Source: a virus (lineage: Duplodnaviria > Heunggongvirae > Uroviricota > Caudoviricetes). Taken from it: a DNA stretch of 44,292 nucleotides. The translations under genes and the position numbers were made by a program. This document shows, in pieces, positions 1-44,292 of the stretch. Below the pieces are notes generated by a model. That model was given only the letters and a program-made list of their open reading frames with translations. It was not told the origin of the DNA and made no database searches. The DNA is taken from the IMG/VR virus record IMGVR_UViG_2660238147_000001. One strand, written 5' to 3'. How positions within the stretch are numbered: the stretch's first letter is position 1; each line of letters starts with the position of its first letter.

Positions 1-1119
1 TCAAATAACCAACTTAACCCATTCCTGACCTCGAGTATCGTTATAGCGATCGGTGGTTGCCTGGACTTTATGTCCTAGTAATGTTTTTGTATCGATACCC
101 TGTGCACGGTACAGCCGTTCTGATAGAGAGCGTTGTTCATGAAATGTTGGCGAAGTTTTTCCTGCTGGTGGAATTATCCCAGCCAGATCCCGTGCTTTGG
201 CAAAGTAGTCGCTCAGGTTGTCTTTACTCATCGGCTTCGGTTGTTTCTGGTGCCGACTATGGATTAGATATGGACTTAATATTCTGTCTCGGCACCCATC
301 AATAACTTCTTTTAACGTTATCCCAATGGCATCACAGCGTAGTGTAAGCGGTAACGCCAGACGCATTCCGGTTTTTCCCTGGGTGATATGCAAGTGTTCG
401 TTCCACACATCTGAAAAACGCATGTGGCAAATGTCATCACGGCGCTGACCAGTAACAATCGCAAGAAGCATTGCGTTACGGATAAAGTGTTTTTCAGGCG
501 TTGCATTGTAAATTTTTTGCCAGTCTTCCATGGTGAGCCTGGCTCTGGTTACTTTAGGGATCGGTTTACGGGTAGCCTCCGGAGGATTCCATCCAGGAGG
601 AACTTCCCCTGCATGCTGTGCTTCTTTATAAATATCAACCCATAATCCACGATTTACTCTCGCTGTGCTGACCATGTCTTTATCCAGCCACTCATCCAGT
701 ATTAATGCAAAGTCTCTTACTTCCAGTTCTTTCAATGGGTGGTTTCCCAGACGGGAAACCAGGTATGCAGCCATTCGAGTTTTTTCTTTGTGAGTTGTAG
801 CTGCAATATCTCCATTTTTCAGTCGCGTGTCCTGTATTTTCAGATATCGATCAACCCATGCCTTTAATCTGATACCCCGACGTTTTGTTGCTGACGGACT
901 TTCATCAATTTTGCGCATGAAATATTCAGCTTCTGCTGCAGCTATTCGCTGATTGGCTGTGGAAGCGATTTTTTCTGCCTTACCTTTGTCTGTTCCGAGT
1001 CCGTGAAATTTTCCAGTCACAGGATTTTTATACTGGTAGTAAACTCTGCCAGTTCTGCGATCAAACTTTTCGTAAAGACCGGCTACGTCAGTGCTGTTTT
1101 TTCGTGGCCTCGGTGACAT
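1..1119 (-). CDS. int: Tyrosine-type site-specific integrase (lambda Int-like)
   Basis: 372-aa minus-strand ORF whose stop codon is at window positions 1-3; C-terminal region (LLGHK...TDRY) fits a tyrosine recombinase catalytic domain; sits at the prophage edge next to an xis-like gene, as in attL-int-xis of lambda. Confidence 0.9.
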   Translation of the reverse strand: MSPRPRKNSTDVAGLYEKFDRRTGRVYYQYKNPVTGKFHGLGTDKGKAEKIASTANQRIAAAEAEYFMRKIDESPSATKRRGIRLKAWVDRYLKIQDTRLKNGDIAATTHKEKTRMAAYLVSRLGNHPLKELEVRDFALILDEWLDKDMVSTARVNRGLWVDIYKEAQHAGEVPPGWNPPEATRKPIPKVTRARLTMEDWQKIYNATPEKHFIRNAMLLAIVTGQRRDDICHMRFSDVWNEHLHITQGKTGMRLALPLTLRCDAIGITLKEVIDGCRDRILSPYLIHSRHQKQPKPMSKDNLSDYFAKARDLAGIIPPAGKTSPTFHEQRSLSERLYRAQGIDTKTLLGHKVQATTDRYNDTRGQEWVKLVI

Positions 1120-1366
1120 GAGTTAAAATCTCCTTCAGTGCATCATCATCGCCAGTATGAATTTCCGGCGCAATTCCCGTTTCACCAGGCCCAACAAATA
1201 CTGCTCGGCGATCTATCAGCCAACGCCCACGAATTTTTTGTGGCCTTGGAACGATGTATCCTAGTTTTCCGTATTTCACCAGGGTAGTGTTTGTTATTGG
1301 GAGACTGAACCGTTTTGGTTTCCACTCGTCGAGCGTTATCAGGTACTGTTCGCTCATGGCTATCAC
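1088..1366 (-). CDS. xis: Excisionase-like protein
   Basis: 92-aa ORF immediately upstream of int and overlapping its start by 32 nt; motif YLITLDEW resembles the lambda Xis N-terminus (YLTLQEW) as I recall it. Exact start uncertain (internal Met possible). Confidence 0.65.
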   Translation of the reverse strand: MIAMSEQYLITLDEWKPKRFSLPITNTTLVKYGKLGYIVPRPQKIRGRWLIDRRAVFVGPGETGIAPEIHTGDDDALKEILTHVTEATKKQH

Positions 1367-1418
1367 TCCGGAACGCGCCAGTTGCAGAATATCAACGACA
1401 ACTGGCGACGGTTGAACA

Positions 1419-3860
1419 TTAAAAATCAGCCTGACTCGGGATCAGTTTTTGCCAGATAACTGAAACGTATTTTGCCTGGTAACGGGCGTCATCAAGTGCA
1501 TTATGGCGCTCACCTTCGAATGGAATAGCCGTTCTGGCATCGAAGTCTATGGCTTTCCCCAGCTCAACGATTGTGCGTACATCGCGATCGTTGTAGTAAC
1601 GCCACGGGCAGGGGATCCCCTGCCGTTCGTATGAACGGCGCAAAATCGTGTTGTCGAAGTTGGCTCCATTTCCCCAGACCTGAACAAAAAATTCACCGGA
1701 GTTTTCGTCGATAAATTCCCGCAATTGTAACAGTGCATCATCTAACGGGATTTCATCGGTCATAATGGCAGATTGCGCTTCGCGTGATTGCTTAAGCCAC
1801 CATTTAATGGTGTCCCGATCAATGACTCCGCCAGCAGTTTCCAGATCGATAGTCTTACTAAATTCCGGTCCCATATCTCCGGTTTGCGGATCGAAAAATA
1901 TTGCACCTATTGAGATGATCGGGGCATCAGGATTTTTTCCCATGGTTTCAAGGTCGATCATTAGATGGTCACACGTCCTGCTGGTGGATGTGATTTCTTG
2001 ATGACCGTTCACCTTAATTGAGTGATCTGCCGTCTCGCCAGTTTCATTATCGCTATCGTGATGCTGATTGCCGCCAGTGTTCTCCTTGTGTGGATGTTCA
2101 GCGCCTTCCATTTCCTCCGGATCATCTTCCTGAACTTCAACCTGATACTCTTCATCGAATGTTTCCTGGTATGTTGCGTCGCCCATCACCGCGCCACAAT
2201 CAGGGCAGTTGCCGCCGCCGGTCTGACCGCAGGCGGTGCAGACTTTTTCCACTTCCTGTTGCGCCACTGGTTCGGATTGTTTCGTTTCTGGCTCGTTTTG
2301 TAACGCATTTGGGCTGTTTTGTTCCGCTTTTTGGTCGTTCCGTTCCGATTCATGCTGGTTCTGGTTCACAGAATCGCGAGTCTGGATCCCTTTGACCCAT
2401 TTCGGATCATTAGGGTCGCTAATCCCCTCAACAAATTCACCACGCGATACAGCAAGTAACTTATCGGCGTCAGGCTGGCTGATATTGGCTGCCTGCATAA
2501 TTTTGTTTACTTCGTCAGCGGTGACTTTTACTTGGTTAGCGGAACTCACCTGCGACTGAGCATCCAGCGACTGCGCGTTCTGGCCATGTTCAGTTGTATC
2601 CGGTTCCATTGTTTCAGTTGTTGCCTGTTCACCTGCCATTGCGTCAGATGGTTGTGGTTTTTCTTCTTCTGTTTCACGCTCAGTAACCACCTCGCGGTTA
2701 ATTTCTTCCAGGATATCTTTTTCCGGCGTATGCCGGGCAGCTGTGAGAGTTTCCTTGCTGGGGTTCTCGTGATCAGTTTCCGTCAAATAGGCGTTGATAT
2801 ACCCCTGAAGGCGTCCCGGGTAGTGATAAAATTCAGGGTGTGCGCTTCGGATAAGTGCAAAAATAGCGGCGCGGGAATAGTCCAGAATACCCGGGGTTGC
2901 ACGAAGTGCTGCGGACCATTCTTTGAACGGACTTTCTTTGTTCAGGACTACTTCTTTTGCGCGACGATAAACGCTGCCCGGAATTTCATAAATATTAAAA
3001 TCCATCGGAAGTGTGGCTGCTGCAATCTCCACATCCAGTGTGTCGAGGGTGTGTACTAAATTCGGATTGCGATCGGTTTTGTTCCCACCGCCAGCATTAG
3101 CACCGGAAGCCGTGCGGGTGATGCGTGAAACACGATTTCCTTTCATCCACTCTTTTGTCAGCAAACCCCGATCAGTGTAGTCAGCGTCTAGGTATGCTTC
3201 GAAAAAAGCAGTTATTAGTCCCAGGTCTGAATTACCAGGATTAGGGAAAACTTTGTCAGTGTCACGAACCAGTTTGTGGAGGTCGCGAATCTCCAGCGAG
3301 TCGAGCAGACTGGTTTTATGCGAAATAGCCAGGGCAGTAACAGCCGGTAGTTCTTCAGCCCGTGCAATGTGTAATGCCTGGAGTTCGTCGCGTGAAACGT
3401 GCGTTACTGGTTTTTCGCTGCCGTGTTGAGCAAGCCAACGAATGGGCAGTTCCTGACCGGAGACAGGCAGAAGCATGCTCTCCTCAATCTCAGTCATGGC
3501 TTCGCCGTTGATGTTGGTATTGTCAGTGCTGGCTGGTTTGTCCTGAACAGAGGGGGAAGGGCCGATAAATGTCATTGTGATGCCATCTTTCCCGCCTTTT
3601 TCATAGCGGTTGCAGAATTCAGTATCAAACACGCCTTCTGGCGGAAGGTCGTCAACAACGGGCAAATTGACGCGGACGGGTTTTTTAAAGTCGTCTTCAT
3701 CATAATCGTTGTCATCCATTGCGGTAATGCAGCGGGAGATTGCAACAGATAATTTTTTTGCTGTAGTCCAGTAAAAACCACCTTTAATTCCTAGGCGTTT
3801 TCTTACTTTGTCATTTTTTGCTTCGCAATATAGTGCAAATTCTTCTTTATCAGTGCTCAT
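1419..3860 (-). CDS. Large prophage exonuclease-like protein with C-terminal DnaQ/DEDDh 3'-5' exonuclease domain (often annotated exodeoxyribonuclease VIII in E. coli prophages)
   Basis: 813-aa ORF; C-terminal ~180 aa carry DEDDh-type motifs ([23 protein letters not shown]); long acidic/Gln-rich central linker; occupies the exo/recE slot of the leftward early operon. Confidence 0.7.
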
Positions 3861-3953
3861 TATTGGTAAACCTCATCACAGATTTAAGGGTGAACAAATC
3901 TCTGCCATTGCTGACATATAAGAATGAAACTGGATATTTATTACGGTGCTGTT

Positions 3954-4145
3954 TTAAAATCCTGCCGGGATTTCGTTATTATCCTGGTGAATAACTTTAT
4001 CGACCGGATAACAGTTGCCTGGAATTTTCTGTTCGGTTGCTGCTGCCATACATTCCTGCATTGTTCTGTGAACACTGACTGCAATATCAACTGACTCTCC
4101 GGAAACAAGAAAAACCGTCAGAATAAGTGCAAATACTGGATTCAT
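3954..4145 (-). CDS. ydfD: YdfD-like small protein (Qin-type lysis-associated protein)
   Basis: 63-aa reading frame from an internal ATG of six-frame ORF 3954..4199; its start overlaps the dicB stop in an ATGA arrangement on the minus strand; hydrophobic N-terminus; synteny dicB-ydfD as in Qin prophage. Confidence 0.55.
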   Translation of the reverse strand: MNPVFALILTVFLVSGESVDIAVSVHRTMQECMAAATEQKIPGNCYPVDKVIHQDNNEIPAGF

Positions 4146-4330
4146 TGTGCACATCCTTTTGGCATCAGACGTAAACGGGCCAGCATTGAAACAATGCATA
4201 CTTTATTTAATAACTCCCGTTCGTGTTTTCTTTTGTTAATGGCATCTTCAGTAAATACAGGATTACTGATAGTGACACCAATTTCAAAACAACCTTCAGA
4301 CGTATTAACGTTTGGTAATAACGTTTTCAT
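4142..4330 (-). CDS. dicB: DicB cell-division inhibitor
   Basis: 62-aa frame (MKTLLPNVNTSEGCFEIGVTISNPVFTEDAINKRK...) from an internal ATG of ORF 4142..4435; recognised from memory as DicB; lies immediately downstream of the DicF sRNA as in the Qin dicB operon. Confidence 0.8.
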   Translation of the reverse strand: MKTLLPNVNTSEGCFEIGVTISNPVFTEDAINKRKHERELLNKVCIVSMLARLRLMPKGCAQ

Positions 4331-4504
4331 TATCGCGCCCTCAACAATGAGTTTTGTGATGCGGTGCCTGGTGCCTCCAGGTGACGTTAACCAGTTAACA
4401 ATTAACGCCGGATACAGAGAATCCACCCATAACACTGTTTTTGGTTTTAACTGTTCCGCGTGCGCTTAGCCGCATTCACCGCATCACAAAATTCACTTTA
4501 AAAA

Positions 4505-4557
4505 GGGCGGCAGAGCAGTCACGGAGTAAAACTGATACCGCCAAACGTCACCAGAAA
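4505..4557 (-). ncRNA. dicF: DicF small regulatory RNA (anti-ftsZ sRNA)
   Basis: Minus-strand sequence UUUCUGGUGACGUUUGGCGGUAUCAGUUUUACUCCGUGACUGCUCUGCCGCCC followed by a U-tract (4501-4504); matches DicF as I recall it, including the 3' GC-rich hairpin; located between ydfC and dicB. Confidence 0.85.
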
Positions 4558-4898
4558 ATTGATAACAGAGGGCGTTGCAGTGGGGTTGTCACTTAAGCGT
4601 ATGGTCAACCTGACAACCCGGTGTCCTCAACGGGGGAAGGAATAACCCCGCCATACTTACCGCCGCGCCATTTCGCGGATTGCCACAACCGGAAGCGCAC
4701 GGTCGACGAAAATTTAACGACAGGCTATCTATGAACCAGCTACCTCGCCGTGCGCTTTCGCGTTATGGTCTGACTTTTCAGGGAAATATCCTTTCAGTAA
4801 ACTGTCAGTGCCGGATGCTCACCCGTGTCCGGCGCACGCACTCCACCTCACCCGTGGAGAACTCCTTAATTACCAACCTTAGCTTCGTTGGTTATCTA

Positions 4899-5117
4899 TT
4901 AACGCGGGTATGTAATCATTCTGGCAATGCTTAATGCCGCTGCTTTTTCCAGCCTGGTGATATCCTGCTCCAGAGCGGACAGATTTTCAGCCTGCTTAGC
5001 TCTGGCTTCATTAGCCCATTTCAGATCCTGCGCTGCATTAATTTTCTGGCGCATCCACTCATAAAGTTCATCATCGGTATAGTCTGGCGCGATGATGACG
5101 GGTTCTCGTTTCTGCAT
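4899..5117 (-). CDS. ydfC: YdfC-like protein
   Basis: 72-aa ORF upstream of dicF on the same strand; size and position match ydfC of the Qin dicB operon. Confidence 0.65.
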   Translation of the reverse strand: MQKREPVIIAPDYTDDELYEWMRQKINAAQDLKWANEARAKQAENLSALEQDITRLEKAAALSIARMITYPR

Positions 5118-5146
5118 ACTGATTCCTCGCGGTGCTGTTTCGCTTA

Positions 5147-5275
5147 TCAGCCGTTAGATTTTGCCGAACTGGAAAGCGCCTGTTTAAATTCGTTGAAGCT
5201 GTGAGCTTCTTCGCCTTCGGCAAGGCCTTCGAAGTATTCTTCGTAAGCCTTTTCCATGATTGTGTCAAAATCCAT
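5147..5275 (-). CDS. ydfB: YdfB-like small protein
   Basis: 42-aa ORF (MDFDTIMEKAYEEYFEGLAEGEEAHSFNEFKQALSSSAKSNG) found by manual translation of the minus strand; below the 60-aa cutoff of the supplied track; tightly packed between ydfA and ydfC. Confidence 0.6.
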   Translation of the reverse strand: MDFDTIMEKAYEEYFEGLAEGEEAHSFNEFKQALSSSAKSNG

Positions 5276-5276
5276 A

Positions 5277-5432
5277 TCACTCACCTGAGTTTCTTTCCAG
5301 CCAGCGACGGGCACCATTTTCGGTTTTAAACGTTTTGCTTTTTGTATACGTCATTGCGGTGAAGGTGCCGTCCTGGTTTGGAAACACGCCGTACACCAGA
5401 GATTCGTTGTTGCCAAGATCGATAGTATCCAT
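5277..5432 (-). CDS. ydfA: YdfA-like small protein
   Basis: 51-aa frame (MDTIDLGNNESLVYGVFPNQDGTFTAMTYTKSKTFKTENGARRWLERNSGE) from an internal ATG of ORF 5277..5513, preceded by a GAGG Shine-Dalgarno; first gene after the PL-like promoter. Confidence 0.6.
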   Translation of the reverse strand: MDTIDLGNNESLVYGVFPNQDGTFTAMTYTKSKTFKTENGARRWLERNSGE

Positions 5433-5611
5433 GCTGACCTCATTTCCCCTTAACGCCGGGGTAGCGGAACAAAAACCTGCTGCATAGTTATTAAAGTTGA
5501 ACCCTGCCGTCATGTTCTTACGCCTCGGGCTGGCTACTTAACCCCTGACCACTGCCTGGTAACTCGAAGTATTGCCCTGCATTCTGTAGGATGGGGTGAG
5601 GGAATGAATGA

Positions 5612-5660
5612 AGTTTAGAAAAACGAACTTTTCAGGTCAATGTTTTTTTATCAAAACATT
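5612..5660 (-). promoter_or_regulatory. PL-like leftward promoter with overlapping operator inverted repeat
   Basis: On the minus strand: -35 TTGACC (complement of 5635-5640), 17-nt spacer, -10 TAAACT (complement of 5612-5617); inverted repeat AATGTTTT/AAAACATT at 5639-5660 overlaps the -35. Confidence 0.4.
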
Positions 5661-5724
5661 TTAAGCAGGCAGCTGTTAAGCCATCACCACGATGGCATAC
5701 AGTTAATCAAATAGATGAGGTTGG

Positions 5725-6363
5725 TTAAATATCTTGTTGAATTTTAAAGCATACGCCCAATATGCAAGATAGATCATCCAGCATAATTGAAGGGTAGCGA
5801 GGATTCGTGGGGACTAAAAGAATATCCGGCCCTTCTATCTCCAGTTTACGAATGACAGGTGTTGTGGTCCCTTTGGGTAAGGCAAGGACAATATTTCCTG
5901 GTTGTACGGTTCGATCGGGATCAACAAAAACTGTTGAACCATTTGGGATGGAAACTCCCCCACCAGATGTTGACATACTGTCACTCTCTAGAACAACTGC
6001 AAAGGTATTGACCGGGATTTCTCCGACAAGCTGCACACAAGAGGTTATTGAGGAATTTTTCATATAATCACTCCAGCTTGCTGCCTGCTGAAGTGATAGT
6101 AGCGGAACCGTTTTTATCGGCGGTAAAGATAGATCAAGCGAATCACCTGTATTTAACTCTCCTCCATTAAGAAGCCAATTTTCGTTTACTTTCAATATTT
6201 TTGCCAGTGAACTTATGTAACGCGAGGACGGCGCTCCTCCACCGTTCATCCATTGACTTACGGAGCCTTTTGATGCGCCAGTGCCATTGACAAGGTCTTT
6301 GCCTTTCAGGTTTAGCGCATGCATACGTTGGGTTATGCGTTCAGATATAGTTTGCTTGCTCAT
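5725..6363 (-). CDS. cI-like prophage repressor (N-terminal HTH, C-terminal S24/LexA-like peptidase domain)
   Basis: 212-aa ORF; N-terminal helix-turn-helix-like segment (GASKGSVSQWMNG) and C-terminal S24-like autocleavage region; divergent from the cro-like gene with a ~90-bp operator region between them. Confidence 0.8.
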   Translation of the reverse strand: MSKQTISERITQRMHALNLKGKDLVNGTGASKGSVSQWMNGGGAPSSRYISSLAKILKVNENWLLNGGELNTGDSLDLSLPPIKTVPLLSLQQAASWSDYMKNSSITSCVQLVGEIPVNTFAVVLESDSMSTSGGGVSIPNGSTVFVDPDRTVQPGNIVLALPKGTTTPVIRKLEIEGPDILLVPTNPRYPSIMLDDLSCILGVCFKIQQDI

Positions 6364-6426
6364 GTTTTGATTTTAAAACACAGATGGTTTTGTTTCTTGA
6401 CTTTCTTTGGTTTTAATTATTAAACT
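6364..6426 (+). promoter_or_regulatory. OR-like operator plus rightward promoter region
   Basis: Palindromic TGTTTTGATTTTAAAACA at 6364-6380 directly abuts the repressor start codon and shares half-sites with the PL-region operator; candidate PR -35 TTGACT (6397-6402) and -10 TAAACT (6421-6426). Confidence 0.4.
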
Positions 6427-6454
6427 TTTGACGTTCAGTTTTATGGAGCGACTC

Positions 6455-6697
6455 ATGAAAAAATCAGAAGTATTAGGCTATTTTGGCGGAGTTGTTAAAA
6501 CAGCCGCAGCTCTAGGAACGTCAAAAACCACAGTCAGCATGTGGGGGGAAGAGGTTCCGTGGAAATGGGCGTTGCTAATTCAGGCAGTCACTGCCGGGGC
6601 GCTCAAATATGAGTTACACATACCGACGGTTGTCATTCCCGGTTCTGATCATAATCCGCCTTCTAACCAAGGGGGGATTCATGAAAATCAAGCATGA
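6455..6697 (+). CDS. Cro/YdaS-like DNA-binding protein
   Basis: 80-aa frame starting at an ATG with a GGAG Shine-Dalgarno 6 nt upstream; HTH-like motif (LGTSKTTVSMWGEEVP); divergent from the repressor, as for cro. Confidence 0.65.
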   Translation: MKKSEVLGYFGGVVKTAAALGTSKTTVSMWGEEVPWKWALLIQAVTAGALKYELHIPTVVIPGSDHNPPSNQGGIHENQA

Positions 6698-7106
6698 ACA
6701 CATCCGCATGGCGATGAATGCCTGGGCGCATCCGGACGGCGAAAAAGTACCGGCTGCGAAAATTACCAAAGCGTATTTCGAGCTGGGAATGACGTTCCCG
6801 GAACTGTATGACGACAGCCATCCGGAAGCCCTGGCTCGCAATACCCAGAAAATTTTCCGCTGGGTAGAGAAAGACACCCCTGATGCAGTTGAAAAAATTC
6901 AGGCGTTGTTACCAGCGATCGAAAAGGCAATGCCACCTTTGCTGGTGGCCAGAATGCGCAGCCACAGTTCAGCTTATTTTCGGGAGCTGGTGGAGACGCG
7001 GGAGCGACTGGTGAGAGACGCTGATGATTTTGTCGCAGTGGCAATCGCCGGTTTCAATCAGATGAACCGTGGTGGCCCGGCAGGAAATGCTGTGGCAGTA
7101 CATTGA
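6681..7106 (+). CDS. YdaT/CII-like regulator
   Basis: 141-aa frame from an ATG preceded by AGGGGGG; begins MKIKHEHI and ends VAVH, resembling Rac YdaT as I recall it; occupies the cII position. Confidence 0.6.
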   Translation: MKIKHEHIRMAMNAWAHPDGEKVPAAKITKAYFELGMTFPELYDDSHPEALARNTQKIFRWVEKDTPDAVEKIQALLPAIEKAMPPLLVARMRSHSSAYFRELVETRERLVRDADDFVAVAIAGFNQMNRGGPAGNAVAVH

Positions 7107-7177
7107 CTGACAATAGCCATATCGAATCGCTTCCGGCAACTCGTGAGTAAAAAGATTCGGTATCAGAAGAGGTGAGT

Positions 7178-8248
7178 ATGGCTAACGCCTGGCTCAGATT
7201 ATGGCATGACATGCCAAATGACCCTAAGTGGCGAACAATTGCCAGGGTGTCAGGGCAGCCAATTGCAACAGTGATGGCAGTGTATATCCACCTCCTGGTG
7301 AGCGCGTCACGAAATGTCACGCGAGGTCACATTGATGTCACGACAGAAGATTTGGCAAGTGCGCTCGACGTGACAGAAGAGGTAATTGATTCAATTTTGC
7401 AGACGATGCAGGGGCGGGTACTTGATGGTGATTTAATCACTGGATGGGAAAAACGCCAGGTGCTGAAAGAGGACAACGGCAATATTTCGCAAACCGCAAA
7501 ATCTCCGGCAGAGCGCAAGAGGGCGCAGCGAGAGAGGGAAAGAAAGCGGGAACAAAATGGCGATTGTCACGGCGAGTCACGAAATGTCACGCACATGTCA
7601 CGACGAGTCACGACAGATAAAGATACAGATAAAGATACAGATCAAGAAGATCAAAACACTATGGTCCATGGCGTAAAAAACGCCACGAACCAGGCAGGGG
7701 ATGTTCAGACCGTCACTCCTGGCCAGCCCGCAGGCACGACACCGGAAGCCGATTCAGCGTATGCGCTGAAAGCCGATTCGGGCGCTGTGCAGCAGGTGAT
7801 GACCGCAAGGCAGGAGCAATCACACCAACTTCAGCAGCCTGAAGCCGATTCCGCCATTCAGCGGGAAGCCGATCGGGTAGTCCCGGAAAACACCGGGCAG
7901 CCTGTGGGACGAGTGGATTATCCTGATGTGTTCGAACAGGTCTGGCGGGAATACCCGTTGCGTGCCGGGGCAAACCCGAAGAAATCCGCTTTCAGTGCCT
8001 GGAAAGCCAGATTACGCGAGGGGGTGCCACCAGAGGCCATGCTGGATGGCGTGAGGCGTTACGCAAGATACCTTGCGGCTACCGGGAAAACGGGAACGGA
8101 ATTTGTTCAGCGAGCGACGACGTTTTTTGGACCGGACCGGAATTTTGAAAACCCCTGGCTGCTCCCGGTAAGCGGCACGAACAACCAGCGTTGTGTGAAT
8201 CATATTTCTGAACCGGATAACGAAATTCCGCCGGGCTTCAGGGGGTAA
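7178..8248 (+). CDS. Replication initiator / replisome-organizer-like protein
   Basis: ~356-aa ORF after the cro/cII-like genes with a GAGGTG Shine-Dalgarno; contains two clusters of helically phased GTCACG direct repeats inside the coding sequence, as expected for an origin embedded in an initiator gene (lambda O analogy). Confidence 0.65.
   Translation: MANAWLRLWHDMPNDPKWRTIARVSGQPIATVMAVYIHLLVSASRNVTRGHIDVTTEDLASALDVTEEVIDSILQTMQGRVLDGDLITGWEKRQVLKEDNGNISQTAKSPAERKRAQRERERKREQNGDCHGESRNVTHMSRRVTTDKDTDKDTDQEDQNTMVHGVKNATNQAGDVQTVTPGQPAGTTPEADSAYALKADSGAVQQVMTARQEQSHQLQQPEADSAIQREADRVVPENTGQPVGRVDYPDVFEQVWREYPLRAGANPKKSAFSAWKARLREGVPPEAMLDGVRRYARYLAATGKTGTEFVQRATTFFGPDRNFENPWLLPVSGTNNQRCVNHISEPDNEIPPGFRG
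7305..7343. repeat. Iteron-like direct repeats, cluster 1 (4 copies of GTCACG/GTCACA at 10-11 bp spacing)
   Basis: GTCACG at 7307, 7317, 7338 and GTCACA at 7327; an inverted copy (GTGAC) at 7371-7375. Confidence 0.5.
7564..7645. repeat. Iteron-like direct repeats, cluster 2 (5 copies of GTCACG at 10-11 bp spacing) followed by A/T-rich tandem repeat; candidate replication origin
   Basis: GTCACG at 7566, 7576, 7586, 7597, 7607, followed by tandem AGATAAAGATAC x2 (7613-7645). Confidence 0.5.
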
Positions 8249-8288
8249 GTGTTAATTTCTGGTCATGAGGTAATTTTCAGGAGGGCTT

Positions 8289-8711
8289 GTGGCAAAAGTT
8301 TTTACACAAGAAGAGCGGGAAAAAATTAAAGGACAGGTTCTTGAACTCGTACGCCAGAGTGGGCGCGAGACGTTACGACAACTGGAAGCTAAAACTGGGG
8401 CAACAAGATATCTGATGAGCGTTCTGGCCAGAGAGCTGGTTGCCAGTGGCGATGTATACAATTCTGGCTACGGGTTATTCCCGTCTGAACAGGCTCGTAA
8501 AGACTGGCAAAATGCCCGCAAAAAATTATCGAGGGCAAAGCTGAAGAAACCGGTTGTGGTTGATCCGGACCTTATCTGGTCGTTACCTGACGGAGAAATA
8601 CGTCGCTACGACAGTCGCCTAAACATAATCTGTCGCGAGTGCCGGAAGAGTGAAGCTATGCAGCGTGTACTGGCTTTCTATCAGGGTAATTTTCAGGAGG
8701 CGGTACTGTGA
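8289..8711 (+). CDS. Hypothetical protein (nin-region equivalent)
   Basis: 140-aa ORF with GTG start and AGGAGG Shine-Dalgarno; no family recognised. Confidence 0.55.
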   Translation: MAKVFTQEEREKIKGQVLELVRQSGRETLRQLEAKTGATRYLMSVLARELVASGDVYNSGYGLFPSEQARKDWQNARKKLSRAKLKKPVVVDPDLIWSLPDGEIRRYDSRLNIICRECRKSEAMQRVLAFYQGNFQEAVL

Positions 8712-8768
8712 GTGAAATTAGCTATCAGGCTTCAATTACCGCTGGCATTCGCATCAAAGGAGAGGAGC

Positions 8769-9125
8769 ATGGAAATAAAACCAGAGGATGAGTTAAGCAA
8801 TATCGTTTTATTTCCGGTAAAAGAGGATGACCCTCGTAATCAGGTTAATTTTCTTTATGAGCCATCGGAAAGACCATATTGTCATCACGCCTCTGTCCGG
8901 GTTGACGAAAAAGAGCGTCAGGTCCGCTGTAAAATCTGCGGTGCAGTTGTGGAGCCATTTGACTGGATGCTCTCTGTGGCGAAAAGAGAAACCAGACTGG
9001 CAGATGATGTAAGGCTCTTGCGTCAGGAGGAGCGGGAAAGGCGAAAAAATATAGAAAAGCTAATTCAGATTGAGCGTAACGCGAAAGCGCGGATACGCAG
9101 GGCGACAAAATCCAGAACTGAATAA
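8769..9125 (+). CDS. Hypothetical zinc-ribbon-containing protein
   Basis: 118-aa frame from an ATG with a strong AGGAGAGG Shine-Dalgarno (internal to six-frame ORF 8712..9125); CxxC-like pair (CHH ... CKIC); basic coiled C-terminus. Confidence 0.5.
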   Translation: MEIKPEDELSNIVLFPVKEDDPRNQVNFLYEPSERPYCHHASVRVDEKERQVRCKICGAVVEPFDWMLSVAKRETRLADDVRLLRQEERERRKNIEKLIQIERNAKARIRRATKSRTE

Positions 9126-9218
9126 TTAAATTTAGCTCTGTTAAAAATTTAATCCTTAACCGGAGGGATTTCTGCACCCTCAGAATATCAGGAGGCCGCC
9201 CGAAAGGGCGGTAGTTAA

Positions 9219-16601: not shown

Positions 16602-16839
16602 TTTCACCAGCATATTTTTCTTCCAGTAATACCGCCAGCCACTTGAAAGAATTTTGTTGTTGCTGGGACCATTTGGGGTTGAGTGATTCAAGCTGGAGCG
16701 ATGCCAGTGTTGGTTGCATTTGTTCCTTGGGAATTGAGAATGCCAGATATGAAAATGCGACAGTAAGGGCATTTACATCATCCCGAAGCTTGGAAATGCA
16801 GTCGAGCAACTCCTGTAGAGAAATGGTGCTATTGTCCAT
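16567..16839 (-). CDS. Hypothetical protein encoded antisense within the lysis cassette
   Basis: 90-aa minus-strand frame from an ATG with a GAGAGGA Shine-Dalgarno 6 nt upstream; 3' end overlaps the preceding plus-strand gene by 35 nt; candidate own promoter (TTGAAT ... TACAAT) in 16846-16900 on the minus strand. Confidence 0.45.
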   Translation of the reverse strand: MDNSTISLQELLDCISKLRDDVNALTVAFSYLAFSIPKEQMQPTLASLQLESLNPKWSQQQQNSFKWLAVLLEEKYAGEITISAESSVNQ

Positions 16840-16944
16840 AAACAATCCTCTCTATTGTATTTAACTATTCCTTGCCTGATTCAACAGGCCGGGACAGATA
16901 AACATATCCAGGGTTCAGAAACCGATAAATCCTGATAAATATCC

Positions 16945-17478
16945 ATGAACGCAAAAATCAGATACGGCCTGTCGGCTGCCGTTCTGGCACTGATTGCCGT
17001 CGGTGCGCCTGCGCCTGATATTCTCGACCAGTTTCTGGATGAAAAAGAAGGTAACCACACAACGGCATACCGCGATGGTTCCGGTATATGGACCATCTGT
17101 CGTGGTGCCACAATGGTGGATGGTAAGCCCGTCATACCGGGAATGAGGCTGTCGAAGGAAAAATGCGACCAGGTTAACGCTATTGAACGTGATAAGGCGC
17201 TGGCATGGGTGGAGCGCAATATTAAAGTACCACTGACCGAACCACAGAAAGCGGGTATAGCGTCATTCTGTCCCTATAACATTGGCCCCGGTAAGTGTTT
17301 CCCGTCGACGTTTTATAAGCGGCTGAATGCCGGTGATCGTAAGGGCGCATGCGAGGCGATTCGCTGGTGGATAAAAGATGGTGGGCGCGATTGCCGCATA
17401 CGTTCAAATAACTGCTATGGACAGGTTATTCGTCGTGACCAGGAAAGCGCATTAGCCTGTTGGGGGATAGATCAGTGA
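16945..17478 (+). CDS. R: SAR endolysin (T4 lysozyme-like, GH24 family)
   Basis: 177-aa ORF with an N-terminal signal-anchor-release-like hydrophobic segment ([16 protein letters not shown]) and lysozyme-like core; pairs with a pinholin. Confidence 0.85.
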
Positions 17479-17942
17479 GCAGAGTCGCAGCGATTATTTA
17501 TACTCTGGTTATCTGCACCATCGTCTGCCTGTCATGGGCTGTTAATCATTACCGCGATAACGCCATTACCTACAAAGCCCAGCGCGACAAAAATGTCAGA
17601 GAACTGAAGCTGGCGAACGCGGCAATTACTGACATGCAGATGCGTCAGCGTGATGTTGCTGCGCTCGATGCAAAATACACGAAGGAGTTAGCTGATGCGA
17701 AAGCTGAAAATGATGCTCTTCTGCGGAAGCTTGATAATGGTGGCAGGGTGCTCGTCAAAGGAAAATGCCCTGTGCCATCCTCAGCCGAAACCTCCAGCGC
17801 CTCCGGCATGGGCAATGATGCCACCGTCGAACTCTCTCCAGTTGCTGGACGAAACGTTCTCGATATCCGGGACGGAATTATCCGCGACCAAACAGCACTG
17901 AGAACGCTTCAGGAATACATTAGGACGCAATGCCTTCGATGA
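17475..17942 (+). CDS. Rz: Rz i-spanin
   Basis: GTG start overlapping the endolysin stop (GTGA); N-terminus [39 protein letters not shown] is near-identical to lambda Rz as I recall; C-terminus diverges. Confidence 0.8.
17695..17901 (+). CDS. Rz1: Rz1 o-spanin lipoprotein, embedded in +1 frame within Rz
   Basis: 68-aa ORF with lipobox LIMVAGC and proline-rich segment ([11 protein letters not shown]); AAGGAG Shine-Dalgarno; nested inside Rz as in lambda. Confidence 0.7.
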
Positions 17943-18284
17943 TAGCAATAATTTTACTCATCATCCTTCACATCTGGCTCTGTAGACAGGGTGGTGATCA
18001 CTTCTGGAGTAAATCCAGATTAAACATCTCATTGCTGATGCTTGATATTGAGCATCTGGCGCGCAGTAAGGGGCTGCGTTGAGATAAGAGCCAGTTCATT
18101 ACAAATACCAGGATTTAGCCTCGCATTCGCGGGGCTTTTTATATCTGAATTTCACAGCGCATCTCACGCGCATATTAACGAGAGCCTTTCAGTAAGCGAG
18201 CCTGAGAAATGCCGTTATAGGTGGCGACCTCTCTCGGGCGGCTTTTCTGTGAGACAGGCTCACTTTCTAAAAGGTAAAGACGCT

Positions 18285-18809
18285 ATGAATAATCATTCAG
18301 TTATTCCAGCCTTCGACTTCCGAGAAATGGTGCAAGCCAAAAACGGAGAGGTCGTTACCACATCCAGAAAAATTGCCAAGTACTTCGGCAAGCGACACGG
18401 TGATGTTCTCAGGAAAATCGAGCAGGTTAAGGCTGATTGCTCGCGTGAGTTTAGCCAACGCAATTTTGCGTCGGCTGATTATATCGATGAGCAGGGCAAG
18501 GTTCGCCCGATGTACAGCCTGACGAAAGATGGCTGGATCATGGTTGTGATGGGGTTCACCGGGAAAGCTGCTGCGGCAATCAAGGAGAGCTATATCGCAG
18601 CATTCAACTGGATGGCAGAGCAACTGAGCCGCCGCATGGCAATTGGCGAAGAAATGCAGCACCGCTACGCCACCAAAGAAACACGCTCAAAGCTGAAAGG
18701 TACGATCGGCAGTCGGTTAATGAACGAACGGAAGAAAGAGAAGCGTGTCCTGGCTGTCGAGCATGAATACATCTTGCAGGTGACACAGCCTGAACTGCTG
18801 ATTAATTGA
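18285..18809 (+). CDS. Rha-family phage regulatory protein (antirepressor-like)
   Basis: 174-aa frame from the ATG at 18285 (internal to six-frame ORF 18042..18809); N-terminal region (VTTSRKIAKYFGKRHGDVLRKIEQ) typical of the Rha domain as I recall. Confidence 0.65.
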   Translation: MNNHSVIPAFDFREMVQAKNGEVVTTSRKIAKYFGKRHGDVLRKIEQVKADCSREFSQRNFASADYIDEQGKVRPMYSLTKDGWIMVVMGFTGKAAAAIKESYIAAFNWMAEQLSRRMAIGEEMQHRYATKETRSKLKGTIGSRLMNERKKEKRVLAVEHEYILQVTQPELLIN

Positions 18810-19111
18810 AGATGTCATTACAAAGCCTATCTACGGGGGGCTTGATAATGGCTTATACCCTGCACGGGATAACTTAACTGATATCCCTTTTAACGGATAA
18901 AGGTATTCAAGCCTGACACATCATGCGCTGTATCGTCGCCGTATTCCCGCATTAACCATGACCGTAGCCCGACGGGGAATTCCTTCTGCGTGAGTGTGCG
19001 GGAATAATCAAAAACGATGCACACCGGGTTATTAACGCGTCAACTGAACGCGGGGTTGCTCTTCATGTCAGCCAGTCCGGTGCAGGGGTAGAAGAAACCG
19101 GACGTTATGGT

Positions 19112-19522
19112 TTAGTGTGGAAACATTTGTGATGTGCTCTGTATGTTTTCAGTAAAGAGTAATGAATTATCAAAGGTATAGTAATATCTTTTTTGTTCGT
19201 GGATATTTGTAACCCACCGAAAAACTCCTGCTTTAGCAAGGTTTCTTCTGTATTCCTGAAATGTGATCTCTCTGGATTTCAGCTTATTAGAGGTCGTTTC
19301 TATAAGATGCCTATCCTTTGAAAATTTGACAGACACAATGTTTTTTAGGCCCTTTAATAACACTGTATTATCATTTTTTAATACAATATGAACATTCTCT
19401 GTGGCTAAATAGTAAATGTAATGTGAGACATTGTGACGTTTTAGCTCAGAATAAAACCATTGATAGTTTAAATCGTTTCGAACTTTATCAAATATTTGTT
19501 TAAAAATGACTACCTGATCCAT
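19112..19522 (-). CDS. Hypothetical protein, possibly DUF1398 (YbcV/YdfO-like)
   Basis: 136-aa minus-strand frame starting at the second ATG (GGAAGG Shine-Dalgarno); AT-rich; family assignment tentative. Confidence 0.45.
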
Positions 19523-19579
19523 AGATAAACCTTCCATGTGATATGAGGGGGCGTAGTCTGCACGATTATCTAAATTGCT

Positions 19580-19813
19580 TCAATCTGGTCTGACCTGTTT
19601 TCTGAGCAATTCAGTAATGTCACTCTTTTCTTTGTTTGCTTCAGGAGAAACTCTTTTTTCTGAGCACAGTCTCCGGCGGCAGGCTTCAATGACCCAGGCT
19701 GAGAAATTCCCGGACCCTTTTTGATCAAGAGCGATGTTAATTTGTTCAATCATTTGGTTAGGAAAGCGGATGTTGCGGGTTGTTGTTCTGCGGGTTTTGT
19801 TCTTCGTTGACAT
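19580..19813 (-). CDS. YlcI-like small protein (possible ribbon-helix-helix regulator)
   Basis: 77-aa ORF MSTKNKTRRTTTRNIRFPNQMIEQINIALDQKGSGNFSAWVIEACRRRL... resembling DLP12 YlcI as I recall. Confidence 0.5.
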   Translation of the reverse strand: MSTKNKTRRTTTRNIRFPNQMIEQINIALDQKGSGNFSAWVIEACRRRLCSEKRVSPEANKEKSDITELLRKQVRPD

Positions 19814-20012
19814 GAGGTTGCCCCGTATTCAGTGTCGCTGATTTGTATTGTCTGAAGTTGTTTTTACGTTAAGTTGATGCAGATCAATTAATACGATACC
19901 TGCGTCATAATTGATTATTTGACGTGGTTTGATGGCGTAGATGCACGTTGTGACATATAGATGATAATTATTATCATTTTGCGGGTCCTTTCCGGCGATC
20001 CGACAGGTTACG

Positions 20013-20024
20013 GGGCGGCGACCT
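20013..20024 (+). other. cosN cohesive-end site (lambda-type 12-nt GGGCGGCGACCT), within a cos region spanning roughly 19990-20200
   Basis: Sequence GATCCGACAGGTTACG|GGGCGGCGACCTCGCGGGTTTTCGCTATTTATGAAAATTTTCCGG matches the junction of lambda right and left ends as I recall; immediately upstream of the Nu1-like terminase gene. Confidence 0.8.
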
Positions 20025-20207
20025 CGCGGGTTTTCGCTATTTATGAAAATTTTCCGGGAACCATGTCCGGTTTCTCTTCAAGTTAACTATATGAAAAATA
20101 AAAAAAGAGGTCTTCTGTGAACCGGGCATGCACAAAAAATAGACATGTAAGCCGGACATGACCGGTTTTGTTGTGATTGTGAAGTGAGAGTTTTTGCGAG
20201 GTGAGGA

Positions 20208-20717
20208 GTGGCTACGCAGACTGAAGTTGCCAGGCATTTAAGTCTGACCGATCGCCAGCTTCGCAGATTGCAGAAATTGCCGGGTGCCCCGATATCGAAT
20301 AAGCGAGGGCAACTGGATCTGGATGCCTGGCGCGATTTTTACATATCGTATCTGAGAAGAAGTAAAAACGATGTGCCTGATGGCGATAGCGAAGACGACT
20401 ATGAGGAGAAATTGCTTATTGCCAGATGGGAACTGACAGCAGAACAGGCTGTTACACAGCAGTTAAAAAATGAGGTGTCAAAAGGAAAACTTATTGATAC
20501 CGGGTTCTGTATTTTTGCTCTCAGCAAGCTGGCAATGGCGTTATCCAGTACGCTTGATTCCATCCCTTTATCCATGCAGCGACAGTTTCCTGATTTAACA
20601 CCGCGCCATCTTGACCATCTGAAAACCCTTATTGCGAAGGGGGCAAATCAGTGTGCGCGGGCGGGGGATAAATTACCGGATTTACTCGATGAATATATCA
20701 GAGCAACAACTGAATAA
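20208..20717 (+). CDS. nu1: Terminase small subunit (lambda Nu1-like)
   Basis: 169-aa ORF, GTG start after GAGG; C-terminal region (FCIFALSKLAMALSSTLDSIPLSMQRQFPDLTPRHLDHLK) resembles lambda Nu1. Confidence 0.85.
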   Translation: MATQTEVARHLSLTDRQLRRLQKLPGAPISNKRGQLDLDAWRDFYISYLRRSKNDVPDGDSEDDYEEKLLIARWELTAEQAVTQQLKNEVSKGKLIDTGFCIFALSKLAMALSSTLDSIPLSMQRQFPDLTPRHLDHLKTLIAKGANQCARAGDKLPDLLDEYIRATTE

Positions 20718-22617
20718 TATGATGAGTGCTGTCACAACAGCATTACAGCCCCTGATAAGGGCATTGCCGGTGACGCCAGTTGAATGGGCTGATCAAAATT
20801 ATTATCTGCCTAAAGAATCTTCATATGGTGAGGGAGAATGGAAAACGCTGCCGTTCCAGATCGCCATCATGAACAGCATGGGGAATGATCAGATCCGGAC
20901 TGTTAATCTGATTAAATCTGCCCGTGTTGGCTATACAAAGATGTTGCTGGGGGTGGTCGGGTATTTTATTGAGCATAAATCCCGAAACAGTCTGCTTTTT
21001 CAGCCCACGGATTCTGCCGCTGAAGATTTTATGAAGTCTCACGTGGAGGCGACGATTCGGGATGTTCCCTGCCTGAAAAAACTTTCTCCATGGCTGGGGC
21101 GTAAACATCGTGACAATACTCTCACGCTGAAACGCTTTTCATCGGGTGTGGGCTTCTGGTGCCTGGGCGGCGCTGCCGCCAAAAACTACCGTGAAAAATC
21201 CGTGGACGTGGTCTGCTATGACGAACTTTCCTCGTTCGAACCGGATGTCGAAAAAGAGGGTTCGCCAACCCTGCTTGGGGATAAACGTATTGAGGGCTCT
21301 GTATGGCCCAAATCCATTCGCGGCTCGACGCCTAAAATCAAAGGCACCTGCCAGATCGAAAAAGCGGCCAACGAGTCGGCGCATTTCATGCGTTTTTATG
21401 TGCCCTGCCCACACTGTGGGGAGGAGCAGTATCTGAAATTTGGCGATGAATCCACGCCTTTTGGCCTTAAATGGGAGAAGGACAGCCCCGAAAGCGTTTT
21501 CTACCTCTGTGAACATCATGGCTGCGTGATCCATCAGTCTGAGCTTGACCAGAGCAACGGGCGGTGGATCTGTGAAAACACGGGGATGTGGACCCGTGAC
21601 GGTCTGACGTTTTTCAGCGCCGCGGATAATGAAATTCCGCCGCCGCGCTCCATCACGTTCCATATCTGGACAGCGTACAGTCCATTCACCACCTGGGTAC
21701 AGATAGTCTATGACTGGCTGGATGCACTGAAAGATCCCAACGGCCTGAAAACCTTTGTGAACACCACGCTGGGCGAGACCTGGGAAGAGGCCGTGGGCGA
21801 AAAACTCGATCACCAGGTACTGATGGATAAGGTCGTGCATTACACGGCGGCGGTGCCTGCCCGGGTGGTTTATCTGACGGCGGGCATTGACTCGCAGCGA
21901 AACCGTTTTGAGATGTATGTCTGGGGATGGGCACCGGGAGAGGAAGCTTTTCTGGTGGATAAAATCATCATTATGGGGCGTCCTGATGAGGAAGAGACGC
22001 TGTTACGTGTGGATGCGGCGATCAACAAAAAATACCGCCATGCGGATGGCACCGAAATGACCATTTCCCGTGTCTGCTGGGACACCGGGGGGATCGATGG
22101 TGAAATCGTCTACCAGAGGTCAAAAAAACACGGTGTTTTCCGTGTGCTGCCGGTAAAAGGCGCGTCTGTCTATGGCAAGCCGGTGATCACCATGCCGAAA
22201 ACCCGCAATCAGCGGGGCGTTTATCTGTGTGAAGTGGGGACGGACACCGCAAAAGAAATTCTCTATGCCCGTATGAAAGCCGAGCCCACGCCTGCGGATG
22301 AAGCCACGTCGTATGCCATCCGTTTTCCTGATGATCCGGAGATTTTTTCGCAGACAGAGGCGCAGCAACTGGTCGCGGAAGAGCTTGTGGAGAAGTGGGA
22401 AAAAGGAAAGATGCGTCTGCTGTGGGATAACAAAAAGCGGCGTAACGAAGCGCTGGACTGCCTGGTGTATGCCTACGCGGCATTACGTGTGTCCGTGCAA
22501 CGCTGGCAGCTTGATCTGGCTGTACTGGCAAAATCCCGGGAAGAAGAGACGACCCGGCCAACCCTTAAAGAACTGGCAGCGAAGCTGTCCGGAGGAGTGA
22601 ATGGTTACAGTCGCTGA
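20689..22617 (+). CDS. A: Terminase large subunit (lambda gpA-like)
   Basis: 642-aa frame starting MNISEQQLNN; strong similarity to lambda gpA throughout (EWADQNYYLPKES, KSARVGYTKMLLG, VDVVCYDEL); start inside the 3' end of Nu1 as in lambda. Confidence 0.9.
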   Translation: MNISEQQLNNMMSAVTTALQPLIRALPVTPVEWADQNYYLPKESSYGEGEWKTLPFQIAIMNSMGNDQIRTVNLIKSARVGYTKMLLGVVGYFIEHKSRNSLLFQPTDSAAEDFMKSHVEATIRDVPCLKKLSPWLGRKHRDNTLTLKRFSSGVGFWCLGGAAAKNYREKSVDVVCYDELSSFEPDVEKEGSPTLLGDKRIEGSVWPKSIRGSTPKIKGTCQIEKAANESAHFMRFYVPCPHCGEEQYLKFGDESTPFGLKWEKDSPESVFYLCEHHGCVIHQSELDQSNGRWICENTGMWTRDGLTFFSAADNEIPPPRSITFHIWTAYSPFTTWVQIVYDWLDALKDPNGLKTFVNTTLGETWEEAVGEKLDHQVLMDKVVHYTAAVPARVVYLTAGIDSQRNRFEMYVWGWAPGEEAFLVDKIIIMGRPDEEETLLRVDAAINKKYRHADGTEMTISRVCWDTGGIDGEIVYQRSKKHGVFRVLPVKGASVYGKPVITMPKTRNQRGVYLCEVGTDTAKEILYARMKAEPTPADEATSYAIRFPDDPEIFSQTEAQQLVAEELVEKWEKGKMRLLWDNKKRRNEALDCLVYAYAALRVSVQRWQLDLAVLAKSREEETTRPTLKELAAKLSGGVNGYSR

Positions 22618-22795
22618 ACTGCAGGCGCGCCTTGATTTATTAACCGGTAAACGGGTGGTGTCTGTCCAGAAAGATGGACGAAGAATTGAATATACGGCGG
22701 CCTCTCTGGATGAGCTTAACCGGGCGATCAATGATGCGGAGTTGGTACTGGGGACAACCCGCCGTCGCCGTCGTCCGCTGGGAGTGAGGTTATGA
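22601..22795 (+). CDS. W: Head-tail joining protein (lambda gpW-like)
   Basis: 64-aa ORF resembling gpW (TGKRVVSVQKDGRRIEYTAASLDEL); start overlaps the A stop region. Confidence 0.85.
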   Translation: MVTVAELQARLDLLTGKRVVSVQKDGRRIEYTAASLDELNRAINDAELVLGTTRRRRRPLGVRL

Positions 22796-24384
22796 AACGA
22801 ACGCCTGTCCTGATTGATGTGAACGGCGTTCCGCTTCGTGAGAGTCTCAGCTACAACGGGGGCGGCGCAGGATTTGGCGGGCAAATGGCGGAGTGGTTGC
22901 CACCAGCGCAGAGTGCCGATGCAGCCCTGCTGCCTGCGTTGCGTCTGGGGAATGCCCGGGCAGATGATCTGGTGCGCAATAACGGGATAGCGGCTAATGC
23001 GGTGGCCCTGCATAAGGATCATATTGTCGGGCATATGTTTCTGATCAGCTACCGTCCGAACTGGCGCTGGCTGGGGATGCGGGAGACTGCGGCAAAAAGT
23101 TTTGTCGATGAGGTGGAGGCGGCCTGGTCGGAATACGCCGAAGGGATGTTTGGCGAGATCGACGTGGAAGGGAAACGCACGTTTACGGAATTTATCCGTG
23201 AAGGTGTGGGCGTTCATGCGTTTAACGGCGAAATCTTTGTGCAGCCGGTCTGGGATACGGAAACCACGCAGTTATTCCGTACGCGTTTTAAAGCCGTGAG
23301 TCCGAAACGGGTGGACACGCCAGGACACGGTATGGGGAACCGTTTTCTGCGGGCCGGTGTGGAGGTCGATCGATATGGTCGTGCCGTTGCGTACCATATC
23401 TGTGAGGATGATTTTCCGTTCTCTGGTAGTGGACGATGGGAACGGATCCCGCGTGAACTTCCCACCGGGCGTCCGGCCATGCTGCATATTTTCGAGCCGG
23501 TGGAGGACGGGCAGACCCGTGGGGCTAATCAGTTTTACAGCGTCATGGAACGGCTGAAGATGCTCGATTCCCTGCAGGCAACACAGCTTCAGTCGGCCAT
23601 AGTGAAGGCGATGTATGCAGCGACGATTGAAAGTGAACTTGATACCGAAAAGGCCTTTGAATATATCGCCGGCGCGCCACAGGAGCAGAAGGATAATCCG
23701 CTTATTAATATTCTGGAGAAGTTCTCCAGCTGGTATGACACGAATAACGTGACACTGGGCGGTGTCAAAATTCCGCACCTTTTCCCTGGTGATGATCTGA
23801 AACTACAGACAGCGCAGGATTCAGACAATGGATTTTCTGCGCTTGAACAGGCGCTGCTGCGGTATATCGCCGCCGGTCTTGGCGTTTCCTACGAACAGTT
23901 GTCCCGTGATTACTCGAAGGTCAGTTACTCAAGTGCCCGCGCCTCCGCCAATGAGTCGTGGCGCTATTTTATGGGGCGGCGAAAATTTATTGCGTCCCGG
24001 CTGGCCACGCAGATGTTTTCCTGCTGGCTGGAAGAGGCACTTCTTCGGGGGATTATTCGTCCGCCACGGGCACGTTTTGATTTTTATCAGGCGCGATCAG
24101 CCTGGTCACGGGCTGAGTGGATTGGAGCCGGAAGAATGGCCATTGACGGGCTCAAGGAGGTTCAGGAATCAGTGATGCGCATTGAGGCCGGACTGAGCAC
24201 GTATGAGAAAGAGCTGGCGCTGATGGGCGAGGATTATCAGGACATTTTCCGCCAGCAGGTCAGGGAATCTGCAGAGCGGGAAAAAGCCGGACTCTCACGT
24301 CCGGTGTGGATAGCGCAGGCGTATCAGCAGCAGATAGCGGAGAGTCGCAGGCCGGAAGAGGAGACAACACCACGTGAGACGTAA
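22792..24384 (+). CDS. B: Portal protein (lambda gpB-like)
   Basis: 530-aa ORF in the gpB position with lambda-like size; overlaps W stop (ATGA). Confidence 0.9.
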   Translation: MKRTPVLIDVNGVPLRESLSYNGGGAGFGGQMAEWLPPAQSADAALLPALRLGNARADDLVRNNGIAANAVALHKDHIVGHMFLISYRPNWRWLGMRETAAKSFVDEVEAAWSEYAEGMFGEIDVEGKRTFTEFIREGVGVHAFNGEIFVQPVWDTETTQLFRTRFKAVSPKRVDTPGHGMGNRFLRAGVEVDRYGRAVAYHICEDDFPFSGSGRWERIPRELPTGRPAMLHIFEPVEDGQTRGANQFYSVMERLKMLDSLQATQLQSAIVKAMYAATIESELDTEKAFEYIAGAPQEQKDNPLINILEKFSSWYDTNNVTLGGVKIPHLFPGDDLKLQTAQDSDNGFSALEQALLRYIAAGLGVSYEQLSRDYSKVSYSSARASANESWRYFMGRRKFIASRLATQMFSCWLEEALLRGIIRPPRARFDFYQARSAWSRAEWIGAGRMAIDGLKEVQESVMRIEAGLSTYEKELALMGEDYQDIFRQQVRESAEREKAGLSRPVWIAQAYQQQIAESRRPEEETTPRET

Positions 24385-25879
24385 TCTTTCACACATTATT
24401 GCAGCAGCATTCAATGAACCGCTGCTTCTGGAGCCCGCCTATGCGCGGGTTTTCTTTTGCGCGCTCGGGCGCGAGATGGGGGCAGCAAGTCTTTCGGTAC
24501 CACAACAGCAGGTACAGCTTGATGCACCCGGAATGCTGGCTGAAACGGACGAGTACATGGCCGGAGGTAAACGACCGGCCCGTGTTTACCGGGTGGTGAA
24601 CGGTATTGCGGTACTGCCGGTGACCGGCACGCTGGTGCACCGGCTGGGGGGGATGCGGCCATTTTCCGGAATGACTGGCTATGACGGCATTGTCGCCTGT
24701 CTTCAGCAGGCAATGGCAGATAGCCAGGTGCGGGGCATACTGCTGGACATTGACAGTCCGGGCGGGCAGGCCGCCGGCGCGTTTGACTGCGCTGACATGA
24801 TTTACCGCCTCCGGCAGCAGAAGCCGGTCTGGGCACTGTGTAATGACACGGCCTGTTCTGCAGCCATGCTGCTGGCGTCGGCCTGCTCCCGACGGCTGGT
24901 TACCCAGACATCCCGTATCGGCTCCATTGGCGTGATGATGAGCCATGTCAGCTATGCCGGTCATCTGGCGCAGGCCGGTGTGGATATCACGCTGATTTAT
25001 GCCGGGGCGCACAAGGTGGATGGCAATCAGTTTGAAGCGTTGCCGGCAGAGGTTCGCCAGGACATGCAGCAGCGGATTGATGCGGCGCGCCGGATGTTTG
25101 CCGAAAAAGTGGCGATGTATACCGGTCTGTCTGTTGATGCCGTCACGGGAACAGAGGCTGCCGTTTTTGAAGGTCAGTCCGGCATTGAGGCCGGGCTGGC
25201 GGATGAATTAATCAATGCGTCGGATGCCATCAGTGTGATGGCCACGGCGCTGAACAGTAATGTCAGAGGAGGCACTATGCCGCAATTAACTGCAACGGAA
25301 GCCGCCGTGCAGGAGAACCAGCGAGTGATGGGGATCCTGACATGCCAGGAAGCGAAAGGACGTGAACAGCTTGCCACGATGCTGGCAGGGCAACAGGGCA
25401 TGAGCGTTGAACAGGCCCGGGCGATTCTGGCCGCGGCGGCACCGCAGCAGCCGGTGGCATCCGCACAGAGTGAAGCCGATCGCATTATGGCGTGTGAAGA
25501 AGCGAACGGTCGTGAACAACTGGCGGCAACGCTGGCGGCGATGCCGGAGATGACGGTGGAAAAAGCCCGCCCGATCCTGGCTGCTTCACCGCAGGCGAAT
25601 GCCGGGCCCTCACTTCGTGATCAGATCATGGCACTGGATGAGGCAAAAGGGGCTGAGGCGCAGGCTGAACAGCTGGCTGCCTGCCCGGGAATGACTGTGG
25701 AGAGCGCCCGGGCTGTGCTGGCTGCGGGATCAGGTAAGGCAGAACCGGTCTCTGCATCCACAACCGCCCTGTTTGAACATTTCATGGCGAACCATTCACC
25801 GGCTGCGGTCCAGGGGGGCGTGTCACAGGCGTCAGAAGACGGTGATGCGGACGTGAAAATGCTCATGGCCATGCCATGA
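24374..25879 (+). CDS. C: Prohead protease gpC (S49 family) with in-frame Nu3-like scaffold region
   Basis: 501-aa ORF; N-terminal region matches lambda gpC (AFNEPLLLEPAYARVFFCAL, GMTGYDGI, SIGVMM); C-terminal region has three tandem copies of the Nu3-type motif; GTG start overlapping B. Confidence 0.85.
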   Translation: MRRNLSHIIAAAFNEPLLLEPAYARVFFCALGREMGAASLSVPQQQVQLDAPGMLAETDEYMAGGKRPARVYRVVNGIAVLPVTGTLVHRLGGMRPFSGMTGYDGIVACLQQAMADSQVRGILLDIDSPGGQAAGAFDCADMIYRLRQQKPVWALCNDTACSAAMLLASACSRRLVTQTSRIGSIGVMMSHVSYAGHLAQAGVDITLIYAGAHKVDGNQFEALPAEVRQDMQQRIDAARRMFAEKVAMYTGLSVDAVTGTEAAVFEGQSGIEAGLADELINASDAISVMATALNSNVRGGTMPQLTATEAAVQENQRVMGILTCQEAKGREQLATMLAGQQGMSVEQARAILAAAAPQQPVASAQSEADRIMACEEANGREQLAATLAAMPEMTVEKARPILAASPQANAGPSLRDQIMALDEAKGAEAQAEQLAACPGMTVESARAVLAAGSGKAEPVSASTTALFEHFMANHSPAAVQGGVSQASEDGDADVKMLMAMP

Positions 25880-25915
25880 AGTCAGTGCTGAACATCAATA
25901 CGAGGTTTTAACAAT

Positions 25916-26263
25916 ATGGTGACGAAAACCATCACTGAACAGCGTGCGGAAGTACGTATTTTTGCCGGTAATGATCCGGCTCACACCGCCACAGGCAGCA
26001 GCGGGATTTCCTCGGCAACACCGGCACTGACACCCCTGATGCTGGATGGGGCCACCGGGAAACTGGTGGTCTGGGACGGACAGAAAGCCGGTAGTGCGGT
26101 TGGCATACTGGTACTGCCGCTTGAAGGCACAGAGGCGGTGCTGACGTATTACAAGTCGGGGACCTTTGCGACGGAGGCAATCCGCTGGCCTGAAAGTGTG
26201 GATGAACACAAAAAGGCCAACGCCTTTACCGGCAGTGCCCTGAGTCACGCGGCGCTGCCGTAA
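25916..26263 (+). CDS. D: Head decoration protein (lambda gpD-like)
   Basis: 115-aa ORF resembling gpD (DPAHTATG, TPLMLD, YKSGTF). Confidence 0.85.
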   Translation: MVTKTITEQRAEVRIFAGNDPAHTATGSSGISSATPALTPLMLDGATGKLVVWDGQKAGSAVGILVLPLEGTEAVLTYYKSGTFATEAIRWPESVDEHKKANAFTGSALSHAALP

Positions 26264-26320
26264 CACGTTATCAGGCCACCGCGTTGGCCTGACTGATTTC
26301 TTAATGAAAGGAACTGATTT

Positions 26321-27349
26321 ATGGGATTGTTTACGACCCGCCAGTTACTCGGTTATACCGAACAAAAAGTTAAATTCCGTGCGCTGTTTCTGGAGCTGTT
26401 TTTCCGCCGCACGGTGAATTTCCACACCGAAGAGGTGATGCTGGACAAAATTACCGGAAAAACGCCGGTGGCGGCCTATGTCTCCCCGATCGTTGAAGGA
26501 AAAGTGCTTCGCCATCGCGGTGGTGAAACCCGCGTGTTACGTCCGGGCTACGTCAAGCCCAAACACGAATTTAATTACCAGCAGGCGGTTGAGCTCCTTC
26601 CTGGTGAAGATCCGGCTCAGCTGAACGACCCGGCCTACCGTCGTCTGCGTATCATTACCGATAACCTCAAACAGGAAGAGCACGCCATTGTCCAGGTGGA
26701 AGAAATGCAGGCGGTGAATGCCGTGCTGTATGGCAAATACACCATGGAAGGGGATCAGTTTGATACTGTCGAGGTGGATTTCGGGCGCTCTGAAGGAAAT
26801 AACATTGAGCAGGCTGACGGTAAAAAATGGTCTGAGCAGGACCGTGATACGTTTGATCCGACGCATGATATTGACCTCTACTGCGATCAGGCCAGCGGCC
26901 TTGTGAATATCGCCATTATGGACGGTACGGTCTGGCGTCTGCTGAATGGCTTTAAGCTGTTCCGCGAAAAACTGGATACCCGTCGCGGCTCAAATTCACA
27001 ACTCGAAACGGCAGTGAAAGACCTGGGGGCGGTGGTGTCCTTCAAGGGGTATTACGGCGATCTGGCCATTGTGGTGGCGAAAACGTCTTATGTGGCAGAG
27101 GACGGTACCGAAAAACGTTATCTGCCGGAGGGCACACTGGTCCTGGGGAATACGGCAGCAGAGGGCATTCGTTGCTATGGTGCCATTCAGGATGCGCAGG
27201 CGTTGTCCGAAGGTGTGGTGGCCTCTTCCCGTTATCCGAAACACTGGCTGACTGTGGGCGATCCGGCCCGTGAATTCACCATGACGCAGTCCGCACCGCT
27301 GATGGTGCTGCCGGATCCGGATGAGTTTGTGGTGGTACAGGTGAAATAA
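26321..27349 (+). CDS. E: Major capsid protein (lambda gpE-like)
   Basis: 342-aa ORF with extensive similarity to lambda gpE (YVSPIV, PGYVKPKHE, RRGSNSQLETAVKDLG, TGDPAREFTMTQSAPLM). Confidence 0.9.
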   Translation: MGLFTTRQLLGYTEQKVKFRALFLELFFRRTVNFHTEEVMLDKITGKTPVAAYVSPIVEGKVLRHRGGETRVLRPGYVKPKHEFNYQQAVELLPGEDPAQLNDPAYRRLRIITDNLKQEEHAIVQVEEMQAVNAVLYGKYTMEGDQFDTVEVDFGRSEGNNIEQADGKKWSEQDRDTFDPTHDIDLYCDQASGLVNIAIMDGTVWRLLNGFKLFREKLDTRRGSNSQLETAVKDLGAVVSFKGYYGDLAIVVAKTSYVAEDGTEKRYLPEGTLVLGNTAAEGIRCYGAIQDAQALSEGVVASSRYPKHWLTVGDPAREFTMTQSAPLMVLPDPDEFVVVQVK

Positions 27350-27358
27350 TCCGTGAGC

Positions 27359-27387
27359 GGGGGCGAAATGCCCCCGTGTCTTTTTTC
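27359..27387 (+). terminator. Rho-independent terminator-like hairpin downstream of the major capsid gene
   Basis: Stem CGGGGGC / GCCCCCG with GAAAT loop followed by TGTCTTTTTT; lies between E and FI. Confidence 0.45.
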
Positions 27388-27400
27388 ACAGGAGGCTGAG

Positions 27401-27766
27401 ATGGCAACAAAAGAAGAAAATCTGAATCGTCTTCGTGAACTGGCCCTGATTCTGGGGCGCGAGGCGGATATGTCGGGGAGTGCTGCGGATATTGCTCAAC
27501 GTGTGTCTGAGTGGGAAGAGGAAATGCAGTCATCCGGCGATGATGTACAGGTTATGAATATGGATATCCGGGAGCGGGAAACCGCGGCTCATGATGTTCG
27601 TGAGGAAACATCCGGCGCGTTAACGCGCATCAGAGTTCTGACCTGCCTCCATCTCTGTGGCGTTGATGGTGAAACGGGGGAATCCGTTGAGCTTGCGGAT
27701 GTTGGTCGGGTGATTCTGATTATGTCCTCAGATGCAAAATCACACAGACGATGGTGGAACGGCTGA
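27401..27766 (+). CDS. FI: DNA packaging protein FI-like
   Basis: 121-aa frame from an ATG with AGGAGG Shine-Dalgarno, in the gpFI position. Confidence 0.7.
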   Translation: MATKEENLNRLRELALILGREADMSGSAADIAQRVSEWEEEMQSSGDDVQVMNMDIRERETAAHDVREETSGALTRIRVLTCLHLCGVDGETGESVELADVGRVILIMSSDAKSHRRWWNG

Positions 27767-27768
27767 GC

Positions 27769-28122
27769 ATGCGTGATTTTCAGAATGCCTTTGATGCTGC
27801 CCTTGCCGGGGTGGACAGCACGATTGTTGAAGTGATGGGGCTCTGTGCGCAGTTCACCTCGGGAGCACAGCGTGGAAGCGAAGTTCAGGGGGTTTTTGAC
27901 GATCCGGAGTCGCTGGGTTTTGCCGGTGGCGGGGTCCGTATTGAAGGAAGCAGCCCGTCATTATTTGTGCGGACGGATACGGTGCGTGCCGTGCGGCGTG
28001 GTGACACGCTGACCATTAACGGCGAGATGTTCTGGGTGGATCGTGTTTCTCCGGATGACGGGGGCAGCTGTTATCTCTGGCTCAACCGTGGGCAACCACC
28101 CGCCGCCAGCCGTCGCCGCTGA
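27769..28122 (+). CDS. FII: Head-tail connector FII-like
   Basis: 117-aa frame resembling lambda gpFII (RDFQNAFDAA ... VDRVSPDDGGSCYLWL). Confidence 0.8.
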   Translation: MRDFQNAFDAALAGVDSTIVEVMGLCAQFTSGAQRGSEVQGVFDDPESLGFAGGGVRIEGSSPSLFVRTDTVRAVRRGDTLTINGEMFWVDRVSPDDGGSCYLWLNRGQPPAASRRR

Positions 28123-28133
28123 AAGGGGGATGT

Positions 28134-28712
28134 ATGGCGATAAAAGGGCTTGATCAGGCGATTGATAATCTGAGCCGTATCAGCAAAACGGCAGTGCCTG
28201 GTGCCGCCGCAATGACGATTAACCGCGTGGCCACAACGGCGATATCGCAGTCTTCATCACAGGTTGCCCGGGAGACAAAGGTACGCCGGAAACTGGTAAA
28301 GGAACGGTCCAGACTGAAACGGGCGACGGTCAGAAATCCGAACGCAAAAATTATCGTTAACCGCGGTGATCTTCCAGTGATTAAGCTGGGTAATGCGCGG
28401 GTTGTCCTTTCGCGCCGCAGGCGTCGTAAAAAGGGGCAGCGTTCATCCCTGAAAGGTGGCGGCAGCGTGCTTGTGGTGGGTAACCGTCGTATTCCCGGCG
28501 CATTCATTCAGCGATTAAAAAACGGTCGCTGGCATGTCATGCAGCGTGTGGCCGGGAAAAACCGTTACCCTATTGATGTGGTGAAAATCCCGATGGCGGT
28601 GCCGCTGACCACGGCGTTTGATGAGAATGTTGACCGTATCCGGTGTGAACGCCTGCCCGGAGAACTGGCATCCGCGCTGAAACAACAACTGAGGATTGCG
28701 ATAAAACGATGA
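28134..28712 (+). CDS. Z: Tail completion protein Z-like
   Basis: 192-aa ORF highly similar to lambda gpZ (MAIKGLDQAIDNLSRISKTAVPGAAAM ...). Confidence 0.85.
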   Translation: MAIKGLDQAIDNLSRISKTAVPGAAAMTINRVATTAISQSSSQVARETKVRRKLVKERSRLKRATVRNPNAKIIVNRGDLPVIKLGNARVVLSRRRRRKKGQRSSLKGGGSVLVVGNRRIPGAFIQRLKNGRWHVMQRVAGKNRYPIDVVKIPMAVPLTTAFDENVDRIRCERLPGELASALKQQLRIAIKR

Positions 28713-29104
28713 AACATACTGAATTCCGTGCAGCCGTACTGGATGCACTGGAAAAACATGACACCGGGGCGACGCTTTTTGATGGTCGCCCCGCTGTTTT
28801 TGATGAGGCGGATTTTCCTGCGATCGCGGTTTATCTCACCGGCGCTGAATACACCGGCGAAGAGCTGGACAGCGATACCTGGCAGGCGGAGCTGCATATT
28901 GAAGTTTTTTTACCGGCACAGGTACCGGATTCAGAGCTTGATCAGTGGATGGAAAGCCGGATTTACCCGGCGATGAGCGATATCCCGGCACTGTCAGATT
29001 TGATCACCAGTATGGTGGCCAGTGGCTATGACTACCGGCGCGACGATGATGCGGGCCTGTGGAGTTCTGCAGATCTGACTTATTCCATTACATACGAGAT
29101 GTGA
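28709..29104 (+). CDS. U: Tail terminator protein U-like
   Basis: 131-aa ORF, same length as lambda gpU; ATGA overlap with Z. Confidence 0.85.
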
Positions 29105-29111
29105 GGACGAT

Positions 29112-29852
29112 ATGGCAACACCAAATCCCCTGGCACCGGTGAAAGGGGCCGGAACCACACTGTGGGTTTATAACGGGAGCGGCGACCCTTATGCAAACCC
29201 GTTGTCAGACGATGGCTGGCAGCGACTGGCTAAGGTGAAGGATCTGACGCCGGGCGAGATGACGGCTGAACCCTACGATGATAACTACCTGGATGATGAA
29301 GACGCGGACTGGACCGCGACCGGGCAGGGACAGAAATCTGCAGGTGATACCAGTTTTACGCTGGCCTGGAAACCGGGAGAGGAAGGTCAGCAGGCGCTGC
29401 TGGCGTGGTTTAATGAAGGTGATACCCGTGCCTATAAAATCCGTTTTCCGAATGGCACGGTGGATGTGTTTCGTGGCTGGGTCAGCAGTATCGGTAAGGC
29501 CGTGACGGCGAAAGAAGTGATCACCCGCACGGTGAAAGTCACTAACGTGGGCCGTCCGTCAATGGCAGAAGATCGCAGTACGGTGACGGCGGCAACCGGT
29601 ATGACCGTGACGCCTGCCAGCTCCTCGGTGGTGAAAGGGAAAACAACCACCCTGACCGTTACTGTGGAACCGGAAAATGCAACGGATAAGACATTCAGGG
29701 CGATTTCCGCCGATCCATCAAAAGCCACCGTGTCGGTCAGTGGTATGACCATCACTGTGACGGGGGTTAAGGATGGAAAAGTCAGCATCCCTGTGATTTC
29801 CGGTAATGGTCAGTTTGCTGCGGTGGCAGAAATCACTGTCACCGACAGTTAA
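29112..29852 (+). CDS. V: Major tail tube protein V-like with C-terminal Ig-like domain
   Basis: 246-aa ORF, same length as lambda gpV; C-terminal Thr/Val-rich Ig-like segment. Confidence 0.9.
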
Positions 29853-29868
29853 TCCGGAGAGATAAGCG

Positions 29869-30291
29869 ATGTTCCTGAAAACAGAACAATTTGAATATAA
29901 CGGTGTATCCGTCACGCTTTCTGAGCTGTCTGCGCTGCAGCGTATTGAGCATCTTGCCCTCCTGAAACGGCGGGCAGAACAGGCGGAGTCAGACAGCAAC
30001 CTGCAGGTGAGTGTGGAAGATCTTGTCAGAACCGGCGCGTTTCTGGTGGCGATGTCCCTGTGGCATAACCATCCGCAGAAGACAAAGCAGCCTTCCATGA
30101 ATGAAGCCGTTAAACAGATAGAGCAGGAAGTGCTCACCACCTGGCCTGCCGATGCCATTGCCCGGGCGGAAGACGTGGTGTTGTGCCTGTCCGGGATGTA
30201 TGGGTTTGTGGTGAATGATGCCCCTGACCAGGCAGAGGACTCCGGGCCTGCAGAGCCTGTTTCTGCGGGAAAGTCTTCGACGGCGAGCTGA
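29869..30291 (+). CDS. G: Tail assembly chaperone G
   Basis: 140-aa ORF in the gpG position ending just after the slippery heptamer. Confidence 0.85.
   Translation: MFLKTEQFEYNGVSVTLSELSALQRIEHLALLKRRAEQAESDSNLQVSVEDLVRTGAFLVAMSLWHNHPQKTKQPSMNEAVKQIEQEVLTTWPADAIARAEDVVLCLSGMYGFVVNDAPDQAEDSGPAEPVSAGKSSTAS
30267..30273 (+). promoter_or_regulatory. Programmed -1 ribosomal frameshift slippery site G_GGA_AAG (G to G-T)
   Basis: Heptamer GGGAAAG in the G frame as gcG GGA AAG; the -1 frame continues directly into the T ORF (VFDGELNFALRLAREMGRPDWRAM...). Confidence 0.8.
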
Positions 30292-30707
30292 ACTTTGCCC
30301 TCAGACTGGCGCGTGAGATGGGGAGACCCGACTGGCGCGCCATGCTTGCCGGGATGACATCCACCGAATATGCCGACTGGCACCGTTTTTACCGCACGCA
30401 TTATTTTCAGGATACCCAGCTGGATATGCATTTTTCCGGGCTGACGTACGCTGTACTCAGCCTGTTTTTTTGCGATCCGGATATGCATCCGCTGGATTTC
30501 AGTTTGCTGAACCGGCGTGAGGATGACGAAGAGCCTGAAGATGATGTGCTGATGCAGAAAGCGGCAGGACTTGCCGGAGGCGTCCGGTTTGACCCGGACG
30601 GAAATGAAGTTATCCCCGCTTCCCCGGATATGGCGGGCATGACGGAGGATGACGTAATGCTGATGACAGTATCAGAAGGGATCCCGGGAGGTGTCAGGTA
30701 TGGCTGA
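30267..30707 (+). CDS. T: T portion of the G-T frameshift fusion chaperone
   Basis: -1 frame open from the slippery site to 30707; strongly resembles lambda gpT; no independent start required. Confidence 0.8.
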   Translation, partial: GKVFDGELNFALRLAREMGRPDWRAMLAGMTSTEYADWHRFYRTHYFQDTQLDMHFSGLTYAVLSLFFCDPDMHPLDFSLLNRREDDEEPEDDVLMQKAAGLAGGVRFDPDGNEVIPASPDMAGMTEDDVMLMTVSEGIPGGVRYG

Positions 30708-33261
30708 GCCGGTTGGCGATCTTGTTATTGACTTTAGTCTGGATGCGGCCAGATTTGACGAGCAGATGGCCAGAGTCAGGCGTCATTTTTCCGGTACGGA
30801 AAGTGATGCGAAAAAAACAGCGGCAGTCGTTGAACAGTCGCTGAGCCGCCAGGCGCTGGCTGCACAAAAAGCAGGGATTTCCGTCGGGCAGTATAAAGCG
30901 GCCATGCGAACCCTGCCCGCACAGTTTACGGATATCGCCACGCAGCTTGCCGGTGGTCAGAATCCCTGGCTGATCCTGCTGCAACAGGGCGGTCAGGTGA
31001 AGGACTCCTTCGGCGGGATGATCCCCATGTTCAGGGGGCTTGCCGGTGCGATCACCCTGCCGATGGTCGGGGTCACCTCGCTGGCGGTGGCGACAGGTGC
31101 GCTGGTGTACGCCTGGTACCAGGGAGATTCCACGCTTTCAGCGTTTAATAAAACCCTGGTTCTTTCCGGTAATCAGTCCGGACTGACTGCCGATCGCATG
31201 CTGACGCTCTCCAGAGCCGGACAGGCCGCAGGGCTGACGTTTAACCAGGCGAGTGAGTCACTGGCAGCCATGGTGAATGCCGGTGTGCGTGGTGGTGAAC
31301 AGTTTGATGCCATCAACCAGAGTGTCGCGCGTTTTGCTTCTGCATCCGGTGTGGAGGTGGACAAGGTTGCAGAGGCTTTCGGAAAACTGACCACTGACCC
31401 GACGTCGGGGCTGATTGCGATGGCGAAGCAGTTCCATAACGTGACGGCGGAGCAGATTGCGTATGTTGCTCAGTTGCAGCGTTCCGGCGATGAAACCGGG
31501 GCATTGCAGGCGGCGAACGAGGCCGCAACGAAAGGGTTTGATGACCAGACCCGCCGCCTGAAAGAGAACATGGGCACGCTGGAGACCTGGGCAGACAGGA
31601 CAGCGCGGGCATTCAAATCCATGTGGGATGCGGTGCTGGATATTGGTCGTCCTGATACCGCGCAGGAGATGCTGATTAAGGCAGAGGCTGCGTTTAAGAA
31701 AGCAGACGACATCTGGAATCTGCGCAAGGATGATTATTTTGTTAACGATGAAGCGCGGGCGCGTTACTGGGATGATCGTGAAAAGGCCCGTCTTGCGCTT
31801 GAAGCCGCCCGAAAGAAGGCTGAGCAGCAGACTCAACAGGACAAAAATGCGCAGCAGCAGAGCGATACCGAAGCGTCACGGCTGAAATATACCGAAGAGG
31901 CGCAGAGGGCTTACGAACGGCTGCAGACGCCGCTGGAGAAATATACCGCCCGTCAGGAAGAACTGAACAAGGCACTGAAAGACGGGAAAATCCTGCAGGC
32001 GGATTACAACACGCTGATGGCGGCGGCGAAAAAGGATTATGAAGCGACGCTGAAAAAGCCGAAACAGTCCGGCGTGAAGGTGTCTGCGGGCGATCGTCAG
32101 GAAGACAGTGCTCATGCTGCCCTGCTGACGCTTCAGGCAGAACTCCGGACGCTGGAGAAGCATGCCGGAGCGAATGAGAAAATCAGCCAGCAGCGCCGGG
32201 ATTTGTGGAAGGCGGAGAGTCAGTTCGCGGTACTGGAGGAGGCGGCGCAACGTCGCCAGCTGTCTGCACAGGAGAAATCCCTGCTGGCGCATAAAGATGA
32301 GACGCTGGAGTACAAACGCCAGCTGGCTGCACTTGGCGACAAGGTTACGTATCAGGAGCGCCTGAACGCGCTGGCGCAGCAGGCGGATAAATTCGCACAG
32401 CAGCAACGGGCAAAACGGGCCGCCATTGATGCGAAAAGCCGGGGGCTGACTGACCGGCAGGCAGAACGGGAAGCCACGGAACAGCGCCTGAAGGAACAGT
32501 ATGGCGATAATCCGCTGGCGCTGAATAACGTCATGTCAGAGCAGAAAAAGACCTGGGCGGCTGAAGACCTGCTTCGCGGGAACTGGATGGCAGGCCTCAG
32601 GTCCGGCTGGAGTGAGTGGGAAGAGAGTGCCACGGACAGTATGTCGCAGGTAAAAAGTGCTGCCACGCAGACCTTTGACGGTATTGCACAGAATATGGCA
32701 GCGATGCTGACCGGCAGCGAACAGAACTGGCGTGGTTTCACCCGTTCTGTGCTGTCCATGCTGACAGAGATTTTTCTGAAGCAGGCGATGGTGGGGATAG
32801 TCGGGAGTATCGGCAGCGCCATTGGCGGTGCTTTCGGTGGTGGTGCGTCTGCCTCCACGGGGACGGCCATTCAGGCTGCGGCGGCGAACTTCCATTTCGC
32901 GACCGGGGGATTTACGGGGACGGGGGGTAAATATGAACCTGCGGGGATTGTTCATCGCGGGGAGTTTGTCTTCACGAAGGAGGCGACCAGCCGGATTGGT
33001 GTCGGCAATCTGTACCGCCTGATGCGGGGCTATGCGGAAGGTGGTTATGTCGGCGGTGCCGGAAGTCCGGCGCAGATGCGGCGGGCGGAAGGCATTAATT
33101 TTAATCAGAACAATCACGTGGTGATTCAGAACGACGGCCCCAACGGGCGGGCAGGGCCGCAGCTGATGAAAGCGGTGTATGAGATGGCCCGCAAGGGGGC
33201 ACAGGATGAACTCCGGCTGCAGTTGCGTGATGGCGGTATGTTATCAGGGAGCGGTGGATGA
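30700..33261 (+). CDS. H: Tail tape measure protein H-like
   Basis: 853-aa frame starting MAEPVGDLV, same length as lambda gpH and closely similar along its length. Confidence 0.9.
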   Translation: MAEPVGDLVIDFSLDAARFDEQMARVRRHFSGTESDAKKTAAVVEQSLSRQALAAQKAGISVGQYKAAMRTLPAQFTDIATQLAGGQNPWLILLQQGGQVKDSFGGMIPMFRGLAGAITLPMVGVTSLAVATGALVYAWYQGDSTLSAFNKTLVLSGNQSGLTADRMLTLSRAGQAAGLTFNQASESLAAMVNAGVRGGEQFDAINQSVARFASASGVEVDKVAEAFGKLTTDPTSGLIAMAKQFHNVTAEQIAYVAQLQRSGDETGALQAANEAATKGFDDQTRRLKENMGTLETWADRTARAFKSMWDAVLDIGRPDTAQEMLIKAEAAFKKADDIWNLRKDDYFVNDEARARYWDDREKARLALEAARKKAEQQTQQDKNAQQQSDTEASRLKYTEEAQRAYERLQTPLEKYTARQEELNKALKDGKILQADYNTLMAAAKKDYEATLKKPKQSGVKVSAGDRQEDSAHAALLTLQAELRTLEKHAGANEKISQQRRDLWKAESQFAVLEEAAQRRQLSAQEKSLLAHKDETLEYKRQLAALGDKVTYQERLNALAQQADKFAQQQRAKRAAIDAKSRGLTDRQAEREATEQRLKEQYGDNPLALNNVMSEQKKTWAAEDLLRGNWMAGLRSGWSEWEESATDSMSQVKSAATQTFDGIAQNMAAMLTGSEQNWRGFTRSVLSMLTEIFLKQAMVGIVGSIGSAIGGAFGGGASASTGTAIQAAAANFHFATGGFTGTGGKYEPAGIVHRGEFVFTKEATSRIGVGNLYRLMRGYAEGGYVGGAGSPAQMRRAEGINFNQNNHVVIQNDGPNGRAGPQLMKAVYEMARKGAQDELRLQLRDGGMLSGSGG

Positions 33262-33587
33262 AAACCTTTCGCTGGAAAGTGAAGCCGGATATGGAGGTGA
33301 ACTCGCAGCCATCGGTGCGTGAAGTGCGTTTTGGTGACGGGTACTCACAGCGTATGGCGGCAGGGCTGAATGCTGACCTGAAAACATACAGGGTGACGCT
33401 TTCCGTGACCCGGGAGGAGGCCCGGCATCTGGAAGCGTTCCTGGCAGAGCACGGTGGCTGGAAGGCATTTTTGTGGAAGCCACCCTATGCATACCGGCAG
33501 ATAAAGGTGACCTGTGCCGGGTGGTCTGCGCGGGTCGGGATGTTGCGCGTTGAGTTCAGCGCGGAGTTTAAGCAGGTGGTGAACTGA
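33258..33587 (+). CDS. M: Tail tip protein M-like
   Basis: 109-aa ORF, lambda gpM length; ATGA overlap with H. Confidence 0.85.
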   Translation: MKTFRWKVKPDMEVNSQPSVREVRFGDGYSQRMAAGLNADLKTYRVTLSVTREEARHLEAFLAEHGGWKAFLWKPPYAYRQIKVTCAGWSARVGMLRVEFSAEFKQVVN

Positions 33588-34285
33588 TGCAGGATATTCG
33601 CGAAGAAAGTCTGAACGAGTCGGTTAAGTCAGAGCAGTCACCGCGGGTGGTACTCTGGGAAATCGACCTGACGGTACAGGGTGGTGAGCGGTATTTTTTC
33701 TGTAATGAGCTGAATGAAAAAGGGGAGCCGGTCACCTGGCAGGGGCGTAAGTATGAGGCATACCCGATTGACGGCAGCGGCTTTGAGATGAACGGCCGGG
33801 GCAGCAGTGCCAGACCGTCGCTGACGGTGTCCAATCTGTTCGGTCTGGTCACCGGGATGGCGGAAGACCTGCAGAGTCTGGTGGGGGCCACGGTGGTCCG
33901 CCGCCGGGTGTATGCCCGTTTTCTGGATGCGGTGAATTTCGTTGCGGGCAATCCGGAGGCGGACCCGGAGCAGGAGCTGAGTGACCGCTGGGTGGTGGAG
34001 CAGATGTCGCAGCTGACAGCCATGACGGCCTCGTTTGTGCTGGCTACACCGACCGAGACGGACGGGGCGCTGTTTCCCGGTCGCATCATGCTGGCGAACA
34101 CCTGTATGTGGGATTACCGGGGAGATGAATGCGGGTATAACGGTCCTGCGGTGGCGGATGAGTTCGACAACCCCACCACGGATATCCGTAAGGACAGATG
34201 CAGCAAGTGCATGCGCGGGTGTGAGATGCGCGGCATGGTGGCTAATTTTGGCGGTTTCCTTTCCATTAACAAACTTTCGCAGTAA
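33587..34285 (+). CDS. L: Tail tip protein L-like
   Basis: 232-aa ORF, lambda gpL length; C-terminal Cys cluster (CSKCMRGCEMRGM). Confidence 0.85.
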   Translation: MQDIREESLNESVKSEQSPRVVLWEIDLTVQGGERYFFCNELNEKGEPVTWQGRKYEAYPIDGSGFEMNGRGSSARPSLTVSNLFGLVTGMAEDLQSLVGATVVRRRVYARFLDAVNFVAGNPEADPEQELSDRWVVEQMSQLTAMTASFVLATPTETDGALFPGRIMLANTCMWDYRGDECGYNGPAVADEFDNPTTDIRKDRCSKCMRGCEMRGMVANFGGFLSINKLSQ

Positions 34286-34290
34286 ATCCA

Positions 34291-35034
34291 ATGACACAGA
34301 CAGAATCAGCGATTCTGGCGCATGCCCGGCGGTGTGTGCCTGCGGAGTCGTGCGGCTTAGTGGTGAGAACGCCGGAGGGGGAGCGGTATATCCCTTGTGT
34401 GAATATCTCTGCAGAGCCGGAGGTGTATTTTCGTATTGCACCGGAAGACTGGCTGCGGGCAGAGATGCAGGGGGAGATTGTGGCACTGGTCCACAGTCAT
34501 CCCGGTGGGCTGCCCTGGCTGAGCGAGGCTGACCGGCGGCTGCAGATAAAAAGCGCACTGCCCTGGTGGCTGGTCTGCCGGGGTGACATTCACAAATTCC
34601 GCTGTGTGCCACATCTGACGGGACGGCGCTTTGAGCACGGGGTGACGGACTGTTACACGCTGTTCCGGGATGCTTATCATCTGGCGGGGACTGAGATGCC
34701 GGATTTTCATCGCGAGGATGACTGGTGGCGTCACGGTCAGAATCTCTATCTGGATAATCTGGAGGCCACAGGGCTGTATCAGGTGCCGTTGTCAGCGGCG
34801 CAGCCGGGCGATGTGCTGCTGTGCTGTTTTGGTTCATCGGTGCCGAATCATGCCGCCATTTACTGTGGTGACGGCGAGCTGCTGCACCATATTCCTGAAC
34901 AACTGAGTAAACGGGAGAGGTATTCCGAAAAATGGCAACGACGAACGCATTCTGTCTGGCGTCACCGCCACTGGCACGCATCTGCCTTCACGGGGATTTG
35001 CAACGATTTGGCCGCCGCCTCAGCCTGTATGTGA
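34291..35034 (+). CDS. K: Tail tip assembly protein K-like (MPN/JAMM plus NlpC/P60-like domains)
   Basis: Six-frame ORF of 247 aa with HSHP metalloprotease-like motif and Cys/His of an NlpC/P60-like domain; 3' end overlaps the I start by 103 nt, so true boundaries are uncertain. Confidence 0.75.
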   Translation: MTQTESAILAHARRCVPAESCGLVVRTPEGERYIPCVNISAEPEVYFRIAPEDWLRAEMQGEIVALVHSHPGGLPWLSEADRRLQIKSALPWWLVCRGDIHKFRCVPHLTGRRFEHGVTDCYTLFRDAYHLAGTEMPDFHREDDWWRHGQNLYLDNLEATGLYQVPLSAAQPGDVLLCCFGSSVPNHAAIYCGDGELLHHIPEQLSKRERYSEKWQRRTHSVWRHRHWHASAFTGICNDLAAASACM

Positions 35035-35612
35035 ACACGGCAGCGGAAGCCATCCGTGCCCTGTCGTTACAGGTGCCGGGCTTTCGCCGTCAGATGAACG
35101 AAGGCTGGTACCAGATACGTATTGCCGGTGATGACACGGCACCGGAGGCGGTGTACGCCCGTCTTCACGAACAGCTGGGTGAGGGAACGGTCATCCACAT
35201 TGTGCCGCGACTGGCCGGAGCCGGAAAGGGCGGACTGCAGATTGTGCTGGGGGCGGCAGCCATCGTGGGCTCTTTCTTCACGGCCGGTGCCTCGATGGTG
35301 TTATGGGGTACAGCCCTGAGTGCCGGCGGTTTTTCTGCCACCACGATGCTGTTTTCACTGGGGGCCAGCATGATACTGGGCGGTGTGGCCCAGATGCTGG
35401 CCCCGAAGGCAAAAACACCGGATTACCGCGCAACGGATAACGGCAGACAGAACACGTACTTTTCCTCGCTGGATAACATGATTGCCCAGGGGAACCCGAT
35501 GCCGGTGCCTTACGGGGAAATGCTGGTTGGCTCCCGCCGTATATCCCAGGACATCAGCACCCGTGATGAAGGCGGGGGCGGAAAGGTCGTGGTTATCGGG
35601 CGGCAGGGGTAA
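34932..35612 (+). CDS. I: Tail tip assembly protein I-like
   Basis: 226-aa ORF starting MATTNAFCLASPPLARICLHGDLQRFGRR, closely similar to lambda gpI as I recall. Confidence 0.85.
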   Translation: MATTNAFCLASPPLARICLHGDLQRFGRRLSLYVNTAAEAIRALSLQVPGFRRQMNEGWYQIRIAGDDTAPEAVYARLHEQLGEGTVIHIVPRLAGAGKGGLQIVLGAAAIVGSFFTAGASMVLWGTALSAGGFSATTMLFSLGASMILGGVAQMLAPKAKTPDYRATDNGRQNTYFSSLDNMIAQGNPMPVPYGEMLVGSRRISQDISTRDEGGGGKVVVIGRQG

Positions 35613-35619
35613 AAAGAAT

Positions 35620-35716
35620 AAAAAAATCCCGCAGTGATCGCGGACAGGAACTGCGGGAGAGTTACGAAGATTAAGTGTAAGGAATTATTCTTATATCACG
35701 ACAAAAAAATTAACGC
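35620..35716 (-). ncRNA. Candidate small RNA in the I-J intergenic gap
   Basis: Minus-strand unit of ~97 nt bounded by a near-consensus promoter and an intrinsic terminator (hairpin TCCCGCAGT ... ACTGCGGGA, 35627-35658, followed by a 7-U tract); no credible ORF with Shine-Dalgarno inside. Confidence 0.35.
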
Positions 35717-35722
35717 AGAGAA

Positions 35723-35750
35723 ATTATACGCGCCACAGTCAGTTTGTGAA
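35723..35750 (-). promoter_or_regulatory. Near-consensus sigma70 promoter driving the candidate I-J sRNA
   Basis: Minus strand: -35 TTCACA (complement of 35745-35750), 16-nt spacer, perfect -10 TATAAT (complement of 35723-35728). Confidence 0.4.
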
Positions 35751-35821
35751 AATGTGAAGATATTCAGAATTTTTATGCCATTACCGGTTTTAACCAACAG
35801 GATTATCGGTGGGCATGAAAG

Positions 35822-35858
35822 AAAACCCCGGTATCTGCTGATACCGGGGTTTCTCTTT
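35822..35858. terminator. Bidirectional rho-independent terminator in the I-J gap
   Basis: Perfect 9-bp stem CCCCGGTAT / ATACCGGGG with 6-nt loop, flanked by GAAAA upstream and TTTCTCTTT downstream. Confidence 0.55.
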
Positions 35859-35955
35859 AGCATGGCAGAAATGTGTTTCATGCTTTTCGGGCGAAGGATA
35901 TCCGACTTCTGTACGGAATGGCAAGTGGCGGTTAATTTATTCAGGGGAAGGCTGT

Positions 35956-38900
35956 ATGGGAAAAGGTGGCGGTAAGGCACACACGCCTCGTGAGGCGAAG
36001 GATAATCTCAAATCCACGCAGATGATGAGTGTGATTGATGCGATTGGTGAGGGACCGATAGAAGGTCCGGTGAAGGGACTGCAGAGTATTCTGGTGAACA
36101 AAACCCCGCTGACGGACACGGACGGTAATCCCGTGATACACGGTGTGACTGCGGTCTGGCGTGCCGGGGAGCAGGAGCAGACACCACCGGAAGGCTTTGA
36201 GTCCTCCGGAGCTGAAACCGGACTGGGCGTGGAAGTGACGAAGGCAAAACCGGTGACGCGCACCATTACGTCCGCGAACATTGACCGCCTGCGGGTTACC
36301 TTCGGGGTGCAGTCACTGGTGCAGACCACGTCAAAGGGCGACCGTAATCCTTCCTCTGTCCGGATTCTGATTCAGTTACAGCGTAATGGCCGCTGGGTGA
36401 CGGAAAAGGATGTCACCATTAACGGCAAGACCACCTCGCAGTTCCTGGCCTCGGTGATTCTGGATAATCTGCCTCCCCGGCCCTTTAACATCCGGATGGT
36501 CAGGGAGACGGCGGACAGCACCACGGACCAGCTGCAGAATAAGACGCTGTGGTCGTCATACACCGAAATCATCGATGTGAAACAGTGCTACCCGAACACG
36601 GCCATTGTGGGGCTGCAGGTGGATGCGGAGCAGTTCGGCGGCCAGCAGATGACGGTGAACTACCATATCCGCGGTCGCATCATCCAGGTGCCGTCAAACT
36701 ATGACCCGGAAAAACGCACGTACAGTGGTATCTGGGACGGCAGCCTGAAACCGGCATACAGCAACAACCCGGCCTGGTGTCTGTGGGACATGCTGACTCA
36801 CCCGCGCTACGGCATGGGAAAACGTCTGGGGGCGGCGGATGTGGACAAGTGGGCGCTGTATGCCATCGGGCAGTACTGCGACCAGACGGTCCCGGATGGT
36901 TTCGGGGGGACCGAGCCGCGGATGACCTTTAATGCGTACCTGGCACAACAGCGTAAGGCGTGGGACGTTCTCAGTGATTTCTGCTCTGCGATGCGCTGTA
37001 TGCCGGTATGGAACGGCCAGACGCTGATGTTCGTTCAGGACCGTCCGTCGGATGTGGTGTGGCCGTACACCAACAGCGATGTGGTGGTGGATGATAACGG
37101 CGTGGGTTTCCGCTACAGCTTCAGTGCCCTGAAGGACCGGCACACGGCAGTGGAGGTGAATTACACCGACCCGCAGAACGGCTGGCAGACCTCCACGGAA
37201 CTGGTGGAAGACCCGGAAGCCATACTGCGCTACGGACGCAACCTGCTGAAGATGGACGCGTTCGGCTGTACCAGCCGCGGTCAGGCCCACCGTGCCGGGC
37301 TGTGGGTGATAAAGACCGAACTGCTGGAAACGCAGACGGTGGATTTCACGCTCGGGTCACAGGGGCTGCGTCACACACCCGGTGACATCATTGAAATCTG
37401 TGATAACGACTATGCCGGGACCATGACCGGCGGACGTGTCCTGTCCATCGATGCCGCCAGCCGTACCCTGACGCTGGACCGGGAGGTGACACTGCCGGAG
37501 ACCGGCACGGCCACTGTTAATCTGATTAACGGCAGCGGTAAGCCGGCGAGCGTGGCCATCACCGCACACCCCGCGCCTGACCGGATACAGGTCAGCACCC
37601 TGCCGGATGGTGTGGAGACATACGGTGTGTGGGGACTCTCCCTGCCGTCACTGCGTCGTCGCCTGTTCCGCTGTGTCTCCATTCGGGAAAACACGGACGG
37701 CACGTTCGCCATCACGGCGGTGCAGCACGTACCGGAAAAAGAAGCCATTGTGGATAACGGGGCCAGCTTTGAGCCGCAGTCAGGCAGCCTGAACAGCGTT
37801 ATCCCACCGGCAGTGCAGCACCTGACGGTGGAGGTGAGTGCAGCTGACGGTCAGTATCTGGCACAGGCGAAATGGGACACGCCGCGGGTGGTGAAGGGTG
37901 TGCGCTTCAGTCTGCGTCTGACCAGCGGAAGCGGAGAAGACAGCCGTCTGGTGAGCACCGCCATCACCGCAGACACGGAGCACCGTTTCAGTGGTCTGCC
38001 GCTGGGGGAATACACCCTGACGGTGCGGGCCATTAACAGCTACGGCCAGCAGGGCGAACCTGCGACCACCACCTTCCGGATTAACGCGCCTGCAAAACCC
38101 GCCACCATTGAGCTGACGCCGGGGTATTTTCAGATAACGGCGGTCCCGCGTCTTGCGGTGTATGACCCGACGGTACAGTTTGAATTCTGGTTCTCAGAAA
38201 AACGCATCACGAACACGGCACAGGTGGAAAAATCTGCCCGTTATCTGGGGACCGGCAGTCAGTGGACTGTCCAGGGGAGCCGGATTAAGCCGGGGACGGA
38301 TTTCTGGTTTTACGTGCGAAGCGTCAACCTGGTGGGAAAATCTGCTTTTGTGGAAGCCAGCGGGCAGCCCAGCAATGATGGTGAAGGGTATCTGGAAATT
38401 TTCCGGGGGCTGATAGATGAGACGCTTCTGGGCCAGGCACTGAAAGAGCGCATTGATGCTTCAGCGCTGCGTACGGAGGTCACGCAACTGGAAGAAGACA
38501 TCCGTCAGCGGATGGACACGGATATCGCAGAAGTGACCCGGAAAATCGGGGAGGCGGAAAACAGCCTCACGCAGCTGGTTGCGAAAAAGAATGAGGACCA
38601 GACACTGGCCATCGCGCAGGTGAGCCAGAAAGTGGACCGGGTGAGCAGTGAAATCTCACAGACTGTCAGCCAGGGGCAGTCAGAAAATGCCCGACAGATA
38701 GCACAGGTCCGCCAGTACGTGGATAAAAAAGGGAGTGAAATTACCTCGACCACGGATAAAAAACTGGGTGACCAGGCCGTGACCATACAGCAAATCCAGC
38801 GGGTTCAGTCAGACACGCGCAATGAGCTGAATGCCATGTATATGCTGAAGGTGCAGAAAACAAAAAACGGTATTCCCTATGTGGCCGGGATTGGTGCGGG

Positions 38901-39648
38901 GATTGAGGATGTTGATGGTCAGACGCTGAGCAGTATTCTGCTGCAGGCTGACCGTATCGCGATGATTACCCCGGAGAATGGCAACACCACGCCGCTGTTT
39001 GTGGCGCAGGGGAATCAGCTGTTCATGAACGACGTGTTCCTGAAGCGACTGTTTGCGGTGAGCATCACGTCATCCGGCAATCCTCCTACGTTTTCCCTGA
39101 CGCCGGATGGCAGGCTGGCAGCCCGCAATGCGGATATCAGTGGAGCCATCACGGCGAATACCGGCACGCTCAATAATGTCACCATTAACGAGAACTGTGT
39201 CATCAGAGGGAAACTGTCTGCAAACCAGATTGAAGGCGATCTCGTTAAAACAGTGGGTAAGGCTTTCCCCCGTGACTCCCGTGCACCGGAGAGGTGGCCA
39301 TCAGGGACCATTACCGTCAGGGTTTATGACGATCAGCCGTTTGACCGGCAGATTGTTATTCCGGCGGTGGCTTTCAGCGGTGCCAGACATGAGCGGGAGA
39401 ATAGCGATATTTATTCGTCATGCCGCCTGATAGTGCGGAAAAACGGTGCTGAAATTTATAACCGTACCGCGATGGATAATACGCTGGTTTACAGTGGTGT
39501 TATTGATATGCCTGCTGGTCGCGGCGACATGACGCTGGAGTTTTCTGTATCAGCATGGTGGGTAAATGGCTGGTATCCCACAGCAAGTATCAGCGATTTG
39601 CTGGTTGTTGTGATGAAGAAAGCCACTGCAGGCATCACGATTAGCTGA
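35956..39648 (+). CDS. J: Central tail fibre / host specificity protein J-like
   Basis: 1230-aa ORF; N-terminal two-thirds closely resemble lambda gpJ; ~100 aa longer than lambda J with a divergent C-terminal region. Confidence 0.9.
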
Positions 39649-39667
39649 ATTTTATAACCCCAATACG

Positions 39668-39694
39668 GGCGCCAGAAATGGCGCCTTTTTTATT
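39668..39694 (+). terminator. Rho-independent terminator downstream of J
   Basis: Stem GGCGCC / GGCGCC with AGAAAT loop, followed by TTTTTTATT. Confidence 0.65.
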
Positions 39695-39715
39695 GCAGAA
39701 AAGCGAGAGGTAATT

Positions 39716-40315
39716 ATGCGTAAATTATGTGCTGTTATTCTGTCCGCAGTAGTCTGGCTGGTTGCCGCTGGTACGCCAGCGAGCGCAGCAGAGCATCAGT
39801 CCACACTAAGCGCCGGGTATCTTCAGACCCACACTGATATGCCAGGCAGCGATAATCTGAACGGGATTAACGTGAAATACCGTTATGAGTTTACGGACGC
39901 GCTGGGGCTGATTACGTCCTTCAGTTATGCCAATGCTGAGGATGAGCAAAAAACGCACTACAGCGATACCCGCTGGCATGAAGATTCCGTGCGTAACCGC
40001 TGGTTCAGCGTGATGGCGGGGCCGTCTGTGCGCGTGAATGAATGGTTCAGTGCTTATGCGATGGCGGGTGTGGCTTACAGCCGTGTGTCGACTTTCTCCG
40101 GGGATTATCTCCGCGTAACTGACAACAAGGGGAAAACGCACGATGTGCTGACCGGAAGTGATGACGGTCGCCACAGCAATACCTCTCTGGCGTGGGGAGC
40201 TGGCGTGCAGTTTAACCCGACCGAATCCGTGGCCATTGATATTGCTTATGAAGGCTCCGGCAGTGGCGACTGGCGAACGGATGCATTTATTGTTGGTATC
40301 GGATACCGTTTCTGA
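39716..40315 (+). CDS. lom: Lom-family outer membrane protein (Ail/Lom/OmpX beta-barrel)
   Basis: 199-aa ORF with signal peptide (MRKLCAVILSAVVWLVAAGTPASA) and C-terminal aromatic residue; GAGAGG Shine-Dalgarno; flanked by terminators, consistent with a moron expressed in the lysogen. Confidence 0.85.
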   Translation: MRKLCAVILSAVVWLVAAGTPASAAEHQSTLSAGYLQTHTDMPGSDNLNGINVKYRYEFTDALGLITSFSYANAEDEQKTHYSDTRWHEDSVRNRWFSVMAGPSVRVNEWFSAYAMAGVAYSRVSTFSGDYLRVTDNKGKTHDVLTGSDDGRHSNTSLAWGAGVQFNPTESVAIDIAYEGSGSGDWRTDAFIVGIGYRF

Positions 40316-40420
40316 CAACAGACGCCGATTTATCTTCTGTAAATATTGTTATGATACGCAGGTTCATCCGCCTTATGGGGTGAACTGCGTTTGAGGAAAC
40401 GTAAAGTTACACTGTCCTGA

Positions 40421-40455
40421 AGCCCGTGGCGTCACTGCTGCGGGCTTTTTTTATT
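40421..40455 (+). terminator. Rho-independent terminator downstream of lom
   Basis: Stem AGCCCG / CGGGCT with a 14-nt loop, followed by TTTTTTTATT. Confidence 0.55.
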
Positions 40456-40466
40456 GGTGGAAAAGT

Positions 40467-42530
40467 ATGACAGTAAAAATTTCTGGCGTGCTTAAAGATG
40501 GCACAGGAAAACCAGTACAGAACTGCACCATTGTGCTGAAGGCCAGACGGACCAGCAGCACGGTGGTGGTGAACACGGTGGCCTCTGAAAATCCGGATGA
40601 AGCCGGGCGTTACAGCATGGATGTTGAGTATGGCCAGTACAGCGTCACCCTGCTGGTTGAAGATTTTCCGCCTTCACATGCCGGGACCATTACCGTCTAT
40701 GAAGGTTCCAGACCAGGTACGCTGAATGATTTTCTCGGCGCCATGACGGAGGATGATGTTCGTCCGGAGGCACTGCGCCGTTTTGAGCTGATGGTGAATG
40801 AAGTGGCACGTCATGCCGGAGCGTCATCACAGAGTGCAGCGGCGGCAAAGAAATCCGAAACGGCAGCAGCCTCATCGAAGAATGCGGCGAAAACCTCAGA
40901 AACGAATGCAGCTAACAGCGCACAGGCGGCAGCGGCCTCGCAGACTGCATCGGCAAACTCCGCGACAGCAGCCAAAAAATCAGAAACCAGCGCGAAAAAT
41001 AGCGAGACAGCCACAAAGGCCAGCGAAAAAAACGCAAAATCCAGCCAGACGGCAGCGAAAACCAGTGAGACGAATGCCAAAGACAGTGAAGCCAACGCAA
41101 AGGTGAGCGAAACAGCGGCGGCGAACTCGGCGAAAGCATCGGCAGCAAGCCAGACGGCAGCAAAAGCAAGTGAAGATGCTGCCAGAGAATACGCAAACCA
41201 GACAGCAGAGCCGTACAGATATGTTTTACAGCCGCTGCCGGATGTGTGGATACCCTTTAATGATTCGCTGGATATGATTACGGGCTATTCTCCGGGTTAT
41301 AAAAAAGTGAAGATTGGTGATAATGTGGTTCAGGTTGCCAGTGATAAACAGGTTAATTTCAGTCGCGCATCAACGGCAACATATATCAACAAATCTGGCG
41401 AACTGAAAACGGCGGAAATTAATGAGCCGCGATTTGAGTGTGATGGCCTGCTTATTGAGGGACAAAGAACGAACTTCTTCCAGAACAGTACAGACCCTTC
41501 GAAGTGGAATAAGTCAACTTCACTGGACGTTACAGAAACAGGCACAGATAGTTTCGGGTTTAATTATGGTCGGTTTGTCGTACAGGATTCGATTGTTGGT
41601 ACAAGTAAAGCGCATACCATTATCGGACTGTATTCGAGTACCGGAGGGGTTGATACTTCAGGGGACGAAAAGCATGTAACTATATCCTGTCGGGTAAAAA
41701 GTGAAGTTGATAATATCGCCGTTCGTATTTTATTTGAACATTATGATGGGGAGGTAAGGACATCAATAGGAGCAGCAAACCTGAACCTTACCACCCGCAT
41801 AATTAGCAAGACAGGTCAGACAAGCCGTGTTACAGCAAGGTCTGTTAAGGATGATGCAACTGGCTGGATATTTTTTGAGGCTACATTAAAAGCAGATACA
41901 ACAGAAAATACGGTTGGTGGTTTTGTCCAGTATTCTCCGGATACAGGGCAGATGGTTACATCAGGGGATTATCTCGATGTAACCACTCCACAGATTGAGG
42001 CTGGTACAGGCGCATCATCTTTTATTGTTACGGGGACGGCACCGGCAACGCGGGCAAGCGATATGGTGACAGTCCCAATCAAGAATAACCTTTATAATCT
42101 TCCTTTTACGGTTCTTTGTGAGGTACATAAGAACTGGTATAAAACGCCAAATGTAGCGCCGCGTGTTTTTGATACCGGCGGTCATCAAACCGGAGCGGGG
42201 ATCGTAATGGGGTTTGGTTCATCAGGTGGGTACGACGGTTTTCCGTATTGCGATATAGGTGGTTCAGACCGACGAATAAATGAAAATGCCGGGCTGGAAA
42301 AAATGCTTATTGGTATGCGGGTAAAGTCCGAACGGTCCACATGTGTAGTCAGTAACGGTAAGTTAAGCAGCGAAACTAAAACCAAATGGGAATATATCCG
42401 GAGTACAGCAACCATTCGCATTGGTGGACAAACTACAGCAGGATTACGCCATTTATTTGGGCATGTGAGGAATTTTCGTCTCTGGCATAAAGAGCTAACA
42501 GATGCGCAGCTTGGGGAGGTTGTGGAGTGA
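40467..42530 (+). CDS. stf: Side tail fibre protein (lambda Stf-like N-terminus, distinct C-terminal receptor-binding region)
   Basis: 687-aa ORF; N-terminus MTVKISGVLKDGTGKPVQNCTIVLKARR resembles lambda Stf; central Ala/Ser/Lys/Thr-rich repeats; C-terminal ~370 aa unlike the lambda Stf C-terminus, ending in a motif reminiscent of lectin/LamG-like jelly-roll domains (FGHVRNFRLWHKELTDAQLGEV). Confidence 0.8.
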   Translation: MTVKISGVLKDGTGKPVQNCTIVLKARRTSSTVVVNTVASENPDEAGRYSMDVEYGQYSVTLLVEDFPPSHAGTITVYEGSRPGTLNDFLGAMTEDDVRPEALRRFELMVNEVARHAGASSQSAAAAKKSETAAASSKNAAKTSETNAANSAQAAAASQTASANSATAAKKSETSAKNSETATKASEKNAKSSQTAAKTSETNAKDSEANAKVSETAAANSAKASAASQTAAKASEDAAREYANQTAEPYRYVLQPLPDVWIPFNDSLDMITGYSPGYKKVKIGDNVVQVASDKQVNFSRASTATYINKSGELKTAEINEPRFECDGLLIEGQRTNFFQNSTDPSKWNKSTSLDVTETGTDSFGFNYGRFVVQDSIVGTSKAHTIIGLYSSTGGVDTSGDEKHVTISCRVKSEVDNIAVRILFEHYDGEVRTSIGAANLNLTTRIISKTGQTSRVTARSVKDDATGWIFFEATLKADTTENTVGGFVQYSPDTGQMVTSGDYLDVTTPQIEAGTGASSFIVTGTAPATRASDMVTVPIKNNLYNLPFTVLCEVHKNWYKTPNVAPRVFDTGGHQTGAGIVMGFGSSGGYDGFPYCDIGGSDRRINENAGLEKMLIGMRVKSERSTCVVSNGKLSSETKTKWEYIRSTATIRIGGQTTAGLRHLFGHVRNFRLWHKELTDAQLGEVVE

Positions 42531-42805
42531 GAGATTTCACGTTGCGTTTCAGTGATAAAGCAGATTTCAGGGCATTTCTCAGGAAACTTAACTGGGAAGA
42601 GGACGAAGAGCTGCAGAATGCCGTTCTGGTTGATGAGATTGGTTTTACGTTCAGGGAGACAGATGTTTCTGATGACGGAGAACCAGAATACACGCGAAAC
42701 GAAGGGTACTTTGTTAATATCCGTCTTCTTGACGATGGATTTGAGGATTCCGTGTTCCGTGAGTGGGTGGTTACACCAGAGCGCCCGCTCAGGGAGTGGT
42801 TTTAA
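42527..42805 (+). CDS. Hypothetical protein, possible tail-fibre chaperone (non-Tfa type)
   Basis: 92-aa acidic ORF with GTG start overlapping the stf stop (GTGA); role inferred only from position. Confidence 0.4.
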   Translation: MRDFTLRFSDKADFRAFLRKLNWEEDEELQNAVLVDEIGFTFRETDVSDDGEPEYTRNEGYFVNIRLLDDGFEDSVFREWVVTPERPLREWF

Positions 42806-42814
42806 GGATAGCAG

Positions 42815-43108
42815 ATGGATATCACGTCGATACTTCATGCGCTTTGTGCCGTGGCGGTGCAGGTACTGGCTGGTCTTTTTACCGGAAACTGGGCTTACGG
42901 GGCGATAGCCGGTTGTACGTTCTTCATTGCGCGTGAACACACCCAGGCAGAATATCGCTGGATTGAAATGTTCGGGCATGGCAAGCGGATTAACATGCCG
43001 TGGTGGGGCGGTTTTGATCCACGTGCATGGGATGTGGCAAGCCTGATGGATTTTGCTGTGCCGGTGGTGGCGTGTCTGCTGGTCTGGCTGTTGGTTAATC
43101 GTGGGTGA
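42815..43108 (+). CDS. Hypothetical small membrane protein
   Basis: 97-aa ORF with two to three hydrophobic segments and a Trp-rich segment; no family recognised. Confidence 0.4.
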   Translation: MDITSILHALCAVAVQVLAGLFTGNWAYGAIAGCTFFIAREHTQAEYRWIEMFGHGKRINMPWWGGFDPRAWDVASLMDFAVPVVACLLVWLLVNRG

Positions 43109-43117
43109 AAAAGGTGA

Positions 43118-43246
43118 GCAGTATATGCAACGAAGGAGGAAACATCATTGCTGGCGGCATGGAAGGCATGCAGGGTGTTGCTGAACCGTGTTGATACATC
43201 AACTGCACCTGATATTGAGTGGCCTACGAACCCTGTCAGGGAGTAA
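43118..43246 (+). pseudogene. tfa: Remnant of tail fibre assembly gene (tfa 3' end)
   Basis: Open frame without a start encoding ...[39 protein letters not shown], matching the C-terminus of lambda-type Tfa as I recall; shares a 38-bp identical block with the tfa-like gene at 44026..44292. Confidence 0.55.
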
Positions 43247-43300
43247 TCATTGGGATTATGCCGCAGCACGTCTTAAGCAAGAACGTGCTGCGGTTGGATG

Positions 43301-43966
43301 CTATTTTTTCCCTGAAGCGGAAAACATTACTACAGTACCTTGAACCTTGGTTTTAACATTCTCGAAATGCTCTGAGAGTATATGTGTTAAGCCTTCTTCG
43401 GAATCTTTTGTGTTTGAAAAGATGCCTTTCTGATTGTAAATGCGCATCAGTTTTTGACCGAAGCTATTGTGCACAACGCCGTCACCAAGAATTGTGGCTC
43501 CGTATAGAGTTCCATCGTCAGTTAAGGCCTGCGCCGCATTGCGTATTACACAGCTTTTTGTAGATATATTTCCAGGCAGGCAGTGAAGAAGGTAAAACAT
43601 GGAAATGGAATCAAATTGACCATGTAACGCCGCGGGATAAGGATCAAAAACATCATGGCTAATTTTATGTTTAATTTTTGATTCCCCAGCCCTTGTCGAT
43701 GCCGCGTTCAGGCTAGCTTCGTTCAAATCCATTAAAGATATCAGACTGCTCTCAGGTACGTGAGTAAGGTAAAACCCAGTTCCAACGCCAATATCCAGAT
43801 GGTTGTTACCTAAATGTTCCAGAAAGTGTGGAAGAAGGTGTTCCTTTGTAGGACATCCCCATGCAAGCCGATTTGATACTCCCAAAACCCACCAGTCATA
43901 AAGCTTTAGGGTAAGTGGTGTGTAAATTTTAGCCCCATCATCTGTGTTTTTTTTCATTAGTTTCAC
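43301..43966 (-). CDS. Class I SAM-dependent methyltransferase (YbcY-like)
   Basis: 221-aa minus-strand ORF with motif I LDIGVGTGFY; low-GC gene between two tfa 3' fragments; not obviously a DNA methyltransferase. Confidence 0.65.
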   Translation of the reverse strand: MKLMKKNTDDGAKIYTPLTLKLYDWWVLGVSNRLAWGCPTKEHLLPHFLEHLGNNHLDIGVGTGFYLTHVPESSLISLMDLNEASLNAASTRAGESKIKHKISHDVFDPYPAALHGQFDSISMFYLLHCLPGNISTKSCVIRNAAQALTDDGTLYGATILGDGVVHNSFGQKLMRIYNQKGIFSNTKDSEEGLTHILSEHFENVKTKVQGTVVMFSASGKK

Positions 43967-44025
43967 CGTATTATAGTTTTATTTGTGAATTAAATCAATT
44001 ATGGCGATGAATTACAAGGGGTTAA

Positions 44026-44292
44026 ATGCTGCCGCAGCATAGCGATATTGAAATAGCCTGGTATGCTTCGATACAGCAGGAGCCGAATGGCTGGAAGACC
44101 GTCACCACACAGTTCTACATCCAGGAATTCAGTGAGTATATTGCGCCACTGCAGGATGCTGTAGATCTGGAAATCGCAACGGAGGAAGAAAGATCGTTGC
44201 TGGAGGCATGGAATAAATATCGGGTATTGTTGAATCGTGTTGATACATCAACTGCACCTGATATTGAGTGGCCGACTTCACCTGCAGAGTAA
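44026..44292 (+). CDS. Tail fibre assembly protein C-terminal-domain protein (short Tfa-like)
   Basis: 88-aa ORF ending at the window edge with a stop codon; C-terminal half ([45 protein letters not shown]) matches the conserved Tfa C-terminus; too short for a full Tfa. Confidence 0.55.

Follow-up and report, generated by a model that had tools for sequence, protein, structure and literature searches.

The segment between positions 7306 and 7692 is very probably the vegetative replication origin of a lambdoid prophage, embedded in the gene of its own initiator in the style of ori-lambda. The window in which it lies, i.e. the whole stretch of DNA analysed here, is a viral record of 44,292 nucleotides (IMGVR_UViG_2660238147_000001), and a preliminary description of it had already proposed an origin within the initiator gene. 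This proposal is now supported by comparative evidence: conservation of the repeats at the DNA level, an A/T tract maintained through codon choice, and the replication-module context of the gene.

The embedded design is already known from phage lambda; here it is found in a very common initiator family. Indeed, the module formed by the N-terminal domain and the iterons is present in 2078 of 5426 complete E. coli genomes (38%), O157:H7 chromosomes among them, with up to four copies per genome. The family is mostly annotated as "hypothetical protein", and some Pseudomonas phage records leave the gene uncalled. Our search of the literature on these iterons, on replisome organisers with iterons and on "initiator-solo" modules returned no description and no origin or binding experiment for any member of the family, and the papers on the Eru replication types of Stx phages cover neither the initiator nor the iterons. 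We rejected the plasmid records that carry the module as proof of an origin, these being phage-sized circles or chromosomes filed as plasmids, with no replicon typing.

Results

Anatomy of the region

Table 1. Position, strand and basis of the features in and around the putative origin
Feature	Position	Strand	Basis
pR-like promoter match, 5' of cro	6397..6426	+	consensus match only
Initiator gene, 356 aa	7178..8248	+	ORF; PHROG 3729 match; NCBI name; AF2 model
Iteron cluster 1: GTCACG at 7306, 7316, 7337; GTCACA at 7326	7306..7342	+	10/10/11 bp spacing; synonymous sites frozen in 21 homologues
Single inverted iteron (CGTGAC on the + strand)	7369..7374	-	32 bp past cluster 1; same place in many homologues
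Iteron cluster 2, origin-proximal: GTCACG at 7566, 7576, 7586, 7597, 7607	7566..7612	+	spacing and TRF
A-rich tract, (ACAGATAAAGAT) x2.9, putative DNA-unwinding element	7613..7660	+	TRF; composition; homologues; codon choice
Imperfect palindrome TGGTCCATGGCG-TAAAAAA-CGCCACGAACCA	7662..7692	.	inverted-repeat search; right of A-rich tract
C-terminal 24 aa (CVNHISEPDNEIPPGFRG and preceding residues), like host DnaT tail	8174..8245	+	NF002770; PDB DnaT chains

The hexamer GTCACG is strongly concentrated in this region (Table 1): 9 of the 30 exact sites of the window fall within 307 bp, where 0.16 would be expected (Poisson P about 1-2e-13), and no further cluster of these repeats was found in the 44 kb. 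The preliminary description had counted four plus five copies, spaced by 10-11 bp, in two clusters about 260 bp apart. All five copies of cluster 2 are indeed exact and form a period-10 array in TRF (7566-7615), but cluster 1 holds three exact copies only, the fourth, at 7326, being one mismatch away. The spacings (10, 10 and 11 bp, then 10, 10, 11 and 10 bp) and the distance between cluster starts (260 bp, the clusters themselves being about 230 bp apart) agree with what had been described. The exact inverted iteron at 7369-7374 had not been noted before. In 23 homologous genes we counted 97 iteron spacings of 10 bp and 30 of 11 bp, and the conserved repeat cores measure 6-7 bp.

The A/T-rich tandem repeat reported after the second cluster is likewise present, as 2.9 copies of a 12-bp unit, ACAGATAAAGAT, detected by TRF at 7613-7647. 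The GC content is 0.30 over 7620-7659, with a strong excess of A on the + strand (purine-strand bias), and the tract contains two GATC sites (7640 and 7649). The palindrome that follows is also found in the Shigella phage 75/02 Stx. A 13-nt inverted repeat (7108-7120 / 7557-7569) was discarded as being, by our estimate, at chance level.

The initiator

The initiator ORF starts at an ATG with GAGGTG immediately upstream. Its product matches PHROG 3729, "replication initiation protein" (E = 6.8e-257), and bears the NCBI name "phage replisome organizer". In the AF2 model, a winged-helix N-terminal domain (aa 1-95) is followed by a basic helix (aa 110-127), an acidic disordered linker (aa 128-161) and a helical C-terminal domain with a DnaT-type tail. 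For the N-terminal domain, the model suggests a DnaD-like winged helix: the modelled fold is nearest to the DnaD N-terminal domain, with nothing at E <= 0.001 in a Foldseek search of the PDB, and the protein weakly matches PHROG replisome organisers (E = 6.6e-6 and 1e-4). Apart from the tail, the initiator could not be assigned to a family by Pfam or NCBIfam; its N-domain profile matched no sequence in the PDB, and in Pfam and hhalign comparisons the domain has no significant sequence match to any experimentally characterised origin-binding domain. The protein search with the C-terminal domain returned mainly frameshifted fragments. The last 24 aa match positions 156-179 of the 179 of NF002770, at 19.3 bits against a cut-off of 201, as well as the DnaT chains 6aep, 2ru8 and 9zbt_D of the PDB, and contain the DnaT tail motif SEPDxxIPPGFRG.

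Selection on the DNA within the coding sequence

Do the repeats merely encode a peptide that the protein needs twice, or that it gained by internal duplication, the DNA itself being without function? SRNVT is indeed present twice, as had been noted (aa 44-48 and 134-138), VTT is also present in both segments, and S44, V47, T48, R49, G50 and H51 are invariant among close homologues. The protein-level duplication that had been proposed from this peptide does not stand, however: the two segments share just the iterons and an AAAT spacer (39 nt, 64-72% identity). The recurrence of SRNVT and VTT comes from iterons that share a 10 + 21 bp spacing and hence their reading frames; elsewhere in these arrays the iterons are read as GH/CH or SR, the hexamer being translated in three frames altogether (SR, VT and GH/CH). 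Structure mapping places cluster 1 in the folded winged-helix domain, where its codons specify the last part of helix 29-45 and the loop aa 46-55; the codons of cluster 2 specify the disordered linker of the AF2 model. The common peptide is a by-product of the iterons; the site array itself may have been duplicated as DNA.

The preliminary description had named DNA repeats lost under a conserved protein as the mark of coding constraint only, and we found the opposite. The comparison used 21 non-redundant, diverged genes of the GTCACG type, from hosts with a GC content of 0.34-0.69, the near-identical E. coli copies from the first viral contig scan being of no use for divergence tests. At conserved residues, the entropy of synonymous codons is 0.20 bits in the iterons (n = 14) against 1.42 bits elsewhere (n = 64; Mann-Whitney p = 7.7e-8). 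The GTC, ACG, GGT, CAC and TCA codons of the iterons are essentially invariant in these 21 homologues, and the Val65 codon, in the inverted iteron, is GTG in 18 of 18 sequences, whereas CGA, CGC, CGT and CGG are used freely for the Arg between two iterons. Judged by their codons, the iterons are conserved as DNA beyond what coding needs.

The arrays also change in concert. Both clusters of any one gene, scored independently, carry the same hexamer, which is GTCACG, GTAACG, CGAACG(C), GTGACG or ACTACG according to the subfamily. In cluster 2, which lies in a gappy region of the linker, the copy number ranges from 2 to 7, and extra iterons lengthen the initiator by 7 aa in E. albertii. Frozen synonymous positions beside free ones, a hexamer read in three frames, a variable number of copies in a disordered linker and a joint switch of both clusters leave coding constraint as the sole cause with next to no probability.

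We searched for specificity-determining residues outside the iteron-encoded loop and found none that tracks the iteron type. This loop is the only segment of the protein to do so. As for a helical phasing between the two clusters, we gave no weight to the small p-values obtained, given that the homologues are interdependent and that the 10-bp periodicity of cluster 2 by itself produces such a signal; the indel sizes alone (+9, +18 and +90 bp) are mildly suggestive.

The A-rich tract, like the repeats, is under purifying selection as DNA. In every homologue of the GTCACG type, the last iteron comes immediately before a GATAAAGATAAAG-type tract, and this is kept as AGATAAAGATAAAG even in hosts of 60-69% GC. 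The codons chosen there favour A/T, with GAT used in 96% of cases against 46% elsewhere and AAA in 87% against 51% (Fisher p = 1e-16 and 4e-9), and by this measure its A/T richness is maintained by codon choice. Across the family, GC-rich palindromes are enriched 3' of the tract, stems of at least 6 being found in 56% of cases, compared with 9% for shuffled sequences and 23% for other windows taken from the same genes. The palindrome stem covaries in one subtype of the family; no compensatory changes were seen in the palindrome at 7662-7692 itself.

This anatomy bears on whether the sites, though bound by the initiator, could be purely regulatory, acting by autorepression or as a roadblock in its own transcript, or by titration or handcuffing, with the true origin elsewhere. 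Two separate arrays recall the origin and control arrays of the P1 and F plasmids, and cluster 1 is dispensable in distant homologues. Cluster 2, however, is found in nearly all homologues, including those devoid of cluster 1, and is always joined to the codon-maintained A/T tract and usually to a palindrome, as in an unwinding origin; nor does the window offer another such repeat cluster. We thus regard a purely regulatory role as improbable.

Association of the repeats with the initiator and its partners

The repeats travel with the N-terminal domain across gamma-, beta- and alpha-proteobacteria and Acidobacteria, in hosts and phages with no other genes in common. This co-occurrence alone is weak evidence, since the iterons physically overlap the domain and are co-inherited whatever their function. 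In phage 75/02 Stx, an unrelated N-terminal domain is fused to the same C-terminal domain (64% identity) and comes with a repeat of its own, AAGGGGCTTC; this forms two clusters, spaced by about 255 bp, ahead of a (GAACAG) x5.5 stretch. The initiator and iterons of phage Tritos are the same (98% identity), but directly upstream is a Rha-family regulator, where the window has a cII/YdaT-like gene, which argues against this neighbour as the iteron binder.

These observations, together with partner genes that differ among relatives and terminase genes that lie far downstream, make it very improbable that another protein (a host factor, a phage regulator, a terminase at a pac site or a partition protein) binds the repeats and that their location in the gene is incidental. 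Phased short repeats do occur in pac sites and centromeres, and a loose likeness to a CRP half-site is seen in the iteron plus its spacer, AAATGTCAC. The N-terminal domain itself is weakly similar to the CRP-type HTH, and this likeness would, if anything, designate the initiator as the binder.

The initiator gene comes after a cI-like gene (5725-6363, - strand), Cro and a cII-like gene, and transcription from the pR-like promoter would pass through the putative origin. On its 3' side are a DUF977/LygF gene and a gene for a zinc-ribbon protein. The absence of a P-like loader downstream, remarked upon in the preliminary description, holds for the window: no helicase or helicase-loader gene was found between the initiator gene and the Q antiterminator gene, and the P-type gene missing immediately 3' of the initiator has a P-like counterpart in one relative (L089). 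In relatives, the initiator gene is followed by a DnaC/IstB-like, lambda-P-like, DnaB-like or Toprim-DnaB gene. Such varied partners point to the initiator gene as the origin-recognition part of replication modules.

Discussion

How would such an origin fire? Derepression would permit rightward early transcription and synthesis of the 356-aa initiator, whose winged-helix domain would then bind the GTCACG iterons. With one helical turn from site to site, the bound initiators would be aligned on one face of the DNA and could assemble into an oligomer comparable to the lambda O-some. The five-site array (7566-7612) adjoins the GATAAA-repeat tract (7613-7660), the presumed melting element, with the palindrome next to it. 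The C-terminal domain would subsequently recruit the host replicative helicase; as the phage has neither loader nor helicase, this step would have to rely on the host DnaB-DnaC, the DnaT-like tail being a possible link.

The upstream array (7306-7342) and the inverted site would be accessory sites for the same initiator. Cluster 1 may help to hold the complex together through a loop of about 230 bp, or may control initiation. A control role limited to cluster 1, which would be compatible with the embedded origin, is quite possible, though we hold it to be less probable than its contrary.

A more specific scheme, to our mind unlikely, is that the initiator imitates the restart-primosome adaptor DnaT but is directed to its target by sequence. 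Its N-terminal domain would act on the two arrays, looping about 230 bp and melting the GATAAA tract, and its C-terminal domain and tail would plug into the host PriA/PriB or DnaC-DnaB, perhaps with the hairpin as assembly site. Such a direct connection would explain why the phage needs no loader of its own. In a related possibility, binding site and reading head may change together in one mutational step, since the iterons themselves encode the one segment of the protein that tracks their type.

An origin recognised within this family provides a testable map of where replication starts in prophages with the module, and a simple signature for annotation, namely NNNACG repeated at 10-11 bp intervals with a GATAAA-type tract after it. 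Where prophages with common iterons reside together, they may cross-activate or titrate each other's initiators, and this interference is directly testable. The natural series GTCACG / GTAACG / CGAACG / GTGACG could inform work on winged-helix specificity. The loader-less layout with a DnaT-type tail offers a handle on the recruitment of the host DnaB-DnaC, a step that is still open for DnaT too (PMC12871339). The gene is also a clean textbook example of DNA-level selection seen within a coding sequence.

Comparison with known systems

The last 22-25 residues of the initiator are nearly identical to the C-terminal tail of DnaT, and sister initiator variants carry the full ssDNA-binding domain of DnaT (PF17948), to which the initiator of the window has no match. 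DnaT acts at fork structures via PriA/PriB (PMC12871339), whereas our initiator would be aimed at a specific DNA sequence.

The iteron plasmids also present similarities. P1 (incC/incA) and F (ori2/incC) have two separate arrays of the same repeat, one of them beside the unwinding element, and a concerted evolution of arrays and initiator is to be expected. However, their arrays flank the rep gene, their iterons measure 17-22 bp and their Rep is a tandem winged-helix protein (Rep_3), whereas the arrays described here lie inside the gene, have cores of 6-7 bp and belong to an initiator with no Rep_3/RepA-type Pfam match.

With SPP1 G38P and the DnaD-like organisers, the initiator shares the "phage replisome organizer" name and weak PHROG matches; its modelled N-terminal fold is closest to that of DnaD, and SPP1 oriL, in gene 38, likewise has repeats and an A/T-rich stretch in mid-gene. 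The Pfam profile PF09681, aligned over 1-118 of its 121 positions, nevertheless scores only 12.8 bits against a cut-off of 23.3 (E = 0.12), hhalign with G38P is negative (probability 0.1), and SPP1 has the loader G39P and the helicase G40P downstream, neither of which is present in the window.

Ori-lambda differs in having one cluster instead of two about 230 bp apart, a P gene, and longer iterons, of about 19 bp and with internal symmetry, instead of cores of 6-7 bp one helical turn apart; moreover, our initiator has no match to the lambda O family Phage_rep_O (PF04492) even at E <= 10. The organisation is nonetheless alike. In lambda, iterons and an AT-rich tract lie in the middle of gene O, and in Stx phages extra iterons lengthen O by 13 aa (PMC7466680), as the added iterons of E. 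albertii lengthen the present initiator. Both systems have a pR-type early operon and a mid-gene origin in which an array of initiator sites leads to an A/T-rich tract and then to a palindrome, with a linker peptide encoded by the origin, and in the window, as in lambda, the N-terminal domain would serve DNA binding and the C-terminal domain the helicase machinery.

Iterons, tract and palindrome within the prophage

The window is a lambdoid E. coli prophage, mapped in the table below. Nine of its 30 exact GTCACG sites fall inside 307 bp of the initiator gene, where 0.16 would be expected (Poisson P ~1e-13). The preliminary description had counted four plus five copies; repeat detection confirms both arrays, but the fourth member of cluster 1 is GTCACA, and an inverted copy has to be added. 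The A/T-rich tandem repeat described after cluster 2 is also real: TRF reports a period-10 array running directly into the repeat, GC falls to 0.30 at 7620-7659 and the + strand shows a strong A excess. We also noticed two GATC (Dam) sites in the tract; in several homologues from enterobacteria, too, the GATAAA repeats lead into AGATCT. By eye, the reverse complement GATCTGTATCTTT matches the oriC 13-mer consensus GATCTnTTnTTTT at 11/13 positions.

Features of the window, and hairpins with the TCACTACGTTC loop at loci of related initiators (L-numbers)
Feature	Position	Strand	Remark
Integrase	1-1119	-
RecE-like exonuclease	1419-3860	-
DicF sRNA	4505-4556	-	early-left region
cI-like S24 repressor	5725-6363	-
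Cro	6407-6697
cII/YdaT-like gene	end at 7106
Initiator ORF	7178-8248		356 aa
Cluster 1, exact GTCACG	7306, 7316, 7337	+
Cluster 1, fourth member	7326		GTCACA
Inverted GTCACG	7369-7374		exact
Cluster 2, exact GTCACG	7566, 7576, 7586, 7597, 7607	+
Tandem repeat	7613-7647		(ACAGATAAAGAT) x2.9
GATC sites	7640-7652		two, in A-rich tract
Imperfect palindrome	7662-7692		12-bp arms; 3' of A-rich tract
DnaT-like tail of initiator	8174-8245		...SEPDNEIPPGFRG
DUF977/LygF	8289-8711
Zinc-ribbon protein	8712-9125
hok/sok module	10323-10647		toxin-antitoxin type
Hok/Mok-like ORF, 51 aa	10492-10647		start overlapped by sok RNA match (106.7 bits)
DUF968 HNH protein, RusA, Q, three tRNAs, late genes			in that order, 3' of hok/sok
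Three tRNA genes	13784-14030	+	downstream of Q
STnc100 sRNA match	14730-14919	+	132 bits; before lysis region
Hairpin, L086	3937-3963
Hairpin, L089	2937-2963
Hairpin, L097	2967-2993
Hairpin, L104	2949-2975
Hairpin, L137	2880-2906
Hairpin, L145	2913-2939

Selection acts on the DNA of the iterons

Homologues of the N-terminal domain of the initiator were found in phage records (Pseudomonas Detrevirus phages and Aeromonas pAEv1818, 70% identity; uncultured phages, 47-48%) and, taking one genome per species, at 68 prophage loci in gamma-, beta- and alpha-proteobacteria, Acidobacteria and others. The gene of Pseudomonas phage phi1 carries GTCACG at nt 129/139/149/160 and 388/398/408/418 from its start, and an inverted copy at nt 192, exactly as far from the ATG as in the window. 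In 23 homologous genes, iterons are spaced by 10 bp in 97 cases and by 11 bp in 30.

Were the repeats due to pure coding constraint, the protein would be conserved in homologues and the DNA repeats would not. This explanation is contradicted by the 21 non-redundant GTCACG-type genes (host GC 0.34-0.69): considering protein-conserved residues only, the 14 codons with an iteron base in third position have a synonymous-codon entropy of 0.20 bits, versus 1.42 bits for the 64 others (Mann-Whitney p = 7.7e-8). In iterons GTC is the sole Val codon and GGT the sole Gly codon, Thr is nearly always ACG, and Ser is TCA in 20/21 genes; the Arg codon between two iterons is freely CGA, CGC, CGT or CGG. Moreover, one hexamer is read as Ser-Arg, Val-Thr or Gly/Cys-His according to frame, hence selection acts on DNA. 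The internal gene duplication formerly proposed is not supported at the protein level, the two DNA segments having only the iterons and an AAAT spacer in common. The duplicated peptide is a by-product of the iterons: SRNVT and VTT recur because iterons 10 and 21 bp apart take the same frames in both arrays.

An A/T-rich tract and hairpins follow the last iteron

In every GTCACG-type gene, even in hosts of 60-69% GC, the last iteron leads directly into a tract of the form (C/T)AGATAAAGATAAAG. Codon use in the 42 nt 3' of it was set against that in the remainder of each gene (Fisher test): Asp was encoded by GAT in 96% versus 46% of cases (p 1e-16), Lys by AAA in 87% versus 51% (p 4e-9) and Glu by GAA in 77% versus 49% (p 0.001); selection on the DNA thus keeps the tract rich in A/T. 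GC-rich palindromes are enriched downstream of it: 56% of cases have a stem of at least 6, which is reached by 9% of shuffles and by 23% of windows elsewhere in these genes. In six genes a hairpin just 3' of the purine tract combines a nearly invariant 11-nt loop (TCACTACGTTC) with a covarying stem, 6/8 pairs being changed on both sides, a score reached by 0/500 shuffles. Other homologues have CCCCCC...GGGGGG palindromes at this position. The window's own palindrome recurs in Shigella phage 75/02 Stx, with no compensatory changes. Purely regulatory sites, a possible explanation for cluster 1, would leave the selected tract and the palindrome beside cluster 2 unexplained.

The N-terminal domain and its iterons behave as a module

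Each of the two cluster zones was scored on its own for its most periodic hexamer, and in most genes both gave the same one. This hexamer differs by subfamily (GTCACG, GTAACG, CGAACG(C), GTGACG, ACTACG), most sharing an (A/C)ACG core. Some genes mix variants within or between clusters: L116 (GTAACGC and GAAACGC), L145 (CGAACG x3 and GTGACG in cluster 1, GTGACG only in cluster 2) and L107. In the most distant homologues cluster 1 is missing, and cluster 2 is retained with the purine tract; cluster 2 is thus the universal element and cluster 1 accessory. Copy number varies in whole-iteron steps. In E. albertii (L088 nt 2501-3553), 21 extra nt in cluster 1, that is two iterons, add 7 aa to a loop of the predicted winged-helix domain, echoing the 13-aa extension that two extra iterons cause in Stx-phage O proteins (PMC7466680). 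A larger insertion of whole iterons in a Pseudomonas sp. (L112) likewise lengthens this loop.

The initiator of 75/02 Stx shares the C-terminal domain (64% identity), with an unrelated N-terminal domain. Its gene (locus L002) has a different repeat, AAGGGGCTTC, in two clusters ~255 bp apart: twice at 3578-3598, and inverted 2.5 times followed by (GAACAG) x5.5 at 3833-3894. A DnaC-like gene follows. That another protein binds the repeats is unlikely, as they accompany the N-terminal domain in phages and hosts unrelated to one another, and an unrelated domain comes with different repeats.

The neighbours vary. In phage Tritos, whose initiator gene is 98% identical, the gene directly upstream encodes a Rha-family regulator instead of the cII/YdaT-like protein, so the upstream regulator does not travel with the repeats. 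The gene 3' of the initiator encodes a DnaC/IstB-like loader in Aeromonas and Pseudothauera, a lambda-P-like loader in Aquitalea, a DnaB-like helicase in Marinobacter and an acidobacterium, and a Toprim-DnaB primase-helicase in Pseudomonas phi1 and Serratia. At this place the window and Tritos have neither loader nor helicase, in agreement with the earlier remark that no P-like loader gene lies downstream. Judging from these comparisons, the N-terminal domain and iterons behave as the part that recognises the origin in interchangeable replication modules.

The module (window 7178-7700) occurs in 2078/5426 complete E. coli genomes, in up to four copies per genome; in ~400 of the 2078 it is an 80-90% identical variant, annotated 'DnaT-like ssDNA-binding domain-containing protein' in the listed examples, including O157:H7. 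Intact homologous ORFs are unannotated in phi1 (L083 3501-4400) and in a P. aeruginosa 50.9-kb circular record (CP137943, L156 ~3001-3900), in both, the stretch left blank is flanked by a small hypothetical gene and the gene of the primase-helicase.

The initiator protein

In the HMM search proposed for the 356-aa protein, PHROG 3729 'replication initiation protein' matches over the full length (E = 6.8e-257), PHROGs called 'replisome organizer' and 'DnaD-like helicase loader' match less strongly, and the NCBI name is 'phage replisome organizer'; no Pfam family exceeds threshold, PF09681 (Phage_rep_org_N) aligning end to end with just 12.8 bits. Cluster 1 occupies codons 43-56, where modelled helix 29-45 ends and a loop begins, the inverted copy codons 64-66, and cluster 2 with the A-rich repeat codons 130-161, a disordered acidic linker. 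The C-terminal ~24 residues are those of the tail of the host primosomal protein DnaT, and sister variants (O157:H7, Aeromonas) have the whole DnaT ssDNA-binding domain PF17948 in place of the tail alone. The rest of the C-terminal domain, whose modelled fold is too uncertain to interpret, recurs in many phage proteins labelled 'replication protein O-like', among them those of SfV, mEp460, phiP27 and ST64B.

A probable origin and its relation to known systems

The proposal of an origin inside the initiator gene, in the manner of ori-lambda, gains from the DNA-level conservation of the iterons and the codon choice that keeps the tract A/T-rich. That a lambda-style origin lies inside the gene coding for its initiator is the best-supported reading, and we consider it probable. 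The predicted winged-helix domain would bind the one-turn-spaced iterons on one helix face, the bound oligomer would destabilise the GATAAA tract and the C-terminal domain would recruit the helicase. Host DnaB-DnaC would have to serve for loading, since the phage has no loader or helicase. The DnaT-type tail, and PF17948 in sister variants, suggest a link to the restart-primosome route, on which DnaB/DnaC recruitment is still open even for DnaT (PMC12871339). Looping through cluster 1 may stabilise the complex; alternatively, this cluster may have a control role.

Our search of the freely accessible literature found no description of these iterons; an earlier one is possible. Among the homologues compared, no residue outside the iteron-encoded loop tracks iteron type. 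What could yet prove new lies in iteron specificity, in what cluster 1 does and in how the helicase is loaded.

Ori-lambda has a palindrome as its third element, and its order of iterons, A/T-rich tract and palindrome is that of the window. The first two elements are described in PMC7466680. By analogy of function, the system would group with ori-lambda/O and SPP1 oriL/G38P; by sequence the initiator falls in neither family (no PF04492 match, PF09681 below threshold, hhalign against G38P negative). In contrast to both systems, the window phage lacks a loader, its repeat cores are short (6-7 bp) and one turn apart, and it has a second array within the domain-coding part of the gene.

What the first reader, a model, noticed from the sequence alone, without database searches (positions are those of the whole stretch)
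35612..35860. Small-RNA locus inserted between tail genes I and J
Lambda has no comparable gap between I and J; here a ~340-bp non-coding spacer carries a minus-strand near-consensus promoter (TTCACA, 16 nt, TATAAT), an ~97-nt transcribed segment ending in a strong hairpin plus 7-U terminator (35620-35658), and a second bidirectional terminator (35822-35858) that could bound a plus-strand transcript. The track ORFs here lack ribosome-binding sites and run across the terminators. I recall prophage-encoded anti-sRNAs (AgvB-type) being reported in EHEC prophage tail regions, but I cannot confirm this is one.
Basis: partly seen in the sequence, partly recalled or inferred. Interest (0 to 1): 0.65.

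Follow-up and report, generated by a model that had tools for sequence, protein, structure and literature searches.

The report
PasB-type prophage small RNA gene
The gap between tail genes I and J holds a divergent copy of PasB, a small regulatory RNA already shown experimentally in pathogenic E. coli prophages, so the locus is real but belongs to a known family and is not an AgvB-type anti-sRNA.

Summary
I ends at 35612 and J starts at 35956, a 343-bp spacer; lambda has 60 bp there. On the minus strand sit an 11/12 sigma-70 promoter (35750..35723) and an intrinsic terminator (35657..35620), which predict a 97-nt RNA.

It is a homologue of PasB, an 83-nt Hfq-dependent sRNA of EPEC E2348/69 that lies at the same I-J position on the same strand. 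The published PasB northern probe matches the window 20/23. A profile built from PasB plus the Sakai EcOnc22 locus hits only here (E 1.4e-22). After a +128-nt coordinate correction that I infer, EcOnc22/23/24 of O157 Sakai (about 85 nt, Hfq-dependent) fall on the same family.

The window allele is 73-74% identical to PasB. It occurs in 800 of 5426 complete E. coli genomes, including CFT073 and ATCC 25922, and is never annotated. The search settings of the published PasB census would probably have missed it.

It is not AgvB/AsxR: there is no Rfam match, the phage position differs, the RNA is longer, and PasB had no sRNA partners in RIL-seq.

The second hairpin (35820-35858) is real, but I found no plus-strand promoter for it.

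Verdict: a new, divergent allele of a known sRNA family, of modest interest.

The parts
35723..35750 (-). Sigma-70 promoter of the sRNA: -35 TTCACA (35750-35745), 16-nt spacer, -10 TATAAT (35728-35723)
   Evidence: Consensus scan, 11/12 match. The same hexamers and spacing occur upstream of E2348/69 PasB. The -10 is TATAAT or AATAAT in nearly all of the 38 IMG/VR variants.
35620..35716 (-). Predicted primary transcript of the PasB-family sRNA (97 nt from G35716). The stretch equivalent to the annotated 83-nt PasB is 35703..35620 (84 nt).
   Evidence: Promoter and terminator geometry. 73-74% identity to PasB. nhmmer profile of the validated members: E 1.9e-11 for the RNA alone and 1.4e-22 with the promoter, the only significant hit in the window. 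The PasB northern probe AATCCCGCAGTGATCGCGGAGCT matches the plus strand at 35625-35644 for 20 of 23 bases.
35620..35657 (-). Intrinsic terminator: stem CCCGCAGU/ACUGCGGG, 14-nt loop, then A and U7. The near arm CCGCG (35643-35639) offers an alternative pairing.
   Evidence: The stem CCCGCAG/CUGCGGG is the same in nearly all variants while the loop varies in length.
35684..35692 (-). AAG-AAU-AAU: three A-R-N triplets directly 5' of the UCCUU core, a candidate Hfq distal-face site
   Evidence: Read from the sequence. The E2348/69 allele (AAC-AAA-AAC-AAC) and the Sakai allele (AAA-AAU-AAC) keep such triplets at the same place although the sequences differ. The Hfq role is inferred.
35664..35684 (-). 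Single-stranded conserved core UUCCUUACACUUAAUCUUCGU (an anti-Shine-Dalgarno-like UCCUU and AAUCUUC): the candidate seed
   Evidence: Most conserved internal block across allele classes. Largely unpaired in the predicted fold. Zhu et al. place the PasB seed just upstream of the terminator.
35745..35769 (-). Block upstream of and including the -35 (TTCTGAATATCTTCACATTTTCACA, with TTCACA repeated twice); possible UP element or regulator site
   Evidence: Identical in the window, E2348/69 and an Stx1a phage and partly kept in Sakai Sp11/14/15. Its invariance among the IMG/VR loci is by construction, because 21 nt of it was the search pattern.
35772..35819 (.). First hairpin of the long right-hand module (AUGCC..ACCGGU / AUCGGU..GGCAU)
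   Evidence: Plus-strand fold of 35760-35868, z = -5.3. The module is present only in the long-spacer class.
35820..35858 (.). Second hairpin: a bidirectional terminator-like stem (AACCCCGGUAUC / GAUACCGGGGUU) with U-rich runs on both strands
   Evidence: Short-spacer loci carry an unrelated hairpin with a plus-strand U-tract at the same place, and one of its pairs covaries T-A / C-G / T.G. One locus (L065) has lost the hairpin through a 47-bp deletion.
35895..35924 (-). Weak minus-strand promoter-like site (TTGCCA-18-TATCCT, 9/12) that could drive a ~75-nt RNA ending at the second hairpin; speculative
   Evidence: site; fold of 35888..35813, z = -6.7. There is no experimental or comparative support. 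No EcOnc Hfq peak is listed at the same module in Sakai Sp12.
34932..35612 (+). Tail assembly gene I (upstream neighbour); its stop codon lies 7 nt before the end of the sRNA's U-tract
   Evidence: ORF; annotation in ATCC 25922; RefSeq starts it further downstream and calls a 582-nt gene.
35956..39648 (+). Tail tip / host specificity gene J (downstream neighbour)

Best explanation
The spacer is a small moron: a self-contained gene for a PasB-family, Hfq-dependent, trans-acting sRNA, inserted between tail genes I and J and read against the late operon. In the lysogen its own near-consensus sigma-70 promoter starts transcription at about 35716. The intrinsic terminator stops it at about 35620, just short of the I stop codon, giving an RNA of about 84-97 nt. 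The RNA has a U-rich 5' stretch, three A-R-N triplets, an unstructured core (UUCCUUACACUUAAUCUUCGU) and a terminator hairpin with a U7 tail, which is the usual layout of an Hfq-binding sRNA. Shown here: the sequence features, homology, synteny and distribution. Shown by others, for homologues only: a transcript of about 83-85 nt, loss of the RNA without Hfq, and 37 Hfq-mediated RNA partners that are almost all mRNA coding regions or 5'UTRs. Inferred: that this allele is expressed, binds Hfq, and pairs through its core with ribosome-binding regions of host or prophage mRNAs. Because the body differs by about 26% from PasB, its target set probably differs in part. The hairpin upstream of the promoter (35820-35858) most likely insulates the unit, stopping un-antiterminated plus-strand transcription before J. 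Q-modified late transcription would read through it, as it must through the terminators after J and after lom.
For: Sequence features: promoter 11/12, terminator and 97-nt geometry.

Synteny: E2348/69 PasB (NC_011601.1 1466343..1466261, minus strand, 83 nt) lies between tail assembly gene I and gpJ of prophage PP6, antisense to them.

Homology: the promoter hexamers, spacing, 5' leader and terminator align. The PasB northern probe matches 20/23. nhmmer gives E 1.1e-5 with PasB alone. A profile of the two validated loci gives E 1.9e-11 for the RNA alone and 1.4e-22 with the promoter, the only significant hit in 44 kb.

Experiments on homologues: PasB was seen on northern blots, falls by log2 -6.8 and -2.4 in delta-hfq, and has 37 RIL-seq partners (0 sRNA, 30 CDS/5'UTR) with an RNA2 fraction of 1.0/0.99. 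Sakai EcOnc22/23/24 (about 85 nt, destabilised in delta-hfq) all lie in I-J spacers antisense to the late operon. After the +128 shift, calibrated on HnrS, their Hfq peaks fall on the homologous RNA body.

Conservation: there are 38 distinct variants in 120 IMG/VR loci, with promoter, core and terminator kept. The window allele is in 800/5426 complete E. coli genomes and the PasB allele in 956/5426.

Not coding: no Pfam hit and frame-breaking indels between alleles.
Against: No expression data exist for this allele. PGAP annotates nothing here in any genome, and no Rfam family covers it. The promoter predicts 97-98 nt, whereas PasB was annotated as 83 nt and EcOnc22 ran at about 85 nt. The 5' end is therefore uncertain: it may be processed, the start may differ, or the sizes may be imprecise. 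Apart from the terminator there is no conserved secondary structure and no covariation; the terminator stem does not vary, which is neither for nor against it. Targets are uncharacterised even for PasB. The equation of EcOnc22-24 with this family rests on an inferred coordinate shift.
Confidence: 0.85

Rival explanations
1. It is an AgvB/AsxR-type anti-sRNA, a sponge that pairs with the seed of a core sRNA and blocks it.
For: It is prophage-encoded, short and Hfq-type, and carries A-R-N triplets like those reported in the 5' regions of AgvB and AsxR. Its variable body between a conserved promoter and terminator recalls the variable 5' / conserved 3' design of that family.
Against: Rfam AgvB (RF02702) and AsxR (RF02703) give no match in the window at gathering score, nor in the spacer at E<=10. 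AgvB and AsxR lie downstream of PR'/Q, not in the tail region, and are 51-60 nt long. PasB had 0 sRNA partners among its 37 RIL-seq partners.
Confidence: 0.04
2. Its main job is in cis. It is perfectly complementary to the I-J junction of the late mRNA, so it would pair with that transcript (its own or that of an incoming related phage) and alter processing or J expression. Allele diversification would then give specificity. This could coexist with trans targets.
For: The whole RNA is antisense to the 97 nt of late mRNA just after I. Its position and strand are fixed in every locus examined. Between the window and Sakai Sp12 the RNA body is only 64-83% identical, while the flanks at 35400-35599 and 35750-36349 are 94-100% identical. 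That cassette-like pattern is what specificity selection or modular exchange would give.
Against: There is no direct evidence. PasB has many trans partners on Hfq. The late operon is essentially silent in lysogens (tail genes have base means of 3-15 in EPEC RNA-seq), so there is little cis target when the sRNA is made. Mosaic recombination alone can produce the divergence pattern.
Confidence: 0.08
3. The functional unit is, or includes, a second small RNA in the right half (35760-35890). It would be either a plus-strand RNA ending at the 35820-35858 hairpin, or a minus-strand RNA of about 75 nt driven from the weak promoter at 35924..35895.
For: Two adjacent stable hairpins, z = -5.3 (plus) and -6.7 (minus). 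A hairpin with a plus-strand U-tract recurs at this position with unrelated sequence and one covarying pair in short-spacer loci. A 9/12 minus-strand promoter-like site is present.
Against: No plus-strand promoter reaches 9/12. Rfam gives only sub-threshold, terminator-driven hits. The module is nearly invariant, so there is no covariation to test. Sakai Sp12 carries the module but no EcOnc Hfq peak is listed there. One locus has lost the hairpin (L065). Terminators inside the late operon are common here, after J and after lom.
Confidence: 0.1
4. The spacer is the remnant of a decayed protein gene, or neutral filler, and the promoter and terminator matches are fortuitous.
For: Some phage records carry automatic 'hypothetical protein' or 'tail fiber protein' calls over the spacer. 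Mechanical ORFs of 44-113 aa cross it.
Against: No Pfam match. Indels that are not multiples of three separate the alleles. The short-spacer class lacks about 100 bp of these ORFs. Homologues are proven Hfq-dependent RNAs.
Confidence: 0.02

Closest known systems
PasB (E2348CN_0006), prophage PP6 of EPEC O127:H6 E2348/69 (Pearl Mizrahi et al. 2021, PMC8550237; census by Zhu, Shabalina and Storz 2026, bioRxiv 10.64898/2026.05.13.724894)
   Same: Same position (I-J spacer) and same strand (antisense to the late operon), with the terminator abutting the I stop codon. Same promoter hexamers and spacing, same 5' leader (GCGUUA + U-run), same UCCUU..AUCUUC core, and same terminator stem with U7.
   Different: The body is only 73-74% identical and the longest exact match is 25 nt. 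BLAST with word size 28 finds nothing, and word size 11 finds only the last 25 nt, about 30% coverage. It would therefore fail the census settings of word 28 and >75% coverage. It also exceeds the 'few nucleotide differences' reported among PasB variants. The terminator loop is 5 nt longer. The window locus has the long 214-nt right-hand module, whereas E2348/69 has the short 112-nt one. Carriers of the window allele include CFT073, ATCC 25922 and many human clinical isolates.
EcOnc22/23/24 of E. coli O157:H7 Sakai prophages Sp15, Sp14 and Sp11 (Tree et al. 2014, PMC4104026, Table S2)
   Same: They lie in I-J spacers on the strand antisense to the late operon. They share the core and terminator, run at about 85 nt on northern blots and are destabilised without Hfq.
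   Different: This is a third allele, 68% identical to the window RNA, with a degenerate -35 and an AATAAT -10. The link depends on shifting the 2014 coordinates by +128 nt onto NC_002695.2. I inferred that shift from the HnrS/EcOnc11 unit. Neither source paper states that PasB and EcOnc22-24 are the same family.
AgvB and AsxR anti-sRNAs (Rfam RF02702, RF02703)
   Same: Prophage-encoded, short, Hfq-associated, with A-R-N motifs and a variable body next to conserved ends.
   Different: No sequence or structure match. They sit downstream of PR'/Q next to stx or the lysis genes, are 51-60 nt long, and act on core sRNAs. PasB has only mRNA or IGR partners.
HnrS (EcOnc10/11/12; Poudyal et al. 2026, PMC13502914)
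   Same: A multicopy prophage late-region sRNA with its own promoter and intrinsic terminator; it shares the octamer UAAUCUUC.
   Different: It lies between Rz and the terminase genes, not at I-J. It is 66 nt long and otherwise unrelated. Its hha-pairing seed CUUCUACC is absent from the window RNA.

Membership tests
PasB sRNA family | Encoded in the spacer between tail assembly gene I and host-specificity gene J of a lambdoid prophage, on the strand opposite the late operon | tested here: met
   Window. E2348/69 PasB coordinates fall between the tail assembly protein and gpJ.
PasB sRNA family | Detectable sequence homology to PasB over most of the transcript | tested here: met
   nhmmer with PasB alone covers positions 6-81 of 83, E 1.1e-5; global identity is 73-74%. 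A profile of the E2348/69 and Sakai loci gives E 1.9e-11 (RNA) and 1.4e-22 (with promoter), the only significant hit in the window.
PasB sRNA family | Own sigma-70 promoter and intrinsic terminator with a U7 tail at conserved positions | tested here: met
PasB sRNA family | Recoverable as a PasB variant under the published census criteria (blastn word size 28, query coverage >75%, variants differing by a few nucleotides) | tested here: not met
   No hit at word size 28; at word sizes 11 and 7 the only significant match is a 25-nt HSP, about 30% coverage. Criteria as stated. It is therefore a divergent allele outside the set described so far.
PasB sRNA family | Transcript of about 83 nt whose abundance depends on Hfq and which forms Hfq-mediated chimeras with mRNAs | not testable with these tools
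   Shown for PasB only. For this allele it needs a northern blot, RNA-seq or RIL-seq in a carrier strain.
EcOnc22/23/24 (Sakai) | Hfq-CRAC peak on the antisense strand of an I-J spacer, over a homologous RNA body | tested here: met
   All three peaks lie in I-J spacers. After the +128 shift they cover CUUUUUUGAUGCCUGAAAAAUAACUCCAUAACGUUAAUCUUCAUCGUUCUCUCCCGCAG, which aligns with the window RNA. The shift is inferred, not documented.
AgvB / AsxR anti-sRNAs | Match to Rfam RF02702 or RF02703 (the shared ~42-nt 3' region) | tested here: not met
   No hit in the whole window at gathering score, nor in 35400-36100 at E<=10.
AgvB / AsxR anti-sRNAs | Located at the moron site downstream of Q/PR', convergent with a partner sRNA; length 51-60 nt | tested here: not met
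   The window locus is in the tail region, about 21 kb downstream of the tRNA/STnc100 moron site at 13.8-14.9 kb. The predicted length is 84-97 nt.
AgvB / AsxR anti-sRNAs | Acts by pairing with the seed of a core sRNA | not testable with these tools
   Not testable for this allele. The homologue PasB had 0 sRNA partners of 37, which argues against it.
HnrS | 66-nt sRNA between the lysis and terminase genes, with the hha-pairing seed CUUCUACC | tested here: not met
   HnrS maps to Sakai NC_002695.2 1946945-1947010, between Rz and ECs_1967. Its seed pairs with hha GGUAGAAG. The window RNA lacks this seed.

The most novel reading that the evidence does not exclude
The I-J sRNA may be an allele-specific antisense element rather than only a host-directed trans regulator. 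Each prophage's RNA is perfectly complementary to the I-J junction of late mRNA from phages carrying the same cassette, and only about 65-75% complementary to other cassettes. Lysogens could then damp tail-tip (J) expression of their own leaky late transcripts, or of related superinfecting or co-induced phages. The sharp, cassette-like divergence of the RNA body between near-identical flanks would record selection for escape and specificity. The adjacent hairpin module could help by defining mRNA ends.
Probability: 0.08. Interest if true: 0.65.

Novelty: new member of a known kind. Interest (0 to 1): 0.3.

Why it matters
This puts a name and an experimentally grounded function class on a spacer left blank in every RefSeq annotation I examined. 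It appears to link two separately reported RNAs, PasB in EPEC and EcOnc22-24 in EHEC, as one family fixed at the I-J junction of lambdoid prophages.

The family is also broader than the published census suggests. The window allele is in 800 of 5426 complete E. coli genomes, including standard strains such as CFT073 and ATCC 25922. The PasB allele is in 956, and there is at least a third allele. PasB-type regulation is therefore not confined to LEE-positive or diarrhoeagenic strains.

The allele cassettes, with a divergent body between a conserved promoter and terminator, offer a natural experiment on how sRNA seeds and target sets diversify by phage recombination.

Tried and rejected
- **Rfam:** the whole window at gathering score and the spacer at E<=10 gave nothing meaningful in the spacer, only sub-threshold hits driven by the terminator hairpins.
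- **AgvB/AsxR identity:** rejected on sequence, position, size and partner type.
- **HnrS identity:** rejected. I located HnrS in Sakai between Rz and the terminase genes. It is unrelated apart from the shared octamer UAAUCUUC.
- **Shared hha target with HnrS:** RNAduplex of the PasB-type alleles against the hha leader gave only long, non-specific duplexes. These were not clearly better than shuffles (fraction of shuffles at least as good: 0.03-0.14), and the HnrS-type pairing was not reproduced.
- **Protein-coding reading:** no Pfam hits, and indels break the frames.
- **Repeat or mobile-element origin of the right half:** blastn of the spacer against the window found only the hairpin's self-match, plus a 17/18 match to the lom terminator arm. 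In phage genomes the module occurs only at I-J.
none at 9/12 or better. By eye the best candidate is CAGTCA-17-GATATT, 7/12.
- **Literature search for the RNA sequence itself:** six 18-20-mers in DNA and RNA spelling gave no paper.
- **Genome-wide target prediction:** not possible, because no whole genome is available to the script environment.
- **Species range:** the window-class core was found only in Escherichia albertii among 185,579 species representatives.
Full report
**What is in the sequence.** The window is a lambdoid prophage. Tail gene I ends at 35612 and J starts at 35956, leaving 343 non-coding bases. Lambda has 60 bp at this junction.

On the minus strand the consensus scan finds TTCACA-16-TATAAT at 35750..35723, an 11/12 match, and a terminator. 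Read directly, the terminator is CCCGCAGU (35657-35650) paired with ACUGCGGG (35635-35628), then A and U7 (35626-35620). It ends 7 nt short of the I stop codon.

A start at G35716 gives a 97-nt RNA. Apart from the terminator, this RNA is AU-rich and weakly structured (MFE -19.4 kcal/mol, z = -2.1).

The second hairpin at 35820-35858 is also real and very stable.

The ORFs that cross the spacer have no Pfam match. Indels that are not multiples of three break their frames in related loci.

**What it is.** Pearl Mizrahi et al. (PMC8550237) described PasB in EPEC E2348/69. It is an 83-nt sRNA at NC_011601.1 1466343..1466261 on the minus strand, in prophage PP6, between E2348C_1436 and E2348C_1437. 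In RefSeq those two genes are the tail assembly protein I and gpJ, so PasB lies at the same junction on the same antisense strand.

- The published northern probe, AATCCCGCAGTGATCGCGGAGCT, matches the window plus strand at 35625-35644 for 20 of 23 bases.
- In alignment, the -35, the 16-nt spacing, the -10, the 5' leader GCGUUA plus a U-run, an internal core and the terminator are shared. The body has diverged.
- Global identity is 73-74%, and nhmmer with PasB alone gives E 1.1e-5 over positions 6-81 of 83.
- A profile built only from the two experimentally supported loci (E2348/69 PasB and Sakai EcOnc22) hits the window once. The hit spans 35760..35621 with E 1.4e-22, or E 1.9e-11 for the transcribed part alone.

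**Experimental status of the family.** PasB was seen on northern blots and falls sharply in a delta-hfq strain (log2 -6.8 and -2.4). It is more abundant under non-activating conditions. In RIL-seq it has 37 partners: 0 sRNAs, 30 CDS/5'UTR and 4 3'UTR/IGR. It is almost always the second RNA in chimeras (1.0 and 0.99), which is the signature of a canonical trans-acting sRNA.

A second, independent line appears to exist. Tree et al. (PMC4104026, Table S2) list EcOnc22, 23 and 24 in Sakai prophages Sp15, Sp14 and Sp11. They are homologues of one another, about 85 nt on a northern blot, and destabilised without Hfq. All three coordinates fall in I-J spacers on the strand antisense to the late operon.

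Taken at face value, the peaks sit about 130 nt from the sRNA body. But those coordinates refer to the older Sakai record. I calibrated the offset on EcOnc11 (HnrS):

- In NC_002695.2 the only promoter-terminator unit in that spacer is a 66-nt RNA at 1946945-1947010.
- It carries the CUUCUACC seed that pairs with hha GGUAGAAG, as published for HnrS.
- This is 126-143 nt beyond the tabulated 1946819-1946867.
- The current record is 5,498,578 bp. From memory the original was 5,498,450 bp, a difference of 128.

With +128, all three peaks land on CUUUUUUGAUGCCUGAAAAAUAACUCCAUAACGUUAAUCUUCAUCGUUCUCUCCCGCAG, the body of the homologous RNA. I conclude that EcOnc22-24 and PasB are one family. This is my inference; neither paper says so.

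**Alleles and distribution.** They contain 38 distinct promoter-to-terminator variants that mix a few body modules. That block's invariance among these loci is by construction.

In 5426 complete E. coli genomes, the window allele (97-nt query) is found in 800, and 613 of those are at least 99% identical. Carriers include CFT073, ATCC 25922 and many human clinical isolates. The E2348/69 allele is found in 956 genomes. No match is ever annotated.

Zhu et al. counted PasB in 1,107 chromosomes, using blastn with word size 28 and >75% coverage, and reported only a few nucleotide differences among variants. The window allele shares at most a 25-nt exact word with PasB. It gives no hit at word size 28, and only a 25-nt HSP at word size 11. 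It was therefore very probably outside their census.

Sakai Sp12 carries the PasB-2-type body inside the same long spacer as the window. Between the two, the flanks at 35400-35599 and 35750-36349 are 94-100% identical, while the RNA body drops to 64-83%. This is a cassette-like swap between a conserved promoter and terminator.

Among one genome per species of bacteria and archaea, the window-class core occurs only in Escherichia albertii.

**How it most likely works.** All three allele classes keep the following features:

- a 5' U-run;
- three or four A-R-N triplets (AAG-AAU-AAU here, 35692-35684);
- immediately after them, UCC(U/A)U and UU(A/G)AUCUUC(G/A)U in a largely unpaired stretch (35684-35664);
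- the terminator with U7.

By analogy with established Hfq biology, U-rich 3' ends bind the proximal face of Hfq and A-R-N repeats bind the distal face. I infer an Hfq-bound sRNA whose UCCUU/AAUCUUC core pairs with purine-rich ribosome-binding regions of mRNAs. Zhu et al. likewise place the PasB seed just upstream of the terminator. Expression in the lysogen from its own promoter, and the target set of this allele, remain inferred.

**The right half.** Loci fall into two classes.

- The short class has about 111 nt from the -35 to the J start codon. It carries a hairpin with a plus-strand U-tract (CAGGCAyyC...GrrUGCCUG UUGUUUUU). One of its pairs is T-A, C-G or T.G in different loci, which is a genuine compensatory change.
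- The long class (the window, 214 nt) carries an unrelated two-hairpin module whose second hairpin is bidirectional.

So a terminator facing J is kept at this position by two unrelated sequences. No plus-strand promoter is detectable, and plus-strand terminators also follow J and lom. I therefore read it as an insulator belonging to the inserted unit, which Q-modified polymerase would ignore. I do not read it as the end of a separate plus-strand sRNA.

A minus-strand RNA of about 75 nt from a weak 9/12 promoter (35924..35895) cannot be excluded, but nothing supports it.

**Comparison and verdict.** The locus is not AgvB/AsxR. There is no Rfam match, the phage position and size differ, and the homologue has no sRNA partners. 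It is not HnrS either. It is a divergent, widespread and so far unnamed allele of the PasB/EcOnc22 family: a new member of a known kind.

A specialist would not be surprised by the existence of the RNA. The useful additions are the link between the EPEC and EHEC reports, the extension to carriers such as the uropathogen CFT073 and ATCC 25922, and the cassette-like allele structure.

Noticed in passing
window 4505-4556 (-), 10323-10494 (+), 13784-14030 (+), 14730-14919 (+): Rfam gathering-score hits elsewhere in the prophage: DicF, sok antitoxin RNA, three tRNAs, and STnc100 (which Zhu et al. relate to PasD). The prophage therefore carries at least three other known small RNAs besides the I-J one.
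   Followed up: no
window 39667-39686 and 40419-40448 (+): Strong plus-strand intrinsic terminators directly after J and after the lom-like gene (39716-40315), inside the late operon. The 3' arm of the lom terminator resembles the PasB-type terminator arm (17/18 match to 35617-35634, opposite strand).
   Followed up: partly
window 35600-35749 versus Sakai Sp12 (L128 12393-12733): Divergence is confined to the sRNA body (64-83% identity in 50-nt bins), while flanks on both sides are 94-100% identical. This is a cassette-like allele exchange bounded by the promoter and the terminator.
   Followed up: partly
L034 (IMG/VR 2534681940_000025), just downstream of the -35 of the sRNA promoter: The homologous locus is interrupted right after TTCACAAACTGA by sequence that looks, from memory, like an IS3-family (IS629/IS1203-type) end (TGAACCGCCCCGGGAATCCTGGAGAC...), so the sRNA gene is cut off from its promoter there. 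In L020 the long right-hand module is replaced after ...CAACAGGATT.
   Followed up: no
L065 (IMG/VR 2671180417_000014), equivalent to window 35825-35871: A 47-bp deletion between two AGAAA repeats removes the whole second hairpin, so that hairpin is dispensable in at least one prophage.
   Followed up: no
Sakai NC_002695.2 (L124, L125, L126, L127): The EcOnc coordinates in Tree et al. 2014 Table S2 appear to be about 128 nt lower than in the current Sakai record. Uncorrected, EcOnc22-24 and HnrS/EcOnc11 seem to lie beside the RNAs they describe rather than on them.
   Followed up: yes
window 35628-35657 (-): The terminator carries two alternative 5' arms (CCCGCAG at 35657-35651 and CCGCG at 35643-39) for the single 3' arm CUGCGGG, as if the left arm had been partly duplicated. 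Shorter variants (CCCGCAACUCUGCGGG) lack the duplication.
   Followed up: no
window 35772-35858 (+): The long right-hand module folds as two adjacent hairpins (z = -5.3). Its best Rfam hit is a sub-threshold match to a Streptococcus sRNA model (27 bits against a gathering score of 48), which I regard as chance.
   Followed up: partly

What the first reader, a model, noticed from the sequence alone, without database searches (positions are those of the whole stretch)
40467..42805. Side tail fibre with a replaced C-terminal receptor-binding region and a non-Tfa downstream gene
The stf N-terminus and repeat region are lambda-like, but the last ~370 aa differ and end in a motif reminiscent of lectin/LamG-type jelly-roll domains. 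The canonical tfa chaperone is missing; an unrelated acidic 92-aa gene is translationally coupled to stf instead. This suggests a swapped host-range module with its own cognate chaperone.
Basis: partly seen in the sequence, partly recalled or inferred. Interest (0 to 1): 0.5.

Follow-up and report, generated by a model that had tools for sequence, protein, structure and literature searches.

The report
Swapped lectin-type side tail fibre cassette
This lambda-like prophage carries a very common alternative side-tail-fibre cassette: the fibre ends in two lectin-like domains instead of lambda's tip. It is always followed by a small acidic protein of unknown function that probably helps the fibre assemble.

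Summary
Stf (40467-42530) is lambda-like for about 250 residues. The last ~437 residues (not ~370) are unrelated to lambda Stf. They comprise a domain homologous to the Rhodobacter GTA head-spike fibre, a capsule-binding protein, followed by a Laminin_G_3/ConA-like domain.

Tfa is absent, but its last 33 codons survive as a scar at 43145-43246. This shows directly that a cassette was replaced.

The 92-aa acidic ORF (42527-42805, GTGA overlap with the stf stop) is real. It is under purifying selection and unrelated to Tfa. A homologue lies immediately after every fibre of this type I could test. These include lambdoid, Dhillonvirus, Nonagvirus, T1-like, T5-like and rV5-like phages.

Its fold is a small alpha/beta domain with no informative structural match. 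Every record calls it hypothetical. A chaperone or assembly role is the best inference, but it is untested. In many relatives a short distal fibre gene follows the small ORF, so a docking role is a live rival.

The cassette is common. It is 100% identical in E. coli CFT073 and matches 1904 of 5426 complete E. coli genomes. The instance is ordinary; the partner family is uncharacterised.

The parts
40419..40448 (+). Terminator-like hairpin between lom and stf
   Evidence: 13-bp stem followed by a T-run. This is a consensus match only.
40467..42530 (+). stf, side tail fibre gene (687 aa)
   Evidence: ORF. Matches phrog_1419 'tail protein' (E 0). 98-100% identical proteins are abundant in E. coli.
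40467..40859 (+). Stf N-terminal tail-attachment domain (aa 1-131), lambda-like
   Evidence: PF08400 E 1e-67. Residues 1-158 are 73% identical to lambda orf401.
40809..41201 (+). Ala/Ser-rich SETNA-type repeat shaft (aa ~115-245), lambda-like
   Evidence: Aligns to the lambda orf401 repeat region. AT skew peaks at 0.66 here. TRF finds no exact DNA tandem repeat.
41217..41351 (+). Conserved neck of the incoming module (aa 251-295; LQPLPDVWIPFNDSLDM...)
   Evidence: Invariant columns across six phage lineages. Absent from lambda Stf.
41352..42074 (+). C1: GTA head-spike-fibre-like, ConA-like jelly-roll domain (aa ~296-536). The variable core is aa 346-505 (41502-41981).
42075..42527 (+). C2: C-terminal Laminin_G_3/ConA-like domain (aa 537-687). 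Conserved; ends RHLFGHVRNFRLWHKELTDAQL.
   Evidence: Laminin_G_3 is hit in 13 of 13 homologues, best E 9e-7; the window's own hit is E 0.03. Mean pairwise identity is 82% against 59% for the C1 core. The AF2 model is poor here.
42513..42519 (+). Shine-Dalgarno-like GGGGAGG for orf92, inside the end of stf
   Evidence: Read directly from the sequence.
42527..42805 (+). orf92: small acidic partner protein (92 aa, GTG start, GTGA overlap with the stf stop)
   Evidence: phrog_1361 E 1e-40 over its full length. The family has 326 clusters, all 'hypothetical'. dN/dS is 0.3-0.4. The AF2 model has pLDDT 88. A homologue follows every fibre of this type tested.
42815..43108 (+). orf97: small membrane protein. 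A flanking gene of lambdoid prophages, not specific to the fibre allele.
   Evidence: phrog_1443. Hydrophobic segments at aa 1-24 and 71-97. 88-93% identical next to fibres that are only 40-55% identical. Absent from the virulent relatives examined.
43145..43246 (+). tfa 3' remnant (last 33 codons plus stop): the recombination scar
   Evidence: 82% identical to lambda Tfa residues 162-194, ending at the same stop. An in-frame stop lies upstream.

Best explanation
Recombination replaced the distal two-thirds of a lambda-type stf, and nearly all of tfa, with a different receptor-binding cassette. The retained N-terminal domain and Ala/Ser-rich shaft still anchor the fibre to the lambda-type tail.

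The new tip has three parts: a conserved neck, a variable ConA-like domain and a conserved C-terminal LamG-like domain. The variable domain is homologous to the capsule-binding head-spike fibre of the Rhodobacter gene transfer agent. Its core most likely binds a surface polysaccharide (O-antigen or capsule) and sets host range.

The overlapping 92-aa acidic gene is a dedicated partner of this tip. It is made in step with Stf by translational coupling. It most likely acts in the cytoplasm as a non-Tfa assembly or folding factor, working on the conserved C-terminal end of the fibre rather than on the variable receptor-binding surface.

Shown: the swap, the domain homologies, the invariant pairing and purifying selection. 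Inferred: glycan binding, and the assembly or chaperone role.
For: Swap:
- No similarity to lambda orf314 or Tfa.
- A tfa 3' scar at 43145-43246.
- The same block sits in other lambdoid backbones, e.g. PhiR41_1 matches only window 41078-43056.

Tip domains:
- NF048003 E 1e-18.
- Family profile against Rcc01080, E 7.7e-15.
- Rcc01080 binds capsular polysaccharide (PMC7296036, PMC10218006).
- Laminin_G_3 in 13 of 13 homologues.
- The C1 core is the allelic hot spot.

Partner:
- A homologue at -4, -1 or -8 nt after the fibre in 126 of 128 fetched loci (64 distinct sequence pairs). The two exceptions are a contig end and an ORF-caller artefact.
- The pairing is seen in Jouyvirus, Dhillonvirus, Nonagvirus, Warwickvirus, Tequintavirus and Vequintavirus, and in other Escherichia species.
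- 37-62% identity across these lineages.
- dN/dS 0.3-0.4 among alleles that have no distal fibre gene.
- The small-protein type is reshuffled relative to the C1 core. It is one-to-one with the last 47 aa of Stf.
- Presence in strictly virulent phages argues against a lysogeny-related moron.
Against: Nothing here shows that orf92 and Stf bind each other. A complex could not be modelled with these tools.

The one-to-one linkage with the Stf tail could simply reflect 140 nt of physical proximity.

In many relatives the next gene is a short fibre with its own intramolecular chaperone and an invariant N-terminal motif. That fits a docking role as well as a chaperone role.

Glycan binding rests on homology to a protein of which only residues 2-10 are resolved. 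It also rests on an AF2 model with mean pLDDT 56.5. No receptor data exist for this allele.
Confidence: 0.55

Rival explanations
1. orf92 is a structural adaptor of a branched fibre. It stays on the LamG-like end of the proximal fibre and forms the dock for the N-terminal peptide of a short distal fibre. In this window the distal fibre gene has been lost, so orf92 is a leftover or merely decorates the tip.
For: In JenP2, PhiR46_1, PhiR11_1, tinuso, tunzivis, L6jm, SelmaRatti and AKFV33, the gene right after the small ORF encodes a fibre of 224-582 aa. It carries a Peptidase_S74 intramolecular chaperone domain. It has an invariant N-terminal motif, M-x-T-x-T-x-I-P-x-D-I-x-x-L. The SelmaRatti authors annotated the small ORF as 'tail fiber protein'. 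Branched fibres are established for the T5-like phage DT57C (PMC4728585). The orf92 C-terminal PLREW tail is conserved but has low pLDDT, like a docking peptide.
Against: The window and all close relatives lack any distal fibre gene; orf97 follows at +10 nt. Even so, orf92 stays intact and under purifying selection. The phage 'rolling' record shows no annotated distal fibre gene after the small ORF either. Only gel-band proteomics for AKFV33 were found, and they cannot detect a 10-kDa protein.
Confidence: 0.22
2. orf92 is a transient cap. It binds the lectin-like tip in the producer cell, prevents premature binding to nascent O-antigen or capsule (or aggregation), and is shed on release.
For: A cap role has been proposed for separately encoded chaperones of Alteromonas phage fibres (PMC10579305) and was discussed for glycan-targeting coliphages (PMC11990801). 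orf92 is strongly acidic. It is made in step with Stf.
Against: orf92 type does not track the variable, presumed receptor-binding core. A cap over the binding site would be expected to co-vary with it. There is no structural similarity to intramolecular chaperone domains.
Confidence: 0.1
3. orf92 has nothing to do with the fibre. It is a moron, anti-defence or exclusion gene that hitch-hikes next to the recombination-prone fibre gene.
Confidence: 0.05

Closest known systems
Lambda Stf-Tfa (Ur-lambda side tail fibre and its Caudo_TAP assembly protein)
   Same: Same position after J and lom. Same N-terminal attachment domain (PF08400) and Ala/Ser-rich shaft. Same logic of a fibre gene followed by a small, translationally linked gene.
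   Different: The distal ~437 aa are unrelated to lambda's tip. The downstream gene is unrelated to Tfa in sequence. It also lacks the Caudo_TAP family match. Only a 33-codon tfa scar remains.
RcGTA head spike fibre Rcc01080 (NCBIfam NF048003, 'phage head spike fiber domain')
   Same: Homologous domain: 68.6 bits against a cut-off of 36, and profile E 7.7e-15. It includes the shared FSRASTATY...PRFE...LLIEG and TRAxD motifs. Rcc01080 binds capsular polysaccharide (PMC7296036, PMC10218006).
   Different: Rcc01080 is a single subunit on a capsid vertex and has no LamG-like second domain in the aligned part. Only residues 2-10 are resolved, so there is no experimental structure of the shared domain. 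No orf92-like partner was examined there.
T5-like AKFV33 ltpA (orf137) / orf136 / ltpB (orf135), and the same arrangement in SelmaRatti and L6jm
   Same: orf137 carries the same C-terminal module: 85.7% identical to SelmaRatti's, which is 36-37% identical to the window. orf136 is the small-ORF homologue in the same overlapping position. orf137 was detected in virions at about its full length (PMC3326045).
   Different: Those phages are virulent siphoviruses with a T5-type N-terminal anchor. They add a distal fibre with a Peptidase_S74 domain, which the window lacks.
DT57C LtfA/LtfB branched lateral tail fibres
   Same: The concept of a proximal fibre carrying a second fibre, with O-antigen as receptor (PMC4728585, PMC10713586).
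   Different: Both DT57C fibres end in autocleavable pfam13884 chaperone domains (PMC4728585). The window Stf has no such domain and uses a separate small protein instead.
Alteromonas phage A5/V22 tail fibre plus cognate chaperone module
   Same: A fibre-plus-chaperone cassette shared by horizontal transfer among unrelated phage families (PMC10579305). The cassette here is likewise shared by six coliphage lineages.
   Different: Those chaperones resemble intramolecular chaperone domains. orf92 shows no such similarity, and its function is untested.

Membership tests
Lambda-type side tail fibre (Stf) | N-terminal prophage tail-fibre domain PF08400 that attaches to the lambda-type tail tip | tested here: met
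   E 1.3e-67, 226 bits against a cut-off of 26.6, full profile coverage. 73% identity to lambda orf401 over residues 1-158.
Lambda-type side tail fibre (Stf) | C-terminal receptor-binding region homologous to lambda orf314 (the T4 gp37-like tip) | tested here: not met
   No BLASTP alignment better than E 1.3.
Tfa / Caudo_TAP tail fibre assembly proteins (PF02413) | Sequence membership of the gene downstream of the fibre | tested here: not met
   orf92 has no Pfam hit, no BLAST alignment to lambda Tfa and an hhalign probability of 0.1%. Only the scar at 43145-43246 and the ORF at 44026 carry Caudo_TAP sequence.
Tfa / Caudo_TAP tail fibre assembly proteins (PF02413) | Required for folding or trimerisation of the fibre tip | not testable with these tools
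   This needs co-expression experiments or modelling of the complex. The tools here predict single chains only.
NCBIfam NF048003 phage head spike fibre domain (RcGTA Rcc01080-like) | Profile match above the curated cut-off | tested here: met
   68.6 bits against a cut-off of 36, Stf residues 329-530 covering profile positions 1-181 of 182. The family profile matches Rcc01080 at E 7.7e-15.
NCBIfam NF048003 phage head spike fibre domain (RcGTA Rcc01080-like) | Binds surface polysaccharide | not testable with these tools
   Shown for Rcc01080 (PMC10218006). Only inferred here.
Laminin_G_3 / ConA-like lectin-glucanase superfamily (PF13385) | Profile match of the C-terminal 150 aa | tested here: inconclusive
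   The window's own score is 14.8 bits, E 0.03, below the 27.6 cut-off. All 13 of 13 diverse homologues hit the same family, best E 9.1e-7. The AF2 model is low-confidence in this domain.
Laminin_G_3 / ConA-like lectin-glucanase superfamily (PF13385) | Jelly-roll beta-sandwich fold | tested here: met
Fibres with a C-terminal intramolecular chaperone (Peptidase_S74, PF13884) | S74 domain at the C-terminus of the fibre | tested here: not met
   No PF13884 hit in the window Stf. The domain is present only in the distal fibres of relatives.
phrog_1361 / orf92 family (uncharacterised) | Full-length profile match, and position overlapping the stop of a fibre with this tip | tested here: met
   E 1.3e-40 over 1-92 of 92. 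GTGA overlap. Invariant synteny.

The most novel reading that the evidence does not exclude
The orf92 family (phrog_1361 and relatives; 326 clusters, all 'hypothetical') is a previously unrecognised class of tail-fibre accessory protein, unrelated to Tfa and to intramolecular chaperones. It would be dedicated to fibres that end in a ConA/LamG-like domain. It would act on the conserved C-terminal ~50 residues of the fibre, either to fold it or to build the dock for a distal fibre. It would travel with that end as an exchangeable unit among at least six lineages of enterobacterial phages. If so, it is a required co-factor for engineering this very common class of E. coli receptor-binding modules.
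Probability: 0.45. Interest if true: 0.55.

Novelty: new variant of a known kind. Interest (0 to 1): 0.4.

Why it matters
Fibres of this type are among the commonest receptor-binding modules of E. coli prophages. They match about a third of complete genomes and are 100% identical in the uropathogen CFT073. They also occur in T1-, T5-, rV5-, Dhillonvirus- and Nonagvirus-like virulent phages used for therapy and biocontrol.

Groups that build chimeric lambda Stf particles graft prophage tips onto the lambda shaft. If the small partner is needed for folding or for docking a distal fibre, leaving it out would silently inactivate such chimeras.

The mosaic map found here gives testable rules for swapping host range. 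The core (aa 346-505) is variable. The LamG-like end is conserved and locked to the partner gene.

The instance in this window is itself ordinary. The value lies in flagging an uncharacterised, tightly conserved partner family.

Tried and rejected
- Tandem Repeats Finder on stf found no DNA repeats. The 'repeat region' is degenerate at the DNA level.
- An exhaustive phmmer search with orf92 gave hits in giant proteins of 477-2744 aa. The six I scanned are mostly PKD/Ig-repeat proteins, with many weak stretches summed. I rejected this as a lead because the AF2 model is alpha/beta, not an Ig sandwich.
- Foldseek against BFVD returned only uncharacterised small phage proteins.
- The orf92 profile against PDB sequences found nothing.
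- The afdb50 library was not available.
- PADLOC gave no hit for orf92 or orf97.
The accepted 10-row alignment gave only pLDDT 56.5, so C2 is not modelled reliably.
- The C2 profile against PDB sequences found nothing.
- A programmed frameshift fusing Stf to orf92 was considered and rejected. There is no slippery site, and the overlap varies among homologues (-8, -4, -1, +17 nt).
- I first considered orf97 part of the cassette. I rejected this because it is 88-93% conserved next to fibres that are only 40-55% identical, and it is absent from the virulent relatives examined.
- Literature searches covered the BASEL papers, the Eligo chimeric-Stf papers, DT57C, Gifsy-1 and Hf4s. None described the small protein.
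- I could not verify that the 'galectin-like' proximal fibre Gp22 of IrisVonRoten (PMC11990801) belongs to this family. It was not among the 40 records listed, out of 215 matching.
Full report
**What is there**

The right end of the window is the tail-tip region of a lambdoid prophage. In order, the features are:
- J, 35956-39648, 1230 aa
- lom, 39716-40315
- stf, 40467-42530, 687 aa
- a 92-aa ORF, 42527-42805
- a 97-aa ORF, 42815-43108
- a class I SAM methyltransferase on the minus strand, 43301-43966
- a truncated tfa-like ORF running off the window from 44026

GC content falls from about 0.55 to 0.44 inside stf, near 41200.

**Checking the observation**

Stf residues 1-131 match PF08400 (E 1e-67). 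Residues 1-158 are 73% identical to lambda orf401, and the Ala/Ser-rich SETNA-type region also aligns. Nothing aligns to lambda orf314, the distal half of Ur-lambda Stf.

The divergent part starts near residue 250.

The 92-aa ORF starts with GTG in a GTGA overlap with the stf stop. A GGGGAGG lies just upstream. The protein is acidic, with pI 4.28. It has no Pfam or NCBIfam family. It has no similarity to lambda Tfa by BLAST or by hhalign (probability 0.1%).

Tfa is indeed missing as a gene, but a scar remains. Window 43145-43246 encodes the last 33 residues and stop of a lambda-type Tfa, 82% identical to residues 162-194, and is preceded by an in-frame stop. This is direct evidence that an incoming block replaced everything from mid-stf to near the end of tfa.

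**What the new tip is**

NCBIfam NF048003 ('phage head spike fiber domain') matches Stf 329-530 at 68.6 bits, against a cut-off of 36. A profile of eight diverse homologues matches the Rhodobacter capsulatus GTA head-spike fibre Rcc01080 at E 7.7e-15, over roughly Stf 295-536.

Two facts about Rcc01080 matter. It is a single-subunit, flexible fibre that binds capsular polysaccharide. Only residues 2-10 are resolved in the PDB entry (PMC7296036, PMC10218006). The link is therefore by sequence homology to a glycan-binding protein, not to a solved fold.

The last ~150 residues hit Pfam Laminin_G_3. The window's own hit is weak (E 0.03). The same family is hit in all 13 of 13 diverse homologues, best E 9e-7.

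The tip is best described as two tandem lectin-like domains. There is no Peptidase_S74 intramolecular chaperone.

The homologous AKFV33 fibre orf137 (784 aa) was detected in virions as a ~96-kDa band (PMC3326045). The C-terminal domain is therefore probably not cleaved off.

**How common it is**

- The Stf-C/orf92/orf97 block is 100% identical in E. coli CFT073.
- It gives megablast matches in 1904 of 5426 complete E. coli genomes, 290 of them over at least 80% of the query.
- The protein database holds more than 2470 relatives of Stf-C. One 90% cluster has 772 members.
- Sequenced phages ev243 (96%) and PhiR49_2 (98.5%) carry the same arrangement.
- By tblastn, 229 phage records carry the tip and 189 carry an orf92 homologue.

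**The partner gene**

This is the most informative result. A small ORF of 85-110 aa overlaps or abuts the fibre stop in each of the following:
- lambdoid Jouyvirus (ev207, 2G7a) and PhiR46_1/PhiR11_1
- Dhillonvirus 'rolling'
- Nonagvirus JenP2
- Warwickvirus tinuso, tunzivis and KMB46
- Tequintavirus L6jm, SelmaRatti and AKFV33
- Vequintavirus 'ime'

The six small ORFs that I aligned, one from each lineage, are homologous to orf92 at 37-62% identity.

Across 128 fetched loci there are 64 distinct fibre/partner sequence pairs. A family member follows the fibre in 126 loci. The two exceptions are a contig end and an artefact of my ORF caller (tinuso is settled).

In species-representative genomes the family appears only in Escherichia species and in a short, probably mis-binned contig. 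Each time, the fibre lies directly upstream.

A profile search finds 326 clusters. Every one that carries a name is called 'hypothetical'. dN/dS among close alleles is 0.3-0.4.

The C-terminal PLREW tail is among the best conserved positions but has the lowest pLDDT. It looks like a docking peptide.

**Mosaic structure**

Comparing the 64 pairs gave three results:
- The core of the first lectin-like domain (aa 346-505) switches between alleles (41-48% vs 96-100% identity) independently of everything else.
- One core allele is found with four different small-protein types.
- The small-protein types are A (92 aa), B (94 aa, 25% identical to A), C (93 aa, 42% identical) and others. They are one-to-one with the last 47 residues of Stf.

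The partner therefore goes with the conserved LamG-like end, not with the presumed receptor-binding surface. This fits a factor that acts on the fibre's C-terminus. Physical proximity (140 nt) could produce the same pattern, so I treat it as suggestive only.

**The third gene**

orf97 has hydrophobic segments at aa 1-24 and 71-97. It is 88-93% identical next to fibres that are only 40-55% identical. It is absent from the virulent relatives examined. It is therefore backbone or accessory cargo of lambdoid prophages rather than part of the fibre unit. Its function is unknown (phrog_1443).

In many relatives the gene after the small ORF is instead a short fibre of 224-582 aa. It has a Peptidase_S74 domain and an invariant N-terminal motif, M-x-T-x-T-x-I-P-x-D-I-x-x-L. 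That implies a branched fibre in which the proximal fibre, possibly through the small protein, carries a distal one.

The window has no such gene. Its orf92 is nevertheless intact and constrained. This is why I rank an assembly or chaperone role above a pure adaptor role.

**Mechanism and confidence**

Shown:
- the cassette replacement
- the two lectin-like domain assignments (C1 solid; C2 at family level)
- translational coupling
- invariant pairing across lineages
- purifying selection

Inferred:
- the variable core binds O-antigen or capsule and sets host range
- orf92 is a non-Tfa assembly factor acting on the conserved C-terminal end

I put about 0.55 on this combined account, 0.22 on the structural adaptor, 0.10 on a transient cap and 0.05 on an unrelated hitch-hiker.

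**Novelty**

The fibre is a new member of a widespread, already catalogued module (phrog_1419, NF048003). Fibres of this type have been noticed before: AKFV33 ltpA for certain, and possibly the 'galectin-like' proximal fibre in the second BASEL paper, which I could not verify.

I found no paper or annotation that assigns any function to the partner family. As a fibre-plus-separate-accessory system with a non-Tfa accessory, it is a new variant of a known kind. As an instance in this window, it is ordinary.

Noticed in passing
window 43145-43246: The last 33 codons and stop of a lambda-type tfa, 82% identical to lambda Tfa 162-194, preceded by an in-frame stop. This is a recombination scar marking the right edge of the replaced cassette.
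   Followed up: yes
window 43301-44292: A class I SAM methyltransferase (221 aa, minus strand, phrog_2132) sits between the tfa scar and a second truncated tfa-like ORF. That ORF (44026 to the window end) carries only the Caudo_TAP C-terminal part. A promoter-like site for the methyltransferase lies at 43998-43970 (-). In phage ev243 this block is followed by an alpha/beta hydrolase and OmpT. It looks like cargo inserted into a former tfa.
   Followed up: partly
window 42815-43108: A 97-aa protein with hydrophobic segments at aa 1-24 and 71-97 (phrog_1443, function unknown). It is 88-100% conserved in lambdoid prophages whatever the fibre allele, and absent from the virulent relatives examined. 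It may be a lysogeny-related membrane protein (exclusion or conversion), but this was not tested.
   Followed up: partly
window 35956-39648: J is 58% identical to lambda J. It carries an extra insert of about 100 aa that looks like coiled coil (aa ~838-960). Its C-terminal ~150 aa are diverged, so the central fibre probably uses a receptor other than LamB.
   Followed up: no
window 39667-39686 and 40419-40448: Two terminator-like hairpins bracket lom. The second (13-bp stem, T-run) lies 19 nt before the stf start. This suggests lom is an insulated unit, with stf expressed by antiterminated late read-through.
   Followed up: no
L131:3620-4660, L052:4054-5100, L055:4096-4770, L053:4060-5790, L135:4087-5835: In relatives, the gene after the small ORF is a short distal fibre. 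It has a Peptidase_S74 chaperone domain and an invariant N-terminal motif, M-x-T-x-T-x-I-P-x-D-I-x-x-L, shared across lambdoid, Nonagvirus, T1-like and T5-like phages. This is probably a universal docking peptide for this proximal fibre.
   Followed up: partly
window 42527-42805 (orf92 residues 83-92): The C-terminal PLREW tail is among the most conserved positions of the family, yet it has the lowest predicted-structure confidence. That is typical of a peptide that becomes ordered only on a partner.
   Followed up: no
proteins P0150, P0162, P0170, P0178, P0186: An exhaustive phmmer search with orf92 gave multi-stretch hits in very long PKD/Ig-repeat proteins. The likely cause is summed weak matches to a '...DDGE...YFVNVRV.D'-like strand pattern. 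The orf92 model is not an Ig fold.
   Followed up: partly
window 42185-42979 (minus strand): A 264-aa antisense ORF spans the stf/orf92/orf97 junctions. No family hit was sought. It is probably a chance ORF.
   Followed up: no

Follow-up and report, generated by a model that had tools for sequence, protein, structure and literature searches.

The closest described relative of the locus analysed here is the tfaD–ybcY–tfaX block (b0561–b0563) of the cryptic prophage DLP12 of E. coli K-12. Positions 43127-44272 of the window, by which the whole 44,292-nt stretch of viral DNA analysed is meant, are collinear with tfaD (3' end)–ybcY–tfaX of MG1655 at 581.9-583.1 kb in one blastn alignment (1146 bp, 95.7%), and on this comparison the cassette is taken to be that block. 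The arrangement is not new, being already known from DLP12, and the cassette is an ordinary one, since the same block has long been annotated in K-12 and is present in approximately 70% of E. coli genomes. Of 5426 complete E. coli genomes, 3838 contain the methyltransferase block, which is also found in plaque-forming lambdoid phages. Order, orientation, hairpin, divergent promoter spacer and the chimeric start of tfaX are all shared with DLP12. In K-12, however, ybcY is a pseudogene and tfaX is cut to 61 aa, whereas the methyltransferase of the window is intact. The left copy in K-12 consists of a longer piece of tfa joined to terminase remnants, in contrast to the 42-codon relic behind a phage-21-type fibre module in the window. 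On the right, the block is bordered by appY–ompT in K-12 and by attR/potB here.

The moron concept and exchangeable effector loci are general background for such units. With lambdoid morons and cargo loci (the lambda b region; the exchangeable effector loci of EHEC/EPEC) the cassette shares a self-contained gene with its own putative promoter and a terminator-like hairpin, a lower GC content, transcription against the late operon, and a location between tfa and attP/attR. In phage 2B8, the T3SS effectors NleG and EspM2 are interleaved with a tfa fragment at the same position; the cargo here differs in being a metabolic-type methyltransferase, not an effector or toxin.

Phage 21 (OL657228) carries stf, the 92-aa gene and the 97-aa gene in the same order as the window, followed by the same tfa relic (~77% DNA identity over 42446-43183), and there, too, unrelated cargo starts on the opposite strand after the relic. 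Its cargo, however, is SitABCD, the Sit iron/manganese transporter, instead of ybcY–tfaX, and its relic is cut at 43183, just short of the 38-bp core described below. The Gin/Pin/Cin segments (Mu G, e14 P, P1 C) also have duplicated tail-fibre/tfa sequences adjoining at the end of the tail operon, but those have inverted repeats, a serine invertase gene next to them and complete alternative stf-C/tfa sets, whereas the repeats of the window are direct, an invertase is absent from it, and the second copy is a fragment.

As regards mechanism, experiments by De Paepe et al. (2014, PMC3945230) showed that phage lambda picks up markers placed in regions of stf–tfa homology on Rac and Qin, and that it does so through Red-beta/RecA. 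Identity as low as 88% was tolerated, with no perfect stretch exceeding 49 bp, and the two repeats of the window are a substrate of this kind. The tfaD/tfaX repeats of DLP12 and ybcY were not used there, and the repeats here are only ~100-220 bp long.

Organization of the attR-proximal end

The window corresponds to a CFT073-type lambdoid prophage integrated at potB, and the features below lie at its right-hand, attR-proximal end; the host gene potB begins ~230 bp past the window.

40467..42530 (+), side tail fibre gene stf, phage-21 type, 687 aa; context, outside the cassette
42527..42805 (+), 92-aa ORF whose GTG start overlaps the stf stop; phage-21-type fibre module
42815..43108 (+), gene of a 97-aa small membrane protein, outside the repeats; phage-21-type fibre module
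43118..43247 (+), left repeat R1, relic of a tfa 3' end, 42 codons and a stop, without a start codon
43187..43224 (+), left 38-bp core; the similarity switch of the cassette-free allele is located here
43260..43294 (.), terminator-like hairpin between the convergent tfa relic and methyltransferase gene
43301..43957 (-), ybcY-type class I SAM-dependent methyltransferase, 218 aa, intact
43970..43998 (-), sigma-70-like predicted promoter of the methyltransferase, TTGATT-17-TATAAT, in an AT-rich divergent spacer
44026..44292 (+), tfaX-type chimeric ORF, 88 aa, containing the right repeat R2
44236..44273 (+), right 38-bp core

The exact 38-bp block CGTGTTGATACATCAACTGCACCTGATATTGAGTGGCC was observed at 43187-43224 and 44236-44273 in the same orientation; identity stops at both edges and cannot be extended by even one base on either side. 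The expectation for chance recurrence of a 38-mer in ~6 kb was estimated to be near 1e-16. The block lies within a 101-nt direct repeat (43127-43227 and 44176-44276, 85% identity, spacing 1049 bp). In a profile search, both R1 and R2 matched only the C-terminal end of Pfam Caudo_TAP, at HMM positions 95-130 of 131 (E 2e-14) and 75-131 (E 4e-25), respectively. The preliminary description had reported two direct tfa-end repeats bracketing a methyltransferase gene, which is borne out by the block, the longer repeat and the profile matches. Its designation of both as conserved tfa 3' ends stands for the left copy; the right one is the chimeric ORF tfaX and not a plain tfa end.

R1 is in frame with the 97-aa ORF, with two stop codons between them, and was annotated by PGAP as a pseudogene without an N-terminus. 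In the alignment of copies, its distal part (43173-43247) is of the ybcY-linked type. Neither R1 (startless, with a partial HMM match) nor TfaX (positions 75-131 only) is a full-length two-domain Tfa (Caudo_TAP PF02413), a protein whose variable N-terminal domain reportedly binds the fibre and whose C-terminal domain is said to be conserved. A 10-nt word, TGCCGCAGCA, is found at 43259 and again at 44030, close to the two ends of the insert; it was taken as chance because about one such match is expected when 1 kb is compared with 1 kb.

TfaX is a chimeric relic that travels together with the methyltransferase. Its codons 1 to ~33 derive from an unrelated 79-aa phage ORF family, a 79-aa member of which in Klebsiella phage Kp4882-3 shares 51% identity with TfaX across its initial 37 aa, while the part from 44119 onward is the tfa C-terminal domain, residues 27-88 being 82% identical to an intact 193-aa Tfa. 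The full ORF matched phrog_2341, and residues 3-37 also matched phrog_3893. In alignment, the native tfa end of the potB phage accounts for the final 19 bases of the ORF and for the flank that follows. TfaX was annotated by PGAP as a pseudogene, and the NCBIfam search gave no match for TfaX or for the 92-aa and 97-aa proteins. A DinI-like origin of the TfaX N-terminus was considered and rejected, as the weak tblastn match in phage Eeyore lies on the strand opposite to the annotated DinI gene.

Upstream, the N-terminal part of Stf is the conserved prophage tail-fibre domain (Pfam phage_tail_N, E 1e-67), and residues 205-686 match phrog_1419. The distal part, from ~41200, is a different receptor-binding module, at which GC content falls from ~0.55 to ~0.43. 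The 92-aa ORF belongs to phrog_1361 (full length, E 1e-40), has a homologue in phage 21 (CPT_21_23), and gave no family in Pfam, NCBIfam or PADLOC. The 97-aa protein belongs to phrog_1443 (E 6e-58), has strongly hydrophobic segments at approximately residues 1-24 and 73-96, and its counterpart in phage 21 carries the annotation 'putative membrane protein'; the gene was found in 1909 genomes of E. coli and in 72 phage records, Aeromonas and Halomonas phages included. The upstream membrane-protein gene that had been counted with the cassette is thus present and has hydrophobic ends, but its position is external to the repeats, and it does not belong to the cassette; sequence comparison assigns it to a separate, older fibre module that already ended in the left tfa relic.

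The methyltransferase and its predicted expression signals

The gene had been described as a class I SAM-dependent methyltransferase of low GC content on the minus strand; each of these points was confirmed, and the ORF is intact. Its product scored above the Pfam cut-offs for Methyltransf_12 (37.5 bits, cut-off 30), Methyltransf_23 (28.7 bits, cut-off 27) and Methyltransf_11 (24.4 bits, cut-off 21.2), so that the family classification that had been proposed as a check places it in the Methyltransf_12/11/25 clan. It corresponds to phrog_2132 along its full length and shows 97.8% DNA identity to the K-12 ybcY region; a GTG-extended version of the ORF reaches 43966. GC content is 0.37-0.455 over 43300-44099, compared to 0.50-0.55 over 42600-43299. 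Motif I (D/E-x-G-x-G-x-G) is present as LDIGVGTG at residues 54-61. Four residues of this motif, D55, G57, G59 and G61, do not vary across 34 homologues, and the same holds for D77, which closes the strand 72-77; these residues we take, from general knowledge of the class I fold, to have SAM-binding roles. The AlphaFold model (pLDDT 91) has a Rossmann-like alternating beta/alpha fold, and its nearest folds are small-molecule and lipid methyltransferases.

The ORF was intact in 84 of the 85 loci examined, with 7 protein variants. Pairwise dN/dS ranged from 0.03 to 0.29, and segregating changes comprised 15 synonymous versus 7 non-synonymous ones. The methyltransferase is under purifying selection. 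As judged from the modelled fold, it probably acts on a small molecule or lipid and not on nucleic acid. More specific assignment was not provided by the searches: all NCBIfam matches (PmtA, CpaM, RquA) were far below threshold (PmtA 17.7 bits, cut-off 390), the PDB sequence search gave weak generic matches only (JHAMT, UbiG), and the PADLOC search gave nothing useful. In the literature on ybcY, tfaX and tfaD, incidental mentions were found and no functional study.

The predicted promoter at 43970-43998 has 10 of 12 consensus matches. The homologous spacer in K-12 (TTGATT-17-TATAAC) was identified by genomic SELEX as a site of RpoD holoenzyme with H-NS binding (PMC3946193). On the other side of the gene, the hairpin at 43260-43294 has a predicted RNA folding energy of -30.7 kcal/mol (z = -4.9), with a T run 12 nt beyond; it came from folding, the consensus terminator scan of 42400-44292 having given nothing. 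It is conserved at every methyltransferase locus, and where no tfa adjoins, homology begins at 43261. The hairpin is therefore predicted to be a terminator-like element that always travels with the methyltransferase. The putative promoter, the strong hairpin, the lower GC content and the absence of the cassette from sister prophages and phage 21 would fit a moron, and the methyltransferase would probably be expressed in the lysogen.

Allelic states at potB and exchange through the tfa 3' end

Related prophages were compared for presence or absence of the cassette, as the preliminary description had proposed, and three states were found at potB. The window-type structure was present in 326 genomes (at least 80% of a 1.8-kb query covered). 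In the potB prophage of O104:H4, stf is followed by an intact tfa (193 aa) and attR, and in that of T309.Ta3 by the 92-aa and 97-aa genes, a single relic and attR; both are without the methyltransferase. The native terminus '...WPTSPAE*' and the attR flank are common to both cassette-free alleles and to R2 of the window. An artificial R1/R2 deletion junction matched T309.Ta3 as one contiguous piece. In alignment, the single copy of T309.Ta3 resembles the left repeat up to the 38-bp block and the right repeat beyond it, and from this hybrid, with its switch at the block, it follows that the 1049-bp unit was gained or lost by homologous recombination. The claim that the repeats mark a recombination junction of inserted or exchanged cargo is accordingly upheld by a cassette-free potB prophage with a hybrid single tfa end.

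The cassette-free allele with the 97-aa gene was found in only 1 of 5426 genomes, and turnover at the potB locus is therefore rare. The left part of R1 in the window carries a lineage-specific 22-nt patch that is missing from this allele; T309.Ta3 is thus not a simple recent deletion derivative of the window sequence.

Neighbouring genes were surveyed at 80 IMG/VR loci. In 78 of them the methyltransferase was followed by tfaX, while the left neighbour was a full-length-type tfa in 38, the 97-aa gene with the relic in 17, shorter relics in 13, and none of these in 12. As 12 of the 80 loci have no adjacent left tfa, flanking by two repeats is common but not obligatory, and the right copy (tfaX), not both copies, is the constant partner of the methyltransferase. 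At these loci R2 homology ends at several positions (115, 132, 154-158, 174). Among phages, the active phage PhiR26_1 carries ybcY downstream of a full-length tfa of 194 aa, in the order tfa–ybcY–tfa', and ev243 carries the junction of the window itself. Phage Ayreon was considered as an empty site and rejected: what it contains is a degraded cassette that has lost the body of the methyltransferase gene (43337-43995) and retains a stub on each side.

Collinearity with DLP12, presence and absence alleles at one locus, a hybrid single copy, and a variable left versus a constant right partner were all observed. We consider it likely, with a probability of roughly 0.85, that this right-hand end of the prophage is mosaic, with the conserved tfa 3' end linking two modules that move independently of each other, and with the 1049-bp unit being exchanged by homologous recombination. 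One module would consist of stf, the 92-aa ORF and the 97-aa protein gene, and would have taken the place of distal stf and of the tfa 5' portion, so that the 42 codons of R1 remained. The other would be a ybcY–tfaX moron comprising the hairpin, the opposite-strand methyltransferase with its own putative sigma-70 promoter, and the chimeric tfaX with R2. Nearly the same end is found in every lambdoid tfa because it encodes the conserved C-terminal domain of Tfa, and R1 and R2 therefore represent portable homology. Recombination of a resident tfa end with either copy could insert, delete or re-flank the 1049-bp unit, with RecA or phage Red/Rad52-type recombinases as the probable enzymes. The alleles are compatible with gain or loss, of which gain appears the more plausible in this lineage; the exchange as such is deduced from comparing sequences.

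With one prophage, one attachment site and three allelic states, the locus provides a clean worked example of the tfa 3' end as portable homology, serving the swapping of both tail-fibre modules and downstream cargo. The many pseudogenes annotated in E. coli as 'partial tail fiber assembly protein' can accordingly be read as recombination scars and not as errors.

Alternative readings of the repeats, tfaX and ybcY

That the repeats are an assembly duplication or collapse of one real tfa has a practically negligible probability. Dispersed short repeats can cause misassembly, and an E. coli genome contains the tfa 3' end at ~3 sites. Outside the core, however, the two copies are mismatched at 15% of positions, and their flanks are unlike; the identical structure recurs in the 326 genomes (independently finished chromosomes, many 100% identical), in K-12 MG1655 and in sequenced phage isolates, by which the duplication objection is refuted. 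Movement of the cassette by a site-specific recombinase (a Pin/Gin-family invertase acting as deletase/resolvase, or an integrase), with the 38-bp block as crossover site, is very improbable. The block is compact, and DNA invertases do occur in the tail-fibre regions of related phages, in Kati in the interval from tfa to ybcY and in Eeyore beside the tail fibre gene. Against this, tblastn of the Kati invertase detected no serine invertase in the window (best E 0.085 over 32 aa), and the sole recombinase among the ORFs scanned is a lambda-type integrase at 1-1119. The ends of R1 and R2 homology are scattered over many positions instead of one site, and the block is merely the most conserved coding stretch of every tfa. 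No inverted repeats longer than 28 nt were found in 38000-44292, and none involve the tfa ends; together with the direct orientation of the repeats, the lack of a serine invertase in the window agrees with the earlier statement that this is not a Gin/Pin-type segment.

It is also conceivable, although distinctly unlikely, that tfaX works as a short Tfa-like protein (oligomerisation domain), divergent from ybcY, either as a chaperone of the phage-21-type fibre or as a decoy against tail-fibre assembly of superinfecting lambdoid phages, so that ybcY–tfaX would be a selected two-gene unit. The constant association of the two genes in the IMG/VR survey, an open frame of 88-101 aa in most copies, a further RpoD SELEX site directed at tfaX in the K-12 spacer (PMC3946193) and a listed 2.55-fold induction of ylcE/tfaX in a mixed-biofilm macroarray (PMC3646849) are in line with it. 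Older differences between tfaX haplotypes are mainly synonymous, but this excess can be inherited from functional tfa donors, and the recent changes, those seen as singletons, are for the most part non-synonymous and nearly neutral. Moreover, tfaX is without the N-terminal fibre-binding half of Tfa and is fused to an unrelated ORF start; its C-terminus varies by lineage (…ANPVRE, …TSPAE, …EEPDTM, or an unrelated 27-aa tail), and several copies, K-12 among them, are truncated at 28-68 aa. Phage 21 and T309.Ta3 carry the same fibre module without tfaX, and in the argU copy of the same host tfaX is reduced to 26 nt while the methyltransferase is kept.

As to the enzyme itself, orphan DNA methyltransferases are common on phages, and those of prophages often serve restriction protection or epigenetic control. 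A nucleic-acid enzyme with such a role in protecting phage DNA or in epigenetic control would be consistent with a faint PADLOC match to mad2 (E 0.004, 13.9 bits), but it is hardly probable: no match to DNA-methylase families or catalytic motifs was found in the methyltransferase, and the nearest folds point to small molecules and lipids. A broader proposal, tentative and on the whole unlikely, is that YbcY is a host-derived small-molecule or lipid methyltransferase captured by phage and effectively domesticated by E. coli, modifying an envelope or metabolic component of the lysogen, with the tfa 3' end as a general docking homology by which such cargo could hop between any lambdoid prophages of a cell; the target might then be a phospholipid head group, as with PmtA-type enzymes. 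On this view, purifying selection keeps the methyltransferase intact in ~70% of genomes, even where the DLP12 prophage around it has shrunk to int'–tfa'–ybcY–ompT.

YbcY is well conserved and under selection; in K-12, where most of the genetics was done, its gene is a pseudogene. As a separate observation, UPEC strains such as CFT073 carry two intact copies of ybcY.

The prophage right end and its repeated tfa segment

The window comprises a complete lambdoid prophage, in which an integrase is followed by a repressor, a lysis gene and the tail genes. Finished ExPEC chromosomes, for example that of 'clone D i14', match the window sequence at 100% identity, and the junction at its right end is also present in CFT073. 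In the finished chromosomes the next gene is the host gene potB, approximately 230 bp past the window, which places the repeats and ybcY, at the extreme right of the window, in the attR-proximal 'b-region'. Position 1 is the exact end of the integrase ORF and position 44292 the exact end of the tfaX stop codon, so that attR and the potB junction fall outside the window. The following features were located:

1-1119, minus strand: lambda-type integrase
35956-39648: J, tail end
39716-40315: lom, tail end
40467-42530: side tail fibre gene (stf), 687 aa
43118-43247: left tfa copy, 42 codons, no start

The preliminary description had reported identical 38-bp blocks at 43187-43224 and 44236-44273 flanking a low-GC, minus-strand class I SAM methyltransferase gene. 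The identity of the blocks was exact and allowed no extension, and the methyltransferase gene (ybcY) was intact, encoding 218 aa within a stretch of lower GC. The blocks lie within a direct repeat of 101 nt (85% identity, spacing 1049 bp); in many loci the right repeat also takes in a duplicate of the hairpin spacer, so that the repeats reach about 220 bp. The Tfa family match was restricted to the C-terminal end of each copy, and both copies are N-terminally truncated pseudogenes in the NCBI pipeline annotation. An assembly artefact was excluded by many finished genomes and phage isolates.

The repeat–ybcY–repeat arrangement is an already known, long annotated and very common feature of E. 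coli prophages, and the overall reading of the preliminary description was essentially right. Positions 43127-44272 aligned in a single 1146-bp block (95.7%) with tfaD(3' end)–ybcY–tfaX of the cryptic prophage DLP12 in E. coli K-12 MG1655. Of 5426 complete E. coli genomes, 3838 contain the methyltransferase with its immediate flanks. Plaque-forming phages carry the block as well. The arrangement in phage ev243 is exactly that of the window, whereas PhiR26_1 has stf, an intact tfa (194 aa), ybcY and tfa', followed by a hydrolase gene and ompT. In some phages, among them Kati (locus L005, 3354-3944), a serine DNA invertase gene separates tfa from ybcY–tfaX, in Kati together with small ORFs, and homology to the window begins only at the hairpin, at 43261.

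Two further phages were noted. In the decayed cassette of phage Ayreon (locus L086, 3282-3617), a deletion has removed the body of the methyltransferase gene (window 43337-43995). What remains is 36 nt from the 3' end of that gene, a portion of the promoter spacer and the start of tfaX, and there is no right-hand tfa end. In phage 2B8 (locus L103, 1919-4738), a tfa fragment of 79 aa lies among genes for the T3SS effectors NleG, EspM2 and Ibe, downstream of the tail fibre genes; the theme of cargo beside a tfa end is shared with the window, but the cargo differs.

The constant unit and its left neighbour

A survey was made of 80 IMG/VR prophage loci encoding a ybcY-type enzyme. The methyltransferase preceded the start of tfaX and a tfa 3' end in 78 of them, and none lacked the hairpin that the window has at 43260-43294 (-30.7 kcal/mol, z = -4.9). 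The left neighbour was variable: a full-length-type tfa (38 loci), the 97-aa gene with a relic (17), shorter relics (13) or no adjacent tfa (12), and in loci lacking a left tfa the homology to the window starts at 43261. The unit that stays constant thus consists of the hairpin, ybcY, the promoter spacer and tfaX, and the left repeat is whichever tfa end the resident phage possesses.

The right-hand ORF is chimeric. Residues 27-88 of TfaX share 82% identity with the C-terminal region of an intact Tfa of 193 aa, while residues 1-37 are similar to the N-terminus of a family of 79-aa ORFs, phrog_3893 (at 51% identity for an ORF in Klebsiella phage Kp4882-3). The right repeat therefore begins on its left side (~44119) at an old illegitimate fusion. 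A divergent ybcY/orf79 pair behind the tfa of one phage would once have been joined into the tfa of another; joining inside tfa would leave two direct tfa ends, on which ordinary homologous recombination could act thereafter. The 10-nt word TGCCGCAGCA occurs near both ends of the non-tfa insert, at the hairpin start (43259-43268) and at the tfaX ORF start (44030-44039), and was judged compatible with chance.

The 97-aa membrane protein gene had been described as part of the cassette. It does lie just upstream, but it belongs to a separate module shared with phage 21, which has the same set of stf (686 aa), 92-aa and 97-aa 'putative membrane protein' genes. Phage 21 also has the tfa relic of the window up to 43183, followed by SitDCBA cargo in place of ybcY; the left relic is thus the scar of an older event, in which this fibre module replaced the distal stf and the 5' part of tfa. 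The 97-aa gene was found in 1909 E. coli genomes; it frequently lacks the 92-aa gene beside it and is in some cases located apart from ybcY.

The protein itself (phrog_1443; window 42815-43108; comparison locus L087, 4001-4294) is encoded in the late operon directly after the tail fibre genes, and distant homologues adjoin tail fibre or tfa genes in Aeromonas and Halomonas phages. We take this position to be reminiscent of receptor-masking or superinfection-exclusion genes such as cor and T5 llp.

Cassette-free alleles and the mode of exchange

The junction that a crossover of the left (R1) with the right (R2) copy would produce was constructed and searched against all complete E. coli genomes. 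A single contiguous match was obtained in one chromosome, T309.Ta3 (from horse), where the same prophage at potB reads stf–92–97–one relic–attR and has no methyltransferase. A third state was found at this site in O104:H4 strains, namely stf (930 aa)–intact tfa (193 aa)–attR. Comparison with related prophages, as proposed in the preliminary description, thus revealed polymorphism for the cassette at potB.

In the alignment, the terminus '...GGCCGACTTCACCTGCAGAGTAA' and the attR flank were common to both cassette-free alleles and the right copy of the window, whereas the left copy has a terminus of the DLP12 type, '...GGCCTACGAACCCTGTCAGGGAGTAA', with the hairpin after it. In T309.Ta3 the only copy is left-copy-like upstream of the 38-bp core and right-copy-like downstream. 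This hybrid bears out the proposed recombination junction and supports recombination inside the tfa end as the way in which the 1049-bp unit was gained or lost. We lean towards gain in the window lineage, because upstream of the core the cassette-free alleles have the commoner sequence and the window lineage a private 22-nt patch.

The left relic carries a lineage-specific patch, GGCGGCATGGAAGGCATGCAGG, at 43149-43172, seen in nine window-like loci only; the other copies examined have GGAAGCCTGGAAAAAGTATCGG or a close variant. It may reflect clustered pseudogene decay or a short tract of gene conversion.

The segment is not of the Pin/Gin type: the repeats are direct, as the preliminary description had argued, and the window contains no invertase. 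Movement of the cassette by a Pin/Gin-type mechanism is unlikely because junction positions vary: the right copies lose their resemblance to the window at lineage-dependent positions (115, 132, 154-158 and 174), the pattern expected of homologous, not site-specific, exchange. For lambda, exchanges of this kind with the Rac and Qin prophages at stf–tfa homology have been shown experimentally (PMC3945230). That TfaX is a working protein is likewise disfavoured, given its chimeric structure, the C-termini that vary between copies, the truncation of several copies and its dispensability; in contrast to ybcY, most of the recent singleton changes in tfaX are non-synonymous.

The ybcY methyltransferase and its copy at argU

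The ybcY ORF was intact in 84 of 85 loci examined, with seven protein variants. Segregating changes comprised 15 synonymous and 7 non-synonymous (pairwise dN/dS 0.03-0.29), and the gene is under purifying selection. Homologues at 56-70% identity are widespread in Enterobacterales; those of Salmonella, Enterobacter and Yersinia are stand-alone chromosomal genes in non-phage contexts, which makes the phage gene look like one captured from a host.

A DNA-modifying role is disfavoured by the enzyme family and fold. The predicted structure (pLDDT 91) resembles small-molecule, natural-product and phospholipid methyltransferases, with no DNA methyltransferase among the matches listed, and the substrate is probably a small molecule or lipid. 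Directly upstream lies a promoter-like site, TTGATT-17-TATAAT; in K-12 the homologous spacer was identified as a site for the RpoD holoenzyme, with H-NS binding as well (PMC3946193). The literature search yielded no functional study of ybcY, and the modest remaining interest lies in the role of this conserved enzyme.

A second copy is present in clone D i14 at the argU tRNA, where a DLP12 remnant has been cut down to int'–tfa'–ybcY–ompT (locus L101, 42882-45864; NC_017652.1, 627.9-630.9 kb). Its methyltransferase differs from that of the window by 2 nt and one amino acid (Q206K), compared with 6-10 nt for other lineages, while its flanks differ by about 10% (compared with window 43130-44052). 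A near-identical enzyme between divergent flanks suggests exchange or conversion between the two ybcY copies, and the remnant, being in the same chromosome, is a possible donor of the window cassette. The content of the remnant also suggests selection to retain ybcY and ompT.
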